Shown here piece after piece: positions 1 through 64,000 of a stretch of DNA of 64,000 bases (positions are counted from its first letter, which is position 1; every line of letters begins with the position of its first letter). Origin of the DNA: an uncultured Ectothiorhodospiraceae bacterium. Lineage in GTDB: Bacteria; Pseudomonadota; Gammaproteobacteria; GCA-002705445; GCA-002716945. The position numbers were made by a program, and so were the translations under genes. Below the pieces are notes generated by a model. It did not search any database and had not been told where the DNA came from. It was given only the letters and a program-made list of their open reading frames with translations. The stretch covers positions 27,734 to 91,733 of the forward strand of contig CAYFEQ010000003.1 in the NCBI GenBank assembly GCA_964342155.1, given 5' to 3'.

Positions 1-248
1 TTGAGGCCTGCTTTAACTTGCTGTAATGCTTGGTTTCCAGTTAAAGCTCCAAGCGCATTTATAAAGTCATGACTATTAATATAATCCCATAATTTTTCAG
101 AACCCTGCTTAGCAAGACTATGTTCAATATTCACGCTGCCGCTTAATTTCACTACATCTTCAGCTGAATAATCTCTTTTGACATTTTTCCATCTAGGGTT
201 TGTATCCCAATCCTTGTGTATATCTTTTGCAGATCTAAGTTTTGTCAT
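1..248 (-). CDS. aceA: Isocitrate lyase, N-terminal part (runs off left edge; not in ORF track)
   Basis: My translation from ATG at 248: MTKLRSAKDIHKDWDTNPRWKNVKRDYSAEDVVKLSGSV...INALGALTGNQALQQVKAGL, matching the AceA N-terminus (PRW..I.R.YSAEDVVKL.GS; LGALTG.QA.QQ.KAG); GAGG SD upstream. Confidence 0.93.
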   Translation of the reverse strand, partial: MTKLRSAKDIHKDWDTNPRWKNVKRDYSAEDVVKLSGSVNIEHSLAKQGSEKLWDYINSHDFINALGALTGNQALQQVKAGL

Positions 249-340
249 TATTACCTCTTGGATTCTAATATTTTATTTTGGGGTAGATGATACTATTAGT
301 TCCAATATTTTACAATTTAAATATATAATAAAAGTCATTT

Positions 341-1417
341 ATGAGCACAAAAGACCGAATCATTGTTGGCATGTCAGGTGGAGTTGATTCCTCAGTAACT
401 GCTGCTCTTATTAAAGAGCAAGGACATCAAGTAGCAGGTTTATTCATGAAAAATTGGGAAGAAAATGATAACGGTAAATGTAATTCAAAAAATGACTATG
501 AGGATGCAAAACGTGTCTGTAAAAAACTAAACATTAAGCTCTATAGTATAAATTTTTCAGATATATATTGGGATTTAGTCTTTAAAAAATTTTTAAGCAG
601 ATTAAAATCAGGAATAACTCCTAATCCAGATATCCTATGTAATAAAGAAATTAAATTTAACTATTTTCTCAAATATGGATTATCACTTGGGTTTGATAAA
701 GTAGCTACAGGGCATTATGCAAAATTAAAAACTGAGAAAGATTATATAAGTTTAAATATTCCAAAAGATAAACAAAAAGATCAAACCTATTTTCTATATA
801 TTCTTAATCAAAAGATAATGAAAAAAATATCATTTCCATTAGCTAATATTACAAAAGATGATGTAAAAAGTTATGCAAAATCATTAGATATAAAAATCTA
901 TAATAAAAAAGAGAGTATGGGAATTTGTTTTATTGGTAAAAGAAATTTTTCACATTTTATCAAAGACTATATTTTTAATGCCCCTGGCTATGTAACTAAT
1001 CTATCTGGAACTATACTTGGAAAACATAATGGTCTCTTTAATTATACAATTGGTCAACGTAAAGGCATTAAGATTGGTGGAAGAAAAGATTCGCTATCTA
1101 AACCATGGTTTGTTGCAAAAAAAGATATGGTGAATAATATTCTATTAGTTACACAGAATGAGAAAGATCTCTTATATAAAGGTAAAATAAATCTAAAATC
1201 TGTTAATTGGATATCAGATTCAAAAAAAAGAATTAAATGTTTCGTAAGATTTAGACATGGGGGTAAGCTAATGCCCGCAGAAGTTTATAAAAATGATAAA
1301 ATGTATATGTTATGCCTAGAGAAAAATGAAAGAGCTATAACTCCTGGTCAATCAGCTGTCTTTTATAAAGATAATAAATGCCTTGGTGGAGGAATTATAT
1401 CTAAATTAAATTTATGA
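341..1417 (+). CDS. mnmA: tRNA-specific 2-thiouridylase
   Basis: SGGVDS PP-loop, NPDILCN, KDQTYFL, ESMGICFIG, TIGQRKG, TPGQSAVFY. Confidence 0.97.
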   Translation: MSTKDRIIVGMSGGVDSSVTAALIKEQGHQVAGLFMKNWEENDNGKCNSKNDYEDAKRVCKKLNIKLYSINFSDIYWDLVFKKFLSRLKSGITPNPDILCNKEIKFNYFLKYGLSLGFDKVATGHYAKLKTEKDYISLNIPKDKQKDQTYFLYILNQKIMKKISFPLANITKDDVKSYAKSLDIKIYNKKESMGICFIGKRNFSHFIKDYIFNAPGYVTNLSGTILGKHNGLFNYTIGQRKGIKIGGRKDSLSKPWFVAKKDMVNNILLVTQNEKDLLYKGKINLKSVNWISDSKKRIKCFVRFRHGGKLMPAEVYKNDKMYMLCLEKNERAITPGQSAVFYKDNKCLGGGIISKLNL

Positions 1418-2025
1418 AAAACTTAGAAAATCAAACCATTTCATTAGCTGCGATATATCAATCATGCTTAATCATACAAGAAATTGCTTGGCATGGTAAA
1501 TTCAATAAAGATAATTTAGAAATATTAATTAACGGTATTTTTATCACTAGCCCATCATCTATATATGATGTATATAAAAACATAAAAGAACTCACCTCTG
1601 GACTAAATTTATTAAAACATCAGTTCACTGGTAATAATAAAAATCATGAAATAAATAAGTATTTTGATTCATTGTTAAAACTTTCTAATGGTCTAGAAAA
1701 AAATGAAAAGATAACTCAAGACATACAGCATGAATTAATAGATCTTAAAGATATATTTGATAATAAAGAAATTACCATTGATGATAAATCAACTAAAATC
1801 TCTACTTTATATACTAATACATTAAGTAAAATTGAACCAAGAATTATAATTTCTGGAGATAATAAATATTTAAAAGATCCAATGGTTGCTTCTAAAATAA
1901 GAACATCCCTATTTGTTGGATTGAGATCTATTTTTTTATGGAAAGAATATGGTGGATCAAAAATTAAAAACTTTTTTTTTAAATCAAGGATAGTTAGAGA
2001 AATTGATAGACTTTTAGCTATTTAG
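1414..2025 (+). CDS. hflD: High-frequency lysogenization protein HflD
   Basis: Follows mnmA with ATGA overlap; PRIIISG...L...KIRTSLFVGLRSIFLWKEYGG C-terminal motif. Confidence 0.88.
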   Translation: MKNLENQTISLAAIYQSCLIIQEIAWHGKFNKDNLEILINGIFITSPSSIYDVYKNIKELTSGLNLLKHQFTGNNKNHEINKYFDSLLKLSNGLEKNEKITQDIQHELIDLKDIFDNKEITIDDKSTKISTLYTNTLSKIEPRIIISGDNKYLKDPMVASKIRTSLFVGLRSIFLWKEYGGSKIKNFFFKSRIVREIDRLLAI

Positions 2026-2027
2026 CA

Positions 2028-4616
2028 TTAACTAATCATACTATTAAGTACATAATTCAATATACCTTCATTTTTATAATATTTCCACTCCATGGGAGAA
2101 TCAATTCTTATTTTGACCATAAATGACGCTGGCTTTTTATTAATCAAAGTTTCAATTGTAACTGTGTCAGAATTTTCATTAATTTTGTCTATTGTGAATG
2201 TTGACGTAGCGTCAAGTTTCAATGAATCAAAGTTTTCATTCTCAAGGAATTGAAGAGGCAAAATACCCATTCCAACAAGATTAGAACGATGAATGCGTTC
2301 AAAACTCTCAGCAATAACTGCCTTAACTCCTAAAAGCTTTGTACCTTTTGCCGCCCAATCACGAGAAGATCCACAACCATAATCTTTTCCAGCAAATATT
2401 ATTAAATTACTTTTATTCTTTTTATACTCTTGTGCTGCATCATATATTGTCATTATTTTATTATTCGGTATATATGAAGTATATCCACCAGTTTTTTCTG
2501 GAACTAATTTATTTGATAAACGAACATTAGCAAAAGTTCCACGTTCCATAATCTGATAATTACCTCTTCTTGATCCATAGGAATTAAAATCAATTTCATT
2601 AAACCCTTTATCAACTAAAAAACTACCAGCAGGAGAATTTTTCTTGAAGGATCCTGCTGGAGATATATGGTCAGTAGTGACACTGTCACCTAAAATTACA
2701 AGTGGGTAAGCATTATCTATTATATTGAATTTTTTTTCATTATTATAAACAGTCTCAAAAAATGGAGATGGTTGTATGTAAGTTGATTTTTCTTCCCAAT
2801 TAAAATAATCAGATTCATCAATTTTAATAGCTTTCCAATTTTCATCACCTTCAAATACTCTTTTATAAGAATTCGCAAACATGTCGCTTGTAATTGTCTC
2901 TTTTATAATAGATGTGATTTGATCTGAATCTGGCCAAATATCATCCAAATAAACATTTTTTCCGTTTTTATCTTTTCCTAGTGGTTCAGAAGTAATATCA
3001 ACATTTATTCTTCCCAACAATGAATATGCTATTACCAATATAGGCGATGCTAAGAAATTCATTTTTATTTCAGGATGTATACGGCCTTCAAAATTTCTAT
3101 TTCCAGACAATATTGAGCTAGCAATTAGATTATGTTTTTCAATTGCTTCCGTATATTCTTTTTTTAAAGGACCAGAATTTCCAATACATGTTGTGCATCC
3201 ATAGCCAACAACATTAAAACCTAATAAATCAAAGTATTTAAGCAGTCCTGATTTTTTTAAATAATTAGTAACAACTTTAGATCCAGGAGCTAATGATGTT
3301 TTAACCCAACTTGGCACTTTCAAACCTCTTTCAACTGCTTTCTTAGCAAGAAGTCCTGCTCCTATTATTACATTTGGATTTGATGTATTAGTACAACTTG
3401 TAATTGCGGCAATTAAAATTGCACCATTATCAATTAATGATTTTTCTTGTGTTTTCCCATTTGTTTGTTGTTTAATTTCATTGTTGACCAGTTCTTTTAC
3501 ATCAGTTAAATTTACTCTATCTTGTGGTCTTTTTGGTCCAGAAATACATGCATTAATCTTAGAGATATCTAAATCGATAACGTCTGAATAAATTATTTTA
3601 TTTTCATTATTCATAAATAAACCAACTCTTTTAGAATATTTCTCAACTAACTCAATATGTTCTTTGCTTTTTCCTGTAATTTTTAGATAATCAAGTGTCA
3701 AACTATCAATTGGAAAATAACCGCACGTTGCACCATATTCAGGTGCCATATTTGCAATGGTACATCTATCTGCTATTGATAAATTTTGTAATCCATCACC
3801 AAAGAATTCTACAAATTTACCAACGACATTTTTCTTCCTTAATATTTCAACAATTGTTAATACTAAATCAGTTGCAGTAATAGCCTTTTTGAGTTTGCCA
3901 GTTATTCTGAAACCTATTACTTCTGGTAAAAGCATTGGGATTGGTTGCCCCAGCATTGCAGCTTCAGCTTCTATACCTCCAACCCCCCAACCTAGAACAC
4001 CAAGACCGTTTACCATAGTTGTGTGGGAATCCGTCCCGACAACAGTATCTGGAAATAAAGAATTATTATTATTGAAAATAACTTGAGATATGTGCTCTAT
4101 ATTAATTTGATGAATTATTCCATTATTTGGCGGAACAATTCTTAAATTTTTAAAAGAGCTTTGCCCCCACTTCAATAATCTATATCTTTCTAAATTTCTT
4201 TTATATTCTAATTGAGTATTTAAATCTTTAGCTTTGTCGGTGCCAAAATGATCAACCATAACTGAATGATCAATCACCAAATCCGTTTGGCATTGAGGGT
4301 TTATAGATGATGGATCACCACCAAGTTTTTTTATAGCATCACGCATTGAAGCAAGATCTACTATAGCTGGGACACCAGTAAAATCTTGCATTATTACTCT
4401 ACTTGGTAAAAAGCTTAATTCTGTTTGATTCTTTATATTACCATTCCAATTAATAAAGTTTTCTACTGTACTATTTAAAGAAGATCCAACATTATTTCTA
4501 AGTAGATTTTCTAATAGGACTTTGAGGGAATATGGAAGATGACTAATCTTTAATTTATCAATATCGTGGATAGAAAAACTTTTATTTTGATGAACTAATT
4601 TATCAATACAATCCAT
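2028..4616 (-). CDS. acnA: Aconitate hydratase A
   Basis: RVIMQDFTGVP, VGTDSHT, AAITSCTNTSNP, GYGCTTCIGNSG, TTDHISPAG, YGCGSSRDWAAKG. Confidence 0.97.
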   Translation of the reverse strand: MDCIDKLVHQNKSFSIHDIDKLKISHLPYSLKVLLENLLRNNVGSSLNSTVENFINWNGNIKNQTELSFLPSRVIMQDFTGVPAIVDLASMRDAIKKLGGDPSSINPQCQTDLVIDHSVMVDHFGTDKAKDLNTQLEYKRNLERYRLLKWGQSSFKNLRIVPPNNGIIHQINIEHISQVIFNNNNSLFPDTVVGTDSHTTMVNGLGVLGWGVGGIEAEAAMLGQPIPMLLPEVIGFRITGKLKKAITATDLVLTIVEILRKKNVVGKFVEFFGDGLQNLSIADRCTIANMAPEYGATCGYFPIDSLTLDYLKITGKSKEHIELVEKYSKRVGLFMNNENKIIYSDVIDLDISKINACISGPKRPQDRVNLTDVKELVNNEIKQQTNGKTQEKSLIDNGAILIAAITSCTNTSNPNVIIGAGLLAKKAVERGLKVPSWVKTSLAPGSKVVTNYLKKSGLLKYFDLLGFNVVGYGCTTCIGNSGPLKKEYTEAIEKHNLIASSILSGNRNFEGRIHPEIKMNFLASPILVIAYSLLGRINVDITSEPLGKDKNGKNVYLDDIWPDSDQITSIIKETITSDMFANSYKRVFEGDENWKAIKIDESDYFNWEEKSTYIQPSPFFETVYNNEKKFNIIDNAYPLVILGDSVTTDHISPAGSFKKNSPAGSFLVDKGFNEIDFNSYGSRRGNYQIMERGTFANVRLSNKLVPEKTGGYTSYIPNNKIMTIYDAAQEYKKNKSNLIIFAGKDYGCGSSRDWAAKGTKLLGVKAVIAESFERIHRSNLVGMGILPLQFLENENFDSLKLDATSTFTIDKINENSDTVTIETLINKKPASFMVKIRIDSPMEWKYYKNEGILNYVLNSMIS

Positions 4617-4657
4617 ATTTTCTCCCTATTTGATAATCTCTTTTAAAAATTGGAAAT

Positions 4658-4666
4658 ATTCTAACA
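4658..4666 (-). promoter_or_regulatory. Candidate extended -10 promoter element for acnA
   Basis: TGTTAGAAT (TGnTAnnnT) about 40 nt upstream of the acnA ATG, in the 72-nt gap. Confidence 0.4.
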
Positions 4667-4688
4667 TAAAATAGAAATAAACTTGTAG

Positions 4689-5132
4689 TTATTTTAAAGG
4701 CAACCTCTGTTTAACTCTTTTAAATTTTATACCATAATGATTCTGACTATAATCATTAGTTTTTTCACCTATTAGATTATATCCTTTCTCTATATCTCCA
4801 AACGCTTGTGATAATGTATCATCAAGCTTTTTGCTATAATTTAAAGTATAAAGCCTTGGAGGTAATTGATTATCAAGGTTTTTTATCATTAAAATAAATT
4901 GTTTATCATCATTTTTATAAATAGATATTAACTTAAATTTTTCAGGTATATCTTCAGAAGTTGGGTAACCTAAATTCTTAAAATATTCTAATTGAATGGC
5001 TATAAAAAATAATAGGATCGAAGTAATTAATATTATTTTATTTTTAAAAGCAGTTTGTCTAATAATTAAAAAAATTAAATAACTATAGATAAGAGTTAAA
5101 AATAGTATAATGAATATAACATTGGATAACAT
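4689..5132 (-). CDS. Hypothetical membrane protein (two N-terminal TM helices plus small soluble domain); third gene of the MotA/ExbB-like cassette
   Basis: Two hydrophobic stretches, then LGYPT..IPEKFKL and PRLYTLNYS; 2-nt gap to the upstream gene. Confidence 0.75.
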   Translation of the reverse strand: MLSNVIFIILFLTLIYSYLIFLIIRQTAFKNKIILITSILLFFIAIQLEYFKNLGYPTSEDIPEKFKLISIYKNDDKQFILMIKNLDNQLPPRLYTLNYSKKLDDTLSQAFGDIEKGYNLIGEKTNDYSQNHYGIKFKRVKQRLPLK

Positions 5133-5134
5133 AT

Positions 5135-5746
5135 CTAATAACCTTTAAGCTCATAAGGGGTGAGGATTTTTTTCTGAGTTGGGCGAGAATTAAAGTTACC
5201 TAATTCATCTAAAAAAAATCTAGCCACTGTTATTTCAGCATCCTTTCCTGACAAGATTAGATCATCAAAAAATACTAGTTTTAAAGTTGGATTAACCCTT
5301 TCAATTTTTACTTTAACATCTACTGGTAAATTACTTTTATTTTCATATAAATATAAATTAACAATATATTCTCCAGGAATAATTCCTCTTAATGTTACAA
5401 CCTCTCTATTGAGAGGGTATATAACTTCTTTATTATTAATTAATACTTTATCATTTATTATGCCTTGATCATCTCTGTCAAGATGAAGCCATCCAGCATC
5501 TTTTTTTAAATATGAAACAATTTCACCATTAGGATCTTCAACCCAAATATCTACATCATCTGGAAGATTATCATTCCAATCAACACTGATAATATACTCA
5601 GCTTTAAGGTTGATATTACCAAGCTTAGAAATTGGATTAATAAATAATATAGTGATAAAAAATAAAAATGTAAAACCTAAAAGAACATTAAATAAAAGAT
5701 CAGTGAATGGATCAAAGTTATTGCGTTTATATTTTTTCATTATCAA
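5135..5746 (-). CDS. ExbD/MotB-like single-TM protein with a YfaP/DUF2135-like soluble domain
   Basis: TM helix preceded by Asp (FTDLLFNVLLGF..), then W...DDVDIWVEDPNG...LHLDRDD.G...PGEYIVNLYLY; overlaps the upstream MotA/ExbB-like gene by 20 nt. Confidence 0.7.
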   Translation of the reverse strand: MIMKKYKRNNFDPFTDLLFNVLLGFTFLFFITILFINPISKLGNINLKAEYIISVDWNDNLPDDVDIWVEDPNGEIVSYLKKDAGWLHLDRDDQGIINDKVLINNKEVIYPLNREVVTLRGIIPGEYIVNLYLYENKSNLPVDVKVKIERVNPTLKLVFFDDLILSGKDAEITVARFFLDELGNFNSRPTQKKILTPYELKGY

Positions 5747-6470
5747 AGTTTTTAATTAAAAATGGATAAAGTTCAATAATTTCATTTATCATATTTAAAA
5801 TATTTAATAAATTATCTTCTAAATATTTATATTGTAGTGACAAAAGAATAGATGTAATTAATCCAGATAAAGTTGTATATAATGCAACTTTCATACCGCC
5901 ACTCATTTGTTGCAATAAATTTTGCATCATAGTTAAATCAAAATTTTCTATCAATGTTACTGAATTGAGCATTAAAATAAACCCAATAACAGTACCAACT
6001 AATCCTAGCTTTAATAAAAAATCTGAAATAAACCAGCCGGTCTCTAATATTTTTGTAAATTTATATTCAAAAATAGTTATTAATTCTTTTTTTGATGATT
6101 CGGATGGACTTTCATTATTCATAAATGTATTAAGGTTCTTAAAGTGATTATAGATGATGGTAAGAAAAGGATTATTGGTTGAATTAAAGCTAACTAATTG
6201 TGATTTATTAAACTTTTCCGTGCTAATACATTCATCTTTGAAAATTAAACAAGCCTGGTGAGTTTTTCTTAATTTATAAAGAATATATCCCACATGCCCA
6301 GTAAATAATATAAAAATGATAATTATAATTGGTGAGATGAAACTAACATCATTTTCTATCAAATCATTTATAAAACCAAATTTATAGAAAATAATTAAAA
6401 ATATTGTGAGTGCAACAATAAAAAGAAGCCATCTTATAAAGATAAAATCACTTTCTCTCTTATCTATCAT
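5727..6470 (-). CDS. MotA/TolQ/ExbB proton-channel family protein
   Basis: LGLVGTVIGF and GMKVALYTTLSGL channel helices; two further N-terminal TM segments. Confidence 0.88.
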   Translation of the reverse strand: MIDKRESDFIFIRWLLFIVALTIFLIIFYKFGFINDLIENDVSFISPIIIIIFILFTGHVGYILYKLRKTHQACLIFKDECISTEKFNKSQLVSFNSTNNPFLTIIYNHFKNLNTFMNNESPSESSKKELITIFEYKFTKILETGWFISDFLLKLGLVGTVIGFILMLNSVTLIENFDLTMMQNLLQQMSGGMKVALYTTLSGLITSILLSLQYKYLEDNLLNILNMINEIIELYPFLIKNFDNEKI

Positions 6471-6472
6471 TT

Positions 6473-7855
6473 TTATATAAGTTTCTTTGGATCTAATAAT
6501 TTTACAAGTTGTGATCTTGATAAATTTGTCATCTGTTCTGCTATATCTATTATTGATTTATTAGTCTTATATGCTTCTTTTACAATCTTAGCTGCAAGAT
6601 CATAACCAACAACTTCATTGAGTTTGGTTGCAACAATAGGGTTTCTTTCTAAACTCTTTCTGATATTTTCCTCATTAGCTTTAAATCCTTGTATTGTTGA
6701 AGCCAATGATAAGCATGAGTCAGTAACTATTTCAAAAGATTCTATGATGTTGTGAGCAATTATGGGCAACATAGTATTTAGCTGGAAATTGCTCGACATA
6801 CAAGCCGAAGTAATTGAATTGTTATTGCCTAGCACTCTTGTCATAGCCATAAGTATTGCTTCCGGCATAACTGGATTAATTTTGCCTGGCATTATACTGC
6901 TTCCAGGTTGAAGTGGTTTAAGAGTAATTTCTGCTAAACCCGATGTAGGTCCACTATTCATCCATCGGAGATCATTACAAATTTTTGTAATAGAAGATGA
7001 GATTCTTACTAATGATGCGCTCATAGTTAAAATATGATCCTGAGATGATATCATCTGACCTTTTTCAGATAGAGGTCTAAATTTTATTTTTAAATTTTTA
7101 TAAATCTTATTTAATTCAATGCATACTTTTTTATCAAATCCTTTGGGTGCGTTTAATCCTGTTCCAATTGCAGTTCCACCGATAGGAATGGATAGTATTT
7201 CATCACGAGCAGTATCCATGGTTGAATATGCAGCCTGTAATAACTGTCTCCAAATTTCAATTTCTTGACCAAAGGAGATTGGAACTGCATCCATAAGATG
7301 AGTGCGTCCAGATTTAACAATTTTCTTTAAGTCATTAGATTTTTTTTCCAAAACATAATCTAGATAACCCATGCTATCAACAAGTTCTGCTTCAGCTCTC
7401 ACACAACTAATATTTATTGTTGTTGGTATAACATCATTAGAGCTTTGTGATTTGTTTATATCATCATTTGGATGAACTTTTTGTTTAAGCTTCTTTGAAA
7501 CTAAATTTGCTAAAACTTCGTTCATATTCATATTAATGCTTGTTCCAGAACCTGTTTGATATAATGGTGCTGGAAAATGTTCATAATAATCAGCTATATT
7601 ATTATTAATTTGTGATGCGCATTCATGTATTGCAGATGATAGTTTCTTATTAATAATATTTGATTTGTAGTTGGCAATTGCACAAGCACCTTTTAGCATT
7701 GCTAAAGATTGAATGAAGCTTGGATAAAACCAATCATTGCCTATCTGGAAATTATCAACAGCTCTCTGGGTTTGAGCGCCATACAAAGCATCTTTCGGAA
7801 CTTTTACCTTACCTAAAGAATCTTCTTCAATTCTATATGTAATTTTCTTTTTCAT
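6473..7855 (-). CDS. fumC: Class II fumarate hydratase
   Basis: YGAQTQRA, QTGSGTS.NMN.NEV, GRTHLMDA.P, PGSSIMPGKINP signature. Confidence 0.94.
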   Translation of the reverse strand: MKKKITYRIEEDSLGKVKVPKDALYGAQTQRAVDNFQIGNDWFYPSFIQSLAMLKGACAIANYKSNIINKKLSSAIHECASQINNNIADYYEHFPAPLYQTGSGTSINMNMNEVLANLVSKKLKQKVHPNDDINKSQSSNDVIPTTINISCVRAEAELVDSMGYLDYVLEKKSNDLKKIVKSGRTHLMDAVPISFGQEIEIWRQLLQAAYSTMDTARDEILSIPIGGTAIGTGLNAPKGFDKKVCIELNKIYKNLKIKFRPLSEKGQMISSQDHILTMSASLVRISSSITKICNDLRWMNSGPTSGLAEITLKPLQPGSSIMPGKINPVMPEAILMAMTRVLGNNNSITSACMSSNFQLNTMLPIIAHNIIESFEIVTDSCLSLASTIQGFKANEENIRKSLERNPIVATKLNEVVGYDLAAKIVKEAYKTNKSIIDIAEQMTNLSRSQLVKLLDPKKLI

Positions 7856-7878
7856 GAGAACATTTGCTAGTCTTATAA

Positions 7879-7904
7879 CATAAATGCTTTATTTATGCTA
7901 TAAT
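7879..7904 (+). promoter_or_regulatory. purB extended -10 (TGCTATAAT, 7896-7904) preceded by inverted repeat CATAAAT-N5-ATTTATG in the fumC/purB divergent gap
   Basis: Read directly from sequence; a regulator-binding role for the repeat is inference. Confidence 0.5.
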
Positions 7905-7929
7905 AACATCTTTAGGGTAAATATTAAGT

Positions 7930-9297
7930 ATGAAAAAATATGATTTACTCTCGATCTCGCCGATAGATGGTAGGTATTTTGAAGTTTGTCATGGTATGGC
8001 AGAACATTTTTCAGAGTACGCATTAATTAAAAATAGAGTTCTAGTAGAAGTAAAGTGGCTATTATTCCTATCTAATCAAAAAGAAATTAGGAGTATTCCA
8101 ATACTTAATACTGTATCAAAAAACTTTCTCTTAAAAATACATGATGGTTTTACTATTAAGGATGCAGAAAAAATTAAAAAGCTTGAATCAACAACCAAGC
8201 ATGATGTTAAAGCAGTTGAATACTTTATTAAAAGTAAAATAAAGAAGCACCCTATCTTAAAAAAATATATTGAACACGTTCATATTTGCTGTACTTCAGA
8301 AGATATAAATAATTTATCGTATGCGATGATGATTAATCAAGGAAGATTGCTTCTTAAAAAGAAAATGGATTCATTAAATAAATTAATTTTAAGCTATGTT
8401 AAAAAATATTCAAAAAATGTAATGATTTCCCATACTCATGGTCAAATTGCAACACCTACAACTATGGGAAAAGAGTTTCTTAATTTTTATTCTAGACTAT
8501 CGCTCCTATCAATTGAATTATCAGATATAAATATTTTTGGAAAATTTAATGGAGCAACTGGAAATTATTCTTCACACTCTATTGCATTTCCAAATGTTAA
8601 TTGGCCAAAAGTAAATAAAAGATTTATAGAATCACTAGGTATAAAAGAAAATAAATATACTACCCAAATAGAACCACATGATTACATTTGTAGTATCTCT
8701 AACAAATTATCACATTATAATTCTATTCTAATAGGGTTGTCTCAAGATATTTGGTTCTATATCTCTAAAAACTATTTTGTTCAAAAAAATGTAAAAGGAG
8801 AAATAGGGTCCTCAACTATGCCTCATAAAATTAATCCTATTAATTTTGAAAATGCAGAAGGCAATCTTGGAATTACTAATAGCCTGCTTAGATTCTTTTC
8901 AGAAAAACTTGTAATATCTAGACTGCAGCGAGACTTATCTGACTCTACTGTTCTTAGAAATATTGGGCTGGCATTTAGTTATTCATATCTTGCTTATGAC
9001 AATATGATTGTTGGTTTAAAAAAAATATCTCTAAACAATGATATTCTTGATAAAGATCTTTCAAATTCCTGGGAAATACTTGCTGAACCAATTCAAATGA
9101 TAGCAAGAAAATATAACATCACTAACTCCTATGAAATTTTAAAAAAAGAAACCAGGGGTAAACAAGTCACCCAAGATGTCATTGCGAAAATAATTAATGT
9201 ATTAGATATTCCATTAAGTGAAAAAAAATTATTGTTATCACTAACGCCAAAAAAATATATTGGTTTTTCAATAAAATTATGTAATGACTTCAAATGA
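7930..9297 (+). CDS. purB: Adenylosuccinate lyase
   Basis: ISPIDGRY, HDVKAVEYF, TSEDINN, GSSTMPHKINP, SRLQRDLSDS. Confidence 0.97.
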   Translation: MKKYDLLSISPIDGRYFEVCHGMAEHFSEYALIKNRVLVEVKWLLFLSNQKEIRSIPILNTVSKNFLLKIHDGFTIKDAEKIKKLESTTKHDVKAVEYFIKSKIKKHPILKKYIEHVHICCTSEDINNLSYAMMINQGRLLLKKKMDSLNKLILSYVKKYSKNVMISHTHGQIATPTTMGKEFLNFYSRLSLLSIELSDINIFGKFNGATGNYSSHSIAFPNVNWPKVNKRFIESLGIKENKYTTQIEPHDYICSISNKLSHYNSILIGLSQDIWFYISKNYFVQKNVKGEIGSSTMPHKINPINFENAEGNLGITNSLLRFFSEKLVISRLQRDLSDSTVLRNIGLAFSYSYLAYDNMIVGLKKISLNNDILDKDLSNSWEILAEPIQMIARKYNITNSYEILKKETRGKQVTQDVIAKIINVLDIPLSEKKLLLSLTPKKYIGFSIKLCNDFK

Positions 9298-9532
9298 CAA
9301 TGATATTTATCTAGTATTTATTGAAATTGAAGAAATTCTTGATAATTTCAACATAGAATATGAATCATTAGATAACAGAATTGAGTTCTTTACTGCAAAT
9401 TCTACTCAAATCATAGTTGCTGTCGATAATGGGAATATAATAGTTTTTCGAGAAGATAAAAGTCGTATTTTTACTTTGAATTCAAGTAAGATTGAACTTT
9501 TTAAATTTATTAAAAAATGTATTGAATCCTAA
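9284..9532 (+). CDS. Small acidic hypothetical protein, possibly a degenerate CyaY/frataxin-like fold
   Basis: 82 aa, overlaps purB end; IEEILDN..IEYE...IEF..N.TQIIV pattern resembles CyaY alpha1-beta1-3; the CyaY Q-x-W motif is absent. Confidence 0.55.
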   Translation: MTSNDNDIYLVFIEIEEILDNFNIEYESLDNRIEFFTANSTQIIVAVDNGNIIVFREDKSRIFTLNSSKIELFKFIKKCIES

Positions 9533-9533
9533 A

Positions 9534-11006
9534 TTACTTCTTAGGTTTCATCAATGGAAATAGAAGAACATCTCTTATAGATGATGAGTTTGTTAGAATC
9601 ATGATTAATCTATCTATTCCAATGCCAGCGCCTGCTGCAGGTGGCATTCCATATTCTAGCGCTGTTATAAAATCCTTATCATAGGACATTTTTTCATCAT
9701 TGGTAGACTCAGCTTGTCTTGTAAATCTAAGTGATTGTTCATATGGATTATTGAGTTCAGAAAAACCATTTGCAACTTCTCTTCCTGCGATAAATAATTC
9801 AAATCTCTCAGCAATTCCTTGATCATTATCAAAACTTCTCGCAAGAGGAGATACATCAGTTGGATAATGTGTAACAAAAGTTGGATTAATTAATTCCTTT
9901 TCTACAGTTTTTTCAAATATATCTAAATGTGTATGGAATAATGATTTATCGTCAGTAATTGATATATCAGATTTTTTTGCATAATCATTTAAAAATTTTA
10001 GATCACTAATATTTTCTGAATTTATTTCTTTATTATATTGAAACAATGCATCATAAAATTTAATTCTTTTAAATGGCACATTAGTATCAATTGTGACATT
10101 TTGGTATTCAAAAGAATCTTTAATTTCAATCCTCTTTTTTATATCAGTAAACATCTTTTCAATTAAATCCATTAAATACACATAATCTTGATAGGCACTA
10201 TAAAATTCTATCATTGTAAATTCCGGATTATGTTTTACTGACAGACCTTCATTTCTAAAGCTACGATTTATTTCAAAAACTTTTTCAAATCCACCTATAA
10301 TACATCTTTTTAAAAACAACTCTGGAGCAACTCTGAGATAAAGATCCATATCAAGAGTATTATGGTAAGTAGCAAAAGGTTTAGCTGTTGCTCCTCCAGG
10401 AATAATATGCATCATGGGTGTTTCTATTTCTAAAAAATCATTTGATATAAAAAAGTCTCGTATAGATGAGATTATTTTAGTTCTTTTCTTAAAAAGATTC
10501 TTAGTATCATGATTAGTCATTAAGTCTAAATATCTTTGCCTATATTTAATTTCTATATCTGAAATTCCATGGAATTTTTCTGGCAAAGGCCTCAATGATT
10601 TAGCAAGTAATGTAATTTCTAAAACATTAACTGTTAACTCATTTGTTTTGGTTTTGAATAGTGTCCCTTTGACACCAGCTATATCACCAAGATCTAGGTC
10701 AGGTATAATCTCTTTACTTTCTTCAGGAAGAGATTTCTTTTGAAGATAAATTTGAATTTTTCCAGATTCATCATGTAAATCAGCAAATGTCGAATTTCCC
10801 ATTTCTCTAATCATTAATAATCTTCCAGCTATGGAAACAGAGACATTTTTATTCTTCAAATCATCTTTTTCTATATCTTTGTATTTTTCAACAAGCAAAA
10901 TACTGTCATCAGTTTTTTTGAATGTATTTGGGTATGGGTTAAATTTTTCCTTTATTCTGTCTAGTTTTTTCTTACGTTCAAGAATTAGTTTGTTATCATC
11001 TTCCAT
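9534..11006 (-). CDS. lysS: Lysine--tRNA ligase (class II)
   Basis: YRQRYLDL, LRVAPEL.LKR, RNEG...HNPEFT, YGMPP.AG.GIGIDRL. Confidence 0.97.
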   Translation of the reverse strand: MEDDNKLILERKKKLDRIKEKFNPYPNTFKKTDDSILLVEKYKDIEKDDLKNKNVSVSIAGRLLMIREMGNSTFADLHDESGKIQIYLQKKSLPEESKEIIPDLDLGDIAGVKGTLFKTKTNELTVNVLEITLLAKSLRPLPEKFHGISDIEIKYRQRYLDLMTNHDTKNLFKKRTKIISSIRDFFISNDFLEIETPMMHIIPGGATAKPFATYHNTLDMDLYLRVAPELFLKRCIIGGFEKVFEINRSFRNEGLSVKHNPEFTMIEFYSAYQDYVYLMDLIEKMFTDIKKRIEIKDSFEYQNVTIDTNVPFKRIKFYDALFQYNKEINSENISDLKFLNDYAKKSDISITDDKSLFHTHLDIFEKTVEKELINPTFVTHYPTDVSPLARSFDNDQGIAERFELFIAGREVANGFSELNNPYEQSLRFTRQAESTNDEKMSYDKDFITALEYGMPPAAGAGIGIDRLIMILTNSSSIRDVLLFPLMKPKK

Positions 11007-11007
11007 T

Positions 11008-12124
11008 TTATAATCCAGCTTTTAAACTCTCTTCAATAAATTGATCTAATTCTCCATCTAGGACAGCTTGAGTATTTCCAGTTTCATATTTTGTTCTCAA
11101 GTCTTTGACTCTTGAATCATCTAGTATATATGATCTAATCTGACTGCCCCATCCAATATCAGATTTTTCTGATTCAATTTGATTCTTAACGGCATTTTGT
11201 TTTTCTATTTCATATAAATATAGTTTAGCACGTAGTTGCTTTAATGCGCTTTCTTTGTTTTTATGTTGAGAGCGACTATTTTGACATTGAACTACAATGT
11301 TTGTCGGTAGGTGTGTGATTCTGACAGCTGATTCAGTTGTATTAACATGCTGTCCTCCCGCTCCACTAGCTCTATAAACATCAATGCGTATGTCTGCTGG
11401 GTTTATTTCAATATTTAAATCATCTTCAATCTGTGGATATACAAAAATTGATGCAAAGGATGTGTGCCTACGATTTCCAGAATCAAATGGTGATTTTCTT
11501 ACTAATCTATGTATTCCTGTTTCTGTTCTCAGCCAACCATATACATAATCACCATGGATTTTAATTGTTACACTTTTATAGCCTGCGATCTCTCCTTCTG
11601 ATGCTTCAATTATCTCTGTAGTAAAATTATGTGTTTCACACCATTTTAAATACATTCTCATCAACATTGAGACCCAGTCTTGGGCTTCTGTTCCACCAGA
11701 ACCAGATTGAATATCTAGGTAAGCGTCATATGAGTCATGCTCATTTTTAAACATTTGTTTAAATTCAATTGCATACAAAAGTTTATCTGCATTGGCTATT
11801 AAATCTTTCATCTCTCTAACTAGATCTATATTTTTTTCAATCAAATTATCCTTGAGCAATGAATTCAATGTATATTGTGCCATTTCTACGTCATTATTAA
11901 TTTTTTGCATTTCTGAATAGGAGGATTTCAGGCTTTTATGTTCTTTTTGAATTGAGGCAAGTTTTTTTCTATTTTTCCATACTTTTTCATCTTCTAATTG
12001 CGCCTCCAAAGTAGTTATTTTAGATACAAGGTTATCGTAGTCAAACTAACCTCCTGAGCTCTGTAAATTTTTTTTCAAGCTCTTTTGCCTTATTTAAAAT
12101 ATCCAATATATCATCTCTATTCAT
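11008..12124 (-). CDS. prfB: Peptide chain release factor 2, programmed +1 frameshift (27 codons + 344 codons)
   Basis: SPF and GGQ motifs; upstream ORF ATG at 12124 ([27 protein letters not shown]) joins the long frame by +1 at 12043. Confidence 0.95.
12040..12055 (-). promoter_or_regulatory. prfB frameshift cassette: SD AGGAGG, 3-nt spacer TTA, GTT TGA C
   Basis: Minus strand reads AGG AGG TTA GTT TGA CTAC GAT; the +1 frame GAC TAC GAT... is in frame with the ORF-track start at 12009. Confidence 0.9.
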
Positions 12125-12782
12125 TACTATTTTTATCCTCAAATGAATTTAATCTTTCAAGCCATTTTATTTGATATTTTTTTAGTTCATCCAACGAAAC
12201 TGTATTTTCCTCATGATCACCATTCCTCATGCATAGGAAAATCATTATGCTATCAATTTTTGTTTTATATTGCCAATCATGAGCTAATGTATATGCAGCC
12301 AATTGCAGAAAATACTCATCAATTTCTTCTTGTGTTTTTTTTCTATATGACGACTTATAGTCCACTAAAATAATATTTTTATTCATTACTCCAATAAGGT
12401 CTATAGTGCCAGCATATCTATTTTTATAATGGACAGAGGCTTCGGTACCCCAAATTTCATCAATATTATTAATACAATGTTCAATTATAATTTTAGCTAG
12501 GCTTTCAGCTATAAGAAAATTTTTATCGGTTTGTTGAAGAATTGTTTCGCTAGAAATATAATCATCTAAATATTTATGCATCAAATTTCCTATTCTCATT
12601 GCATCTAAACTAGAATGGCTTATTTTTTTATGTTCAGTTAAAGAATTTGGTTTGGTTGAATTTAGAATAGAAGTCACGCTTGGGACAAATTCATTAGCCT
12701 CTATTTCATAATATCTAACACCATCAATTTTATTTATATTATAATTTTTATAATTATATTTCGATTTATAGGTTTCAATCAT
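12117..12782 (-). CDS. PD-(D/E)XK (RecB/Cas4/MGME1-like) exonuclease
   Basis: PSVTSIL, GNLMH, E, YAGTIDL...VDYKS, LQLAAY; no four-Cys Cas4 cluster motif; stop overlaps the prfB ATG. Confidence 0.85.
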   Translation of the reverse strand: MIETYKSKYNYKNYNINKIDGVRYYEIEANEFVPSVTSILNSTKPNSLTEHKKISHSSLDAMRIGNLMHKYLDDYISSETILQQTDKNFLIAESLAKIIIEHCINNIDEIWGTEASVHYKNRYAGTIDLIGVMNKNIILVDYKSSYRKKTQEEIDEYFLQLAAYTLAHDWQYKTKIDSIMIFLCMRNGDHEENTVSLDELKKYQIKWLERLNSFEDKNSNE

Positions 12783-12789
12783 TCTAAAA

Positions 12790-13140
12790 CTATCTTTTTA
12801 AAATAGATAAAATTTTTTCTAGGTCTGCTGATAATTGGTCGAGAATTTGTCGATCAAGATAAGAGCTTTTTGCTGCCATAGTTTCATCTAATTTATTTTT
12901 TGCCCCTTCTATTGTATATCCCTGTTTGTTTAAAAGTTCGTTAATTTGAGAGACTAACATTAAATCCTTTTGTTGATAATATCTTCTATTCCCTCTTCTT
13001 TTTATTGGTTCAAGTTGTTTGAACTCCTGTTCCCAATATCTTAGTACATGAGATTTTATACCATAGATTTTTGATACCTCTCCAATAGTAAAGTATCTCT
13101 TGTTTGGTATATTTATTGATGTATCGTTATTTGTCTCCAT
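12790..13140 (-). CDS. MerR-family transcriptional regulator (ihfA-associated type)
   Basis: [10 protein letters not shown]...[20 protein letters not shown]; conserved position after ihfA. Confidence 0.92.
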
Positions 13141-13423
13141 CGTAAGCTTCTAATTGAGATTTTAGTTTTAGTCCTGACTTAAATGTAACCACTCTTCGTT
13201 CACTAATAGTCACTTCTTCCCCTGTTTTTGGGTTTCTCCCAGGTCTTGGTTTTTTATTTCTCAAAACAAAATTACCAAAACCAGAAAATTTAATATCTTC
13301 GCCTTTTTCAAGACTAGATTTAATTATTTCAAAAAACTGTTCAACAAATTCTTTTGCTTCCCTTTTGTTTAATCCAACTTCAGCATGTATGGTTTCTATT
13401 AGGGAATTTTTTGTAATTGTCAT
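13127..13423 (-). CDS. ihfA: Integration host factor alpha
   Basis: [22 protein letters not shown]; downstream of pheT. Confidence 0.95.
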
Positions 13424-15448
13424 CTAAGCTCTCAATTTTGCATTGAATTCCTTTTGTAATAATTTAAGTACCTTATTCATTACAAAATTTACATCTGTAT
13501 CTACAAGCGTTGAATTTTTATTTTGAAACATGAATTCAAGAGAGATGCTTTTTTTAGTTTCATCAAATTTACGATCATAGAAAACATCATTAATTTTAAT
13601 ATTTATCAGGTATTTATAACCTTGTTTTATTATAATATCTATTATATCGTTTCCTGGGATTTTATCATCAATTAAAATCGTTAAATCTCTACGGATTTTT
13701 GGAAACTGAGATATTTGGGTATATTTTATATTTTCAGGGAAAATTTCCTGATTCAGTGCAATTTCAAAGGCATAGATTTTATTTTCTACAGATTCTGTTT
13801 TACATAGTAAATTGGAAACTTCTCCACAGAAACCTATTTGTTTATTATTCAGGTTTATACTTGCTTGGACTTCAGTATCGAAGAATTTAGATTTAGTGGC
13901 TTTTTTAAAAATAATTGTTGGTAATATAGATATCAAATCACCTTTCAAATCGTAGAAGTCCAAGGTAGTTGAATCTAGCTTTAGGGATGCCTCTGAACTT
14001 TGTCCAGAAATTAAACCTGCAATATTATTAGTCTCAACTATTTTACCTTTGCTGTCTCTCTGATAAATGTTACCTATTTCAAAAATCTTTACGTTATTAT
14101 GCTGTCTGTTTGAATTATATTGATATGTCTTCACTAAACTTGGTATTAGTGAAGTACGCATTTCCGCTTTATCTTCAGAAATTGGGTTTTGTATTATATT
14201 TATCGATTGTTTCGAAACAAATTTTTCTTGATACTCTTTTGGTAAGAAACTATACGATTTTATTTCATTATATCCTCTAGAAACTAATGATGGAATAATT
14301 TTTCTTGAAGTGCATATTATGGGTTTAATCTTGCTATCAATATGTTTTGACAAAGTAGTTTGAGGCTTGAATTCATCAAATCCAATTATTCGAGCTAGTT
14401 CTTCAAGTAAATCATACTCGTTACTAATATCAAATCGATAGGTTGGTACCGTTATAGTAAATTTATCTTTTGATTGATTACTATTAAAGCCTAAAAACTT
14501 AAAGATATTTTTTATTTCAGAATTACTAATTTTTTTACCCAGTATTCTATTGACTTGTTTTGTATTAAAATTAATCTTTCTTTTCCTAGATTTATTAAAT
14601 GATTTATCTGAATGATTGCAGATCTTTATGTCTTGATAAGTAGTAAATTTATTTATTAGATACAAAATTCTTAAAAGTGTATATTCATGAGTAGATGGAT
14701 CTACTCCTCTTTCAAACCTATAAGAAGAATCTGTCTGGACTCTATATTCTTTGGAAGTTGCTCTAATAAGTTCAGGTAAAAAATGAGCACATTCAATAAT
14801 TATATTTTTTGATGCTGTATTAACCGAAGAATCTATAGATCCAATAATGCCGGCTATCGCTTGAATTGTAGTATTGTCACTGATGACGGGTGTATCTTGT
14901 TTTAAAGTATACTTTTTATCGTTCAAAGCAATTATTTTTTCATTTTTTTTACTAAATCTAACTGTTAGCTTTCCATTCAAAGTATCACTATCGAATGCAT
15001 GGAATGGTTGTCCCAACTCAATCATTACATAATTTAATATATCAACTATTAGATTTATAGAAGTAATTCCGCAGCTCTTTAGTCTATTCTTTATTAAGAT
15101 TGGGGTTTTAATTTTATTATTAATACCATTGATTTGGAGGCATGTATAGATAGGTGATATTTTTTTATCAACTGATTTAATAATATTGTTAGACTTTTGA
15201 ATTTTTGTGTTGGCAGTTTTTAGAGTCAAAGTGTTTTGTCTGTATGCTGTTGACAAATCTCTTGCAATTCCAGAAATAGATAAACAGTCTGGTCTATTTG
15301 GGGTAATATCTATATCAATAATAGATCCTAATTTAGATTTTTTAAAATTAGATACTTCAAGCCCAATAGAAGTTAATTTATCACACAATTTTGTGCTTGA
15401 TGGGATTTTAGGCAGTACTTCTTTTAACCACTCAACATTTAATTTCAT
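13424..15448 (-). CDS. pheT: Phenylalanine--tRNA ligase beta subunit (short, B2 domain apparently absent)
   Basis: ITPNRPDCLS, QPFHAFD, RFERG.D, DLLEELARI.G, FPKIRRDL. Confidence 0.95.
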   Translation of the reverse strand: MKLNVEWLKEVLPKIPSSTKLCDKLTSIGLEVSNFKKSKLGSIIDIDITPNRPDCLSISGIARDLSTAYRQNTLTLKTANTKIQKSNNIIKSVDKKISPIYTCLQINGINNKIKTPILIKNRLKSCGITSINLIVDILNYVMIELGQPFHAFDSDTLNGKLTVRFSKKNEKIIALNDKKYTLKQDTPVISDNTTIQAIAGIIGSIDSSVNTASKNIIIECAHFLPELIRATSKEYRVQTDSSYRFERGVDPSTHEYTLLRILYLINKFTTYQDIKICNHSDKSFNKSRKRKINFNTKQVNRILGKKISNSEIKNIFKFLGFNSNQSKDKFTITVPTYRFDISNEYDLLEELARIIGFDEFKPQTTLSKHIDSKIKPIICTSRKIIPSLVSRGYNEIKSYSFLPKEYQEKFVSKQSINIIQNPISEDKAEMRTSLIPSLVKTYQYNSNRQHNNVKIFEIGNIYQRDSKGKIVETNNIAGLISGQSSEASLKLDSTTLDFYDLKGDLISILPTIIFKKATKSKFFDTEVQASINLNNKQIGFCGEVSNLLCKTESVENKIYAFEIALNQEIFPENIKYTQISQFPKIRRDLTILIDDKIPGNDIIDIIIKQGYKYLINIKINDVFYDRKFDETKKSISLEFMFQNKNSTLVDTDVNFVMNKVLKLLQKEFNAKLRA

Positions 15449-16449
15449 TATCTTATATCACTAAATTGAGACAAAAAAGTTATGTCATTTTCAAAAAATA
15501 CTTTCAAATCAGTAATTCCAAACTTAAGCATAGCTAATCTTTCAACCCCTATGCCAAAGGCATATCCTGAGTATTTTTTGTGATTAATGCCTACATTTGT
15601 AAGTACATTTGGGTGAACCATTCCACATCCTAAAACCTCTAGCCATTTGCCTTTGAATTTAATATCAATTTCAGCAGAAGGTTCTGTAAATGGAAAATAA
15701 GAAGGTCTAAACCTAATTTCCATTTTTTCATTATTAAAGAACTCTTGTAAAAATTTAATTAACAAACCTTTGAGATGACAAAAGTTAACGTTTCTATCAA
15801 CATATAATCCTTCAACTTGGTGAAACATTGGAGAATGAGTTGGATCAGAGTCACATCTGTAAACTTTACCTGGAGTCATGATTTTGATTGGAGGTTTCTC
15901 ATTCAACATTGTGTGGATTTGAACAGATGATGTATGAGTCCTAAGAAGCATTTTGTCATTTAAATAAAAGGTATCATGCATATCACGAGCTGGATGATTT
16001 TTTGGAATATTGAGAGCTTCAAAGTTAAAAAAGTCATTTTCAATTTCTGGTCCATCTACTGAAATGAAACCATAATGAGCTAAAATAGTTTCGATTGATT
16101 CAAGTGTTAGGCTTATAGGATGTCGTGAACCATGTCCAATATTCTTCCCTGGTAAAGTAACATCGAAAAAATTAGATGCAGTGGTTAAAGATTTTTTATT
16201 TTTAGATTGAAGGATTGCATCATCAATTAAAGAAGATATTTCGGTCTTGACTGAGTTGAGGTCTTGCCCAATATTTTTTCTGTCTTCTACTTTTAGTTCT
16301 TTAATCTTATTAAATTCTAGGGTTACTTTTCCTTTTTTTCCTAAATAATTTGATTTAAGTAATATTAAATCATTATAAGAATTACATTCCTCTAATTTAT
16401 TTTTAAATTCTGTGATTAAAAAAGAAAATTTTTTACTCAGAGGTGCCAA
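15448..16449 (-). CDS. pheS: Phenylalanine--tRNA ligase alpha subunit
   Basis: HPARDMHDTF, RTHTS, HSPMFHQVEG, FPFTEPS, FGIGVERL. Confidence 0.97.
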   Translation of the reverse strand: MAPLSKKFSFLITEFKNKLEECNSYNDLILLKSNYLGKKGKVTLEFNKIKELKVEDRKNIGQDLNSVKTEISSLIDDAILQSKNKKSLTTASNFFDVTLPGKNIGHGSRHPISLTLESIETILAHYGFISVDGPEIENDFFNFEALNIPKNHPARDMHDTFYLNDKMLLRTHTSSVQIHTMLNEKPPIKIMTPGKVYRCDSDPTHSPMFHQVEGLYVDRNVNFCHLKGLLIKFLQEFFNNEKMEIRFRPSYFPFTEPSAEIDIKFKGKWLEVLGCGMVHPNVLTNVGINHKKYSGYAFGIGVERLAMLKFGITDLKVFFENDITFLSQFSDIR

Positions 16450-16453
16450 TGTA

Positions 16454-16807
16454 TTAGTGTTCTTTTGTTAGTGACTTTATGAGCGCTGTAAAATTTTGAG
16501 CATTATTCATTGCTAAATCTGCAAGCATTTTTCGATTGAGTGTTATGTTTGATTTTTTTAGACTATTGATTAGTTGACTATACGACATATTATTCTGTCT
16601 AGCAGCAGCATTTATTTTAGAAATCCATAATGAACGAAATTGTCTTTTCTTTTGTTTTCTATCTCGATAAGCATATTGTCCAGCTTTAATTACAGCTTGC
16701 TTCGCGACCCTAAATACCCTGCTTCTTGCTCCTCTATACCCTTTAGCAAGTTTAAGTATTTTTTTATGTTTTGAATGTGCAACTACTCCGCGTTTTACTC
16801 TAGCCAT
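16454..16807 (-). CDS. rplT: 50S ribosomal protein L20
   Basis: MARVKRG...AKGYRGAR...[17 protein letters not shown]. Confidence 0.98.
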
Positions 16808-16818
16808 AACTCTCTCAT

Positions 16819-17013
16819 TTAATAAGGCAACATTCTTTTAACTAATGCTTTGTCTGCTTTGCTGATGACGGCATCGTCTCTAAGATGTCTTTTTCGTTTA
16901 GTACTTTTTTTTGTGAGTATATGCCTGCGATGAGATTGCGCTCTCTTGATTCCTCCAGAAGGTGCTTTTGTAAATCTCTTTGCTGCGCCTCTATTACTCT
17001 TCATTTTCGGCAT
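16819..17013 (-). CDS. rpmI: 50S ribosomal protein L35
   Basis: [14 protein letters not shown]...HILTKK. Confidence 0.97.
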
Positions 17014-17054
17014 ACTTTTTCCTCTTATTTATGCAAGCGCTAAGTATACTAGAT

Positions 17055-17570
17055 TTATTTCTTTGGCGCTATAACCATTACCATTTGCCGGCCTTCAAAG
17101 GATGGTATTTGCTCAACTATACCATAATTTTCTAGATCCTTTTGTATTCTGTCCAAAAAATCTCTTCCAATGACCTGGTGAGCAATCTCTCTTCCTCGAA
17201 AACGCATGGTTATTTTAGCTTTATCGCCACTTCCCAGAAATTTTATCAAACTCTTTAATTTAACTTGGTAATCAGCCTCCTCTGTATTAGGCCTAAATTT
17301 TACTTCCTTGACGTGCGTTTGTTTTTGTTTTTTCTTTGCTGAATGAGCTTTTTTTGATTGCTCAAATTTAAATTTACCATAATCCATTATCCTGCAGACA
17401 GGTGGTTTTTCATTTGGGACAATTTCTACAAGATCTAAATCTTCCTCTTCAGCCATTGCTAAAGCTTTTTTTGTTTCAACAACGCCCACTTGTTTTCCAT
17501 CAGATGATATCAGCCGAATTTCTGTAGCAAAAATTCTAGCATTCATCCTTAATCTTTTAGTGTTCGATAT
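17055..17570 (-). CDS. infC: Translation initiation factor IF-3, probable ATA start at 17570 (ORF track uses ATG at 17546)
   Basis: [24 protein letters not shown]; AGGAG, 7 nt, then in-frame ATA. Confidence 0.93.
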
Positions 17571-17580
17571 AACTCTTCTC

Positions 17581-19491
17581 CTATTTTAATAATCTAGATT
17601 TATTAGCAACCAATTCTTTTATATTGCTAATAAAATCTTCTATTTTAATAGAACCTAAATCTTCACCAGATCTGGTTCTGATCGATACCTCATTCTTTGA
17701 GGCTTCCCTATCACCTATTATAACTAAATAAGGAATCCTTTTAAGGGTATGTTCTCTAATTTTATAGCTAATTTTCTCATTCCTTAAATCCATAATGGGC
17801 CTAAATGAATGAGTTTCTAGTAATTTAAGCAAATCTGTACAAGGCTTTTCTTGTTTTTCAGTTATATTCATAATGACCATTTGAGTTGGCGCTAACCATA
17901 GAGGTAAGTCCCCTGCGTATTCTTCTAGCAAGATACCAACAAACCTTTCTAGAGAGCCTAAGATAGCTCTATGTATCATGACAGGATTTTCCTTATCTCC
18001 TTTTTCATTAACAAAATATGCATCTAATCTAGTTGGCATGGAAAAGTCTAGTTGTATTGTTCCAAGTTGCCATATTCTTCCAATCGAATCCTTCAGAGAA
18101 AAATCTATTTTTGGCCCATAAAATGCACCATCTCCGTCATTTAAAGACCAATCAATTTTTTGACTATCAAGAGCTTGTTTAAGAGATTCTTCAGATTTAT
18201 CCCATATTGACTCATCTCCCACTCTAAGTTTTGGTCTTGTAGACAGCTCTACTTTTATATTAGAAAAGCCAAAGTCTTCATATATCTGATAAATATTTTC
18301 TATTTGATTTTGTATTTCTTTTTCAATTTGATTTGTAGTACAAAAAATATGTGCATCATCTTGTGTGAATGCTCTGATTCTCATTAATCCATGTAAAGTT
18401 CCTGAAGGTTCATTCCTATGTACAAGTCCAAATTCAGCCAGTTTAATTGGAAGATCTTTATAGCTTTTAATTCCTTGATTAAAAATTTGTATATGTCCTG
18501 GGCAACTCATTGGTTTTATAGCATATTCACGATTTTCGGAACTTACATCATAAATAAGATCTGAAAATTTATCTAGATGCCCAGATTTTTTCCAAAGACT
18601 CTTATCAAGAATCTGCGGCGTATTGATAATTTGATAATTATTTTTAACTAAAAAATTTGTTATATATTGTTTAATTAAATTAAATATAGTCCAGCCTTGG
18701 TGATGCCAAAAAACCATACCAGGTGATTCTTCTTGAAAATGAAATAAATCAAGTTTTTTTCCAAGTCTTCTGTGATCCCTTTTTTCTGCTTCCTCAATTT
18801 GATGCAAGTATGTATCAAGGGCTTTCTTATCATTCCAAGCCGTTCCATATATACGCTGAAGAGCTTGATTTTTTGAATCACCTTTCCAATAGGATCCAGA
18901 TACTTTGGTGAGTTTAAAAGCCTTTAAATGCTTTGTATTAGTTAGATGCGGACCTCTACACATATCTATATATTCTTCATGATGATAAATAGCAATAATC
19001 TCATTATCTGGGATTTCATCAATTAATTTTAATTTATAGTCCTCTTTACGTTTTTTAAAGACTTCAATCGCTTTAGATTTGTCCACAACTTCACGTTCAA
19101 CTTTATATTTCTTTGAGGCTAATTTTTTCATTAAAGATTCAATCTTATCAAGTTCTTTTTCAGAAATAGTTTTTTTAGAATAAATATCATAATAAAATCC
19201 ATTTTCAATTACTGGTCCAATTACCATCTTTATATCAGGATAAAGTTGTTTGATTGCATGACCAAAAACATGAGCACAAGTATGCCTAATAATTTCCAAA
19301 CCTTCTTGATCTGTATTTTTGATTAGTTTAATTGTGCAATTTTTATCAATTGAGTAGCTTAAATCAACAAGCTCATTATCTATTTTAGCTGCAACAATAT
19401 CATCAATTTTAAAGCTTGAATCTATTACATCTTCTATAGATTGATTTACTTCAATTGAGATATTTTTATTTTCTATACTTATTTCTAACAT
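17581..19491 (-). CDS. thrS: Threonine--tRNA ligase
   Basis: [43 protein letters not shown]. Confidence 0.97.
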
Positions 19492-19504
19492 AATATAATC
19501 TTCT

Positions 19505-19578
19505 TAGGCACGATTGGGTTCGAACCAACGACCTCCACCATGTCAAGGTGGCGCTCTAACCAGCTGAGCTACGCGCCT
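19505..19578 (-). tRNA. tRNA-Val(GAC), CCA not encoded
   Basis: AGGCGCG acceptor stem, CCACC-TTGACAT-GGTGG anticodon arm, GGTTCGAAC T-arm; discriminator A followed by AGAA. Confidence 0.96.
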
Positions 19579-19655
19579 AAATTATGTAAAAATTAACACG
19601 GCGATAAATCTTTCTCAAGCTGTTTTATTTTTATAAAATTATTTAACCTCTCTCA

Positions 19656-21683
19656 TTAATATTTTTCTTTTTTATTTTTTGGCATATCCAAAAAGCTTTC
19701 TTGTAGAGATGTGATTTGATCTCTTAATTCTGCTGCTTTTTCAAACTCTAAATCTTTGGCGCACTCAAACATCTGGTTCTCTAACTTTTTAATAATTACA
19801 TGTACATTTGATTCTTTGACTTTTGGAAATCTTTTTTTAACTTCCGAAATATGTGTAACTTTATCCATAGTAGCTTTTGATAAATAAATATCTTCATCAA
19901 GATATTCTTTGATTGCCTTTTTTATCCCCTTTGGTTTGATATTATTCAATTTATTAAACTCAACTTGTATTTCTCTCCTCCTGTCAGTTTCATCAATTGC
20001 TTTTTTCATTGAACCAGTTAATTCATCTCCATATAGAATAACCCTTCCTTTTATATTTCTAGCAGCTCTTCCAATAGTTTGTATCAAAGACCTTTCAGAT
20101 CTCAAAAAACCTTCTTTGTCTGCATCTAATATAGCTACCAGTTCCACTTCTGGTAAATCTAATCCTTCTCGTAATAGATTAATACCAACTAGAACATCAA
20201 ATTCACCCTGTCTTAAGCCCCTTATTATTTCAACCCTATCAATTGTAGTTATGTCTGAATGTAAGTATCTGACTCTTATATTAAAACCTTCAAGATAATC
20301 AGTTAAATTCTCAGCCATTTTTTTTGTCAGTGTTGTAATTAACACTCTATTATTATTTTTGACTACCTTGTTTATTTCAGACAAAACATCCTCTACCTGA
20401 TTAGAGGATGGTCTTACTTCAACATGCGGATCAATTAATCCTGTTGGACGTATAACCTGTTCAACTATATGTGTTGAATTATCTATTTCATAAGGTCCTG
20501 GCGTTGCGGAAACATAAAGCGTTTGAAATTTATATTTTTCAAACTCACCAAACTGTAAAGGTCTGTTATCTAATGCTGAAGGCAATCTAAATCCATATTC
20601 AACTAAAGTTTCCTTTCTTGATTTATCTCCTCTATACATACCACCAAGCTGTGGAACAGTTACATGGCTTTCATCTATTATTATCATGCCATCTTTCGGC
20701 ATATAGTCTAGCAAGCATGGCGGAGGACAACCTGCGCCTCTTCCGCAAATATATCTTGAGTAATTTTCAATACCAGAACAATAACCCATTTCTTGTATCA
20801 TTTCTAAGTCAAAATTGGTTCTCTCTTTTAGTCTTTGCAACTCTAATAATTTATTTTCCTTTCTTAGGAATTTTAATCTATCCTCTAATTCTTTTTTAAT
20901 TTCTATAATGGCATTATCCAAAATTTCTTTTGGTGTAACATAATGTGTTTTAGGATAAATTGTACATCTCTTTATTTTTTTTAAAATCTCTCCTGTTAAT
21001 GGATCAAAGGTATAGAGATTTTCAATCTCATCTCCGCATAGCTCAGCTCTTATCGCTTCTCTTTCAGAATCAGCTGGAAAAATATCTATAATCTCACCTC
21101 TAACCTGATAAGTTCCTCTTCTGAGCTCTAAATCATTTCTCGCGTATTGTAATTCACTGAGTCTTCTTAAAATTTTTCTCTGATCTATAATGTCTCCAAT
21201 TACCATATGCAAAATCATTTTAAAATAAGTGTTTGGGTCGCCTAAACCATAAATAGCTGACACTGTTCCAATAACAATCGCATCATTTCTCTCAAATAGA
21301 GATTTTGTAGCAGACAATCTCATCTGCTCTATATGTTCATTCAATGAAGCATCTTTCTCTATATATGTATCAGAAACAGGGACGTATGCTTCTGGTTGAT
21401 AATAATCATAATATGAAACAAAATACTCAACTGAGTTCTTTGGGAAAAAATCTCTCATTTCAGTATATAATTGAGCCGCTAATGTCTTATTAGGAGCAAT
21501 TATGAGAGTCGTTTTGTTGGTCTTTTCAATCAGATGCGCCATAGTAAAAGTTTTTCCAGACCCGGTAACTCCCAAAAGAGTCTGGTGAGGAACACCTTTT
21601 TGGATACCTTCAAACAACGCATTGATCGCTTTGGGTTGATCGCCAGATGCTTTAAGTTTGGTGCTGAGAATTAATTTCCTCAT
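19656..21683 (-). CDS. uvrB: Excinuclease ABC subunit B
   Basis: [30 protein letters not shown]-terminal UVR domain. Confidence 0.97.
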
Positions 21684-21752
21684 AAATCATATTTTAACAT
21701 GAAGTTTACTTAAAAGACCCTTTTTGATAATATCTTATTCAAGGAAACTAAG

Positions 21753-22928
21753 TTGACAATCTCAAAAAGGATAAAATTAATAAACCCTTCATCTACGATG
21801 GCTCTTACCGCAAGAGCAAATGAAATGCGTCAAAAAGGAATGGATGTCATTATTCTTACAGTTGGTGAACCTGACTTTGATACTCCAAACCATATTAAAG
21901 AAGCAGCTCATTCTGCTATTGATTCAGGTTCTACTAAATATACTGCTGTAGATGGGACTCCAGCCCTAAAGGAAGCAATAAAATATAAGCTAGAAAATGA
22001 AAATGGGTTAATTTATTCTCCAGAACAAATAATTGCATCTAATGGTTGTAAACAGTCTTTATTCAATTTTTTACAGGTTTTCCTTGATGAAGGAGATGAA
22101 GTTATAATCCCAACACCTTACTGGGTATCATATGTAGATATGGTTAGATATGCAGGCGGTAAACCAATATTCCTTGAAACTGCATATGACAATAATTTGA
22201 ATATTGATATTAGTAAATTAAAAAATATTATTACCGATAAAACTAAATTATTTTTATTAAATAGCCCTAATAATCCAAGTGGCAAATACTTCGATTCTCA
22301 GACATTGAAGCAAGTCGCAGAGATATTACTTCAGCATAAAAATATTTATGTTGCCACTGATGATATTTATGAACATGTAATCTGGCATAAAGAGAAGTTT
22401 CATAACATGCTCAATGTTTGCAGTGAGCTTTCTGATCGCACAATTATTTTTAATGGAATTTCTAAAGCATATGCTATGACTGGTTGGAGAATAGGTTATG
22501 CTGCTGGTCCAAAAGAGATTATAAAAGCAATGAAAACTCTACAATCTCAAAGTACATCTTGTCCAAGCTCAGTATCACAAGCGGCTGCTTGCGAAGCGCT
22601 AACAAAAAAATGTGAAGAAATTACCACTATGAACTCAGAGTATAAAAAAAGACATGATTTAGTAGTCAATGGCTTAAATAAAATTGAAGGTGTAGATTGC
22701 AAGGATACAGATGGAACATTCTATATTTTCCCTTCATTCAAAAATTTAATAAAAAATAACGATAAATTCAAAAATGACAAGGAGCTTGCTGCATACCTTC
22801 TAGAAGAAGCTAAGGTTGCAGTTGTTCCAGGAAGCGCATTTGGTTTTGAAGGACATTTAAGAATATCAATTGCACTTGATATGAGTTCGCTTGAAACAGC
22901 ATTGAAAAGAATGGCAACTTGTTTGTAG
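21753..22928 (+). CDS. PLP-dependent class I/II aminotransferase (aspartate aminotransferase type); TTG start
   Basis: GEPDFDTP, NSPNNPSG, DDIY, SKAYAMTGWRIG, VPGSAFG. Confidence 0.92.
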   Translation: MTISKRIKLINPSSTMALTARANEMRQKGMDVIILTVGEPDFDTPNHIKEAAHSAIDSGSTKYTAVDGTPALKEAIKYKLENENGLIYSPEQIIASNGCKQSLFNFLQVFLDEGDEVIIPTPYWVSYVDMVRYAGGKPIFLETAYDNNLNIDISKLKNIITDKTKLFLLNSPNNPSGKYFDSQTLKQVAEILLQHKNIYVATDDIYEHVIWHKEKFHNMLNVCSELSDRTIIFNGISKAYAMTGWRIGYAAGPKEIIKAMKTLQSQSTSCPSSVSQAAACEALTKKCEEITTMNSEYKKRHDLVVNGLNKIEGVDCKDTDGTFYIFPSFKNLIKNNDKFKNDKELAAYLLEEAKVAVVPGSAFGFEGHLRISIALDMSSLETALKRMATCL

Positions 22929-22931
22929 ATA

Positions 22932-23004
22932 CTCCCCGGGACGGACTCGAACCGCCGACCTGGTGATTAACAGTCACTCGCTCTACCAACTGAGCTACCG
23001 GGGA
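22932..23004 (-). tRNA. tRNA-Asn(GTT), CCA not encoded
   Basis: TCCCCGG acceptor stem, CTGTTAA anticodon loop, GGTTCGAGT T-arm; discriminator G followed by TATC. Confidence 0.95.
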
Positions 23005-23016
23005 ATAAACTAAAAC

Positions 23017-23045
23017 ATCATATTATTAATAAGCAAAATCATCAA
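23017..23045 (-). promoter_or_regulatory. Sigma70-type promoter for tRNA-Asn
   Basis: TTGATG-N17-TATGAT, ending 12 nt before the tRNA 5' end. Confidence 0.6.
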
Positions 23046-23052
23046 TTACTTT

Positions 23053-23922
23053 CTAAAATTTTAATGTCTTCAAATATTTCTTAAATGGTTTTTTTACCTC
23101 AGAATGATCAAGAGCATATTCAACATTTGCTTTCAAATATCCAATCTTACTGCCACAATCAAATCTCTGGCCTGAAAACTTGTATCCTAAAACTTCATCA
23201 GTAGAAAGCAATTTACTGATAGCATCTGTAATTTGAATCTCTTTTCCTAGTGCCGGTTTAGTGTTTTCAATCATTTTAAAAATATTGGGTGTAAAAATAT
23301 ATCGCCCTACTACAGCTAAATTAGATTTTGCAACTGTTGGTTTAGGTTTTTCAACGATAGATTTTATTTCAAAAATATTTTTCTTTTTTGGTAAGCCTTC
23401 TATAATGCCATATTTATCAGTATGGCTTTTATGAATTTCTTCAATAGCTAAAATATTCGCATTAAATTTACTTTTAATATTTAACATTTGTTTAATTGTA
23501 GGAATTTTTGATTTAATTAAATCATCAGCAAGTATTACTACAAAATCATTGTCTCCTACTATCTCTTTTGCACAATAAATAGCATGACCCAATCCTAATG
23601 GACTTTCTTGTCTTACAAAATTACAACATATGTTCTTTGGTATTATTTTTTTTATTATTCTTAAAAGATTTAATTTTTTTTTATTTTTAAGATCTGCCTC
23701 TAGTTCTGGTATAGAATCAAAATGATCTATAATTGCATTCTTTGTTCTACCTATAACAAATATTAATTCATTAATACCCGAGGCAATGGCTTCTTCAGCA
23801 GCATATTGAATTAATGGTTTATCTACAATTGGCAACATCTCTTTTGGGCTAGCCTTCGTAGCAGGCAAGAATCGTGTTCCTAGACCGGCTACAGGAAACA
23901 CAGCTTTCTTTATTTTTTTCAT
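23053..23922 (-). CDS. galU: UTP--glucose-1-phosphate uridylyltransferase
   Basis: PVAGLGTRFLPATKA.PKEMLP, LGLGHA, EKP, EIQITDAI. Confidence 0.96.
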   Translation of the reverse strand: MKKIKKAVFPVAGLGTRFLPATKASPKEMLPIVDKPLIQYAAEEAIASGINELIFVIGRTKNAIIDHFDSIPELEADLKNKKKLNLLRIIKKIIPKNICCNFVRQESPLGLGHAIYCAKEIVGDNDFVVILADDLIKSKIPTIKQMLNIKSKFNANILAIEEIHKSHTDKYGIIEGLPKKKNIFEIKSIVEKPKPTVAKSNLAVVGRYIFTPNIFKMIENTKPALGKEIQITDAISKLLSTDEVLGYKFSGQRFDCGSKIGYLKANVEYALDHSEVKKPFKKYLKTLKF

Positions 23923-23953
23923 AATGGTAATATTATTTTAATAAAAAAATTCA

Positions 23954-24277
23954 ATGACATATGTTATCACAGAAAACTGTATAAAGTGTAAATATACTGA
24001 TTGTGTTGAAGTATGTCCAGTTGATTGCTTTCATGAAGGTCCGAATTTTTTAGTCATTAATCCAGACGAGTGTATTGATTGCTCTCTGTGTGAACCTGAA
24101 TGTCCTATAGATGCAATTGTTTCTGATGAAGACATTAAAGACGATGATAAAAAGTTCCTTGAAATTAATGAAAGACTTTCTAAAAAATGGCCGGTTCTTG
24201 CTCAAGCAAAAGATGCGCCAGCTGATGCCAAGGAATGGGAAAATAAAAAAAATAAGCTTAAGCTGTTAGAAGAATAA
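23954..24277 (+). CDS. fdxA: 7Fe/8Fe ferredoxin (FdxA type)
   Basis: [18 protein letters not shown] and [12 protein letters not shown]. Confidence 0.92.
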
Positions 24278-24283
24278 TCTAAG

Positions 24284-25660
24284 CTACGCACCAAAATCAC
24301 TGTTATCTTCATATACAGGTGCTTGATAGTCCTCAAATCTAGTACATGGCGCTATGAATGTTAGTTGATGTGGGCCGGTATTTCCATTTCGATGTTTAGC
24401 AACATTAACTTCAGCTATGTTTCTCGTTTCTGCATTGTTCTTATCATATACCTCATCACGATAGAGAAACATTACTATATCTGCATCTTGTTCAATAGAT
24501 CCAGATTCTCTGAGATCTGACAAAAATGGTCTTTTATCATTTCTCTCTTCAACTCTTCTGTTTAGCTGAGAAAGAGCAATCACTGGAATATCTAATTCTT
24601 TTGCAAGAGCTTTTAACGATCGTGTGATTTCAGAAACTTCATTTACTCTGTTTTGATCAAAATTACGTGATCTTGTTACGCCCATCAGTTGGAGATAATC
24701 AATTATAATCAAATCAACTCCATGTTCTCTTTTCATACGTCTAGCCTTTGCTCTCAAATCCATAGGTGTAATAGATGGGGTTTCATCAACAAAGAAATCG
24801 CATTCTTGCATCATAGTAATTGCCGACGTTACAGCCTTAGTATTATCAGATGAAGATTCATAATCTCCTGTTCTTATTCTTTGCATTGAGACGCTGCTAA
24901 GAGTTGATAACATTCTTAACGCAATCTGTTGGGCAGACATTTCTAAACTAAAAAAACCTACTTTCTTTTGTTGCTGAAAAACGATATTCAAAGCTACATT
25001 CATAGAAAAGGCAGTTTTACCCATAGAAGGTCTTCCAGCTATAACTACTAAATCAGATCTTTGCAACCCACCCAATGTTTCATCTAGTTTTTTATAGCCA
25101 GTAAGTAAATAATCTATCTTATTATTATTTTTCTTTTCATATATTAACTCGACCATTTGATTAACAATAGGTCCAATTTTGGTTAACCCATCATTTGCTT
25201 TACTATCTCTTGTAATTCCAAAAATTTCAGTTTCTGCTTTATCTAACACATCACTAACGGTTCCTTCATCACTTTGATGAACTTGTTCAATTATTTTAGT
25301 GCTAGTATTGATAAGTTTACGCATTACCGATTTCTCTCTTATGATCGCTGCATACGTTTCGATATGTGCAGATGTAGGTAGTTTTTTAACAAGCGTCTTT
25401 AAATATTCAACACCTCCAATTTTGTCTAACACCGATTTACTTTTTAAAGCTTCCTCTAAAACTAAAATGTCAATGGCTTGATTACTTAATGCTAGATTTA
25501 GCAACTCCTTGAAGATAATCTGATGATTTGACTCATAGAAGTCATTTATATCAATTTTATCAGTAATTTTTTCCCATCCTGTCCCATCCATAATGAGAGC
25601 TCCAAGGAAAGCTTGTTCGGCATCAGTTGATTTTGGTACAGATGGTAATTTGGGAGCCAT
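24284..25660 (-). CDS. dnaB: Replicative DNA helicase
   Basis: GRPSMGKT, IDYLQLM, LSQLNR, DLRESGSIEQDAD, KHRNG. Confidence 0.97.
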   Translation of the reverse strand: MAPKLPSVPKSTDAEQAFLGALIMDGTGWEKITDKIDINDFYESNHQIIFKELLNLALSNQAIDILVLEEALKSKSVLDKIGGVEYLKTLVKKLPTSAHIETYAAIIREKSVMRKLINTSTKIIEQVHQSDEGTVSDVLDKAETEIFGITRDSKANDGLTKIGPIVNQMVELIYEKKNNNKIDYLLTGYKKLDETLGGLQRSDLVVIAGRPSMGKTAFSMNVALNIVFQQQKKVGFFSLEMSAQQIALRMLSTLSSVSMQRIRTGDYESSSDNTKAVTSAITMMQECDFFVDETPSITPMDLRAKARRMKREHGVDLIIIDYLQLMGVTRSRNFDQNRVNEVSEITRSLKALAKELDIPVIALSQLNRRVEERNDKRPFLSDLRESGSIEQDADIVMFLYRDEVYDKNNAETRNIAEVNVAKHRNGNTGPHQLTFIAPCTRFEDYQAPVYEDNSDFGA

Positions 25661-25675
25661 GCTTTATTCTAACTG

Positions 25676-25707
25676 AAAAAAAGATGACTTCATATATCTC
25701 GATGAAG
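25676..25707 (-). terminator. Possible intrinsic terminator or processing stem between rplI and dnaB
   Basis: Minus strand CTTCAT-N8-ATGAAG, then a T7 run 5 nt downstream. Confidence 0.35.
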
Positions 25708-25719
25708 AATTATTATATT

Positions 25720-26196
25720 TTATGTCTTAGGTAAAACATTGACTTCTTCTTTGACTTCTATAGGTATTTCAATGCTCACCTCAGGGTGAAGGTTGATGTG
25801 GGCAGTAAATGCCCCAATGGTTTTGATTGTCCCTAGTGGAAGATTAATTTGTTTTTTTTCTATCTCATGACCTTGTTCATTTATCTTGTCTAAAACATTT
25901 TGAAGGGAGATGGATCCAAAAATTTTATCCTCTTCTTGAACCTTAGCCATGAATACTATTGGGTTATCGGAAAAATGCTTTAGCTTTTCTTGTTTTTGTA
26001 AAGCAAAATTCTTATTTTTCTCTTCTTCTGCTAATAATTCTTGTTTTTTCTTTTCAACAAACAATATATTTTCTTCTGTTGGCATAACAGCTATTTTTTT
26101 AGGTAATAAATAATTTCTTGCGTAACCAGGCTTTACAGATATTTCTGTTCCTATGTCACCTAGTTTATTAATTTTCTGTAGCAGTAGAACTTTCAT
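25720..26196 (-). CDS. rplI: 50S ribosomal protein L9 (likely start MKVLLL at 26196)
   Basis: VKPGYARNYLLP, KIFGSI, LHPEV. Confidence 0.95.
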   Translation of the reverse strand: MKVLLLQKINKLGDIGTEISVKPGYARNYLLPKKIAVMPTEENILFVEKKKQELLAEEEKNKNFALQKQEKLKHFSDNPIVFMAKVQEEDKIFGSISLQNVLDKINEQGHEIEKKQINLPLGTIKTIGAFTAHINLHPEVSIEIPIEVKEEVNVLPKT

Positions 26197-26197
26197 A

Positions 26198-26428
26198 TCA
26201 TTTATGATTATCACAATAAGGAAGTAGGGCTAGGTACCTGGCAATTTTAATTGCTTTATTTATTTTTCTTTGTTCTTTTCCTGATAATGAGCCATTTCTT
26301 CTTGGATTAATTTTACCTGTTTCAGATAGAAATCTTTTTAAAAAATTTATATTTTTATAATCTATATCCTTCGAGACAAATTTTTCTCTACCATTTATAT
26401 TTTCTTCGTTTACTTTTTTATTTTCCAT
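26198..26428 (-). CDS. rpsR: 30S ribosomal protein S18
   Basis: IDYKN...SETGKI.PRR...QR...AIK.AR.LALLPY. Confidence 0.95.
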
Positions 26429-26440
26429 ATCTAAATCTAA

Positions 26441-26785
26441 TTATCGAGCTTCTTCTTTATTATTTTTTTCTCTGTTCATCATTACAGATGACTCTGTGTA
26501 CGTTTGTGTACGTTGCAGTATTATATGTCTGAGGATAGAATCATTAAATTTTATAAGACCTGAAATTTCATCTATTACTTCATTGTTGGCTTGTATATTC
26601 ATCATGATATAGCGAGCTTTATTATTTTTATTAATTTCATAAGCTAACTTTAAATTACCCCAATCTTCAAAACGATCTACTTGGCCGCCTTTTGTAGAAA
26701 TAATTGTTTTATATTTATCCATAGTTTGTTCGGTCAAACTATCTTGATTAATATCAAACATTAGTACAATTTCATAATTTCTCAT
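26441..26785 (-). CDS. rpsF: 30S ribosomal protein S6
   Basis: MRNYEIV, EDWG..KLAYEI.K, KFND.ILR. Confidence 0.95.
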   Translation of the reverse strand: MRNYEIVLMFDINQDSLTEQTMDKYKTIISTKGGQVDRFEDWGNLKLAYEINKNNKARYIMMNIQANNEVIDEISGLIKFNDSILRHIILQRTQTYTESSVMMNREKNNKEEAR

Positions 26786-26838
26786 TCAATTTATCCTCAT
26801 TGCGAATACTACTGGACAAAAGTATATTTTTCAAACAA

Positions 26839-27606
26839 TCATTTACCTTTTTTAAAAAATTTAGCTACTTCATGAAGCATTATTCCTGTAGCAACAGAAA
26901 CATTTAGACACTCTATAGAACCTGTGGTTGGTATTCTATAAACTGCATCACACAATCTCAATAGAGATCTGCTGATACCAGTTCCTTCTGATCCAACAAT
27001 AATGGCTGAGCCACAATTAAAATTATCTTTTTTGAGAAAACTGATGTTGTTTTTAGCATCATGGTGTGCACCTATAATAAAAATATTATTTTTTTTCAAT
27101 TTATTCACTACAGTGGCTAAATTATTGCTTTCAAATAGATTCAAACCCTGTAATCCTCCCGATGCTGTTTTGTGTACAAGTGGTGTAATTGGACTGGATT
27201 GAGACTTTTTTTTAATTATTAGTGAAACTCCAAAAGCATTTGCAGATCGGATACAGGACCCAAGGTTTCTAGGATCTTGGATAGAATCAAAAATTATAAT
27301 AAATGGCTTTTTTGAATTCTGAAGATACATCTCTAAATTAAAATCTATCTTTGCTGATGGGCGAACTTCGCAAACAACTCCCTGATGTTTATTAGATAGA
27401 CAGCTCATAGCTAGTAAGTCTTTATCTGCTTCTATAATTGAAATATTTTTAGATTGTGCAATCTTATGTACCTCTAAAAGGTTTTTATTTTTTGAATCCT
27501 TTTTGATTAAAATTTTTATGACTGAATTAGGATTAGATTTTAATAATGCTATACTACTATGTATTCCATAAACACTTTTGCTTATAGATTTATTAAGTTT
27601 ACTCAT
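26839..27606 (-). CDS. rlmB: 23S rRNA (G2251-2'-O)-methyltransferase
   Basis: HQGV, QDPRNLG..IRSA, GSEGTG, LNVSVA SPOUT motifs; position before rpsF. Confidence 0.88.
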   Translation of the reverse strand: MSKLNKSISKSVYGIHSSIALLKSNPNSVIKILIKKDSKNKNLLEVHKIAQSKNISIIEADKDLLAMSCLSNKHQGVVCEVRPSAKIDFNLEMYLQNSKKPFIIIFDSIQDPRNLGSCIRSANAFGVSLIIKKKSQSSPITPLVHKTASGGLQGLNLFESNNLATVVNKLKKNNIFIIGAHHDAKNNISFLKKDNFNCGSAIIVGSEGTGISRSLLRLCDAVYRIPTTGSIECLNVSVATGIMLHEVAKFFKKGK

Positions 27607-28856
27607 CCTTCAAAAATATCATTTACAAATATTATATCTTCTCTAGCTGCACCTGTAGAAATTAAATCTATAGAAATATTTGAAAAATTTTCAATTGTCT
27701 CAATATAATTACGTGCATTTTTAGGTAAATCTTGAAGCTTACTAATTCCTTGCGTCGAAGTTTTCCATCCATCTACTTCGAAATATTCAATATTGCTACT
27801 CTCATTTTCAGATTCATAGCTTTTAGCTATTTTTATTTTTTCTAGATTATCAAGAACATCTAGTTTTGTTAATGCAATTCCATTTAAATTATTTAGTTGA
27901 ATAGCTTTATTCAATATTTTTAAATCTAGCCAACCACATCTTCTAGCTCTACCAGTTGTAGCTCCAACTTCTCCACCCCATTCAGCAATTTTTTTTCCTA
28001 TATCATCTTTAAGTTCTGTCGGGAAAGGACCATTTCCAACTCTAGTCGTGTAAGATTTTGTTATACCTAATGAATAATTTATTTTATTACTACCAACTCC
28101 TGTTCCTGTCGTCAGTCCAGGATATGTAGTATTAGATGATGTAACATATGGGTACGTGCCATGATCAATATCTAGCATTGTCCCTTGCGCTCCTTCAAAA
28201 ATAATATTTGATTTTTTTGTTAGTTCTAAAATAATAGGTGTTACATCTGAAACATATTTTTTTATTTTTTCAAAAATAGGTATTAGCTTATTAACAGTTT
28301 CATCTATAGGGACAATTGAAGATTTATAATATTCAGATAATAGGAAGTTATGATAATCCATGGAAGATTTAATTTTTGTGAGTAAAGTTTTTTCATTGAA
28401 GAAATCAATAAGTCTTATACCACGTCTAGCTATTTTATCTTCATATGTAGGTCCAATACCACGACCTGTGGTTCCAATAGATTTTTTTCCTAAGAACTCC
28501 TCTCTAGCAAGATCAATTGATTGATGGCTTGGTAAAATAACATGGCAAAATTCACTTATGAATAACTTGTTTTCAATGGTGATATTATTAGATTCTAAAT
28601 CATTCAACTCATTCTGCAACGCCTCAAGGGAAACAACAACGCCATTTCCAATTATAGATTTTACATGGTCTCTCATTATTCCTGATGGAATCAAATGCAA
28701 GATTACCTGTTTACCATTAATTAATAATGTATGGCCAGCATTATGTCCTCCTTGAAAACGAATACAACCTGATGCATTTTCAGTTAAAACATCAACTATT
28801 TTACCTTTACCTTCATCACCCCAATGAGTACCAACAAGAAATATATTTTTATTCAT
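27603..28856 (-). CDS. purA: Adenylosuccinate synthetase
   Basis: WGDEGKGK, GGHNAGHT, GTTGRGIGP, GATTGRARRCGWLD. Confidence 0.97.
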   Translation of the reverse strand: MNKNIFLVGTHWGDEGKGKIVDVLTENASGCIRFQGGHNAGHTLLINGKQVILHLIPSGIMRDHVKSIIGNGVVVSLEALQNELNDLESNNITIENKLFISEFCHVILPSHQSIDLAREEFLGKKSIGTTGRGIGPTYEDKIARRGIRLIDFFNEKTLLTKIKSSMDYHNFLLSEYYKSSIVPIDETVNKLIPIFEKIKKYVSDVTPIILELTKKSNIIFEGAQGTMLDIDHGTYPYVTSSNTTYPGLTTGTGVGSNKINYSLGITKSYTTRVGNGPFPTELKDDIGKKIAEWGGEVGATTGRARRCGWLDLKILNKAIQLNNLNGIALTKLDVLDNLEKIKIAKSYESENESSNIEYFEVDGWKTSTQGISKLQDLPKNARNYIETIENFSNISIDLISTGAAREDIIFVNDIFEG

Positions 28857-28860
28857 TCGT

Positions 28861-29856
28861 TTAAATCAATTCCCTAGTTAATGATAAATCAAAAATATCT
28901 TTAAGGTCTAAACTAAAACCTGTTGCTTCACGATATTGAGTCTTATTAGTTTTATAAGCATTATATCTACCTCCTTTTGCAATTTCTTTTCTGAAAGAAG
29001 ATACATAAGCTGTATATATAATACTAGTTTGATATTCATAACCAACTAATTCACATAAGTCAATTTGAACTGAAATAGATTTTTTATATTGCTTTATTTT
29101 AGCAGCAATTTGCCATAAGTCGTTTAGTTCACGTGTAAAATTTATTTTATTTGAAGAGGCAAGTTTTTTAATTTCATTGATAACTTTTATGTCACCAGAA
29201 AGCTTTATTAATTCTAATAGAAAATTAATACTCTTTTTATCAAAGCTATTATTTTTACAGAAGCATTTTATCTCACTACTGGATTTCAAATTAATCAAAT
29301 TAATAAGGATTCGTTTTTGATTCTTATCAATATTAAAATTTTCTAAAAAACTATTTATTAATGATACATCGCCTAACTCTATAATTATTTTCTTTTGTTT
29401 TGAAAGCGATATGATTTCAATCATACTTTTGATTATTTCTAAATCAGAAGCTTTGTTATTTTTTCCAAAAATTTCTACGCCTAGTTGGAAAGGATTTTTT
29501 CTATCAAAGTCACGGCTGCTTGATCTTAATATATCACCCATATAGGAATATCTTTTTGTACCCTTCCCATTAGTTAATTGATAATCAATTTTACTTACTT
29601 GAGGTGTAATATCTGCCCTTATGCCAATTTCGCCACCTGCTTGATGATCTGTAACAGTAAGAGTTTCAATATCCAAATCTGCTGATTTGAGGCTGAGAAG
29701 ATTATCCAAATTGTCAAATATTGGTGGATTTATATATTCATATTTAAGTTTAGTTAATATTTGTAAAGCCTTTTGTTTGAGAGCCTCAAACTTTTTAGCA
29801 TCATTAGGCATGAAATATTCCATTCCATCAGGTATAACAAAGTTTTTATTAGTCAT
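28861..29856 (-). CDS. hisZ: ATP phosphoribosyltransferase regulatory subunit (start MTNKNF at 29856)
   Basis: HisRS-like: RADITPQ, GGRYN, ATGFSLDL; between hflC/yjeT and purA; ATGA overlap with the upstream stop fixes the start. Confidence 0.88.
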   Translation of the reverse strand: MTNKNFVIPDGMEYFMPNDAKKFEALKQKALQILTKLKYEYINPPIFDNLDNLLSLKSADLDIETLTVTDHQAGGEIGIRADITPQVSKIDYQLTNGKGTKRYSYMGDILRSSSRDFDRKNPFQLGVEIFGKNNKASDLEIIKSMIEIISLSKQKKIIIELGDVSLINSFLENFNIDKNQKRILINLINLKSSSEIKCFCKNNSFDKKSINFLLELIKLSGDIKVINEIKKLASSNKINFTRELNDLWQIAAKIKQYKKSISVQIDLCELVGYEYQTSIIYTAYVSSFRKEIAKGGRYNAYKTNKTQYREATGFSLDLKDIFDLSLTRELI

Positions 29857-30053
29857 AAATATTGATATGCAACAATCCAATATAGAATTAACCCTAGTAT
29901 AATACTAATTAGTCCTAGAATTCTCAATGTATTATTACTACATTCATTGATGAAAACAAGTAACTTTCGAAAACGTTCGGGGGAAATAAATGGGATTATA
30001 CCTTCCAAGATTAAAATAATGGCTAATGTCAGGAGAAGTAAATCAAAAGTTAT
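29853..30053 (-). CDS. DUF2065 (YjeT-like) small membrane protein with probable ATA start (not in ORF track)
   Basis: My translation: ITFDLLLLTLAIILILEGIIPFISPERFRKLLVFINECSNNTLRILGLISIILGLILYWIVAYQYL*; EG..PF..P..R and LR..G pattern; usual position after hflC. Confidence 0.85.
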   Translation of the reverse strand: MTFDLLLLTLAIILILEGIIPFISPERFRKLLVFINECSNNTLRILGLISIILGLILYWIVAYQYL

Positions 30054-30055
30054 TA

Positions 30056-30922
30056 TTATTTGTTACCTTTTGAGTCTTTAAAGTATTTGAAGAAATCAGA
30101 ATCTGGCTGTATGATCATAACATCTTCCTTCATATTAAATGAGCTTTTGTAAGCACTGAGACTTCTATAAAATGAATAGAATTCTGGGCTTAAATTATAT
30201 GATTCAGCATAAGTTTCTGCAGATATCGCATCTCCTTCACCTTTTATTTCTTGCGCTTGCTTATATGCCTCTGCAATTATTGTTTCAGATTCTCTCTCTG
30301 CGGTAGCAGTTATTCCTTGAGCAGTTTCTTTACCTTTTGATCTAAATGCTTTTGCGACAGTTGCTCTTTCTTTTACCATACGAGCATATACTGAGGCACT
30401 TACTTCATCGGGTAGATCTACTTTTTTTAATCTCACATCAACAACAGTAATTCCAAGCGATTGAGCAACTTGATTTGCTGATACTTTTACTGAATTCATT
30501 ATTTGAACTCTATCTCCTGAAACTACATCATTTATTGTTCTCTTACTGAATTCACTTTTTGTCAAATCATTAATAATTTGTGACAGACGATTTAACCCTA
30601 TTCTTTCATCGCCCTTGGAGGCTCTGAAAAAATTCTCAGGTCCAGATATTCTCCATTTAACAAATGAATCTACTATAACATTCTTTTTTTCACTAGTTAA
30701 AAATTGTTCCGGTTTAGAATCCATTGTTAGAATCCTGGAATCATACTTTTTAACATTGTTTATAAATGGAATCATAAAATATAGACCCGGGTCTGTGTAA
30801 CTGGAAACAATTTCTCCAAGTCTAAATTTAATAACAACTTGTCTTTGATCAACAATAAAAACTGAAGAATAAATAAGAATTATAGTTACTATTGCTATTG
30901 TTAAAATATTTCTATCATTCAT
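30056..30922 (-). CDS. hflC: FtsH protease modulator HflC (likely start 30922)
   Basis: SPFH domain, TSEKKNVIVD, RM..ER..VA..FRS.G, FYSFYRSL. Confidence 0.95.
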   Translation of the reverse strand: MNDRNILTIAIVTIILIYSSVFIVDQRQVVIKFRLGEIVSSYTDPGLYFMIPFINNVKKYDSRILTMDSKPEQFLTSEKKNVIVDSFVKWRISGPENFFRASKGDERIGLNRLSQIINDLTKSEFSKRTINDVVSGDRVQIMNSVKVSANQVAQSLGITVVDVRLKKVDLPDEVSASVYARMVKERATVAKAFRSKGKETAQGITATAERESETIIAEAYKQAQEIKGEGDAISAETYAESYNLSPEFYSFYRSLSAYKSSFNMKEDVMIIQPDSDFFKYFKDSKGNK

Positions 30923-32045
30923 ACACTTGTCTCTTTCTTGGATCAAAAGTATTTCGATCTAGTTTTAATTTATCTGACAATTGATTGGTACTATTATTAT
31001 TTCTTTCCTTATTATCTTGATAATTTGATGGATTAGATGGTTTTATAATTTTATCCAACGGCAGATACATTAAATTATTTCCGCCATCTACATCTATCAT
31101 AACTTTACTGGTATTTTCTAAAACCGATTCAACAGCTTCTAAATATAATCTCTCACGTGTTACTTCAGGTGCTTTAATATATTCTGTATACAATTGTCTG
31201 AATCGAGTTGCCTCTCCTTCTGCTGATTTAATTAATTTCACTCTATAGGCTTTTGCTTCTTCAAGTATTTGCTTTGCTTCACCTCTTGCTAGCGGTATGA
31301 TCTCATTTCTATAAGCTTCAGCCTCATTTATATAACGCTGCTCATCCTCTCTTGCTTTAATTGCATCAGAAAAAGCATCTTGAACTTGTTCTGGTGGCTG
31401 TGCTTCTAAAATATTGACAGTTTGTACATTTATTCCAGATTTATAAAAGTCTAAAATGCTCTGAAGTAAATCCTTTGTAGTGCTTGCTACTTCTTCTCTG
31501 CCTTCCGTAATAATGAAATCCATTTTATTTTTGCCTAAAACTTCTCTGATAGCACTCTCGCCAGCTTGTCTTAAAGTTATATCAGGGTCTCTGACATTAA
31601 AGATAAAATCACTAGCATCTTTTACATCATACTGAATAGCGAAGTTGATGCTTACAATATTTTCATCTTCGGTGAGCATAACAGTTTTTTGCTGAATCGA
31701 TCTAATTTTAGAGACATCGACAATTTCTACTGTTTGAATGATTCTAGGTATCCAATGTGGCCCAGGTTTAGTAATTTCATTAAATTTACCAAATTGCAGC
31801 ACAACTCCTCTTTCTCCATCATTTACAATATATATTCCGAACAACAAATATATTGCTAAAATTGCTAAACCAACCATACCAATATTTTTCTTAGAAGACG
31901 GATCTAAGGGGCCAGGTCCACCTTTACCAAACAGGGTCTTAAATGAGCTAACCAGGTTTTTTATAAGGTCATCGAGCTCAGATTTGTCTCCTTTATTATT
32001 TCCCCATGGGTTTTTATTTTTGTCGCCAGGTTCATTCCATGCCAT
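30915..32045 (-). CDS. hflK: FtsH protease modulator HflK
   Basis: MAWNEPG N-terminus, MLTEDENIV, AEGEATRF, APEVTRERLY. Confidence 0.96.
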   Translation of the reverse strand: MAWNEPGDKNKNPWGNNKGDKSELDDLIKNLVSSFKTLFGKGGPGPLDPSSKKNIGMVGLAILAIYLLFGIYIVNDGERGVVLQFGKFNEITKPGPHWIPRIIQTVEIVDVSKIRSIQQKTVMLTEDENIVSINFAIQYDVKDASDFIFNVRDPDITLRQAGESAIREVLGKNKMDFIITEGREEVASTTKDLLQSILDFYKSGINVQTVNILEAQPPEQVQDAFSDAIKAREDEQRYINEAEAYRNEIIPLARGEAKQILEEAKAYRVKLIKSAEGEATRFRQLYTEYIKAPEVTRERLYLEAVESVLENTSKVMIDVDGGNNLMYLPLDKIIKPSNPSNYQDNKERNNNSTNQLSDKLKLDRNTFDPRKRQVYE

Positions 32046-32083
32046 ATCGTTTCCTCATCGAATTAATAATAATACAAACTCTA

Positions 32084-32302
32084 CTAGTCATCAATTTCTA
32101 ATTTCGTAGGTTGGGTAGGCACTATTGTTGAAACGGCATGTTTATAAACACTCTGCGTAATCTTATTTTTAAGTAATATTGTATATTGGTCAAATGACTC
32201 TATTATACCTTCCAGCTTAATTCCATTTACAAGGAAAATTGATACCGTTATTTTTTCTTTTCTAAGTTTGTTAAGAAACTTATCTTGGAGGTTATCTGCC
32301 AT
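32084..32302 (-). CDS. hfq: RNA chaperone Hfq
   Basis: [25 protein letters not shown]. Confidence 0.96.
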
Positions 32303-32366
32303 AATATTTTCTCATATATTATTTAGTCTTAATAAATATAAGAACTATATTTCATCTTGACACTAT

Positions 32367-33308
32367 TTATAAAAAATGCAAATTTTTCTCAATTTTTGTA
32401 AAAAAAGATGTTGGTATTTTACCTATATTACTAATTTCAACGGCATTTTCAAATTTTTTTAACCAAGTGATTTGTCTCTTTGCTAGTTGTCTTGTTGCAA
32501 AGATAGTTTTTTCAATGATTTCATCATAAGATAGCTTTCCATCCAAAAAGCTCATGATTTGTTTATATCCGATAGCTCTCATAGATTTAGATTCACATGA
32601 TAAATTATATTTATTTCTTATAGTGGTAACTTCATCAATAAATCCATCTTCAAACATTTTTTTTGTCCTTTGTTCAATTTTATTGTGCAATAATGTTCGA
32701 TTATCAATGATAAGTTTAATCGTCATTACATTATATTCTTTTGATAATGGTTTTGATGATGATAAAAAAGATGAAGGTCTATTTCCTGTTAATAAATAAA
32801 TTTCAAAAAATCTTTGTATGCGCTGAGAATCATTTTTAGTAATTTTTTTAGCACTCTTTAAATCTATCTTTTTTAAATTGCTGTATAAAGTTTCCCAAGT
32901 ATATTTTTGTGCTAAATTATTTATAAATTCTCGTGTTTCTTTAGAGCTTGCAGGAAGTTTATCTAAGCCACAATATAATTGATTAAAATACATTAGTGTT
33001 CCACCAACAAAGAGTGGAATTTTTTTTCTCTTATGAATTTCATTAATTAATCTATGTGCGTCTTGGTAAAAATCACCAACATTATAGTTTTCATTTGGAT
33101 CTCTGATATCTATAAGGTGGTGCTTAATTTTTGATAATATTTTTGAATTAGGTTTATCAGTGCCAATATCCATTTCTCTATATATCATTGCTGAATCAAC
33201 ACTTATGATTTCAACGGGGTACTTTTTTTCAAAAATAAATGCTAATTCAGTTTTACCAATTGCTGTTGGACCGATTATTGATAATATTGGTAATTTTGTT
33301 TTAGCCAT
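32367..33308 (-). CDS. miaA: tRNA dimethylallyltransferase
   Basis: GPTAIGKT, DSAMIYREMDIGTDKP, VGGT..Y, LAKRQITW. Confidence 0.95.
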   Translation of the reverse strand: MAKTKLPILSIIGPTAIGKTELAFIFEKKYPVEIISVDSAMIYREMDIGTDKPNSKILSKIKHHLIDIRDPNENYNVGDFYQDAHRLINEIHKRKKIPLFVGGTLMYFNQLYCGLDKLPASSKETREFINNLAQKYTWETLYSNLKKIDLKSAKKITKNDSQRIQRFFEIYLLTGNRPSSFLSSSKPLSKEYNVMTIKLIIDNRTLLHNKIEQRTKKMFEDGFIDEVTTIRNKYNLSCESKSMRAIGYKQIMSFLDGKLSYDEIIEKTIFATRQLAKRQITWLKKFENAVEISNIGKIPTSFFTKIEKNLHFL

Positions 33309-33729
33309 TATATTTATCTGTAACTTTAATCAGTCTCCCAATATCAAGACTAATTAAATCAATAATTATATTTGGCTTAGGCAATATAGATTCGTATTTA
33401 CATGGCCACTCGAAAAAATGGATAGCATTCTGATTCAAATAGTCGTTTATTCCAATATCTAATAATTCTTGACTATCTTTAAGTTTATAGAGGTCATAAT
33501 GAAAGACTTTCAAATTATCAAGTTCGTACTCATTAATAAGCGTAAAAGTTGGGCTAGTAATAACTTTATCAATCTTACGGGCCTTAATAAAAGTTCTTAC
33601 TATTGAAGTTTTTCCAGATCCAATGTCTCCGTTAAGAAAAAATATGTGGTTATTAGATTTTGATAAATTAATATCATTGAATATTTTATAATAACTTTTT
33701 TCTGTATCAGTATAATAATATTTAATCAT
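33301..33729 (-). CDS. tsaE: t6A biosynthesis ATPase TsaE
   Basis: GDIGSGKT, SPTFTL.NEY, HYDLYKL, EWP. Confidence 0.92.
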   Translation of the reverse strand: MIKYYYTDTEKSYYKIFNDINLSKSNNHIFFLNGDIGSGKTSIVRTFIKARKIDKVITSPTFTLINEYELDNLKVFHYDLYKLKDSQELLDIGINDYLNQNAIHFFEWPCKYESILPKPNIIIDLISLDIGRLIKVTDKYNG

Positions 33730-33749
33730 AATTTTTCAGTAATTGCTTC

Positions 33750-35282
33750 TCATAATCTTCTGCTAGAATTTAATAATGAAGCACATTTTTTTATAACATC
33801 CGTTGCTAATAAACCAATTGTTCCTTTTTTTTGTATAATAAGATCTGCAGCTAATGAATGTATACCTGTTGCAAATAGAACGGCCTCAGCTTTATCTTTA
33901 ATCAAAGTAGTAGAAGAAAGAATAATTCCGCTTAGACAATCACCCATACCAGCTGAAGCCATACCTTCATTTCCATGTAAAGAAATAGATGTCCGATTAT
34001 TTGATGTTTTAACTATTGTGCCAGAGCCTTTTAAAACTATTATCCCACCATATTTTTTTTGTATTTGATTAACTGCTTCGAATCTATTTGATTGAATTGT
34101 CGAGACTTTAACATTTAATAGTCGTGCTGCTTCTCCTGGATGTGGCGTTAAAATCCAGTTATCATATTTGAATGGTTTTGATGCAAGTAAATTTAAAGCA
34201 TCAGCATCGAGTATAATAGTATGATTAAAACTTTTTTTACTGAGCAAAAAAGATTTAAGGTTCTTAAAAATTTCATGTGACCATTTTGATTGTCCTAATC
34301 CAGGACCAATAAGAAGGTTATTATAAGATTCAAGTTTATCTGAAAATTGTAGTTTTTTATAAGTCGATGCAATTAATTCAGGGTGACGCATAGGCAATAA
34401 CTCTGAGTGTTTTTTTGTAGATATAACTTCAATATATCTACATCCTGTTTTAAGCGCAGAATGACTAGATAAAAGAAGTGCTCCGAAAAAATTTTCATTT
34501 CCTCCAATGATTAAGCTTTTACCTAATGAATTTTTATGTGTGTCGTGTTTTTTTCTAAATTTAAATTTTTTTGATAAGATCTTATTTTTAAAATTGAATA
34601 AATTTATTTTATATTGTTTAAATGAAGATAGAGAAAGGAGATATGTATTTTCATTATTTTCAGTTTTAATTAAAGGGTGATTATCTAATCTTTCCCAATA
34701 ATCTCGTCCGCTCTTTGTAAATAAACCTTTTTTTAAAGAAATTAATGTGCAGCACAAGTTTGATCTAACAGTTTCTTCAAATGCTGTTCCTGTCTCTGAA
34801 TTTAGTCCACTGGGTATATCAATTGAAACTACATATGCTTTTGAATTGTTAATTTCTTTGATGATCTTCGCGTAAATTCCAATAATCTTTTTATTCAAAC
34901 CTGTTCCAAATAAACCATCTATTACTAATGTATAATTAGCGCATGATATAGGGTTTTTTATATCGATATATTTGTTTAATTCAAGATCATCTATAATTTT
35001 TTGATGATTTTTTTTGCTTTTTTGTGGAACACATATATCAACTTTATATCTTTTTTTGATTAATAGTTTTGATAAAAAAAGTCCATCAGCGCCATTGCTT
35101 CCAGGTCCAATAAAAACTTTTATTTTTTTTAGTTTTTTTCCTTCTAATTTAATTATTGATTTGAGAAGCCCTTCACTGGCTTTTTTTACTAGGTGGAAGC
35201 AATCTTTCTTCTTTGAATATTCTTTTTCAATTGAAATAATAGATTCAGAAGATTGTATTGGAGCAAAATTAAAAACAAGCAT
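33750..35282 (-). CDS. nnr: Bifunctional NAD(P)H-hydrate epimerase/dehydratase
   Basis: GPGSNGADG, IDGLFGTG, DIPSG, GPGLG, LDADAL, LTPHPGE, GMGD.L.G. Confidence 0.93.
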   Translation of the reverse strand: MLVFNFAPIQSSESIISIEKEYSKKKDCFHLVKKASEGLLKSIIKLEGKKLKKIKVFIGPGSNGADGLFLSKLLIKKRYKVDICVPQKSKKNHQKIIDDLELNKYIDIKNPISCANYTLVIDGLFGTGLNKKIIGIYAKIIKEINNSKAYVVSIDIPSGLNSETGTAFEETVRSNLCCTLISLKKGLFTKSGRDYWERLDNHPLIKTENNENTYLLSLSSFKQYKINLFNFKNKILSKKFKFRKKHDTHKNSLGKSLIIGGNENFFGALLLSSHSALKTGCRYIEVISTKKHSELLPMRHPELIASTYKKLQFSDKLESYNNLLIGPGLGQSKWSHEIFKNLKSFLLSKKSFNHTIILDADALNLLASKPFKYDNWILTPHPGEAARLLNVKVSTIQSNRFEAVNQIQKKYGGIIVLKGSGTIVKTSNNRTSISLHGNEGMASAGMGDCLSGIILSSTTLIKDKAEAVLFATGIHSLAADLIIQKKGTIGLLATDVIKKCASLLNSSRRL

Positions 35283-36184
35283 TAATATTTCAATGTATTG
35301 CTGTTAATGTTTAACAATTTATTGAGAGTTTTTCCTAACAGATTATCCAAAAGGCTTTCTTTTCTATTATAATTGAGAATAACTACATCATTAAAATATT
35401 TTTCATTAACATCATAAACGGAAGCAACATCATCTATCAAACCAATTTCTAGCGCTTGGTTGCCTGTCCAAAAAAGCCCAGTAGAAATATCGGTATCATT
35501 CAACTTGTCTCCTCGAGATTTTTTTATATCAGATATGAATTGATTGTGTATGTCTTTGATTAGATTCGTAAGATGTTTTTTATGTCTTTCAGATAATGTT
35601 TGAAAAGGGTCAAGGATTGTTTTATCTTCACCAGACGAAATAGTTTGAGATTTAATTCCTAATTTATCCATTAAAGATTGAATGTTAAAACTATCTAGTC
35701 TTACTCCAATCGAACCTACAATACTTGAGCTGCTTGAAAAAATTAAATCTGTACTAGCAGCAATATAGTAGCCGCCAGAAGTTCCCATATCTTCTATAAC
35801 AGAATATATAGGTTTATTATATTTTAATTTAAGCTTTACAATTTGATCATGGATGAGTTTAGATTGTACGGCACTTCCACCAGGACTGTTAATTTTTAGA
35901 ATAATGCCAAGACAAGTTTCATTCTTCATTGCATTTTTTACGAAAGGTATAATATTTTGACTATTTACACCTGTTCCAGGAGCAATGACCCCATTAACTT
36001 CAATAATTGCTGTATGCTGTTTTGTATGAATCTCATCATCTAATGCTGAGAAAAAAACTACGATTAATAATAATCCAAAAATTATGAAAAAGATTGAACG
36101 AAACAAAAACTTATTTTTATTTTCTAATCTCTTTTCTTCAATTAAAGAATTAACTAAATCTTTTAACAAATCATCACTATTCAT
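35282..36184 (-). CDS. sppA: S49 family signal peptide peptidase (short SppA type)
   Basis: N-terminal TM, INSPGGS, SGGYYIA, GSIGV, TGNQALEIGLID. Confidence 0.88.
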   Translation of the reverse strand: MNSDDLLKDLVNSLIEEKRLENKNKFLFRSIFFIIFGLLLIVVFFSALDDEIHTKQHTAIIEVNGVIAPGTGVNSQNIIPFVKNAMKNETCLGIILKINSPGGSAVQSKLIHDQIVKLKLKYNKPIYSVIEDMGTSGGYYIAASTDLIFSSSSSIVGSIGVRLDSFNIQSLMDKLGIKSQTISSGEDKTILDPFQTLSERHKKHLTNLIKDIHNQFISDIKKSRGDKLNDTDISTGLFWTGNQALEIGLIDDVASVYDVNEKYFNDVVILNYNRKESLLDNLLGKTLNKLLNINSNTLKY

Positions 36185-36215
36185 ATTTTATCCCTTATCT
36201 AAATTATATATTAAT

Positions 36216-37130
36216 CTAGTTTTTATTTATAGTATCTAAGATATTAGTTAAGTCAAAGGGGGTTTTTGCAGTAAAATTATATTGCTTCTTATAAAAAAAT
36301 GAGATTTCAGATGAGTGTAAAAAAATTCTATGCAATCCAATTTTTTTAAAATCCTTATTTATGTTTTTATCTCCGTATTTCATATCCCCACAAATTGGAT
36401 AGCCTATCTCGGCTGAATGTGCTCTTATTTGATGAGTTCTCCCAGTTTTAATTATAACTTCTACTAGCGTTGATCTATTAAAAGTTTTTTGTACTTTATA
36501 TTCAGTTATAGCTTCTTTCCCATTTTCAGAGACAGCCATCTTTTTAATACCGAGGACTTTTTCCTTTTTCAACGATTTGGAGACAAAAAACTCTTTCTTT
36601 TTTATTCTACCTGCAAGTAGTGCAATATACTTTTTAGATACTGCTTTTGTAGTAAACAAATTACCAACAGATGAAGCTGTTTTATAATTTTTTGCTAATA
36701 TTAAGCAGCCGCTAGTATATTTGTCTATTCTATGCACCAAGGTAATATCTTTATACGTTGGCATATCTCTTAAAAGACTAATGATATTGGTTTTAATTTT
36801 TGTGCCTGAATGGACAGCAATTCCACTTGGTTTATTGAGAACCAATAAATCCTTATCCTCAAAAATAATATTTTTCTCTATGAGCTCCTTTACATGTGTT
36901 TGCTGTGTCGAGGCGCGTGTTTTATCAATTAATGGTGGTATACGTATAATATCATCACACTGAATCCGATAGGAGGGTTGTGTGCGTTTCATATTAACTC
37001 TAACCTGCCCATCTCTTATAATTTTATATAGGAGGCTTTTAGGTATGCTTTTTAATGATTTCCTAAGAAAATTATCTAGTCTTTGTCCTGATTGATCAGT
37101 TGAAATAGATAGCTTTTTTACTGCTGTCAT
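36216..37130 (-). CDS. rluC: 23S rRNA pseudouridine synthase RluC
   Basis: S4 domain QRLDNFL, VHRIDKYTSG, TGRTHQIR; divergent from rne. Confidence 0.9.
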   Translation of the reverse strand: MTAVKKLSISTDQSGQRLDNFLRKSLKSIPKSLLYKIIRDGQVRVNMKRTQPSYRIQCDDIIRIPPLIDKTRASTQQTHVKELIEKNIIFEDKDLLVLNKPSGIAVHSGTKIKTNIISLLRDMPTYKDITLVHRIDKYTSGCLILAKNYKTASSVGNLFTTKAVSKKYIALLAGRIKKKEFFVSKSLKKEKVLGIKKMAVSENGKEAITEYKVQKTFNRSTLVEVIIKTGRTHQIRAHSAEIGYPICGDMKYGDKNINKDFKKIGLHRIFLHSSEISFFYKKQYNFTAKTPFDLTNILDTINKN

Positions 37131-37211
37131 GATTATTGTATAAAATAAAGGTTTGAAGATAGTTTAAATCATTGATATATTAATTCAAAGATTTTTATAT
37201 TGTTTGAAGAT

Positions 37212-37362
37212 GTCCCACAATTTGGGATTAATAAGAAAAAGTTGAAAAAGGCCTTATATTAGTAAAAAATTTGTTTTCTGAGGCAAATCTCTCAGACTTA
37301 AAACAATAGGCTCAAACAATAATCTTTGATAATGAAAATAGCAGTTTATAAATAATGGCCTT
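37212..37362 (+). promoter_or_regulatory. Structured rne 5' leader (candidate autoregulatory UTR)
   Basis: Hairpin GTCCCA/TGGGAT (37212-37228); bulged stem TTGTTTTCTGAG/CTCAG..AAAACAA (37271-37306); long-range AAGGCCTTAT/ATAA-T-GGCCTT (37248-37257 with 37352-37362). Confidence 0.55.
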
Positions 37363-37395
37363 GAGTAATGTAACTTATGAATTACAGGATTAATA

Positions 37396-39195
37396 ATGAA
37401 ACAAATATTAGTGAATGCTTCTCAAAAGGAGGAGATGAGACTCGCTGTAGTCGAAAACAAAGAATTAATAGATTTAGATATAGAAGCACCATCAAAAACT
37501 ACAAAATCGAATATATATAAAGGTATAATCTCCAGGGTTGAACCTAGTTTAGAAGCAGCTTTTGTAAATTTTGGAAGAGCAAGACATGGGTTTCTTCCAT
37601 TCAAAGAAATTTCAAATGAGGTGTTTACCCCAAAAATTCCTAGGACTTCAAAAGATTGTCTTAAATCAGGTCAAGAAATAGTTGTTCAGGTTGATAGGGA
37701 AGAAAGAGGTAGTAAAGGAGCTGCTCTTACAACACATCTTACACTTGCTGGTAAATACCTAGTTTTACTTCCTAAGAATCCTAATACAGGTGGGATTTCT
37801 AGAAGACTTGAAGGGTCAGCTAGATTAACAGCAAAAAAATTACTTAATTCAATAAAAATCCCAGATGGTATGAGCGTAATACTCCGAACTTCTGGCCTAG
37901 ACTCGACAGCAGAATCTTTGCAATGGGACATTGATTATTTAATTCAAATCTATGAATCTATTTTAGAAAATTCAATTTTAAAAGAAGCTCCTTTCTTAAT
38001 CTATCAGGAAAGCAATATACTTCAGCGACTAATTAGGGATTATATAGATGAGAGAAGCGATGAAGTAATTATCGATGATCAAGATTTTTATGATAAGTTT
38101 TTAATTTCTAAGGAACATTTTATTCCTCATTCAAAAATAAAAGTAACTCAACATACAGAATCCATACCACTATTCAGTAAATTTAGAATTGAATCGCAAA
38201 TACAAACTGTTTATAAAAGAAAAGTTGCTCTACCATCAGGCGGTAATGTAGTTTTTGATCAAACTGAGGCGCTCACCAGTATAGATGTGAATTCAGCTAA
38301 ATCTACAAGAGGCGGCGATATAGAAGAAACAGCATTGAATACAAATATAGAAGCTGTTTCAGTTATATCCTCACAATTAAAACTTCGTGATATTGGAGGT
38401 CTTATAGTTGTTGATTTTATTGATATGATGTCAATGAATTCCCAAAAGAGCGTCATGCGAAAAATGGGAGAATCATCTAAATACGATAAAGCTAAAATCC
38501 AAATAGGAAGAATTTCAAAGTTTGGCTTGCTAGAACTTTCTAGACAAAAATTAAAATCTACTTTACTTGGGACCAGCAATGAGGTTTGCCCTACTTGCTC
38601 TGGTTCTGGGCAAATAAAATCACTTACTACTCTGACAATCTCATTTCTAAGAATTTTAGAAGAGGAAGCAATGAAGAGTGAAAAATCACTAACTGTCTAT
38701 CTTCCTGTCAGAATGGCTACATACTTATTAAATGAGAAAAAGGATTTAATTGAAAATATTGAAAATAGACAATCTATAAGTATTAAGGTAATTCCAGATC
38801 CAGATTTAGAAGGCTCTAATTATAATATTGACAAACAAAATCTACCAGAAAATGAATATAAAATGTCAATTAAAAATAACAAGTTTGGAAATAAATCAAA
38901 TAATTATGATACAAAAAATATATCTCAGCAAAAACCAATGATTGAATCAATCATACCTAAGACATCACCTCCAAAGCCAACAAGTAGAAAAGCAAGTTCT
39001 TCTGATGGTCTTTTTACTAGAATCATGAGGGCACTTTTTGGTCAGAAAGATAAAAAAGTCACTAAAAGCAGACCTTATCAGCATAGAGGAAGAAGATATA
39101 ATAGATACGGATCTAATAAGTTTAACAAATATAAATCCTACAATAGAAAGAAAAGAAACTATAATACTAGTAGTAAAACAAACTCTAGTAAATAA
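37396..39195 (+). CDS. rne: Ribonuclease E with very short C-terminal region
   Basis: VEPSLEAAFV, HGFLP, SIDVNS, LRDIGGLIVVDFIDM, CPTCSGSG zinc link. Confidence 0.94.
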   Translation: MKQILVNASQKEEMRLAVVENKELIDLDIEAPSKTTKSNIYKGIISRVEPSLEAAFVNFGRARHGFLPFKEISNEVFTPKIPRTSKDCLKSGQEIVVQVDREERGSKGAALTTHLTLAGKYLVLLPKNPNTGGISRRLEGSARLTAKKLLNSIKIPDGMSVILRTSGLDSTAESLQWDIDYLIQIYESILENSILKEAPFLIYQESNILQRLIRDYIDERSDEVIIDDQDFYDKFLISKEHFIPHSKIKVTQHTESIPLFSKFRIESQIQTVYKRKVALPSGGNVVFDQTEALTSIDVNSAKSTRGGDIEETALNTNIEAVSVISSQLKLRDIGGLIVVDFIDMMSMNSQKSVMRKMGESSKYDKAKIQIGRISKFGLLELSRQKLKSTLLGTSNEVCPTCSGSGQIKSLTTLTISFLRILEEEAMKSEKSLTVYLPVRMATYLLNEKKDLIENIENRQSISIKVIPDPDLEGSNYNIDKQNLPENEYKMSIKNNKFGNKSNNYDTKNISQQKPMIESIIPKTSPPKPTSRKASSSDGLFTRIMRALFGQKDKKVTKSRPYQHRGRRYNRYGSNKFNKYKSYNRKKRNYNTSSKTNSSK

Positions 39196-40610
39196 TGCTT
39201 AATTTTATATATAGATTTTTATTAATTAGCCTAATTATTGGGATTCTTATAAATGTTTTTTCAAACTATATTTTCAAAAGAAATAATCTAGAAAATATTA
39301 TAGCAAAAAATCAAATAAACTTTGTAACTAAAATTGGGCCTACAACATATTATCAAAATAAAGGTGTTCCTGCTGGTTTTGAATATGAGCTTATGGCTGA
39401 TTTTGCTGAATATCTTGGTGTTGAATTAAATATAATTACAGAAGAAAGTATAAATAAAATTATTTTAAGCTTGGACAATCAAACATCAGATATAGGTGTA
39501 GGATTAACTGCAACCGAAACTAAGAAAAAAAAATTAAGTTTTGCATACCCGTACAATAGAGTTGATCAGGTATTAGTATATAATTCAGATACAAGAAATA
39601 GACCAAGAAAAGTTGAAGATATTTTATCTGGTACTATTGAAATTCTTAAATCAAGCAATCATGAAGAAGTTTTAAATTCTCTAAAAACTAACCACCCCAC
39701 ACTAAAATGGATTTCTCTTGAAAATGTAAATACTGATGAGTTAATAGAATTGGTTAATGAAGGAATGATAGATTATACAATTTTAAATTCAAATGAGTTT
39801 GAAATTTATAGTCAATTCTACCCTAATATAAAAACTGCGTTTAAAGTGAGTACGTCAGAACCTGTTGCATGGGCATTGTCTTCTTATAATGATGGTAGTT
39901 TGACAAATAAACTGAAAGAATTTTTCGAACATTCAATTAATAATAATAGGCTAAATACACTTTTTGAAAAACATTTTGGTCATCTTAATACTTTCTCATT
40001 TGTTGGATCTAAACAATTCTTAAGAGACATTGTATTAATACTTCCAAAATATGAACAAACTTTTAGAGATGCGGCTGAAAAATATAACCTTGATTGGCGT
40101 TTATTAGCAAGCGTTGCTTACCAAGAATCTAGATGGCGCGAGGAAGCTGTTTCTTATACTGGTGTTAGAGGCCTAATGATGTTAACTCAAGATACTGCTA
40201 AATATCTAGGTGTTGAAAATCGAACAGATCCAATTCAAAGCATAAGAGGTGGAGCAAAATACATAAATCAACTTCTAAAAAGACTCCCAATAAAAGTTCT
40301 CGAGCCTGATCGCACATGGTTTGCATTAGCAGCTTATAATTTAGGCCTTGGACATGTTACAGACGCATTCCAACTTGCAAGAAACCAAAATAAAAATCCT
40401 TATAATTGGCTAGAAATGAAACCTATATTATTACAATTAAGTAAGTCACAATATTATAAAACAACAAAATATGGATATGCACGTGGATGGGAAGCCCTTA
40501 AGTACGTTCAAAATATTAGACAATATTATGATATCCTTGTATTCTTAGATTCGAAAGATGATGAGAAAAAGAACAAAATAATAAATGATAGAATTCCACA
40601 ATCACTTTAG
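39195..40610 (+). CDS. mltF: Membrane-bound lytic murein transglycosylase F
   Basis: SBP-type N-domain (GFEYEL), SLT domain YQES, GLMML, AAYNLG, YGYARG.EA. Confidence 0.93.
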
Positions 40611-40618
40611 TATTATAT

Positions 40619-46264
<5,646 letters not shown>

Positions 46265-46327
46265 AATACCTACATTAAATTATAATATTTTCTTTGCTAT
46301 AATACTACCATCAGGAGATATCGATAA

Positions 46328-46717
46328 ATGACATCTAGAAAAAAAATACTTGACACTTTTGAAAACCCACAAGATAAAAAAGACTATCTCATTAATATGA
46401 GGATACCAGAATTTACCTGTTTATGTCCTTTGACTTCTCAGCCAGATTTTGCCGAATTCTCTATAGACTATGTGCCACATAAATTATGTGTCGAACTGAA
46501 ATCATTGAAACTATATATGGGTTCTTTTAGGAATGAAGGGGCATTTCATGAAGATGTAACAAATACTATATTGAGCGATATATCTGGGCTTATCAAACCT
46601 AGATATATGACTATTACAGGATATTGGAAAGTAAGAGGTGGGATAATCACGACTGTAACTACTAGGTATATAAAAAATGGTTGGAAAGACTCGAATCAAT
46701 TAATTACACATGCATAG
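46328..46717 (+). CDS. queF: NADPH-dependent preQ0 reductase (short single-domain type)
   Basis: EFTCLCPLTSQPDFA, VELKSLKLY, FHE, RGGI. Confidence 0.94.
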   Translation: MTSRKKILDTFENPQDKKDYLINMRIPEFTCLCPLTSQPDFAEFSIDYVPHKLCVELKSLKLYMGSFRNEGAFHEDVTNTILSDISGLIKPRYMTITGYWKVRGGIITTVTTRYIKNGWKDSNQLITHA

Positions 46718-47549
46718 ACTATTTATAAAAAAAGTAATAATTATCATAATATGTATATTTCCTTCAGATAGTAATACTTCTTCTATTTTTAAGACTAAAT
46801 ATCTTAATGTGCCAGGAGGTATATTCTTGCAAGAAATTACTCAACAGCAATACAGAAATGATGTTTTTATAAATGATATAAAAATATTAACTAAGCAAAT
46901 TGATAACAAATTCTACCTTATATATGGTATCCCTTATAAAACTCCCATCGGAGATCAATCAATAAATATTGTAGGTCAAAATACTCAAAAAACTGTAAAT
47001 TTTTATTTAAAAAAGAAAAAATTTAAAAAACAATATATAAAAATTTCAAAAAAATATACCGAACCTTCAACGGATGATATTAAAAGAATCATAAAAGAAC
47101 AGAATATTCTTAAATCTTATAGAAAAACATGGTCCTCTAATAATCCTGATACTAATTTTGTTTATCCTGTACAAGGAATTACAACGGGCGTCTTTGGAAC
47201 TGAAAGATATTATAATGGAAAAAAAGGTCGTTATCATAATGGAATGGATATTGCAGCAAAAATGAATGATCCGATTGTAGCACCCTCATCAGGGAAAGTT
47301 ATAATTGTAGGAGATTTTTTTTATAATGGTAAGTTTGTTTATATAGACCATGGAAAAGGATTACTTAGTATTTTCATACATCTGAATGAAATCTCTGTAA
47401 AAAAAGGGGTATATGTTAAAAAAGGCGATTTGATTGGAAGAATTGGAACAACAGGTATATCAACAGGACCTCATGTTCATTGGTCAATGATGCTCAATCA
47501 AACTTATATTGATCCAATGATATTTCTTGATGCAGATATAAATAATTAA
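46710..47549 (+). CDS. M23 family peptidoglycan metallopeptidase
   Basis: H.G.D (HNGMD), IDHG, HLN, TGISTGPHVH. Confidence 0.9.
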   Translation: MHRLFIKKVIIIIICIFPSDSNTSSIFKTKYLNVPGGIFLQEITQQQYRNDVFINDIKILTKQIDNKFYLIYGIPYKTPIGDQSINIVGQNTQKTVNFYLKKKKFKKQYIKISKKYTEPSTDDIKRIIKEQNILKSYRKTWSSNNPDTNFVYPVQGITTGVFGTERYYNGKKGRYHNGMDIAAKMNDPIVAPSSGKVIIVGDFFYNGKFVYIDHGKGLLSIFIHLNEISVKKGVYVKKGDLIGRIGTTGISTGPHVHWSMMLNQTYIDPMIFLDADINN

Positions 47550-47622
47550 ATACATTTTTTCCTTGAAGGTTATATCAATAAATAGGAGAATGAGATGTTA
47601 TACAAAATTGGAGGGGTATAAA

Positions 47623-47895
47623 ATGCCACAATATGTAATAGAAAGAGAAATTCCAGGAGCTGGCGATCTTAGTGCAGACGATCTTAAAGGTATTTCACAA
47701 AAATCTTGTGGAATCCTAAAGGATATGGGCACAGGAATTGAATGGGATCACAGTTATGTAACTGGTGATAAAGTCTACTGCGTTTACAATGCAGACAACG
47801 AACAGCTCATTAGAGACCATGCTGAAACAGGTGGGTTTCCTGCAAATAAAATCTCTGAAGTTAAAAATATAATTAGCCCTAAAACTGCTGAGTAG
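47623..47895 (+). CDS. DUF4242 family protein (SCO4226-like small metal-binding protein); start MPQY at 47623
   Basis: MPQYVIEREIPG..L, W.HSYV..DK.YCVY.A.....IR.HA...GFPAN.I; GGAGG SD 8 nt upstream. Confidence 0.85.
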   Translation: MPQYVIEREIPGAGDLSADDLKGISQKSCGILKDMGTGIEWDHSYVTGDKVYCVYNADNEQLIRDHAETGGFPANKISEVKNIISPKTAE

Positions 47896-47912
47896 TATTT
47901 TTTAAAAAAATT

Positions 47913-47942
47913 GAACCCATTCCTAAATGGGTTCTTTTTTTT
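47913..47942 (+). terminator. Intrinsic terminator, probably bidirectional, overlapping the der 3' end
   Basis: GAACCCATT-CCTA-AATGGGTTC followed by T8; an A-run on the other side gives a T-run on the minus strand. Confidence 0.75.
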
Positions 47943-49230
47943 GTGAAAATTTTAACTCAAGTGGCAGTCCTATTAAATTCAATTCTGTGGAAAAATAGTT
48001 AAGTAAATATTTTTTATAAGATGGAGAAATATGACTCAAACCATTTCCATATATATAAATAATAAGTTCACGTAGACTACTTTGTTGTGCAAATTTTAAT
48101 TTAGGTCTTTTTTTATTATAGATTGGTGGCTGATGTTTAGAAGTTGCGTCATAGAGAATTTTAGTTAATTTTGCAGACTTGTATCTTTTATTCAATAATT
48201 TAGAAATTGCTATAATTGTAGCTGGGATTTTAGAAAGATTCTTTTTTTTAATAGCAGAAACAAAGAATATTTCTGCATTACTTGTAATATTTGAAAAGTA
48301 TGCGATATCTTTTTTTAATTTCTTCAAATCACTGACTGTTATTGCATCAATTTTATTCGTGACAATAAAAAAAGGTTTATTATACTTTTTGATATGAGTA
48401 AGGATTAATTTATCCTGCTTAGTAATCCCATCTTGAGCGCTCAATACTAGTATACATATATCTGTAGTCTTAATAGTTGATAATGTTTGAGTAATACTAA
48501 ATTTTTGTATAATACTCTTAGTTTTTGATTTTTTTAAAATCCCAGCAGTATCATATAATAGAAATGAGCTTTTTTTTGACTTGTATTTAATTTCCACAGA
48601 ATCTAATGTCGTTCCAGAATTTTCTGACGTAATCATTCGATCATATTTTATCAAACTATTAATTAGAGTAGATTTTCCAACATTGGGTTTGCCTATAAAT
48701 GAAATTCTTAAATTATTTTCATCTAAAATTTTATTTTCACCTTCTAAAATATCAAAAATCTTATTTTCTAATTCTATGATTCCTTCATTCGTTTTTGCAG
48801 AAATTATAAAAATATCTTTATAGCCAAGCTTATAAAAAGTATTTATATTATCTCTTTTAGAAAGTAAATCAGATTTATTTATAACCAATAGGACTTTTTT
48901 ATTATGTTTTCTAAGTATTTGTGATATTTCTAAATCTTTATTAGTTAATCCTTCTTTTGATGATGTCATAAACAATACTAGTTTGCTTTGCTTGATAGAT
49001 TGATATATTCGAGCTTCAACTTCTTTGTTATATCTATCTTTATCTTGTGGGAACCCACCAGTGTCTTCAATTACAATAGATTTATCTTTATGAGAAATTA
49101 TCCCATGATTAATATCACGAGTACTTCCATCAAAGTCAACAACTAATGATTTTCTTGATTTAACAAGTTTATTGAAAAGCAGGGATTTCCCCACATTCGT
49201 TCTACCAACTAAAGAAACTTGAGTCTTCAT
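47923..49230 (-). CDS. der: Ribosome biogenesis GTPase Der (start MKTQ at 49230)
   Basis: Two GTPase domains (GRTNVGKS/DTGG/NKSD; GKPNVGKS/DTAG/NKID) plus KH-like tail. Confidence 0.95.
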   Translation of the reverse strand: MKTQVSLVGRTNVGKSLLFNKLVKSRKSLVVDFDGSTRDINHGIISHKDKSIVIEDTGGFPQDKDRYNKEVEARIYQSIKQSKLVLFMTSSKEGLTNKDLEISQILRKHNKKVLLVINKSDLLSKRDNINTFYKLGYKDIFIISAKTNEGIIELENKIFDILEGENKILDENNLRISFIGKPNVGKSTLINSLIKYDRMITSENSGTTLDSVEIKYKSKKSSFLLYDTAGILKKSKTKSIIQKFSITQTLSTIKTTDICILVLSAQDGITKQDKLILTHIKKYNKPFFIVTNKIDAITVSDLKKLKKDIAYFSNITSNAEIFFVSAIKKKNLSKIPATIIAISKLLNKRYKSAKLTKILYDATSKHQPPIYNKKRPKLKFAQQSSLRELIIYIYGNGLSHISPSYKKYLLNYFSTELNLIGLPLELKFSQKKEPI

Positions 49231-50461
49231 ATTTGCGCTCAAAAACATTGAACGCAGTAAGCTTACCATTTTTTTCTAATATAAAAAAACTTTTGTTAGA
49301 TTTTAGTATTCTTATTTGATAGTCAATTTCACCAGTAATTTTTTCATATTCAAGAATCTTGCCATTAAATTTATCTAGCAATGAAATATAACCCTGGTCA
49401 TTCATTACAATAACAGTATTTTCTAAGACCACAGGCTGTAATAACTTCTCTCTTTCAACTAATTTAGTCTTCCATAACGTCTCACCATTATATTTATTCA
49501 ATGCATGTAGATATCCGTCTACAGAGGATACAAACAGCCTTTCATCATCACCGTCAAGATTAGAGACAACCGAAATTGGGGTAGACCATAATAAGGACCC
49601 TGAGATTGAATCAACAGCAATTAGGTTTCCTTGATAGGAACCAACAAATATTAAACCAGAGTCAACATATGGTGACATCTCAACATCTCGAAGGGATTCT
49701 AGTTCATTTCTACCTGATTTAGCAGAAATAGATATATACCAATTTAGTTTTCCTGATTGCTGTAATAACGAAATTAGGGTTCCGTCGTCCCTAGCTACAT
49801 AAATATTCTCATAATCTACTGATGCAGATCCTGAGCCCCTTAATGATAACGGTATGTTGTTACTAATGTTTTTCCACGATAAACTACCGTCTGTAATATC
49901 TATAGCTAGTGTATCTCCATCGTTAGTTTTGATAAAAATATTATTATATGAACCTACCACAGGTGCTATTGATTCACTTTTAAGCTGAAAATGCCACTCA
50001 GGTTTTACAGGCAAAGAATCAGAAATAAATGGAATGCTATAGACGTTAAATAAATTATCGCTCTCTTTAAGTCTATCGCTTTTAATGGCATAAATTTTTC
50101 CATCAGTTGTACCAAAAAAAACTAAATCTTTATAAGAAGTTATACCAGACGTAACATCTAAATTCATATTCTGTGACCAATTTCTATCACCAGTTTGAGA
50201 ATCAATAGAGTTAATTAATCCATCTGAATCAATAGTATAAATATTGTTTTTACTATCAAAAGATGGTTGTAGTACCGTACTCTTCGGACTTCTTCCTCCT
50301 CCTGCATCAATCGACCAAAGTTCTTCTATGATGTAATTTGTCGATACTTCTGGTTTTGGCTCAAATTCTGTTGACTCTTTCTTAAAAACTTTTTCATAGT
50401 AAGCGCAGCTTGACAACGTCAAAGAGAATAGACATATATATAATATTTTTAAATTTTTCAT
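49202..50461 (-). CDS. bamB: Outer membrane assembly lipoprotein BamB
   Basis: Lipobox LSSC, PQQ-like beta-propeller repeats, position yfgM-bamB-der. Confidence 0.88.
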   Translation of the reverse strand: MKNLKILYICLFSLTLSSCAYYEKVFKKESTEFEPKPEVSTNYIIEELWSIDAGGGRSPKSTVLQPSFDSKNNIYTIDSDGLINSIDSQTGDRNWSQNMNLDVTSGITSYKDLVFFGTTDGKIYAIKSDRLKESDNLFNVYSIPFISDSLPVKPEWHFQLKSESIAPVVGSYNNIFIKTNDGDTLAIDITDGSLSWKNISNNIPLSLRGSGSASVDYENIYVARDDGTLISLLQQSGKLNWYISISAKSGRNELESLRDVEMSPYVDSGLIFVGSYQGNLIAVDSISGSLLWSTPISVVSNLDGDDERLFVSSVDGYLHALNKYNGETLWKTKLVEREKLLQPVVLENTVIVMNDQGYISLLDKFNGKILEYEKITGEIDYQIRILKSNKSFFILEKNGKLTAFNVFERKYEDSSFFSW

Positions 50462-51075
50462 TTTATTGTATTAATCTTATTTTCCAAGATTTTTAACTTG
50501 TTAGGGGTTAAAGTAAAATTGAGAACTGCATTATATTTTTGCTTTGCTAGCTCTATTTCACCATCCTTATAATATATATCACCTAGGAGTTCGACTAAAA
50601 TATAGTTTTTTTCATATGGATCAATTGTTTTTATTAGAGACTTTGCCTCATTGAGCTGATTATTAGAAATCATCAATCTAGTTTTACGTATTTGAGCAAT
50701 CATCTTAATATGCTGAGAGGATGAATTAGAAATAATAAAATTAAGTTTATCAAATGCCTTATCAATTTCTTTATTATTAACAAAGATTTTTACTGAATAT
50801 AGATTTATTAGATTTGTATATATATTTGATGGATGGTCTTGTGATAATTGCTTATCTTTTTCTAATAAGTATTCTACATTACCTTCTCTATATTTATTTA
50901 AAGTTGTCTCATATTCAAAAGATAGATTTGATGTTATCTGGTCTTGATAATCAATATAGTATTTATATGTAAGTATAAGGAAGATACCAGCAAATAATCC
51001 TATAAGCATACTTTTTAAATTATCTTTGAACCAAGATAAAAGTTTCTCTTCTTCTTCTGTATATTCGTCACTCAT
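50458..51075 (-). CDS. yfgM: YfgM-like ancillary SecYEG translocon subunit (TM + TPR)
   Basis: EEEEKLLSWFK.N, single TM, ELLGDIY; position after hisS. Confidence 0.82.
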   Translation of the reverse strand: MSDEYTEEEEKLLSWFKDNLKSMLIGLFAGIFLILTYKYYIDYQDQITSNLSFEYETTLNKYREGNVEYLLEKDKQLSQDHPSNIYTNLINLYSVKIFVNNKEIDKAFDKLNFIISNSSSQHIKMIAQIRKTRLMISNNQLNEAKSLIKTIDPYEKNYILVELLGDIYYKDGEIELAKQKYNAVLNFTLTPNKLKILENKINTIK

Positions 51076-52358
51076 TTATTAATCTTATCAAAAATCTTTA
51101 TTAGTTCATTTTTTGAAATCTTTTCTTTTTTTACTTTATCCCTTGAATCTTTAATAGTATATGTATTTGATTTAATTTCTTCATCACCGAAAAATAAAAT
51201 ATACTTTGGTTTGATTTGCTCAGCCTGTTTATATTGTTTATCTATATTTGATGAAGAGTCAGTGCTATAAAAACTAATCTTCTCAAATTGGTTACGGAGA
51301 GATTCTGTTATTGCAAGCCCTGCAAAATTATCCTCTGTAGAGTAATTGATAATTGCAACAGAATTTTCTTGTATGTTATTCTGACTGAGTTTTGATAAAA
51401 TCATTAAAATTCTTTCTACTCCAGCTGCAAATCCAATTGCAGGTACGTCAACACCTCCTATTTTTTTAACCAATCCATCATATCTACCGCCTGCGCATAT
51501 AGCATCTTGACTGCCTAAAGAATCATGTTTCCATTCAAAAACAGTATCATTATAGTAATCTAGACCCCTAACAATAGAATTATCAAGAGTATATTTGATA
51601 TGTGATTGTTCTAACTTCTCTATCAAACTTTCAAAACGTTTTTTAGATTCTGTTGATAAAATATCTACAAGATTAGGAAGATCTTGCAATATTTCTTTAA
51701 TTTTTTCTGATTTCGCATCTAAAAGCCTAATAGGGTTTCGTGTCAAAGTGTTTTGTTGTTCTTCAGTAAGTTCTTTCTTAAATTTACTTAACAAACTGTT
51801 TATTTTTTCTCCATAACCCAATCTGTCTTCTTCATTACCAATAGAATTAAGATGTAGTTTTATTCCATCTATCTTACATTCATCATTAAAAAGTCTATTT
51901 CCAAAAAAAATTATTTCTAAATCACTGTTGATATTATCAAATCCAAAATATTCAATACCAAATTGATCAAATTGTCTAAATCTTCCTTTCTGAGGTCTTT
52001 CTCTTCTAAACATTGGACCATAATACCAATATTTTTTTCGTTTTATTCCTCTATCAAATATTAAATTATTTTCTAAAGCAGACCTTACGCATGAAACTGT
52101 ACCTTCTGGACGTAGACTAAGAGAATCAGCATTTTTATCTTCAAAAGTATACATTTCTTTATTGACTATTTCTGTTGTTGAGCCAATTGATCTATTAAAC
52201 AGTTCCGTTTTTTCTAAGATAGGAGTTCTTAATTCATTAATGCCGTATTGTTTTGTGATACTAGAAATAGTAGTTTTAAAGTTATCCAATAATTTTAATT
52301 CAGAACTGTTATATATGTCCTTAAAACCCCTAACTATTTTTATTGTATCATCGGTCAT
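51072..52358 (-). CDS. hisS: Histidine--tRNA ligase
   Basis: LRPEGT, FRRERPQKGRFRQF, VRGLDYY, GGRYD. Confidence 0.97.
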   Translation of the reverse strand: MTDDTIKIVRGFKDIYNSSELKLLDNFKTTISSITKQYGINELRTPILEKTELFNRSIGSTTEIVNKEMYTFEDKNADSLSLRPEGTVSCVRSALENNLIFDRGIKRKKYWYYGPMFRRERPQKGRFRQFDQFGIEYFGFDNINSDLEIIFFGNRLFNDECKIDGIKLHLNSIGNEEDRLGYGEKINSLLSKFKKELTEEQQNTLTRNPIRLLDAKSEKIKEILQDLPNLVDILSTESKKRFESLIEKLEQSHIKYTLDNSIVRGLDYYNDTVFEWKHDSLGSQDAICAGGRYDGLVKKIGGVDVPAIGFAAGVERILMILSKLSQNNIQENSVAIINYSTEDNFAGLAITESLRNQFEKISFYSTDSSSNIDKQYKQAEQIKPKYILFFGDEEIKSNTYTIKDSRDKVKKEKISKNELIKIFDKINK

Positions 52359-52383
52359 AATTTAAAAAATTGATAAAGAGAAT

Positions 52384-52788
52384 TCATTTAAAAAAAAATT
52401 CAATTTCTTTTTTAGCATTTTCAATGCTGTCAGATCCATGCACTGAGTTTCTTTCTTTGCTTTCAGCAAAAAGTTTTCTAATTGTTTCTGGCTTAGCATC
52501 TTCTGGATCCGTTGCTCCCATAAGGTCACGATAAGCATTAACCGCATTATCACCTTTGAGTTTTAGAGCTACTATTTTATTTGAAGTCATGTAATCAACA
52601 AGAGATTTAAAAAATGGCCTGTCTTTATGGATAGAATAAAATTCTTCAGCATTATCTCTCGAAAGCTGCAACATTCTTACTTCCATTACTTTCAATCCAT
52701 TTTTTTCGATTAAAGAAATTATTGAGCCTATAAGATTTCTTTCAATAGCATCTGGTTTAATTATAGATAATGTTTCTTCAAGCGCCAT
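52384..52788 (-). CDS. ndk: Nucleoside diphosphate kinase
   Basis: TLSIIKPDA, GATDP, NSVHGSDS. Confidence 0.97.
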   Translation of the reverse strand: MALEETLSIIKPDAIERNLIGSIISLIEKNGLKVMEVRMLQLSRDNAEEFYSIHKDRPFFKSLVDYMTSNKIVALKLKGDNAVNAYRDLMGATDPEDAKPETIRKLFAESKERNSVHGSDSIENAKKEIEFFFK

Positions 52789-52986
52789 TTACTTTTCCTC
52801 TATCCAAGCCATCTGTATAGCCTCTAAAATTTTTTCATTAGAATTATCTGGCACATCATCAAAATCATCCAATTCACATATCCATTTATGTAAATCAGTA
52901 AATCTTATGGATAAGGGATCTATATCCGGGTGTTTATCATCAAGCGCAATTGCTATCTCTAAACTATCTGTCCATTTTAAGCTCAT
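52789..52986 (-). CDS. iscX: Fe-S assembly protein IscX (start MSLKW at 52986)
   Basis: LKWTD..EIA..L...HPD.DP..IRFTDL..WI..L.DFDD...[13 protein letters not shown]. Confidence 0.95.
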
Positions 52987-52987
52987 A

Positions 52988-53326
52988 TTAATTGCTCTCT
53001 GACACCTGATTAATTGTATATTTTGGTATTTCAACAATCAAATCTTTATTATTGATAATTGCCTGGCAACTTAATCTTGATTGAGGTTTGAGTCCCCATG
53101 CCTTATCTAGATAATCATCTTCATCCTCTGTTGGAGATTCAAGAGATTCATAACCTTCATTCACATATACATGACAGGTTGTGCATGCACATGATAGTTC
53201 ACATGCGTGTTCAATCATTATTCCACTATCAAGAGCTGCCCGACAAATACTTGTTCCTTGAGGGACATCTATTGTAGCTCCTTCTGGGCAAATTTCTTTA
53301 TTGGGTAAAAATGTAATTTTTGGCAT
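52988..53326 (-). CDS. fdx: ISC system 2Fe-2S ferredoxin
   Basis: [20 protein letters not shown]. Confidence 0.96.
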
Positions 53327-53330
53327 CGAA

Positions 53331-55061
53331 TTAGATTATATCATCAATATTTTTACCTGCAATCAAGGACTTAATGCTGGCATTCATTCTTCGTTCTACA
53401 TAAAATTCAGATGATTCTTCTAATTTTTTAATTGCTGATAAGATTTCATCTGAATTATCTTTTTTTATTAATTTTTTTAATTCTTCTAATGGTGTATTGA
53501 TTAAGGAAAATTCATTATCATCTAATAATTCTTTTCCATCTTTTTTCAAAGCTTCGGTTATTGCATAAATTACTCTTTCAGCTTCAACCCTACTTTCATT
53601 AAGTTTTCTTAACTTCATATCAATTTCAGCAGAATTATTTGAATCTTCTATCATTTTCATAAGCTCATCTTCAGTCATTCCATAAGAAGGATTAACTTCT
53701 ATATCTGTTCTATTTCCTGAACTTTCTTCCTCTGCAGATACCGATAAAAGACCATCAACATCAATTTGAAATTCAACCTTAATTCGTGCACCCCCTGCTA
53801 CCATTGGTGATATATCATGCAATGTAAATCTTGATAATGATTTACAATCGTCAACTAATTCTCTTTCGCCTTGTATGACATGTATTAGTAATTTAGTTTG
53901 CCCATCTTTGAATGTAGTAAAATTTTTTGAAGCAGAAACAGGTATTGGTGTATTCCTAGGTATAATTTTTTCAGATAAACCTCCATAGGTTTCTATTCCA
54001 AGGGATAATGGCAATACATCAAGTAAAAGGATTTCTTCTTTGTTAGTCCCAGATAGAACCCCAGCTTGTATAGCTGCTCCCTCTGCTACAACTCTGTCTG
54101 GATCAATATCGTCAAGAATTTCACATTCAAATTCATTTTGTAATAAATTTTTTATTAACGGTATTCTTGTTGAGCCACCAACGAGAATAATATTTTTGAT
54201 TTTATTAGTTTCTAGCCCCGAACTCTTTATAGCTTGTTTAGTCATCATCAAGGTTCTAGCGACAAGATCTTTTATTAGTTTATTAAAATCAGCAACTGAT
54301 AACCTTTCTGAATCTTGATTGGTAGTACATATATTTTCTTTAATAAGTTTAGCCTCTTCTAATTCACATCCAATACTCTCTTTTATTAAATTATCAATAT
54401 CATCCCCTCCAAGTGATGTATCTCCATCAGTAGATAGAACCTTAAATACTCCTTTTTGAAGATTTAATACTGAAACATCAAAAGTTCCTCCACCTAAATC
54501 ATAAATAACAAAATTACCTTTTTCCTTAGTGTTGAGTCCATAGGCAATAGCTGCAGCAGTCGGCTCATTTAATAGACGAAGTACTTTTAATCCAGCTATT
54601 TCAGCTGCTTTTTTTGTTGCCTGTCTTTGAATATCATTAAAATAGGCTGGTACAGTGATAACAGCTCCATCTATTGGCTTTTTCTCATTTTTTTCTACAA
54701 TTTCTTTAAGAGCTTTTAATATAAGTGATGAAATCTCAATTGCACTAAATTTTTTACCTGAATCAGATGTTATCATTGGTAGTTTCTCATTAGATAAATC
54801 AAATTCATGTGGAAGTTTGTTAACAAGATTTTTAACTTCTGAGCTAGTTAAGCCAATTAATCTCTTTATAGATTTAATTAACAAAGGCTTTTGAGATTGA
54901 TCATTTATATTAACTACAGAAGGATGCAGTGAACCATAAAATTTTGTTTGTTTACCTCTAGATGCTATCAATGAATTTGTAGTTCCTAAGTCAATACCTA
55001 CTATAAATTTATTTAATTCATTATTAGTAGACTCGGGGTCAGATATTTGAATTAAACTCAT
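53331..55061 (-). CDS. hscA: Fe-S assembly chaperone HscA (short, 576 aa)
   Basis: GIDLGTTNS, TVPAYFND.QRQAT, YDLGGGTFD, VGGSTR, MVAGGARI; isc operon context. Confidence 0.93.
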   Translation of the reverse strand: MSLIQISDPESTNNELNKFIVGIDLGTTNSLIASRGKQTKFYGSLHPSVVNINDQSQKPLLIKSIKRLIGLTSSEVKNLVNKLPHEFDLSNEKLPMITSDSGKKFSAIEISSLILKALKEIVEKNEKKPIDGAVITVPAYFNDIQRQATKKAAEIAGLKVLRLLNEPTAAAIAYGLNTKEKGNFVIYDLGGGTFDVSVLNLQKGVFKVLSTDGDTSLGGDDIDNLIKESIGCELEEAKLIKENICTTNQDSERLSVADFNKLIKDLVARTLMMTKQAIKSSGLETNKIKNIILVGGSTRIPLIKNLLQNEFECEILDDIDPDRVVAEGAAIQAGVLSGTNKEEILLLDVLPLSLGIETYGGLSEKIIPRNTPIPVSASKNFTTFKDGQTKLLIHVIQGERELVDDCKSLSRFTLHDISPMVAGGARIKVEFQIDVDGLLSVSAEEESSGNRTDIEVNPSYGMTEDELMKMIEDSNNSAEIDMKLRKLNESRVEAERVIYAITEALKKDGKELLDDNEFSLINTPLEELKKLIKKDNSDEILSAIKKLEESSEFYVERRMNASIKSLIAGKNIDDII

Positions 55062-55573
55062 GAGGTCAATTTATCGTTAAGTTCATTTGCATGTTTAATA
55101 TAAAATCTTAGTTTGCAAAAAATATTCCACATTTCTTCAAAATCCTTTTTCAAATAACAGTTTTTTATATCATTGATAGATAAAGATATTTTCTTAATTA
55201 TATTATTTTGATAAGAGCTTACTTGGTTAGAATCATTCTCTTTAATATTGTCAATGAATTCATTGAACTCAATTTGCTCTAATAAAAAATTATCATCCTT
55301 AAGTGTTTCAGATTCATCTCTTTTGAAATTATTAATTTTAAATATATAATCAATTCTTTTAATTAAGTCACCTAAAGTTACATATCCATCATTGATATAA
55401 GATGATATTTGAAGAGCTAATCTCTTTTCATGGCTAGATGAATTGGAATATTTATCAGGATGAAATTGTTGTTGTAAATTATTATATTTATTATCCAACG
55501 CAGGCTTATTTACTTCTATACTAACTTCGATACCAAATAAATCAAAATAATTCTTCTTTAAAATGTCCATCAA
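55058..55573 (-). CDS. hscB: Fe-S assembly co-chaperone HscB
   Basis: NYFDLF, FHPDK J-domain, FLLEQIE; context. Confidence 0.92.
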
Positions 55574-55893
55574 ACATTAAAACTTTCACCGCATCCACAT
55601 TCATCTTTGACATTTGGGTTTTTGAATCTAAATCCCTCATTAATACCTTCTTTTGAAAAGTCTAATTCTGTTCCTTTAAGATAAACATAGCTTTTTGGGT
55701 TGATGATTATTTTTATGCCGTTATCATCAAAAACTAAATCATCCTGCTCAATTTTATCAGCAAATTCAATTACATACGCGAGCCCTGAACATCCAGTAGT
55801 TTTTACACCTAATCTAAGACCTATTCCTTTACCACGGCTTGAAAGATGTCTTTGCGCATGTTCTGCTGCTGATTTAGTAACTGATATTGACAT
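55570..55893 (-). CDS. iscA: A-type Fe-S carrier IscA (likely start MSISV at 55893)
   Basis: [24 protein letters not shown]. Confidence 0.96.
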
Positions 55894-55895
55894 TT

Positions 55896-57149
55896 TTAAT
55901 GACTCGACCATTTAACTTTCTTTAAATCAATGCCATCTTTATGCATTTCCCATAATGGCGATAAATCTCTTAACCTGCTTACGTTGTCTTTAATAATTTT
56001 TAGGACATGCTCAATATCTATTTCTGTTGTATATTTCCCTATTGTCATTCTTATCGAACTATGAGCTAACTCATCATCTCTTCCTAGAGCTCTTAAAACA
56101 TAACTTGGTTCAAGGCTTGCAGATGTGCAAGCTGATCCAGAAGAAACAGCAACGTCCTTCATTGCCATTATCAAACTTTCTCCTTCTATGAAATTAAAAC
56201 TCACATTTAGATTACCCGGTATCCTTTGATCTAAATCACCATTAAGGTAAATCTCTTCCATATCTTTTAGTCCATTCCAAAGTTTATCTCTTAGTTTTAG
56301 AATTCTTTTATTGTCTTCTAACATTTCTTCTTCAGCAATTCTAAAAGCCTCTCCCATTCCTACAATCTGATGCGTTGGAAGAGTTCCAGATCTAAAACCT
56401 CTCTCATGACCACCGCCATGCATTTGAGCTTCTAATCTTACTCTTGGCTTTCTACGTACATAAAGCGCACCTATTCCCTTTGGCCCATAAACCTTATGTG
56501 CAGAAAGAGATAATAAATCAATATTATATTTATCAACATCTACTTTTACTTTGCCTGGACTTTGAGCAGCATCCACATGCAATATAATATTTTTTTCTCT
56601 AGTGATTTTTCCTATACTTTCCAAATCTTGAATAACTCCAATCTCATTATTTACATGCATTATAGAAATTAATATAGTTGAAGGAGTAATTGCTTCTACT
56701 AGTTTTTTCTGGTTTAAAAGTCCATTAGGTTCTGGATCAAGATAAGTTACTTCAAATCCTTCATTTTCAAGCGACCTCATTGTATCAAGAACAGCTTTAT
56801 GTTCAGTAGACAGTGTTATAAGGTGATTCCCTCTATCTTTATAAAAGTGTGCTGCACCTTTTATTGCTAAATTATCTGATTCAGTAGCTCCACTAGTCCA
56901 AATTATTTCCCTATGATCTGCATTGATTAAAGAAGCAACATTTTTTCTAGCTTCTTCGACAAGTTTTTCGCTTTCCCACCCAAATGTATGTGAACGAGAC
57001 GCTGGGTTGCCAAACGCTCCTTCGATAGTCAGACACTCAGACATCATCTTCGCAACTCTAGGGTCTACAGGAGTAGTTGCTGAATAATCAAGATAGATTG
57101 GTATATTTAAAATATTCTTTTTATCATGTAAGTTTGTTGCCATATCCAT
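55896..57149 (-). CDS. iscS: Cysteine desulfurase IscS (exact start uncertain)
   Basis: [39 protein letters not shown]. Confidence 0.97.
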
Positions 57150-57582
57150 GCTCCCTTCTTTTATCTACAATATTTTGGATATCATATCTTACAATTACAT
57201 CGCTGAGTGAGACTCCCTTCATGTAATCATGTATTTGTTTTGTTAAGTCGGTCCAAACATAATGAGTCAGGCAGGGTTTATCATTACTACAATTCATTGC
57301 GCCACCACATTGGGTTTGATCCATATTCTCATCAACAGCAGTTATAATTTCGAATAGAGTAATTTCTGATGCCTCTCTATCTAGTTTGTAGCCACCTCCT
57401 GGACCTCTAACACTTTTTACTAAAGATTTGGTCTTCAATTTAGAGAATAATTGTTCCAAATATGATAATGAAATATCTTGTCTTTTTGATATTTCACTTA
57501 GTGATATAGGGGTTTTTTTCTGGAAAAGTGCAATGTCAATCATAGCCACTATTGCATATCTTCCTTTAGTTGTAAGCTTCAT
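57124..57582 (-). CDS. iscR: Fe-S cluster assembly regulator IscR
   Basis: [25 protein letters not shown]; C-x5-C-x5-C-x2-H ligands ([17 protein letters not shown]). Confidence 0.96.
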
Positions 57583-57605
57583 AACTACCTCAGAGTAATT
57601 ATCAT

Positions 57606-57630
57606 ATACCTGAGTAATTTAATCAATTAT
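57606..57630 (-). promoter_or_regulatory. Type-1 IscR operator overlapping the isc promoter -35
   Basis: Minus strand ATAATTGATTAAATTACTCAGGTAT matches 22/25 positions of the type-1 consensus as I recall it (ATASYYGACTRWWWYAGTCRRSTAT); contains TTGATT-N17-GATAAT. Confidence 0.75.
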
Positions 57631-58340
57631 TATTTTACCTTTCTATTAATTGAAGCAATGATTCCAAGAAGAATATTAATTTCATCTTTATCTAGCGATG
57701 CCTTATTGAAAATTATATGAATTTTTTGAGTTAATGATTTAATATTTTTTTTTGTCATAAATTTAGTATTCATTAGCAAAGCAATGAGTTCTTTATAAAA
57801 AAAATTTTTTTGTTTTGTAGGAGCAAGTTTTACTTTACTCAAAAGTGGCTTTGTGTGTTTAAAAGAATATTTGAACAATTCATAAGAGAATATTTGAACA
57901 GCAGCAGCTAAATTTAATGATTGATAATCTTTGTATGTCGGTAACTTTACTAGATAATTACACATTAACAAGTCTTTATTCGATAAGCCAGATTGTTCAT
58001 TACCAAATAGTATAGATATCTTTTTTTTTGGATGCGCATAAAGAAGCTTTATGCATTGATCAATAGTAAGTTTTGGTACATTTGCTTTTCTTTCACGAGA
58101 GCTAAAGCCAATGTTGATTTCTGATTTTTCTAAAGCATCTGTCAGATTGTCGAATATTTTTGCTCTTTTAATTACATCTTTACATCCAACAGCTAAAGCA
58201 TATGAGTCATTCGTTGGCAACTTCTTTGGTTTTACTAAAGAGAGACTCTTCAATCCCATAACCTTCATCGCTCTTGCTGTAGCGCCAATATTTCCGGGAT
58301 GAGAAGTTTCTAGTAATAATATCTCTATATTCTTCAACAT
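57630..58340 (-). CDS. trmJ: tRNA (C32/U32-2'-O)-methyltransferase, TrmJ family
   Basis: HPGNIGATARAMK.MG, FGNEQSGL, SLNLAAAV; upstream of iscR. Confidence 0.9.
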   Translation of the reverse strand: MLKNIEILLLETSHPGNIGATARAMKVMGLKSLSLVKPKKLPTNDSYALAVGCKDVIKRAKIFDNLTDALEKSEINIGFSSRERKANVPKLTIDQCIKLLYAHPKKKISILFGNEQSGLSNKDLLMCNYLVKLPTYKDYQSLNLAAAVQIFSYELFKYSFKHTKPLLSKVKLAPTKQKNFFYKELIALLMNTKFMTKKNIKSLTQKIHIIFNKASLDKDEINILLGIIASINRKVK

Positions 58341-58365
58341 TAATTATCTAATAATTAAAAATAGT

Positions 58366-59259
58366 TTATTGTTGTTCAGTACCTATGCCTAAAAAATATA
58401 AGCTTGTGCTAGCAATAAATATTGATGAATATGTTCCAACAAGAACACCAACAATCATTGCAGTAGCAAAAAATTTCACTGCTATTCCACCGGCCAACAA
58501 TAGTGAAAACAAGACAAATAGAGTTGTTAGGGAAGTAATGATTGTACGAGATAAGGTTTGGTTAACAGAGATATTTAATATATCTATAAATTCATTTTTC
58601 CTAATCAATCTCATATTTTCGCGAATCCTATCATACACAACTATGGTGTCATTGAGTGAATAACCAATCACAGCTAAAATTGCTGATAAGACACTTAAAT
58701 CAAATTGCAGCTGAGTGATAGAAAAAAAACCTAGTGTCAAAATTACATCATGCAGCAGAGCAAAAATTGCCCCTATCCCATAGAGAAATTCAAATCTAAA
58801 TCCAATATATATAAGGATACTTAATAAGGCTACCAACATGGCCCATTCACCCTTTTCTCTTAATTCTGATCCAACTTGTGCTCCTACATATTCTAGGCGT
58901 AAAATTTTAAACTGATTATCTGTAGTAAGAGAGTTGATAAGGAAATCATTGATTGAAACTTGATCAATTTTCGGACTGTCCTTGAGTTTAATAATAACTT
59001 CTTTATTTGTCCCATAGTACTGGACCACAGAATCATTAATTCCATTATTTTTTAAATTAGCTTTTAATTCTGAGATATTTACATCCTTTTGATATTGAAG
59101 TTGGGCAATATATCCATTGGAAAAATCAATTCCCCAATTTAAACCATTTAAAGCAAAACTTATTATGCTGAGAATAATCAACAAACTAGAAAAAAATATA
59201 GCTCCTTTTCTATAACCTAGAAAATTAAATTTGCTGTCTTTTTTGATAATTGAAAACAT
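58366..59259 (-). CDS. secF: Protein translocase subunit SecF
   Basis: GIDF, VGAQVGSEL, HDV, GYSLNDTIVVYDRIREN. Confidence 0.96.
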   Translation of the reverse strand: MFSIIKKDSKFNFLGYRKGAIFFSSLLIILSIISFALNGLNWGIDFSNGYIAQLQYQKDVNISELKANLKNNGINDSVVQYYGTNKEVIIKLKDSPKIDQVSINDFLINSLTTDNQFKILRLEYVGAQVGSELREKGEWAMLVALLSILIYIGFRFEFLYGIGAIFALLHDVILTLGFFSITQLQFDLSVLSAILAVIGYSLNDTIVVYDRIRENMRLIRKNEFIDILNISVNQTLSRTIITSLTTLFVLFSLLLAGGIAVKFFATAMIVGVLVGTYSSIFIASTSLYFLGIGTEQQ

Positions 59260-61064
59260 TAGATTGATATTTTTTCCGTATTCCTATTTTCATAAATTAA
59301 ACTAATAACTGCTCTTGTGCCAATTATTGATGTAAACATTGATGACAGAATCCCAATCACTAAAGTTATAGCAAAACCTTTTACAGCCCCTGTCCCAATC
59401 GTTAACAGAGCAATGGCAGCTATTAATGTGGTTAAATTAGCATCTGCAATAGTTGAAAAAGCTTTTTTGTAACCAGAGAATATACTTGAGTTAGGTGGAT
59501 TGCCGTTCCGTAGTTCTTCTCTTATTCTTTCAAATATTAAAACATTAGAATCAACTGCCATTCCAACTGTTAAAACTATGCCAGCTATCCCAGATAAAGT
59601 TAATGTAGCCTGAAATAAAGAAAGTACGGCAACAATTATCATAATGTTAGCCGCAAGGGCAACATTTGCAACTAATCCAAAAAGCCTATAATAAATAAAC
59701 ATAAATAATCCGACTAAAAATAATCCAAAATACATAGAATTTTGTCCTGCTATTATATTATATTCACCAAGACTTGGACCAACTGTTCTTTCCTCAATTA
59801 TAGTCATTGGAGCACTCAATGAACCTGATCTTAATAATATGGCTAAGTCACGCGCCTCATCTCTATCAAGGCCAGTGATTTGAAAATTTTTGCTGAAAGC
59901 TTCGCGTATGGTAGCAATATTTATCACTTCATTTTTATTTTTTTCTACAAATATTACAGCCATTTTATTTCCAACATTTTTTGATGTTGTTTCCAACATT
60001 CTTGATGCTCCATAATCTCCAAGACGAACAAATACTGATGGGGTGTTAGTTGTTCCATCAAATCCCGCATTTGCATCTCGAATATCTTTTCCAGAAACTA
60101 TTACTTTTCTACTCAGCAATGTTGGGTTTCCATTTCGATGTTTATAAAGGACGGCAGAATTAATTGTTGATTTTCCTTTAGATTGAGAGTCTATCCAGTC
60201 TTGTGTAGTGCCTCTAGTCAACCTAAATTCAAGGGTCGCAGTTGACCCTAAAATACTTTTAGCTCTGGTAGAGTCATGAAGTCCTGGCAATTGAATAATT
60301 ATTCTATCCTTTCCTTGTTGCTGTAAAATAGGCTGCGCTACTCCTAATTCATCTACCCTAGTTCTTAAGATAGATAAGTTTTTTACTAGAGCACTCTTCA
60401 TATCAAGGTCAATTGCAGATGTTGTTGGCGTTATATTGAGAGCAATAATGTCTTTAGATTTTTCTTGATTGATAATTAATTCAGGGAATTCTTGTTTTAT
60501 ACTTTCAATTATCTTAGGGATTGGAGCCTGATTATTAAATTCAATTATCAGCATTTCCTTCCCTTGGTGCATAAAATTATATCTATATTTATTTATTATA
60601 AGATGCTTTTTAACATCAAGTTCTATCTCTCTAATCATATTGGTCATAATATTTTCTTTATCAACTTGTAATAAGAAATGTACTCCACCCTTTAAATCTA
60701 ATCCTAAAAACATTGGATAAGCTCCGAGAGATTTTAACCATTCTGGAACAGATGAGAATGTACTCATTGTAATACTTATATTCTTGTTTAACTTACTCAA
60801 ACTTTCATAAGCATTAAGTTGGTCATCAATATCATTAAAGACATACTGTAGCACTCCATCAGTTTCAGTAACATTCATAAATTCAATTTTTTGCGTTTTA
60901 AAAATCTCAGTAAAACTATTTTTATCTTTCTTTTCTAAAGAACTTTCTATAGCTTTTATTTCAATGGCTGGATATGAATCATATATATTTGGAAGTGAAT
61001 AAACAAATGAAAAGCTCAAAACAAGAATAACAAGTATATATTTCCAAAGAGGGTATACTCCCAT
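59259..61064 (-). CDS. secD: Protein translocase subunit SecD
   Basis: LGLDLKGGVHF, RVDELGV, EERTVGPSLG, GMAVDSNVLIFERIREE. Confidence 0.96.
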   Translation of the reverse strand: MGVYPLWKYILVILVLSFSFVYSLPNIYDSYPAIEIKAIESSLEKKDKNSFTEIFKTQKIEFMNVTETDGVLQYVFNDIDDQLNAYESLSKLNKNISITMSTFSSVPEWLKSLGAYPMFLGLDLKGGVHFLLQVDKENIMTNMIREIELDVKKHLIINKYRYNFMHQGKEMLIIEFNNQAPIPKIIESIKQEFPELIINQEKSKDIIALNITPTTSAIDLDMKSALVKNLSILRTRVDELGVAQPILQQQGKDRIIIQLPGLHDSTRAKSILGSTATLEFRLTRGTTQDWIDSQSKGKSTINSAVLYKHRNGNPTLLSRKVIVSGKDIRDANAGFDGTTNTPSVFVRLGDYGASRMLETTSKNVGNKMAVIFVEKNKNEVINIATIREAFSKNFQITGLDRDEARDLAILLRSGSLSAPMTIIEERTVGPSLGEYNIIAGQNSMYFGLFLVGLFMFIYYRLFGLVANVALAANIMIIVAVLSLFQATLTLSGIAGIVLTVGMAVDSNVLIFERIREELRNGNPPNSSIFSGYKKAFSTIADANLTTLIAAIALLTIGTGAVKGFAITLVIGILSSMFTSIIGTRAVISLIYENRNTEKISI

Positions 61065-61065
61065 A

Positions 61066-63531
<2,466 letters not shown>

Positions 63532-63586
63532 TAATTAAAAATTATAAAATACAAAGTTTGCAATTCAAAAAGAAATTTGATATTAA

Positions 63587-63656
63587 TAATGCAGGTATAT
63601 CTCATATATAAATAGTAAACCAATCTAATTTAACAAAGTAATGCAGGAGGATATCT
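63587..63656 (+). repeat. Imperfect direct repeat TAATGCAGG(T/AGG)ATATCT, 52-nt period
   Basis: Copies at 63587-63602 and 63639-63656; the second copy contains the SD AGGAGG. Confidence 0.5.
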
Positions 63657-63657
63657 A

Positions 63658-64000
63658 ATGAGTTTGATACAAAATTTTCCCTATGACGGTATCGTCACTA
63701 TCAATCGGGTTATTTTAAAAAAGGAATATACTATTGATGATTTACAGGAAAGGGTTGCTCTAATGTGTGAAAATGTTAAAACTTATCATTCCGAGACAGG
63801 TTTCATTGGAGGAATGGTTGTCTTAAATAGTGGGCAAATATCAAACGAAGGAAGCAGTTTAGGGAAAGCTTTGGACAGCAAATACAAAAATAAAGAAGCG
63901 CTGATAATTACCTTCTGGAAATCCTATGAGGATCATGAAAATTCACACAAAAGTAAAACATTTCAGCCACTCTTCAAAAAGGTAATAGATGTTTGTGAGA
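63658..64000 (+). CDS. Sulfur oxygenase reductase-like dimeric alpha/beta-barrel protein, partial (runs off right edge; not in ORF track)
   Basis: AGGAGG SD, 7 nt, ATG; 114 open codons: MSLIQNFPYDGIVTINRVILKKEYTIDDLQERVALMCENVKTYHSETGFIGG...IITFWKSYEDHENSHKSKTFQPLFKKVIDVCE. The ORF is secure; the family call is by eye. Confidence 0.75.
   Translation, partial: MSLIQNFPYDGIVTINRVILKKEYTIDDLQERVALMCENVKTYHSETGFIGGMVVLNSGQISNEGSSLGKALDSKYKNKEALIITFWKSYEDHENSHKSKTFQPLFKKVIDVCE

Follow-up and report, generated by a model that had tools for sequence, protein, structure and literature searches.

A three-gene cassette carried by phages and bacteria is an undescribed relative of the ExbB/ExbD-type membrane motors

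Three genes lying between fumC and acnA in a marine gammaproteobacterium, here called g1, g2 and g3, form an undescribed cassette related to the proton-driven membrane motors of the ExbB/ExbD type. Ion-driven 5:2 motors power flagella, gliding, Ton/Tol transport and Zorya defence, and whenever their conserved ring-and-axle core was found with another output domain, a further use of the proton gradient came to light. To these motors the cassette contributes a B subunit that bears a beta-sandwich, and a third subunit of a new kind. It is common to phages and bacteria and moves between them, and it is not described in the literature that we searched on DUF2135, YfaP, phage-encoded ExbB/TolQ and the carrier phages. 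In our view it is fairly probable that the cassette encodes a PMF-driven motor of the 5:2 type, shared by phages and cells, whose output is membrane-proximal and located at the outer face of the inner membrane.

The window, by which we mean the whole stretch of 64 kb of DNA that was analysed, consists of housekeeping genes. A first-pass annotation had placed three genes between fumC and acnA, and all three open reading frames were found there, with the following features.

6473..7855, minus strand: fumC, the upstream neighbour (open reading frame and translation; Pfam Lyase_1/FumaraseC_C in syntenic loci)
5727..6470, minus strand: g1, 247 aa (ORF translation)
5859..6008, minus strand: channel-lining part of g1, residues 155-204 (alignment to TolQ)
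5135..5740 (ATG start) or 5135..5746 (TTG start), minus strand: g2, 201 aa or 203 aa
5699..5701, minus strand: codon of g2 Asp16 (203-aa numbering), in PFTDLLFN at the cytoplasmic end of the TM helix
5183..5596, minus strand: beta-sandwich of g2, residues 51-188 (AF2 model, which has only beta-strands there)
5468..5485, minus strand: HLDRDD signature of g2, residues 88-93, an insertion that YfaP is without
4689..5132, minus strand: g3, 147 aa (ORF translation)
4971..5129, minus strand: two-helix membrane hairpin of g3, residues 2-54 (AF2)
4713..4967, minus strand: OB-like domain of g3, beta-beta-beta-alpha-beta-beta, residues 56-140 (AF2)
2028..4616, minus strand: acnA, the downstream neighbour, 72 nt past g3

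The genes are tightly spaced, as had been reported: a 2-nt gap separates the fumC stop (6473) from the g1 start (6470), g1 and g2 overlap, and a second 2-nt gap separates g2 and g3. The overlap of 20 nt given originally corresponds to the TTG start of g2 at 5746 and falls to 14 nt with the ATG at 5740. Because g2 homologues are 201 aa long and begin with MKK, the ATG at 5740 is probably the true start. It is also probable that fumC and g1 are co-transcribed. A promoter/terminator scan detected no terminator-like site on the minus strand; the scan was uninformative at 30% GC, with 28 promoter-like sites against 27.8 expected. The AGGGAG ribosome-binding site is acnA's own. Since g1, g2 and g3 are kept, with their order unchanged, in different phyla and in phages, they are real genes and not chance open reading frames. 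The arrangement fumC-g1-g2-g3 is kept in all seven metagenome relatives whose fumC is at least 63% identical, and the cassette of this SAR86-like marine gammaproteobacterial lineage is a long-fixed chromosomal copy. A prophage or a defence island in the window was ruled out by the housekeeping content of the 64 kb and by the conserved synteny.

The proposal that g1 is a MotA/ExbB-type channel was borne out by Pfam, in which residues 155-227 matched PF01618 (MotA_ExbB) with 36.9 bits against a cut-off of 22.9 (E 3.6e-9); the same domain is also precomputed for g1 homologues of 74% identity. When family profiles were compared with hhalign, E. coli TolQ was recovered as a relative with 86% probability (E 4.8e-6). 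Hydropathy gives four hydrophobic segments in g1, at about residues 9-27, 42-60, 156-174 and 193-213. In the third of these LGLVGT160VIGF aligns with IGLFGT145VWGI of TolQ, and in the fourth ALYTT200LSGL aligns with ALIAT178AIGL, which puts T160 and T200 of g1 at the aligned positions of TolQ T145 and T178. Across 100 homologues, GTV and ALYTT are retained in at least 80-95%. The cytoplasmic loop holds an insertion of about 90 residues which, in the family alignment, most viral homologues are without; the viral g1 proteins, 171 aa long at the median, have little cytoplasmic domain left. Among the named profiles of NCBIfam and PADLOC, the ZorA subfamilies scored best. ZorA_2 matched with E 2.3e-7 and 30.2 bits (cut-off 100), covering only the shared channel helices, ZorA_1 reached 11.9 bits (cut-off 190), PADLOC ZorA1 gave E 2.9e-8, and NCBIfam MotP gave E of about 0.3-0.6. 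Both collections thus returned for g1 only a generic ZorA/TolQ/MotP similarity far below the cut-offs, and this, together with a length of 247 aa, agrees with the earlier view that g1 has no ZorA tail.

The second gene has the layout of an axle-type (B) subunit: the short N-terminus is cytoplasmic, and a single TM helix is joined by a linker of about 15 residues to a beta-sandwich. In the AF2 model (mean pLDDT 89.1, pTM 0.74) the helix spans residues 13-35 and the strands lie within 51-188. Asp16 is in a position that we take to be that of the proton-carrying Asp of ExbD (D25) and TolR (D23), and at least 95% of 100 non-redundant homologues, cellular and viral, retain it; the description of g2 as a single-TM protein with the diagnostic Asp in FTDLLF was therefore sound. 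The best local hhalign segment against ExbD paired FTDLLF with FIDVML in an alignment that was not significant. Pfam ExbD (PF02472) gave no match to the window protein at E<=10 and was matched by only 2 of 38 family members (best E 0.005). The resemblance of the g2 helix to ExbD/TolR is at the level of the motif only. Against the periplasmic domains of E. coli TolR and ExbD, hhalign gave no similarity (probability <=1%), no OmpA domain was matched in g2 by Pfam or NCBIfam, and MotB_plug was matched by a single one of the 38 members, at E 0.055. With a soluble part that is modelled as a beta-sandwich and has no TolR/ExbD profile similarity, g2 is not an ordinary ExbD/TolR, nor is it of the OmpA type, and on both points the original reading was correct.

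The beta-sandwich of g2 is acidic (pI 4.8) and is predicted to face the periplasm. It had been called DUF2135-like; a remote profile similarity to YfaP lends that name no more than distant support, and the window protein has no Pfam match to the family. The g2 family profile matched E. coli YfaP with 92.7% probability (E 4.4e-7) over 77 columns, with a gap at the HLDRDD insertion, and residues of about 46-141 align with YfaP 139-218 through the strands W..D.DL.V..P.G...Y and E....PG.Y.V..YY. In Pfam nothing was matched by the window g2 at E<=10, DUF2135 (PF09906) included, and 2 of the 38 family members matched DUF2135 (best E 6.2e-4). The best fold match in the PDB by Foldseek was the TerD homologue 2qz7 (E 2.3e-4, probability 1.00), though with a TM-score of only 0.45/0.52 and 15% identity. 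The profile also weakly matches the beta-jelly-roll of Tk-SP subtilisin (3afg) through W..(D)DVDLyv.DP.G, a PPC-type motif. Neither g2 alone nor its profile found anything significant among PDB chain sequences, a Foldseek search of the BFVD viral structures gave low TM-scores and uninformative names, and PADLOC had no matches for g2 or g3. The domain is thus remotely DUF2135/YfaP-like and PPC-like and structurally closest to TerD, and we know of no mechanism for either the DUF2135 or the TerD family. In a comparison of 38 diverse members, R91 and D92 of the HLDRDD signature never vary and L89 and D93 reach at least 90% conservation, and the (M)HLDRDD(L)G stretch is kept in at least 95% of 100 homologues. 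This charged patch may bind a metal (Ca2+) or another ligand.

The product of g3 had been described as a two-TM protein, and two helices were recovered both by AF2 (residues 2-26 and 29-54; pLDDT of the model 81.6) and by hydropathy (6-24 and 33-51). The OB-like domain that follows is probably on the periplasmic side. Family members share the motifs GWP, PRxYxLPYS and LPPxLPxK, and a conserved LPxK-type tail forms the C-terminus. Searches of Pfam, of PDB sequences with the profile and of structures with Foldseek gave no significant match, the PDB matches by Foldseek being only weak and OB-fold-like (best E 0.065). No Pro-rich TonB or TolA had been seen in the cassette, and g3 does not take that place: besides having two TM helices, it shows no conserved His in the TM region (no His-rich column), 21 members of its family have no Pfam match, TonB_C included, and its hhalign probability against TolA is 0.3%. 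The pI of the g3 domain runs from 4.2 to 11.6 across the family, with a median of 7.2, and charge complementarity between g2 and g3 was dropped as an idea.

Far from being an orphan, as it was thought to be, the cassette belongs to a large family present in phages and cells, with 1,652 relatives of g2 among 50%-identity cluster representatives (E<=1e-3). No cassette-specific Pfam, NCBIfam, PHROG or PADLOC family was reached at threshold by g1, g2 or g3, and PHROGs v4 has no family for these or for the homologues in phage P10VF. The genes do form a co-occurring unit, being found together and in that order in 79 of 80 viral contigs (a g3 homologue being present in all 80 viral loci), in essentially all of 38 cellular loci (g1 and g2 in 38, g3 in 37, adjacent), and in three cultured types of Rhizobium/Sinorhizobium phage, P10VF, RHph_N3_19 and the temperate 16-3, the last with small inserted ORFs. 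The cassette genes are P10VF_191-193 in P10VF and p038, p040 and p042 in 16-3. A candidate natural g1-g2 fusion, P0177, was discounted, as it resembles a merged gene call. Chromosomal carriers include Geminicoccaceae, MarineAlpha6, the candidate phyla radiation (CPR) and Azospirillum, in which the cassette sits on a chromid. Its presence in contigs from CPR and Chloroflexota MAGs argues for independence from an outer membrane. Because the flanking genes are not conserved between lineages, the unit is exactly g1, g2 and g3. Viral loci hold terminase, prohead protease and primase genes, and cellular loci hold NadA, GatB, SufB and a GH15 glycoside hydrolase. Peptide-pattern scans found the family to be far denser in phage sequence than in cellular genomes, where one pattern was scanned per collection and the counts are lower bounds that are not strictly comparable, and where IMG/VR is not dereplicated and some of its contigs may be prophage or host fragments. 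The phage neighbours of the cassette are heterogeneous. In lytic rhizobiophages it lies among early and DNA-metabolism genes, in the temperate phage 16-3 it lies downstream of the immX region, and among the loci inspected no holin or endolysin was linked to it.

These features suggest how the cassette could work. The three proteins would form one inner-membrane complex of the 5:2 ion-driven class to which MotAB, ExbBD, TolQR and ZorAB belong, in which g1 is the channel-forming A subunit, expected to be a pentamer, and the g2 helices with their protonatable Asp16 are expected to lie as a dimer within the g1 ring. Proton flow would then turn one part against the other, with the compact acidic sandwich of g2 predicted to sit only about 15 residues from the membrane. 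As the obligate third subunit, g3 would most likely be docked outside the g1 ring, as the TonB/TolA helix is, and could receive or restrain the movement; we infer that the complex is an energised one with g3 as its output. Cytoplasmic mass is nearly absent from most members of the family, and what lies in the periplasm is short; the most likely place of action is therefore the outer face of the inner membrane, rather than the outer membrane or a cytoplasmic rotor. The position of the phage cassette among early and DNA-metabolism genes suggests that, as infection proceeds, it may remodel or guard the envelope or PMF of the host, the exclusion of competing phages being one example, and the marine gammaproteobacterial copy would be transcribed with fumC. 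Envelope manipulation or phage-phage exclusion is our leading guess for the biological role. No datum points to a specific substrate or phenotype of the cassette.

A different reading would make the cassette a conflict system, a membrane sentinel or blocker that in cells gives a Zorya-like anti-phage defence sensing envelope breach and in phages and prophages brings about superinfection exclusion by stopping the entry of competitor DNA. That ZorA1 and ZorA_2 are the closest named profiles for g1, that the cassette moves between phages and bacteria, that it lies downstream of the immX region in a temperate phage and that lytic rhizobiophages carry it in a region of early and DNA-metabolism genes, a common place for exclusion genes, are all consistent with such a role. 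However, the ZorA scores are far under the cut-offs (30 vs 100 bits) and come from the shared channel helices only, g2 and g3 are without PADLOC matches, and the cassette has neither a ZorA tail nor a ZorC/D/E-type effector, a nuclease or any other effector; the first-pass annotation had likewise reported no Zorya effectors, and the genes that flank the cassette are indeed fumC and acnA. The cellular copies, moreover, are among housekeeping genes and not in defence islands, and the fixed position in the SAR86-like lineage is without the turnover typical of defence genes. We regard this reading as unlikely.

It is also conceivable, although we think it quite improbable, that the complex is not a force-generating motor at all but a gated ion pathway, conducting protons or other cations (under Ca2+ control through the g2 sandwich, for example) and so tuning or collapsing the membrane potential, which would serve lysis timing or host shut-off in phages and ion homeostasis in cells. 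The conserved Asp and Thr pathway is of the ion-channel type, and the g2 domain, which is acidic and has invariant Asp residues, resembles Ca2+-binding beta-sandwiches (TerD and the PPC-type motif) and has no long linker or anchoring domain with which to exert force over a distance. Yet to our knowledge ion flow is coupled to movement in every characterised member of the MotA/TolQ/ExbB superfamily, a third membrane subunit that is obligate and has a folded domain of its own is more easily understood as a mechanical partner, and the loci inspected link no holin or endolysin to the cassette. In a further reading, which we think very improbable, g1 and g2 are a divergent pair of the ExbBD/TolQR kind. 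They would supply energy to a TonB or TolA whose gene lies elsewhere in the genome, and so serve outer-membrane transport or stabilisation. Membership of g1 in the MotA_ExbB family, with TolQ a detectable relative, would fit such an ordinary paralogue, and TonB-dependent transporters abound in marine gammaproteobacteria of this type, but this reading is already largely refuted. The ExbD/TolR periplasmic fold that contacts TonB/TolA is missing from g2, g3 has no TM His, no long Pro-rich linker and no TonB_C match, g1 has four hydrophobic segments where ExbB has three, and the cassette occurs in phages and in CPR and Chloroflexota, where an outer-membrane target is unlikely.

If the cassette is the PMF-driven motor that we favour, a bolder proposal, which we hold possible but on balance somewhat doubtful, is that it is the first ion-driven 5:2 motor family to have tailed-phage genomes as its main home. 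It would be a self-contained three-subunit PMF machine that phages place in the inner membrane of the host at an early stage of infection, so as to manipulate the envelope or keep competitors out, and that several bacterial lineages, including this abundant marine gammaproteobacterium, later captured and fixed as core genes. The abundance of the cassette in phages would mean an unstudied viral use of host membrane energy, and the fact that a streamlined ocean bacterium has it fixed among its core genes implies that the cell truly benefits from it. The Rhizobium phages P10VF, RHph_N3_19 and temperate 16-3, together with Azospirillum brasilense, which has two copies, are cultured carriers in which these ideas are directly testable.

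Several known systems can be compared with the cassette. It resembles ExbB-ExbD and TolQ-TolR in that g1 is a MotA_ExbB protein with the equivalents of the TolQ T145/T178 threonines, in that g2 has a single N-terminal TM helix with an Asp at its cytoplasmic end in (P)F.D(L/V)(L/M), and in that the genes are adjacent and translationally coupled, with a third membrane protein alongside. It differs from them in the DUF2135-like/TerD-like beta-sandwich of g2, where ExbD/TolR have an alpha/beta periplasmic fold, in the two-TM hairpin and OB-like domain of g3, where TonB/TolA have one TM helix and a long linker, in the four hydrophobic segments of g1 in place of the three of ExbB, with A subunits that usually have almost no cytoplasmic domain, and in being found, unlike Ton/Tol, in phages and likely monoderm lineages. 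With MotA-MotB and PomA-PomB the cassette shares a four-segment A subunit, a cytoplasmic loop between segments 2 and 3 and an Asp-bearing helix in g2, but it has no torque-generating cytoplasmic interface or nearby flagellar genes, and g2 is without the plug and subsequent OmpA-like domain of MotB/PomB. Zorya ZorA-ZorB is similar in that ZorA is the best named profile for g1 and that it is a non-flagellar 5:2 motor class with a role in phage-host conflict. In contrast to it, g1 is without the long ZorA cytoplasmic tail (247 aa, as compared with ZorA profiles of 383-700 positions), g2 is without the ZorB peptidoglycan-binding domain, and the cassette, with scores below cut-offs and a housekeeping context, is without the ZorC/D/E effectors.

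The idea that a TolQ-like ring can work with an unusual axle has a precedent. According to a recent report, TolQ-like pentamers pair with a non-ExbD 'transpore helix' partner that has a vWA periplasmic domain (Mol Biol Evol 2025, PMC12204202, section 8). As in the cassette, these systems have a TolQ-like A subunit without a syntenic ExbD/TolR gene, and the Asp helix of the partner is predicted to lie inside the pentamer and bears an unrelated periplasmic domain, though this is vWA there and a beta-sandwich in g2. That section describes heterologous pairs in Proteobacteria and Verrucomicrobia, does not mention phage copies and has no counterpart of g3. The relatives of the sandwich itself, YfaP (DUF2135) and TerD, are not tethered to a motor helix, and YfaP is without the HLDRDD(L)G..ND insertion; in g2 the sandwich is joined to such a helix and carries this insertion as its own.

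The cassette, encoded by the minus strand, sits between fumC and acnA as the first-pass annotation had it, and the ORF coordinates also agree with the tight packing described there (a 2-nt gap, a 20-nt overlap and a 2-nt gap).

5727-6470, minus strand, g1, the MotA/TolQ/ExbB-type channel subunit, 247 aa
5135-5746, minus strand, g2, the single-helix subunit, 203 aa from a TTG start
4689-5132, minus strand, g3, the third, two-helix subunit, 147 aa

The end of fumC is 2 nt from g1, and g2 is 2 nt from g3. The g1/g2 overlap is 20 nt with the TTG start and 14 nt with the ATG at 5740, which matches the start of the 201-aa g2 homologues in databases. A scan of the minus strand from fumC to g3 found nothing resembling a terminator, and because of this and the close spacing fumC, g1, g2 and g3 probably form a single transcript. 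The acnA gene begins 72 nt past g3 and has a strong ribosome-binding site of its own.

The window has a GC content of 30% across all 64 kb and its gene content is that of a housekeeping region (mnmA, hflD, acnA, fumC, purB, lysS, prfB, pheST, ribosomal proteins, isc genes and secDF). It is core chromosome of a marine gammaproteobacterium and not a mobile element. The lineage is putatively SAR86-like. Close homologues carry the source labels "Gammaproteobacteria bacterium" or "Pseudomonadota bacterium", and assembly GCA_902533905.1 holds one identical copy. Elsewhere in the window, prfB (11008-12122, minus strand) shows what looks like the classical programmed +1 frameshift: from the ATG at 12122 a short frame runs into ...CTCAGGAGGTTAGTTTGAC, with an SD-like AGGAGG ahead of GTT TGA C and the shift site near 12035-12050, and the main ORF (listed from 12009) goes on in the +1 frame. 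An 82-aa small ORF between purB and lysS (9284-9532, plus strand) is a conserved unknown, with a gene of about 80 aa and no Pfam family at the same position in relatives with 74% g2 identity (L001:4231-4473).

In those same relatives synteny is identical over 16 kb. A metagenome scan of fumC loci found g1 directly after fumC in all seven loci whose fumC is 63% or more identical, with g2 and g3 visible in six (the seventh contig ends too early), and found the cassette in 0 of 73 loci with fumC less than 50% identical. Judged from this conserved synteny and fumC linkage, the cassette at the fumC site is old and fixed and not a recent insertion.

The cassette had been described as an orphan, a label that has to be dropped: g2 has 1,652 relatives among 50%-identity cluster representatives at E<=1e-3 (967 of them at E<=1e-10) and 1,364 matches at 90% clustering. 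All named members read are annotated "hypothetical protein". When one genome per GTDB species was scanned with a single peptide pattern, 35 cellular loci were found, a lower bound that is not comparable across collections, in Geminicoccaceae and other Alphaproteobacteria, MarineAlpha6/Pelagibacteraceae, Desulfobacterales, Rokubacteria, Chloroflexota, and CPR Harrisonbacteria and Yanofskybacteria; the CPR and Chloroflexota assignments come from MAG binning, with cellular neighbour genes. With three loci syntenic with the window added, g2 is immediately preceded by a g1 homologue in 38 of 38 loci and immediately followed by a g3 homologue in 37 of them. The flanking genes are ordinary and vary from lineage to lineage (NadA, histidine kinase, GatB, SufB, GH15 glycoside hydrolase). 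Azospirillum chromids have two g2 matches per record, and the one inspected is a full divergent g1-g2-g3 unit. In the A. brasilense chromid locus L209 (NZ_CP059450.1, 718279-728701) the g1-like, g2-like and g3-like genes lie at 4192-4845, 4668-5477 and 5500-6036, a region for which PLSDB lists no annotation; six further chromids, from cultured strains, carry g2 matches.

The unit is also present in viral loci and cultured phages. The same peptide pattern gave 157 confirmed relatives, again a lower bound, in IMG/VR, a collection that is not dereplicated and may include host fragments, and the g1-g2-g3 order with all three genes was found in 79 of 80 fetched loci. The three genes do co-occur as a unit. 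Many of the viral contigs are of 100-500 kb, and the loci are genuine tailed phages; next to the cassette they encode, among others, terminase large subunit, prohead protease, primase, Hsp20, ERCC4 nuclease, a sigma factor, ClpS and GDP-mannose dehydratase. Among cultured phages, 29 GenBank records have a g2 homologue, all of them Rhizobium or Sinorhizobium phages, and the unit was resolved in three types.

vB_RleM_P10VF (T4-superfamily): P10VF_191/192/193, between topoisomerase II genes and late sigma, gp46/47-like and clamp genes
RHph_N3_19 (68 kb): EVB99_065-067
16-3 (temperate): p038, p040 and p042, with small ORFs interspersed

The size of the family, its abundance in viruses and its cultured carriers raise the interest of the cassette. 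In a neighbour-joining tree of g2, which is crude and not meaningfully rooted, cellular clades (the window and its relatives, Geminicoccaceae, MarineAlpha6 and CPR) fall among viral branches, which indicates, as far as such a tree can be read, that phages and cells have exchanged the cassette repeatedly.

Several neighbours recur. A GDP-mannose 4,6-dehydratase or nucleotide-sugar epimerase gene occurs in 22 of 80 phage loci (e.g. the L056:7235-8320 region, L061:2674-3726 and L097), directly 3' of g3 in mapped loci, and some cellular copies lie by an epimerase (L038), a sugar transferase (L037) or a glycosyltransferase-9 gene (L100), which hints weakly at a connection with surface polysaccharides. 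A trypsin-like protease lies about 1-3 kb from the cassette in two unrelated rhizobiophages, 16-3 (p036, L127:3211-4110, annotated as typically periplasmic) and RHph_N3_19 (EVB99_075, L128:7240-7932), and may be coincidence or an accessory gene. One phage contig with the cassette also encodes a full-length Volactin-family (actin-like) protein (L063:1058-2071, PF25216, E 3.9e-66), and neighbours of this family were found in eight viral loci. ClpS and Hsp20 genes recur in one group of large phage contigs (L062:7152-7454 and L062:2377-2820), with ClpS directly after g3 in L062, L104 and L112. One database protein, P0177 (411 aa, NCBI/ENA, 49.5-kb contig), joins a g1-like half (~150-245) and a g2-like half (268-407) in one ORF, and is either a natural fusion of the two subunits or a merged or frameshifted gene call.

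The first-pass reading of g1 as a MotA/ExbB-type channel protein is upheld by a Pfam MotA_ExbB match over residues 155-227 that exceeds the gathering threshold (36.9 against 22.9 bits), and g1 belongs to the MotA/TolQ/ExbB family. Its family profile aligns with E. coli TolQ at a probability of 86%, pairing GLFGT145 and ALIAT178, which hold the TolQ channel threonines, with LGLVGT160 and ALYTT200 of g1; both g1 motifs are kept across 100 non-redundant homologues. Three segments that stand out clearly by hydropathy (9-27, 42-60 and 156-174), a weaker fourth spanning the ALYTT helix and the charge distribution suggest a MotA-like layout of four helices with cytoplasmic termini. Segments 2 and 3 are separated by a loop of about 90 residues in the window protein and Geminicoccaceae copies, but by almost none in most homologues; the median viral g1 is 171 aa. 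This cytoplasmic insertion (residues ~61-150) is confined, among aligned sequences, to SAR86-like and Geminicoccaceae chromosomal copies (e.g. L006:5247-6008) and is missing from most viral and other cellular copies, with a few viral g1 proteins of up to ~250 aa. The insertion may serve regulation or partner binding specifically in cells.

No match to g2 was found in Pfam, NCBIfam, PADLOC, PHROG or PDB sequences. A confident AlphaFold2 model built from 38 diverse homologues (pLDDT 89.1, pTM 0.74) has one transmembrane helix (13-35) and, after a short linker, a sandwich made up entirely of beta-strands (51-188). The single helix with its diagnostic Asp (FTDLLF) is thus as first described: Asp16 (PFTDLLFN) is retained in at least 95% of homologues and occupies the place of ExbD D25 and TolR D23 in an alignment that is itself not significant. 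The soluble domain is indeed acidic (pI 4.8; family median 5.0) and other than an ExbD/TolR domain, profile comparison giving no similarity to either. The YfaP/DUF2135-like label holds only as a remote relationship: the family profile aligns with E. coli YfaP (probability 92.7%, E 4.4e-7, 77 columns) and two of 38 members match PF09906, but the window protein has no Pfam match, and the invariant charged signature (M/L)HLDRDD(L/Q)G..ND sits in an insertion that YfaP does not have. Among solved structures a TerD homologue comes closest (2qz7, E 2.3e-4, TM-score ~0.5), and a weak profile match to the subtilisin beta-jelly-roll has the motif W..D.DL.v.DP.G in common. The g2 protein is outside the ExbD/TolR, MotB and ZorB families and at most a remote DUF2135 relative.

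Searches of Pfam, NCBIfam, PADLOC and PDB sequences gave no family match for g3. Its model (pLDDT 81.6) contains the two transmembrane segments noted earlier as long helices (2-26 and 29-54), followed by a beta-beta-beta-alpha-beta-beta domain. The folds nearest to this domain, none of them significant matches, are of the OB type, for example eIF5A and AB5-toxin B subunits. The loop between the two helices is positively charged, which suggests a periplasmic location for the modelled domain. The family shares the motifs GWP, PRxYxLPYS(R/K)xLH and, at the C-terminus, LPPxLPxK.

Because the core features are conserved (a channel subunit of the right family with its Thr pair, a single-helix subunit with its Asp, and translational coupling), we propose that g1 and g2 form a ring-and-axle motor powered by the proton (or sodium) gradient. 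The usual output-defining parts are replaced, in g2 by a compact acidic beta-sandwich very close to the membrane and in g3 by a hairpin that carries a small OB-like domain; most family members have a minimal cytoplasmic face, and the cassette functions in hosts with an outer membrane and probably also in those without. For these reasons the output would lie on the outer side of the inner membrane. We consider this motor and output somewhat likelier than otherwise. A classical defence island is disfavoured because cellular copies are fixed in a housekeeping context. The early or DNA-metabolism gene position in phages and the presence in a temperate phage lead us to favour a role in manipulating the envelope or the PMF or in keeping out competitors, with far less confidence in any particular role than in the motor itself.

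The system is distinct from Zorya, Ton, Tol and the flagellar stator, and the contrast with Zorya drawn earlier is borne out by the best-scoring named profiles for g1, ZorA subfamilies at 30 bits against a 100-bit cut-off. g3 is a member of no known family. No published description of the cassette was found in the openly searchable literature; one may exist in subscription journals. The architecture has precedent, since TolQ-like rings whose "transpore helix" partners are non-ExbD proteins bearing vWA domains were proposed in a recent survey (PMC12204202); the beta-sandwich, g3 and the phage distribution of the cassette have no precedent in the literature searched.

Follow-up and report, generated by a model that had tools for sequence, protein, structure and literature searches.

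The programmed +1 frameshift of prfB, the gene encoding release factor 2 (RF2), is the textbook recoding event of bacteria, and its slippery sequence, CUU_U, is treated as almost invariant. A prfB locus of an uncultured Ectothiorhodospiraceae bacterium raises the question of whether such a site can operate with another codon in the ribosomal P site. The locus lies in a 64,000-nucleotide stretch of contig CAYFEQ010000003.1 (positions 27,734 to 91,733 of the forward strand; here, the window), in which a short open reading frame, ORF0, ends in GTT TGA C, that is, with a Val codon directly before an in-frame UGA. Judged from the sequence, the locus is a natural variant of a known recoding mechanism and not a new kind of system: very probably, prfB is expressed here through an autoregulatory programmed +1 frameshift in which GUU serves as the slip codon.

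Anatomy of the site

The sequence AGGAGG TTA GTT TGA C was read directly from the window at 12055..12040 of the minus strand. The earlier note on this DNA had described the Shine-Dalgarno (SD)-like AGGAGG, its 3-nt spacing, and the Val codon in the P site, all of which are borne out. Its coordinates are exact to the base; the strand, which it had left unstated, is the minus strand. The features of the locus are as follows.

12117..12782, minus strand: PD-(D/E)XK-like gene upstream of prfB, whose TAG stop overlaps the prfB ATG (ATGAATAG)
12044..12124, minus strand: prfB ORF0, 27 sense codons from ATG (12124..12122) to GTT (12046..12044)
12050..12055, minus strand: internal SD-like stimulator AGGAGG, read as two Arg codons
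12047..12049, minus strand: spacer (E-site) codon UUA, whose 3 nt separate the shift codon from the SD-like element
12044..12046, minus strand: P-site shift codon GUU (Val) by sequence and translation, where the canonical codon is CUU (Leu)
12041..12043, minus strand: UGA, the in-frame RF2-specific stop that closes ORF0, invariant in the clade
12040, minus strand: C directly 3' of the UGA, a weak-termination context, invariant in the clade
11008..12042, minus strand: prfB +1-frame ORF of 344 amino acids, from GAC (12042..12040) to the stop (11010..11008)

The C at 12040 doubles as the third base of GAC, the first +1 codon, and the +1 product translates as DYDNLVSK...SLKAGL. Frame 0 continues past the UGA as CTA CGA TAA; read-through would be useless, because it meets another stop two codons on. 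The overlap of ORF0 with the stop of the PD-(D/E)XK-like gene supports the ORF0 start, and it suggests translational coupling of the two genes.

With up to two mismatches allowed, the window still holds a single copy of the 16-mer (chance expectation, 0.01 matches). We regard the Arg codons of the SD-like elements as rare here, AGG making up 96 and CGG 9 of the 764 Arg codons in the window. The GUU_UGA hexamer alone is unremarkable in this genome, because it also forms an ordinary terminator: the gene at 55570..55911 (minus strand) ends in GTT TGA T, without an SD-like element and without a C after the stop.

Identity of the fused product and the need for RF2

The product obtained by fusing ORF0 to the +1 ORF scores 474.7 bits against the NCBIfam prfB model TIGR00020 (cut-off, 370), covering profile positions 2-353. 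It scores higher against prfB than against prfA, for which it reaches 287.8 and stays under the cut-off of 423. The best PDB match of the protein is E. coli RF2 (1gqe; E = 1.5e-139), and the +1 translation carries the SPF (...RKSPFDSGN...) and GGQ (...SGAGGQHVN...) motifs, which align to the same motifs of E. coli RF2. ORF0 is itself homologous to residues 1-25 of the E. coli protein and contributes prfB profile positions 2-27. Its length and its C-terminal sequence, ...ELR(R/G)LV, are kept in all relatives. The junction peptide that the earlier note had predicted, ...ELRRLVDYDNL, aligns without a gap to VLRGYLDYDAK of E. coli RF2, Val27 facing Leu25. Because the alignment runs ungapped across the junction, the site is orthologous to the classical CUU UGA site.

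The window has a GC content of about 29-30%, and its 58 ORFs end in TAA (28), TAG (16), or TGA (14, or 24%). Since UGA closes 14 of 58 genes, RF2 is required and UGA is not reassigned. TGA followed by C is rare at the normal terminators of the window (2 of 14). A second prfB copy may exist elsewhere in the genome, our view being that of the 64-kb window.

Conservation of the GUU site and its boundary with canonical sites

Relatives of the locus were collected by a genome scan, a protein search, and a metagenome scan. The genome scan returned four close relatives (L001-L004), all of them marine gammaproteobacterial metagenome-assembled genomes (MAGs) and single-cell genomes (SAGs), with RF2 proteins that are 87% (L004) or 65% (L001-L003) identical to that of the window; all four read GTT TGA C. 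The same scan found 59 further loci, in Bryobacteraceae and other Acidobacteriota, a Zetaproteobacterium, and Fictibacillus. The site is recognisable in 55 of these outgroup loci, and every one of the 55 reads TAT or TCT followed by CTT TGA C.

The closest 120 RF2 relatives in the protein search are 65-100% identical and derive from marine metagenomes, MAGs, or Tara data throughout. They were grouped into 14 clusters at 85% identity, with 66-84% identity between clusters. DNA was read for eight clusters, for two relatives anchored by LysS, and for three matches of the metagenome scan; all have (A/C)GG (A/G)GG TTA GTT TGA C. In three more clusters, comprising 43 proteins, the +1 run-on reads GGWFD, for which GG. 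GGT TGG TTT GAC is the sole possible coding, so that frame 0 must read TTG GTT TGA C. Run-on peptides such as GGIFD cannot separate CTT, TTT, and ATT. One relative, L202, was left out, its contig ending before the site. A lineage survey of prfB shift codons, which the earlier note had suggested as a check on its reading, thus gives GTT in 16 of 16 distinct cassettes, taken from marine MAGs, SAGs, and metagenome contigs that are independent of one another and all of the form GG.GG TT(A/G) GTT TGA C.

This constancy stands out from the divergence around it. In a detailed comparison of 13 cassettes, identity between the +1 ORFs ranges over 63-99% (median, 67%). Where a four-fold codon is conserved, its third base agrees in 48% of cases, which is near saturation. 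The P-site codon of the clade is always GTT, which supplies 49% of the Val codons in the window; GTA, GTC, and GTG were never seen, nor was TTT found as P-site codon in the clade members examined. These comparisons confirm that a whole group of AT-rich Gammaproteobacteria, marine and uncultured, has kept the GUU variant. The clade is deep and apparently abundant in the sea.

The nearest RF2 outside the clade for which DNA was read (P0241/L079; 59% identity) has different neighbouring genes and the site AGG GGG TAT CTT TGA C. It was found by a search of representatives at 50% identity, which was otherwise too coarse. No intermediates (UUR-CUU or UAU-GUU) occur among the clade and outgroup loci that were read. 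The metagenome scan with GGRGGTTAGTTTGAC gave mostly chance matches, 3 of 80 loci being linked to RF2, and revealed no second lineage with the site. Those three loci lie on low-GC contigs and have clade-like ORF0 sequences and RF2 identity. The 15-mer GGRGGTTAGTTTGAC alone is not diagnostic.

Two further genes of the neighbourhood are as follows.

12790..13140, minus strand: merR-family gene, which together with the PD-(D/E)XK-like gene separates ihfA from prfB throughout the clade
9534..11006, minus strand: lysS, directly downstream of prfB, an arrangement shared with E. coli

By Pfam assignment of the syntenic genes, the order pheT, ihfA, merR-like, PD-(D/E)XK-like, prfB, and lysS is constant in the clade; L079, the nearest canonical outgroup, has a TsaD-family (PF00814) gene upstream of prfB instead. 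A promoter and terminator scan around prfB gave results no better than those for shuffled sequence.

Spacer codon, SD strength, and tRNA-Val

Besides the P-site codon, the spacer codon distinguishes the clade. It is TTA or TTG in 16 of 16 clade cassettes, and TAT or TCT in every outgroup with CUU. Spacer and P-site codons co-vary perfectly, UUA or UUG being joined with GUU in L001-L004, L064-L078, L115, L117, L149, and L201. A spacer codon made of A and U only, as is UUA, would readily let its tRNA go. Weak E-site pairing promotes the prfB shift, according to the passages of PMC13245932 that draw on Baranov 2004, Marquez 2004, and Sanders and Curran 2007. In the TTA form of the cassette, the +1 frame has UAG immediately 5' of UUU.

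The earlier note had suggested that a stronger SD interaction may offset the mismatch. This is not a feature of the clade: the predicted SD:anti-SD energies (-11.5 kcal/mol in the window and -9.8 to -13.4 kcal/mol in the clade) overlap those of canonical sites (-10.3 kcal/mol in E. coli and -10.5 to -10.7 kcal/mol at gammaproteobacterial, zetaproteobacterial, and Firmicute sites), and it is the spacer codon that co-varies instead. No conserved 3' RNA stimulator was found (-1.6 kcal/mol, no covariation).

A tRNA able to read GUU is encoded in the window, as the earlier note had stated:

19504..19579, minus strand: tRNA-Val(GAC), candidate GUU decoder, identified by ARAGORN and Rfam

Its anticodon stem-loop, CCACC-UUGACAU-GGUGG, matches that of E. 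coli tRNA-Val(GAC) at every base. A specialised tRNA-Val was considered and rejected, the anticodon arm being that of E. coli; by the same token, no adaptation of the tRNA accounts for GUU. The gene lies between uvrB and thrS both in the window and in the relative L076 (1431..1506, plus strand), whose LysS is 68% identical to that of the window. The two are syntenic for uvrB, tRNA-Val, thrS, infC, rpmI, rplT, pheS, pheT, ihfA, prfB, lysS, purB, fumC, acnA, and mnmA. Lost decoding of CUU does not explain the switch either, since no other CUN Leu codon is used as often in the window as CUU (415 times), and a C-to-G change is not what AT pressure yields.

Proposed mechanism and alternatives

We propose that ribosomes would initiate at the ATG at 12124, translate 27 codons, and then pause while GUU, bound by peptidyl-tRNA-Val, occupies the P site and UGA-C the A site. 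When RF2 is plentiful, it would terminate translation at the UGA. When RF2 is scarce, AGGAGG(U), 3 nt upstream, would pair with the 16S anti-SD, the E-site tRNA-Leu would depart from its weak UUA codon, and tRNA-Val would slip +1 onto UUU. There, the A35:U and G34 (or U34):U pairs would be retained, and a C36:U mismatch at the first position would be tolerated. Asp-tRNA would then read GAC, giving full-length RF2 (...RRLV-DYDNL...). The site has the anatomy of a prfB shift site, is homologous to the canonical one, and is strictly conserved in a deep clade; slippage with re-pairing at two of three positions, the choice of tRNA-Val isoacceptor, the efficiency of the shift, and autoregulation are inferred.

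The restriction of the Val codon to GTT argues for a need for U at both positions 2 and 3, which make the +1 codon UUU, and favours re-pairing. In E. coli reporters comparing 32 P-site codons, CUU_U was "by far the most efficient" according to the passage of PMC5009743 that cites Curran 1993, from which GUU would be expected to shift less well. Use of GUU_U in an essential gene would mean that a first-position wobble pair is not required in nature, and the clade offers a natural test case for the trade-off between P-site re-pairing and E-site codon identity.

RF2, together with RF3, aborts mismatched P-site codon-anticodon complexes in post-peptidyl-transfer quality control. A more speculative reading, to which we assign a low probability, is that either the mismatch is itself functional, or tRNA-Val modification or the ribosome has changed in such a way that GUU_U shifts here as well as CUU_U does elsewhere. 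In the first version, the mismatch may provide a second RF2-dependent checkpoint on the synthesis of RF2; in the second, UUA or UUG in the E site may be a co-evolved partner.

The frameshift might also be real and proceed without re-pairing, tRNA-Val staying on GUU or detaching while Asp-tRNA binds GAC out of frame. We consider this unlikely. It would lead to the same protein product, and the two models are indistinguishable from sequence alone; only two of the three positions of the +1 codon can pair, the other being a true C:U mismatch, and shifting of this kind is documented in yeast and has been proposed for the GCG sites of Ty3 and yeast antizyme (PMC12661321; PMC5009743). Against it, GTT is the P-site codon of 16 of 16 cassettes, though 51% of Val codons are GTA, GTC, or GTG, which points to selection for UUU as the target of re-pairing, and non-re-pairing tRNAs at the bacterial RF2 site give up to 1000-fold less product according to the portion of PMC2377451 that summarises Curran 1993. 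Slippage with partial re-pairing thus accounts better for the choice of codon.

A frameshift would be dispensable if RF2 started at an internal +1 codon such as TTG 12009, ORF0 being a leader peptide or a relic. The TTG is present, and gene callers choose it or other internal starts. We hold this explanation to be very improbable. The earlier note had kept TTG 12009 as an alternative RF2 start, and the codon is not conserved: at the homologous position, relatives have ATA, ATT, GTA, CTA, GTC, or CTG, and four of them lack any ATG, GTG, or TTG in the first 45 codons of the +1 frame. No SD-like sequence precedes TTG 12009, and the resulting product would cover profile positions 28-353 only, losing positions 1-27. 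Furthermore, ORF0 is conserved as a protein with homology to the RF2 N-terminus, which argues against a leader or relic.

The two remaining explanations have a negligible probability. A sequencing or assembly error at 12046, or a pseudogene, might be suspected in that one base separates GTT from canonical CTT and a prfB protein is missing at the locus from the listing of at least one NCBI assembly. However, the assembly error that the earlier note had named as a possible refutation does not hold up, as the same G is found again in independent assemblies (SAGs, short-read and long-read MAGs, and Tara/JGI/ENA contigs) from at least 15 divergent lineages, while no lineage has a broken +1 ORF, the cassette does not vary, and UGA regularly serves as a stop. 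Repair at the RNA level, with RNA polymerase slipping on the T run to make a GUUGAC mRNA, would yield the same Val-Asp junction through loss of one U from GUUUGA, but the run has just three T residues, productive transcriptional slippage requires far longer homopolymer runs, and the conserved SD-like element with its exact 3-nt spacing, the UGA, and the C after it are features of a ribosomal mechanism.

Comparison with known shift sites

The closest known system is the canonical prfB cassette of E. coli (AGG GGG UAU CUU UGA C), which lies in the same gene and at the equivalent codon (27/28 here, 25/26 in E. coli). Both have a short ORF0, an SD-like element 3 nt upstream, NUU_U, UGA, and C (PMC13245932, PMC12421855), and they also share U as the first spacer base and lysS downstream. 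Unlike the canonical site, that of the clade has GUU (Val), departing from the CUU_U slippery sequence while keeping its U_U_U part. The spacer is UUA or UUG and not UAU or UCU, and the residue at the RF2 junction is Val and not Leu. A different tRNA would therefore slip, making a C36:U mismatch as its first-position contact in the +1 frame, in place of the G36:U wobble of canonical tRNA-Leu(GAG).

Natural exceptions to CUU_U are few. The sequence is highly conserved, and only a small share of species have UUU_U in its place (Atkins et al. 2016, PMC5009743). Among 12,753 RefSeq representative genomes, Prince et al. 2025 (PMC12421855) recorded 8,164 with a premature stop in prfB and CTTTGA in nearly every motif. 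The only exception they name is TTTTTGA, in 21 low-GC genomes of Aquificota and Gammaproteobacteria, and GTTTGA was not found in the accessible portion of their supplementary data. Naeem et al. (PMC10798248) covered complete genomes only. Surveys of RefSeq or complete genomes would miss the present clade, because it is known from uncultured MAGs and SAGs. No report of GUU_UGA in prfB was found in the open-access literature, and a full-text search for GUU UGA or GTTTGA returned primer-sequence noise only.

The UUU_UGA variant of prfB resembles the present site in having a natural non-CUU codon in the P site, in occurring in low-GC lineages, and in keeping the SD-like element, the spacing, and the UGA. 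It differs in that tRNA-Phe re-pairs perfectly and the change is an AT-biased C-to-T, whereas GUU_U entails a mismatch.

Sites of +1 frameshifting with GUU-UGA are known from eukaryotic antizyme genes, in which they arose several times independently (Ivanov and Atkins 2007, PMC1874602), the examples being Cryptococcus neoformans, Aureobasidium pullulans, Cryptomonas, and shore crabs (PMC1874602). The likeness extends to the identical GUU_UGA, the role as a negative-feedback sensor, and a tRNA-Val with the same first-position mismatch on UUU. However, antizyme is another gene, translated by eukaryotic ribosomes, and polyamines rather than a release factor are sensed. Its stimulators are 5' elements or 3' pseudoknots, in contrast to the SD:anti-SD helix of prfB in the clade. 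Bacteria and eukaryotic antizyme would thus have converged on the same GUU_UGA shifty stop.

Consequences for annotation

RF2 is systematically mis-annotated in the clade. In a collection of 5.8 billion proteins, the 120 closest RF2 relatives all lack ORF0, and query coverage does not exceed 93%. The internal starts set by gene callers are arbitrary and give products of 299-340 amino acids; other calls run the +1 frame upstream through the cassette, three of them reading TAG as Q. At the locus L077 (3718-4823 of JAOKCY010000001.1, assembly GCA_028245655.1), no protein is listed between the PD-(D/E)XK gene and lysS. The DNA nevertheless holds an intact ORF0 and a 344-amino-acid +1 RF2 ORF, and prfB is absent from the protein set of that genome, probably since its non-canonical site escaped recognition as a programmed frameshift. 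The three calls containing ...GGQFD... (L067, 238-1290; L068, 106-1260; L072, 1444-2496) are untranslatable from their own DNA under table 11; TAG stands in the DNA where the protein has Q, which implies that the gene caller used an alternative code.

Follow-up and report, generated by a model that had tools for sequence, protein, structure and literature searches.

Cluster assembly by the ISC system is held to require IscU as its site, IscU is also seen as the dedicated client of HscA and HscB, and this chaperone pair is not known to occur without it. In the E. coli-type operon, iscRSUA-hscBA-fdx-iscX, the scaffold gene lies between iscS and iscA. Truncated ISC loci beside SUF are known: M. 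tuberculosis, for example, is reported to carry iscS only (PMC10848736). That case resembles the locus described here in that the ISC machinery is partly lost, but in M. tuberculosis the loss extends to the chaperones, Fdx, and IscA, and SUF does the work, whereas here only the scaffold is missing and the rest is under selection. On ISC systems lacking iscU, or on the ISC genes of SAR86, the literature searches made returned nothing on point.

The stretch of DNA analyzed (64 kb, referred to as the window) carries iscR-iscS-iscA-hscB-hscA-fdx-iscX-ndk on its minus strand, with identities assigned by Pfam and NCBIfam. The operon matches the E. coli type in its genes, their order and orientation, and the IscR-type regulator upstream. 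It differs in having no iscU, in placing iscS and iscA 2 nt apart, in an iscR that overlaps the start of iscS by 20 nt, and in its HscA, which is 576 aa long, has two deletions in the ATPase domain, and differs in the peptide cleft. The initial annotation had reported an operon without iscU in which the iscA ATG follows the iscS stop after 2 nt, and both the family assignments and a reading of the junction bear this out. From upstream to downstream, the features are as follows.

57630..58340, minus strand: trmJ-like SpoU methyltransferase (Pfam PF00588), the upstream neighbor common to all relatives
57583..57629, minus strand: intergenic region between trmJ and iscR, containing a direct repeat and a promoter-like site (TTGATT-17-GATAAT)
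57124..57582, minus strand: iscR, Rrf2 regulator, 152 aa (PF02082, 3.8e-38)
55896..57143, minus strand: iscS, cysteine desulfurase, 415 aa (NF010611, 727 bits; cutoff 548)
55894..55895, no strand: 2-nt spacer "aa", the site of iscU in the sister clade and most Gammaproteobacteria
55570..55893, minus strand: iscA, A-type carrier, 107 aa (TIGR02011, 170 bits; cutoff 150.6)
55058..55570, minus strand: hscB, J-type cochaperone, 170 aa (TIGR00714, 84 bits; cutoff 46.75)
53331..55061, minus strand: hscA, Hsp70 chaperone, 576 aa (NF003520, 685 bits; cutoff 620)
52988..53326, minus strand: fdx, ISC [2Fe-2S] ferredoxin, 112 aa (TIGR02007, 166 bits; cutoff 132)
52789..52986, minus strand: iscX, 65 aa (TIGR03412, 112 bits; cutoff 40.4)
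52384..52788, minus strand: ndk (PF00334), with a 0-nt gap to iscX

IscS, IscA, HscB, Fdx, and IscX all pass their NCBIfam equivalog cutoffs. IscS, which also scores 717 bits against TIGR02006 (cutoff 643), is of the group I type, and its SSGSACTS active-site loop (the Cys328 loop) is identical to that of E. coli. The translated IscA has the three conserved cysteines (GCSG...CGCGESF), and the translated IscR has the C-x5-C-x5-C-x2-H pattern of cluster ligands (C92/C98/C104/H107), although IscR falls slightly below the TIGR02010 cutoff (193.8 bits against 207.55). HscA likewise falls below the TIGR01991 equivalog cutoff (655 bits against 708.55). In alignments it is about 36 to 40 aa below the usual length through the two ATPase-domain deletions; by position and synteny, its gene is orthologous to standard hscA. 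The trmJ-iscR intergenic region, with its direct repeat (ATTACTCAGGTA / ATTACTCTGAGGTA), may hold an IscR operator; promoter-like matches there are no more frequent than expected by chance. The neighborhood of trmJ belongs to a conserved synteny, yajC-secD-secF-trmJ-isc, and ndk follows iscX in all relatives.

Could the scaffold gene have been removed by a misjoin, a collapsed contig, or faulty annotation? The junction reads ...TGG TCG AGT CAT TAA aa ATG TCA..., with exactly 2 nt from stop to ATG, which leaves no room for an iscU remnant. The spacing itself reflects the general compactness of the genome and is nothing particular to this junction, since, apart from the iscR/iscS overlap, gene pairs throughout the operon are packed at -4 to +4 nt. 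Four independent marine metagenome contigs (L001 to L004) have the same arrangement, with 100% amino acid identity in the seven Isc proteins, as does an NCBI assembly contig (L085), the identities over all five being 99 to 100%. The junction recurs in six diverged lineages whose sequences come from ENA, JGI, NCBI, and Logan. Misassembly was therefore rejected, and we regard the chance of any such artefact as negligible.

The same relatives speak to the age of the deletion. iscU is also absent from six more distant loci (L093 to L097 and L101), whose proteins are 59 to 83% (HscA), 65 to 87% (SecD), and 50 to 82% (HisS) identical to those of the window; across these and L085, seven loci in all, the iscS-iscA spacer is 1 to 4 nt. 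A variant with leucine at HscA position 401 (P0223/L101) was considered as a possible transitional lineage and rejected, as iscU is missing there too. A sister clade of marine Gammaproteobacteria (L034, L046, L090 to L092, and L098), similar to the window in base composition (28 to 29% GC) and sharing the order yajC-secD-secF-trmJ-isc-ndk-hisS-yfgM-bamB-der, differs in keeping a canonical iscU (LPPVKIHCS) between iscS and iscA; it also has suhB between secF and trmJ. Identity between the two clades is about 50% for SecD and 42% for HisS. Because six lineages share the 1- to 4-nt junction while a sister clade of the same gene order retains the gene, the deletion of iscU dates, on these comparisons, from the ancestor of the whole window clade, a deep and abundant group of uncultured, low-GC marine Gammaproteobacteria. 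Its habitat, GC content, and abundance suggest that the window is probably SAR86-like.

Is the rest of the operon on its way out? The dN/dS ratios are 0.13 to 0.17 for hscA and 0.14 to 0.18 for hscB, next to 0.12 to 0.15 for hisS and 0.13 to 0.20 for ndk. Judged by these ratios, hscA and hscB are under purifying selection, like hisS, and the chaperones are functional. As the deletion is ancient and clade-wide and both chaperone genes are under such selection, the operon is not decaying, so that either iscU has moved to a different place or a different scaffold has taken over and HscA and HscB are retargeted. The initial annotation had posed these same two alternatives; its framing stands, and the indirect evidence leans toward the first.

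That leaning derives in part from the surfaces on which IscU docks. In IscS, the segments that contact IscU (PDB 3LVL) are helix alpha8 (309 to 316), E347, and helix alpha12 (379 to 391), and deletion of the C-terminal tail abolishes IscU binding (PMC2854127). In the alignment, the corresponding motifs EGESL(I/M)MA, DELAH, and (R/K)LR.LSPLW(E/D)M(Y/H)K recur in the IscS of every clade member, and the tail is likewise unchanged. Only 9 of 225 conserved IscS columns have changed, and none lies in the three contact segments. The earlier observation that the IscU-binding C-terminal region looked conserved is right and extends to all three segments of the 3LVL interface (PMC2854127). In HscB, IscU binding depends on L92, L96, and F153, with secondary contributions from R87, R99, and E100; that of R99 amounts to about 6-fold in affinity in E. 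coli (PMC3040723). The window HscB has the HPD motif and keeps L92, E100, and F153 (E. coli numbering); position 96 is isoleucine, also hydrophobic, and R87 is replaced by lysine. R99 is replaced by asparagine in 6/6 clade members.

Since the remaining proteins look built for IscU, the gene is most likely elsewhere in the genome. Our preferred reading, to which we assign a probability of about 65% on the sequence comparisons, is that the genome still has a gene for a U-type scaffold, away from the operon. In the ancestor, a precise excision removed iscU from its place between iscS and iscA in an otherwise standard iscRSUA-hscBA-fdx-iscX operon. The remaining parts would keep their normal roles, with IscS supplying sulfur, Fdx supplying electrons, IscX modulating, HscB and HscA releasing the cluster, and IscA carrying it. 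This machinery would act on an IscU-like scaffold whose gene lies at some other locus, not in the operon that IscR controls. Direct support exists for the deletion, its age and fixation, the purifying selection that acts on both chaperone genes, and the preserved docking surfaces for IscU; the iscU gene elsewhere is what we infer. Fdx and IscX, both acting in cluster assembly around IscS, show two and zero clade-specific changes at conserved columns, respectively.

Where might such a gene be? In tblastn searches, neither E. coli IscU nor B. subtilis SufU nor NfuA detected a U-type scaffold in the 64 kb; the sole match to NfuA was IscA. A scan of the window's ORFs for LPPVK-like motifs found none in any real ORF, and the stretches of about 15 kb flanking the operon in seven relatives contain no IscU. 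When the sister-clade IscU was searched against a collection of 5.8 billion proteins, none of the best 120 of 8,000 scored candidates, all of which were at least 83% identical with a canonical LPPVK, could be linked to the clade; owing to the strong conservation of IscU, a moderately diverged copy would rank below thousands of clusters, making this search a shallow one. Of the four IscU groups whose context was read, three (P0043, P0086, and P0133) each belong to the canonical operon of another lineage, and the fourth (P0144) is located on a T4-like phage. Metagenome contigs were searched for the clade-type IscS C terminus (K-W-x-S-H-stop) followed by MAY; among the at least 120 stretches listed, none had clade-type iscS followed by iscU, a weak negative given the looseness of the pattern. 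A scan of genome contigs with the conserved IscS peptide QMHGGGHE gave a best match of only 74% identity among the at least 600 listed, which did not include the window's own species. AT-rich codon patterns were rejected as a means of locating IscU motifs, since genomes of as little as 28 to 29% GC still have G/C-ending codons there.

The failure to find a clade IscU in the window, the relatives, the best 120 of 8,000 candidates, or the at least 120 metagenome stretches counts against a scaffold encoded elsewhere and in favor of the alternative that the clade has none. Clusters might then be built on IscA, an Nfu-type protein, or an unrecognized protein, by way of IscS and Fdx, with HscB and HscA retuned. 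The subthreshold TIGR01991 score of HscA, the fixed R99N of HscB, and the peptide cleft of HscA speak for it. The window HscA carries M401Y, T414P, A432K, and M433L, at positions that align with the peptide-binding beta-subdomain of 1U00 and with M404, A435, and V436, which form part of the arch and pocket of DnaK. Across 60 outgroups, M401, T414, A432, and M433 are each conserved at 90% or more; the sister clade has all four apart from serine at 432 in L098, and it also keeps R99 in HscB. In the clade the substitutions are fixed or nearly so: among 120 cluster representatives, position 401 is Y in 113 and L in 7, position 414 is P in all 120, position 432 is K in 118 and Q in 2, and position 433 is L in all 120. 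The combination of Y401/P414/K432/L433 with R99N in HscB occurs in no outgroup, and a change of client would account for it as well. Of the four cleft changes, which are those closest to the bound peptide, three are however found singly in other lineages beside an operon-encoded LPPVK IscU (M401Y in L057 and L063, M433L in five loci, and T414P in L050), A432K being the one that is not. The cleft was accordingly downgraded as proof of retargeting: the proposal that HscA and HscB had been retargeted gains a little from clade-wide fixation and loses by the occurrence of M401Y, T414P, and M433L with canonical iscU. IscA, a candidate replacement, has changed in a clade-specific way at a single conserved column and lacks any LPPVK-like motif. 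The IscS docking surface and the HscB patch (positions 92, 96, 153, and E100) have stayed conserved over a divergence that brought HisS down to about 50% identity, which would be difficult to account for without an IscU-like binding partner. We therefore consider a clade with no U-type scaffold unlikely.

Less credible still is a partial ISC system working beside a SUF system encoded elsewhere. SUF would perform de novo assembly, IscS would serve mainly tRNA thiolation and cofactor sulfur, and HscBA, Fdx, IscX, and IscA would work downstream, in cluster transfer. Streamlined marine genomes often shed genes, and the window does contain mnmA, whose E. coli product takes its sulfur from IscS. Against this, no SUF gene lies within the 64 kb, and Fdx, IscX, HscB, and HscA have no known role free of IscU, yet they are under purifying selection across the clade.

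What would each outcome mean? With iscU elsewhere, the more probable case, the significance is modest though still of use: (i) the scaffold gene would be separable from IscR control and from coexpression with iscS over long evolutionary periods, (ii) this uncoupling would have occurred repeatedly in the Gammaproteobacteria, and (iii) annotation based on operons would mis-score such genomes as "ISC incomplete." If the clade truly has no IscU, it would be the first natural case of an HscA/HscB pair working without it and would suggest that some other protein serves as scaffold in vivo, in a lineage abundant in the iron-scarce surface ocean. Absence of any U-type scaffold since the deep ancestor would mean that HscA and HscB can serve a non-IscU client, and the Y401/P414/K432/L433 cleft together with R99N would be the signature of a client switch.

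Relocation or loss of iscU recurs, which counts in favor of a scaffold encoded elsewhere, as six other gammaproteobacterial loci (L007, L013, L014, L021, L035, and L082) lack it in the operon. In these, iscS is likewise followed by iscA-hscB (and by hscA-fdx where the contig reaches), and there is no IscU within 8 kb on either side. They come from MAGs labeled Thiohalobacter, Ectothiorhodospiraceae, Chromatiales, and others, with 43 to 69% GC. In a neighbor-joining tree, the four with full-length HscA (L013, L021, L035, and L082) branch apart from the window clade, and their clefts are near canonical, with M401 in all and M433L in L082. R99 of HscB is kept in 5/6 of the loci and is histidine in L082. 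In three of the six, iscR and iscS are separated by an additional NifS-like gene, and in L021 a gene for an RNA-binding protein occupies the iscU position. A complementary loss is seen in four marine, AT-rich, compact loci (L120, L177, L197, and L209) with the order iscR-iscS-iscU-iscA-fdx-iscX-ndk. Like the window they have lost part of the operon, but here the lost genes are hscB and hscA, and iscU is kept in a diverged form, its protein sharing about 61% identity with the IscU of the sister clade.

G+C is ~30% across the whole window, which is densely packed with housekeeping genes of gammaproteobacterial type. The isc operon and the ndk gene that follows it are laid out as follows:

57582-57124, minus strand, iscR (Pfam; NCBIfam score just under the cutoff)
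57143-55896, minus strand, iscS (Pfam; above the curated NCBIfam equivalog cutoff)
55893-55570, minus strand, iscA (Pfam; above the curated NCBIfam equivalog cutoff)
55570-55058, minus strand, hscB (Pfam; above the curated NCBIfam equivalog cutoff)
55061-53331, minus strand, hscA (Pfam; passes the HscA subfamily model, not the stricter NCBIfam equivalog)
53326-52988, minus strand, fdx (Pfam; above the curated NCBIfam equivalog cutoff)
52986-52789, minus strand, iscX (Pfam; above the curated NCBIfam equivalog cutoff)
52788-52384, minus strand, ndk (Pfam)

The initial annotation described this as an ISC operon lacking iscU, with iscS and iscA separated by only 2 nt, and the description is borne out. 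The junction reads ...CAT TAA aa ATG..., tblastn searches with IscU, SufU, and NfuA found no match to a U-type scaffold within the 64 kb, and an LPPVK-like motif is absent from all real ORFs of the window; together, these results establish that iscU is absent from the window. Since every gene pair in the operon lies -4 to +4 nt apart, the tight iscS-iscA spacing reflects general compaction. A direct repeat, ATTACTCAGGTA / ATTACTCTGAGGTA, lies 5' of iscR (window 57590-57630, minus strand), where it overlaps a promoter-like TTGATT-17-GATAAT and could serve IscR as an operator.

Could the missing gene be an artifact of assembly or annotation? The window HscA sequence recurs on contigs of several independent marine assemblies (Tara Oceans and others), on which the seven Isc proteins are 100% identical in amino acid sequence and the junction is the same. 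An NCBI-assembly contig also has the identical arrangement and junction. The chance of an artifact is very small. Moreover, an HscA search retrieved a graded series of relatives, from which six representative loci were read, with HscA identities to the window of 83% (L095), 70% (L093), 69% (L094), 68% (L097), 59% (L096), and ~59% (L101). All six have the gene order yajC-secD-secF-(suhB)-trmJ-iscR-iscS-iscA-hscB-hscA-fdx-iscX-ndk-hisS-yfgM-bamB-der, and their iscS-iscA gaps are 1 to 4 nt. With SecD 65-87% and HisS 48-82% identical among its members, the window clade is, by protein divergence, deep. It is also abundant in marine metagenomes, since it accounts for ~100 of the 120 HscA cluster representatives that were listed. 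A second group (L034, L046, L090-L092, and L098-L099; GC of 28-29% in the measured loci) shares the extended gene order and carries a canonical iscU between iscS and iscA; its SecD and HisS are ~50% and ~42% identical to those of the window clade. The simplest history is that the window clade's ancestor lost iscU through a single, precise deletion.

Other changes appear to have followed. The window HscA has 576 aa versus ~606-623 aa, ~36-40 aa shorter than usual, through two ATPase-domain deletions after ~residue 42 and ~residue 230 (hscA 53331-55061). These are common to the window, L095, and L093 and absent in L094, L096, and L097, which makes them later than the iscU loss. suhB, an inositol monophosphatase family gene that sits between secF and trmJ but on the other strand (L096:2915-3691, L101:3918-4688), is present in the basal clade members L096 and L101 and in the sister clade, the iscU-bearing low-GC marine group, and has been lost from this position in the window, L093-L095, and L097. 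Its distribution suggests the order iscU loss, suhB loss, HscA deletions. In the window, iscR and iscS share 20 nt, read in different frames (region 57582-55896). In L093 (4487-6169) and L101 (5476-7158), both members of the clade, the two are joined in one in-frame 560-aa ORF (Rrf2 plus aminotransferase V) that has no Met around the point where IscS normally begins; it looks like an IscR-IscS fusion. The NCBI name for the HscA of one close relative is only "Hsp70 family protein."

Is the rest of the operon decaying? Computed for the window against L095 or L097, dN/dS is 0.03-0.06 for iscS, iscA, and fdx, 0.13-0.17 for hscA, and 0.14-0.18 for hscB; hisS and ndk give 0.12-0.15 and 0.13-0.20. 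These ratios indicate that the remaining isc operon is under selection and not decaying. The cell also needs cluster assembly, as two Fe-S clients are encoded in the window: aconitase, a [4Fe-4S] enzyme, and a ferredoxin of the 7Fe type (Fer4 plus DUF3470). The window fumarase is of class II (FumC-type, iron-independent). Between them, these three genes occupy 2028-4616, 6473-7855, and 23954-24277.

On what, then, would the clusters be built? The initial annotation had posed a choice between an iscU that has moved and another scaffold with HscAB retargeted; that framing holds up, with neither alternative singled out. The reading we favor, at a probability of about 0.65, is that iscU or a diverged U-type scaffold is encoded outside the operon. 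A partial ISC system working alongside SUF seems quite improbable. The clade-wide operon is a new variant of the known ISC system, and the importance of the finding hinges on whether IscU exists elsewhere in the genome.

The proteins that touch IscU bear on this choice. Each Isc protein was aligned with 45-72 outgroup sequences from a set of 80 IscS loci, and columns at least 90% conserved in the outgroups but altered in the clade were counted. In IscS, 9 of 225 such conserved columns are altered, none of them in the IscU contact segments, namely helix alpha8 (309-316), E347, and helix alpha12 (379-391) (Shi et al., PMC2854127). Removal of residues 376-404 abolishes IscU binding (Shi et al., PMC2854127). 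These segments are nearly identical to those of E. coli in every clade member, so the earlier remark that the IscU-binding region of IscS is conserved was right. IscU binding by HscB is dominated by L92, L96, and F153, with R87, R99, and E100 adding 4-6 fold and M93 little (Füzéry et al., PMC3040723). Clade HscB keeps L92, E100, and F153, with a hydrophobic I at 96 and K at 87; position 99 is N in all six clade members, where 59 of 62 outgroups and every sister-clade sequence have R. Clade-specific changes at conserved columns number one in IscA, two in Fdx, and none in IscX. The contact segments, the HscB patch, and these little-changed partners argue that an IscU-shaped protein would still dock on IscS and HscB. 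Within IscS (window 55896-57143), the substitutions peculiar to the clade gather on the surfaces of other partners: A47S and A50L, along with a K in place of E49, are in helix alpha2, the TusA-binding site, and R116, replaced by N, S, or T, belongs to the basic patch serving CyaY, IscX, and ThiI. mnmA, a user of IscS sulfur, is at 341-1417.

What of an ISC system truly without IscU, in which HscAB serve another client? We consider this unlikely; the HscA cleft bears on it. In E. coli numbering (alignment to PDB 1U00), clade HscA has M401Y, T414P, A432K, M433L, R449K/N, and A452S/G. Met is found in none of 120 clade cluster representatives at 401 (Y in 113, L in 7) or at 433 (L in 120). The sister clade and other outgroups keep the consensus cleft residues. 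Positions 401, 432, and 433 align to DnaK M404, A435, and V436, residues of the arch and central pocket of the substrate cleft. As a signature of a changed client, these substitutions are weakened by control loci: M401Y also occurs in L057 and L063, T414P in L050, and M433L in five iscU-bearing loci (L017, L044, L061, L078, and L079) and the iscU-less L082. All of these except L082 encode an LPPVK IscU in the operon, so the cleft changes are consistent with binding of a canonical IscU. Just A432K and the combination as a whole are unique to the clade; for a changed client, the cleft is suggestive, not diagnostic.

Relocation of iscU is made more plausible by other loci. Absence of iscU from the operon is not unique to the window clade: among 80 IscS loci listed, six other gammaproteobacterial ones (L007, L013, L014, L021, L035, and L082; GC 43-69%) have no iscU at the iscS-iscA junction or anywhere within +/-8 kb. 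In a neighbor-joining tree, the full-length HscA proteins of L013, L021, L035, and L082 are scattered over at least three positions, apart from the window, and their clefts are near-canonical (M401 in all, M433L only in L082). HscB R99 is retained by all of the six except L082, which has H there. With chaperones of such standard appearance, these genomes presumably encode IscU at another site, which raises the prior for relocation over true loss in the window. An additional NifS-like gene (~380 aa) separates iscR from iscS in L013, L014, and L082, and L021 has a gene for an RRM-type RNA-binding protein in the iscU position. The complementary reduction is found in a low-GC (33-34%) marine lineage (L120, L177, L197, and L209), whose operon, iscR-iscS-iscU-iscA-fdx-iscX-ndk, lacks hscB and hscA; its IscU is only ~61% identical to sister-clade IscU.

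A protein-collection search was made with sister-clade IscU. Among the groups placeable from the best 120 clusters, none was an IscU of the window clade; all were canonical operons of other lineages or T4-like phage contigs. Metagenome contigs were also scanned with a DNA pattern, too unspecific in itself, that joined the end of a clade-type IscS to the beginning of an IscU; no positive emerged. These negatives are weak: given how strongly IscU is conserved, a copy ~80% identical to the query would rank behind thousands of clusters. The phage contigs (L086-L089), recognized by homologues of gp5, gp6, gp25, gp53, and gp9/10, encode ribosomal protein S21 and an A-type carrier next to a canonical IscU, a set matching the marine phage Fe-S auxiliary genes of PMC5332604. 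This phage IscU (P0144) has LPPVKIHCS and is 88% identical to sister-clade IscU. The same phage study reports IscU homologues in SAR86 genomes (PMC5332604), which would fit a relocated copy as well as the sister clade; the window organism, an uncultured marine gammaproteobacterium, may be related to SAR86. Two IscU entries in the collection, P0034 (183 aa) and P0077 (149 aa), have the LPPVK-containing segment duplicated internally, probably as metagenome assembly artifacts.

Follow-up and report, generated by a model that had tools for sequence, protein, structure and literature searches.

This study examined a 64,000-nucleotide stretch of DNA from an uncultured Ectothiorhodospiraceae bacterium (hereafter, the window) and identified at its end a gene whose product may best be explained as a homologue of sulfur oxygenase reductase (SOR) that comprises the catalytic half alone, probably a dimeric non-heme-iron/cysteine enzyme that would act on sulfane sulfur. 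We assign this explanation a probability of approximately 0.45. The gene itself is real, and its product is approximately 147 aa long and has a single ABM-type fold. To date, SOR is known solely in the form of a cage enzyme with 24 subunits of approximately 300 residues each, mostly from thermoacidophiles and dedicated sulfur oxidizers.

The gene at the window edge and its family

The Shine-Dalgarno sequence, the ATG start codon, Cys37, the GFIG motif, His93/His97, and Cys113, from which the initial annotation had proposed an SOR-like protein, were all located in the sequence where it had placed them (Table 1). The segment TFWKSYEDHENSH of the target protein contains H93 and H97. The window edge cuts the open reading frame, and the length of the protein was established from homologues. 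The fragment matched 4158 database clusters at E <= 0.001; the best were 83-94% identical over all 114 residues, almost all with a length of 146-148 aa. Taken together, full-length homologues of 146-148 aa were 83-99% identical, and those at 94-99% set the full length of the target protein at 147 aa. The close homologues all continued past the fragment as ...VIDVC-ENGNEEIVYDMLWQGEAYTPEMAKLAQDAKEKNQ-stop. The closest genome locus (L007), which is colinear with the window end and shares 82.8% nucleotide identity with it over 3.8 kb, supplied the missing 33 codons, followed by a TAA stop codon. A third iron ligand, a Glu, had been predicted to lie past the window edge; the homologues and L007 placed it at E119, five codons beyond the last complete codon. 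A comparison of the 114 codons between the window and L007 revealed 37 synonymous and 6 nonsynonymous differences, indicating that the target is a protein-coding gene under purifying selection. Its promoter presumably lies in the intergenic region shared with queA. A scan of positions 63300-64000 for consensus promoters and terminators identified no plus-strand site, and the three sites found in total compare with 4.2 expected from shuffled sequences.

Table 1. Coordinates of the target gene, its sequence elements, and its divergent neighbor in the window
Feature	Position	Strand	Basis
Divergent neighbor queA	62497-63531	minus	ORF list
Intergenic region common to the target gene and divergent queA	63532-63657		ORF list; near-colinear with L007 3250-3448
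Shine-Dalgarno sequence AGGAGG, 7-nt spacer to ATG	63645-63650	+	Read from sequence
Target gene, first 114 codons and one base of approximately 147 codons	63658-64000	+	Translation; window edge cuts ORF
Start codon ATG of target gene	63658-63660	+	Read from sequence
Cys37 codon, pairs with essential SOR Cys31	63766-63768	+	Alignment A3, census, hhalign (MC with VC)
G48-F49-I50-G51, start of beta-2, pairs with SOR G39-F40-V41-G42	63799-63810	+	Alignments, hhalign, model
T85-F-W-K-S-Y-E-D-H93-E-N-S-H97, end of beta-3 and helix alpha-2, putative iron ligands	63910-63948	+	Alignment, model
His93 codon, putative iron ligand	63934-63936	+	Translation
His97 codon, putative iron ligand	63946-63948	+	Translation
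Cys113 codon, pairs with SOR Cys101	63994-63996	+	Alignment A3, census, hhalign
E114 codon, last complete codon in the window	63997-63999	+	Translation

A scan of one genome per species identified relatives of the target in at least 550 genomes. The hosts include marine low-GC Gammaproteobacteria (the lineage of the window), Sedimenticola, Thiobacillus, and Thiotrichaceae, as well as Nitrospira/Nitrospirales, Nitrospinota, SAR324, Gallionella/Gallionellaceae, Rhodocyclaceae, and Burkholderiales. Scans of the family members revealed none above a Pfam or NCBIfam threshold, and the family is unnamed. The initial description of the protein as unannotated does not hold everywhere; homologues carry source names, namely "hypothetical", "ligand-binding protein SH3", "ABM domain-containing protein", and "HmoA". 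No scan revealed an SH3-type or ligand-binding domain, and the name "ligand-binding protein SH3" (P0011, P0046, P0087, and P0097; NCBI, nr) has therefore probably spread as a misannotation.

When 1.84 billion representative proteins were searched without filters, P0005, a member of the marine type, returned just 158 relatives. No true SOR was found by this direct sequence search, and the link between the family and SOR therefore needs profiles. A second search, which started from P0180, a distant member, brought up a large subfamily with lengths of 128-141 aa from Rhodocyclaceae, Gallionellaceae, and Sulfuricella denitrificans (SCD_n01370), labeled "hypothetical", "ABM domain-containing", or "HmoA" in databases. 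The two subfamilies share only 30-37% identity, yet 28 columns of their alignment (A3) are invariant, including C37, G48, F49, T85, W87, H93, E94, S96, H97, C113, E119, Y122, W126, and G128; E119 stands three residues before the Tyr. In a census of 286 near-full-length members, C37, H93, H97, and C113 were each present in 267-275 members (C37 in 272, C113 in 267), and a Glu three residues ahead of the Tyr was present in approximately 265.

A divergent subgroup, P0190 and P0268, has lost His93, His97, and Glu119 together; Cys37 is kept in P0190 and gone in P0268. These two proteins look like degenerate or neofunctionalized paralogues. Two further candidates, P0235 (3836 aa) and P0270 (1517 aa), were rejected as spurious relatives; both are repetitive coiled-coil proteins.

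Profile comparison with SOR

For comparison, 130 true SORs were gathered, 47 of which were aligned, and the Acidianus ambivalens SOR sequence was checked against PDB 2cb2 and 6qjc. The residues C31, G39, F40, T78, W80, H86, H90, C104, and E114 were invariant in the 47 SORs, and C101 and Y117 were conserved in at least 90% of them. In SOR, the substitutions H86A, H90A, E114A, and C31A abolish activity, and C101A and C104A reduce it approximately 10-fold (PMC7398979).

The relationship to the N-terminal catalytic domain of SOR that the initial annotation had proposed is now supported by profile alignment, with hhalign probabilities of 69-86% at E values of 4e-5 to 6e-6. The comparison of the family with the 47-SOR alignment yielded the lower probability (69%, E 4.3e-5, 113 columns) and paired C37 with SOR C31, G48 and F49 with G39 and F40, T85-F-W87 with T78-F-W80, H93 with H86, H97 with H90, C113 with C101, E119 with E114, and Y122 with Y117 (SOR E114-x-x-Y117). 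A larger family alignment yielded 86% (E 5.6e-6) against the N-terminal half of SOR and 9.8% (E 3e-3) against the C-terminal half; reversed controls yielded 0.1-0.2% (E 0.3-0.65). When single members were aligned with the N-terminal half, most reached 40-96%, and the members without the His or Glu ligands remained below 3%.

Scores from hidden Markov models followed the same pattern. The model of the SOR N-terminal half scored the 286 members at a median of 11.3 bits and a maximum of 31.4 bits, with 124 members at 15 bits or higher, and reversed decoys at 0.7 bits at most; the model of the C-terminal half yielded a family median of 0.4 bits. Judged by these profiles, the SOR resemblance of the family exceeds chance. 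A bridge between the two groups was provided by P0166, a metagenomic member of 126 aa that matched P0005 at E 1e-15 and SOR with an hhalign probability of 94-96% (E 9.3e-8 to approximately 1e-8). In this protein, EGPYEPFYEV stands in the place of the SOR consensus EGPWEPxYEI, and the Cys-to-GF spacing is SOR-like, with no indel there; the protein has no Cys113 equivalent. The bridge rests on one sequence, because a scan of metagenome contigs identified no relatives of P0166.

SOR was the top-scoring family in Pfam and NCBIfam and the only credible PDB family by sequence. Nevertheless, the individual scores linking the family to SOR were modest, and all were below curated thresholds: 17.9-19.4 bits for Pfam SOR PF07682 (cut-off 25) and 20.8-22.8 bits for NCBIfam SulOxRed NF047630 (cut-off 400). 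Coverage was confined to positions 3-118 of the approximately 300 positions of the SOR model. In a PDB search with a close-subfamily profile, Plasmodium triosephosphate isomerase equaled SOR in rank at E 2e-3; this match was treated as a compositional artifact, and it dropped away with a broader profile, with which SOR leads. Because a spurious match reached such a value, an isolated E value of approximately 1e-3 means little. The specific tie to the SOR catalytic domain is drawn instead from the consistency of the scores and from the exact correspondence between the aligned invariant residues and those that SOR requires according to mutagenesis. On this basis, the family is likely to be related specifically to SOR and to share a conserved site with it.

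The proposed relatedness to SOR stood for the N-terminal domain but not as membership in the SOR family. The target protein is not part of the SOR family proper, because it is half as long (147 aa, one domain), lacks the C-terminal domain, scores below the thresholds, and has no counterpart of Cys104, a residue absent from the family though invariant in the 47 SORs. The statement that C37 is followed by GFIG needs a refinement of the spacing; the gap is 10 residues in the target versus 7 in SOR.

Genomic neighborhoods

In the window, the genes past queA are tgt, yajC, secD, secF, and a SpoU-type methylase gene (Pfam labels from syntenic loci), and the G+C content is approximately 30% throughout. 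The other window ORFs scanned were housekeeping genes, including ligA, smc, der, bamB, hisS, the genes for aconitase and fumarase, and several aminoacyl-tRNA synthetase genes. None of the scanned ORFs was a sulfur-oxidation gene, in agreement with the initial annotation. Part of the isc operon (hscA, hscB, iscS, and iscR) lies at 53331-57582 on the minus strand, approximately 6-10 kb upstream of the target gene; the nearness of IscS, a persulfide-forming cysteine desulfurase, to this gene is probably coincidental. A suhB-like inositol monophosphatase gene lies between the SpoU-type methylase gene and secF in the relatives L001-L004 (1970-2749); in the window, suhB is absent, and the two genes are merely 25 bp apart (58340-58366). 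Two tRNA genes on the minus strand (19505-19578 and 22932-23004) were the sole Rfam matches in the window at the gathering score.

The gene appears monocistronic, and queA adjoined it in all 19 loci of the marine lineage of the window. Downstream of the gene, L007 carries tRNA-Leu(CAA) (4027-4112) and then a PfkB-family kinase gene, whereas in other relatives (L001 8445-8654) a convergent ORF of 66-69 aa abuts the stop codon instead; the product of this ORF is probably membrane-spanning. No sulfur-related neighbor was found in the lineage of the window, where the neighbors are queA, tRNA-Leu or the small ORF, and the PfkB kinase gene, and no conserved operon partner was found across 64 diverse loci outside the marine lineage. 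Neighborhood clustering of 83 loci returned MsbA, Fmt, PurM, and KdsB as the widest partners outside the marine lineage (at most 8 loci each), and these were set aside as housekeeping functions.

Two associations with sulfur-related genes were observed in other lineages. A TusE/DsrC-family gene directly adjoins the family gene in five betaproteobacterial loci (L055 3493-3837; L064, L071, L075 with two copies, and L084), approximately 40-150 nt upstream of it. One of these neighbors is canonical, with the C-terminus PKPTGCV; the others (four) end in ...AGLPESMRKGGY, lack both C-terminal cysteines, and are divergently transcribed. In four Thiotrichaceae loci (L070 570-6486, L032, L044, and L074), the family gene is flanked by a PiT/CysP-like permease gene and, on the opposite side, by cysJ and the gene for a CysB-family LysR regulator. 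These loci also carry an uncharacterized ORF of 100 aa; cysJ scored above the TIGR01931 cut-off, and the locus looks like a sulfur-assimilation neighborhood. The TusE/DsrC and cysJ/CysP associations are weakly suggestive of a link to sulfur, and they are phylogenetically narrow and clade-specific.

The TusE/DsrC loci also bear on whether the protein is catalytic at all. It might be a metal- or sulfur-binding protein, for example one with a Cys2His2-type Zn/Fe site (C37, C113, H93, and H97), one that carries persulfide, or one that senses redox state, and it might hand sulfur or a signal on to partner proteins. The invariance of two Cys and two His, the small size of the protein, and the monocistronic arrangement of its gene would fit such a role, as would the five adjoining TusE/DsrC-family genes for proteins of the sulfur-relay type, of which the four Cys-less ones are divergent, as regulator-target pairs often are. 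However, in SOR a distance of 9.5-13 Angstrom separates the homologous cysteines from the iron, which they do not ligate (PMC7398979), and the invariant Glu119 is more in keeping with a 2-His-1-carboxylate site than with a Cys2His2 one. We consider a noncatalytic role improbable.

Predicted fold, proposed function, and known systems

AlphaFold models were obtained for P0005 (marine type; mean pLDDT 80.5, pTM 0.70) and P0306 (Sulfuricella type; mean pLDDT 84.5, pTM 0.75). Both models comprise a single beta-alpha-beta-beta-alpha-beta domain with the fold of the ABM superfamily, and the marine type has an extra C-terminal helix. In the model, H93 and H97 are placed one turn apart on helix 90-97, E119 on strand 118-123 (beta-4), C37 on helix 26-47 (alpha-1), and C113 after helix 103-110, ahead of the last strand; the blocks that hold these five residues have a pLDDT of approximately 90.

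Foldseek searches of the PDB returned 117 and 122 chains at E <= 0.001 for the two models. The top 50 were all single-domain ABM/Dabb proteins (FasU, SnoaB, 4-methylmuconolactone methylisomerase, TT1380, IsdG/I, LsrG, YgiN, and PeHNL), with E values of 1e-6 to 1e-4 and TM-scores of 0.5-0.68 for the best matches; no SOR chain was among the top 50 of either model. The initial annotation had stated beforehand that a best structural match to a metal-free or heme ABM/Dabb barrel would speak against SOR, and the best matches were metal-free or heme-binding ABM proteins. Formally, this result is against SOR, but it is weak evidence, because a single fold is common to all the matched proteins and the model is ligand-free. 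The predicted fold is a generic dimeric alpha+beta barrel, and SOR does not stand out on structure comparison alone. The target protein belongs to the ABM-fold superfamily by predicted structure and falls outside Pfam ABM (PF03992) by score, with 12.1-13 bits against a gathering threshold of 23.1 and a best E value of 0.022 among 60 members.

These matches raise the question of whether the protein turns over an organic substrate as a cofactor-free enzyme of the ABM type, namely a monooxygenase, isomerase, or cyclase. In that case, the conserved His, Cys, and Glu would serve in acid-base catalysis or substrate binding, and the likeness to the SOR site would reflect shared fold ancestry and no shared metal site. 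Besides the Foldseek ranking, this explanation is favored by weak, sub-threshold matches to PF03992 and to the Monooxy_af470-like PF13826 in 20-28 of 60 members and by the UniRef name of the Sulfuricella member ("ABM domain-containing protein"). However, the sequence scores favor SOR (best E 5e-5 versus 0.022 for ABM), and the family profile matched every SOR PDB entry but no ABM chain even at E <= 10. An invariant helical H-x3-H with a Glu on a neighboring strand is, moreover, a typical metal triad, and its residues were lost jointly in P0190 and P0268. We regard a cofactor-free enzyme as unlikely.

A heme-degrading monooxygenase of the IsdG/HmoA type was also considered. JGI names several members "heme-degrading monooxygenase HmoA", IsdG and IsdI are among the Foldseek matches and have the highest sequence identity there (16-24%), and Asn16 pairs with the catalytic Asn7 of IsdG. 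Nevertheless, when the family was aligned by hhalign with IsdG, the sequence of which had been confirmed from PDB 1xbw, the probability was 6%; the catalytic Trp67 of IsdG paired with the invariant Ser96 and its heme-ligand His77 with the invariant Phe106, and C37, H93, C113, and E119 have no role in IsdG. Such an activity is highly improbable.

The preferred explanation remains a homologue of the SOR catalytic half. The target would be a cytoplasmic protein consisting of a single ferredoxin-like (ABM/dimeric alpha+beta barrel) domain of 147 residues, a stand-alone counterpart of the N-terminal half of SOR. By analogy with other single-domain ABM proteins, it is probably a homodimer, and its two copies may pair into the barrel that SOR makes from two fused halves. 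Each copy would hold a mononuclear non-heme iron by means of Glu119, on beta-4, and of His93 and His97, which share a face of alpha-2. Cys37 on alpha-1, helped by Cys113, might deliver sulfur to the pocket as a persulfide or short polysulfide, and iron-bound O2 would there oxidize the sulfane sulfur, with sulfite or thiosulfate as the product. Such chemistry would resemble the oxygenase half-reaction of SOR or that of a persulfide dioxygenase in another fold. By alignment, the iron ligands H86/H90/E114 and the persulfide Cys31 of SOR have the invariant counterparts H93/H97/E119 and C37 in the family. Several features count against an SOR-type function. ABM domains in general have the W-x-S...H portion of the motif, the Cys-to-GF spacing is off by three residues in most members, Cys104 is missing, and the protein probably does not form the 24-mer cage. 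An iron-dependent sulfur oxygenase activity of the target protein is a tentative assignment based on sequence, with somewhat less than an even chance of being correct.

In the literature searched, we found no description of a half-size SOR, of SOR-like proteins, or of SOR in SAR86. If the protein is active, it would provide a minimal model for SOR chemistry and a plausible SOR ancestor, and a function would be assigned to a widespread unnamed family; its activity would also suggest that heterotrophic marine bacteria handle sulfane sulfur by means of an enzyme for which nobody has looked. It is doubtful that the protein is a free-standing, pre-fusion SOR catalytic domain that works as a cage-free non-heme-iron sulfane-sulfur oxygenase at ambient temperature, with hosts that would include heterotrophic Gammaproteobacteria of very high abundance in the sea and many oxidizers of sulfur, iron, and nitrite. 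If this were the case, it would show that SOR originated by duplication and fusion, and the protein would be an unrecognized enzyme of the oxic sulfur cycle that serves in persulfide/polysulfide detoxification or supplies sulfite and sulfide to assimilation. If the protein is metal-free, it is one more ABM-fold protein of unknown substrate.

Compared with SOR (PF07682, NF047630; PDB 2cb2, 3bxv, 6m35, and 6qpa), the family has the same order of elements in the N-terminal domain (Cys, GF, TFW, H-x3-H, Cys, and E-x-x-Y), and the residues essential in SOR (C31, H86, H90, and E114), as well as C101, all have invariant counterparts. The activity of SOR is the O2-dependent oxygenation and disproportionation of S0, and a hollow homo-24-mer cage encloses this chemistry (PMC7398979), whereas the family is known here from sequences and single-chain models; the chemistry proposed for it (Fe, a Cys persulfide, and O2) is modeled on SOR. 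SOR has approximately 308 aa in two fused alpha+beta halves, whereas the target has one domain and no C-terminal domain, and the connection from alpha-1 to beta-2 is three residues longer in most family members. The hosts of SOR are mainly thermoacidophiles and sulfur oxidizers; those of the family are bacteria that are both mesophilic and neutrophilic, heterotrophic marine plankton among them.

The single-domain ABM proteins (PF03992 clan; SnoaB 3kg0, FasU 9lsd, TT1380 1iuj, and YgiN 1r6y) have the same predicted fold and a similar size. They are metal-free and lack the invariant set of Cys, H-x3-H, Cys, and Glu of the family.

The closest functional analogy, in our view, is persulfide dioxygenase (ETHE1/PDO), the fold of which is unrelated. 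This enzyme has a metallo-beta-lactamase fold with a mononuclear non-heme iron on a 2-His-1-carboxylate triad, and in mesophilic bacteria, which are often heterotrophs, it uses O2 to convert sulfane sulfur to sulfite. Its substrate is free glutathione persulfide, whereas that proposed for the family would be an enzyme-bound cysteine persulfide.
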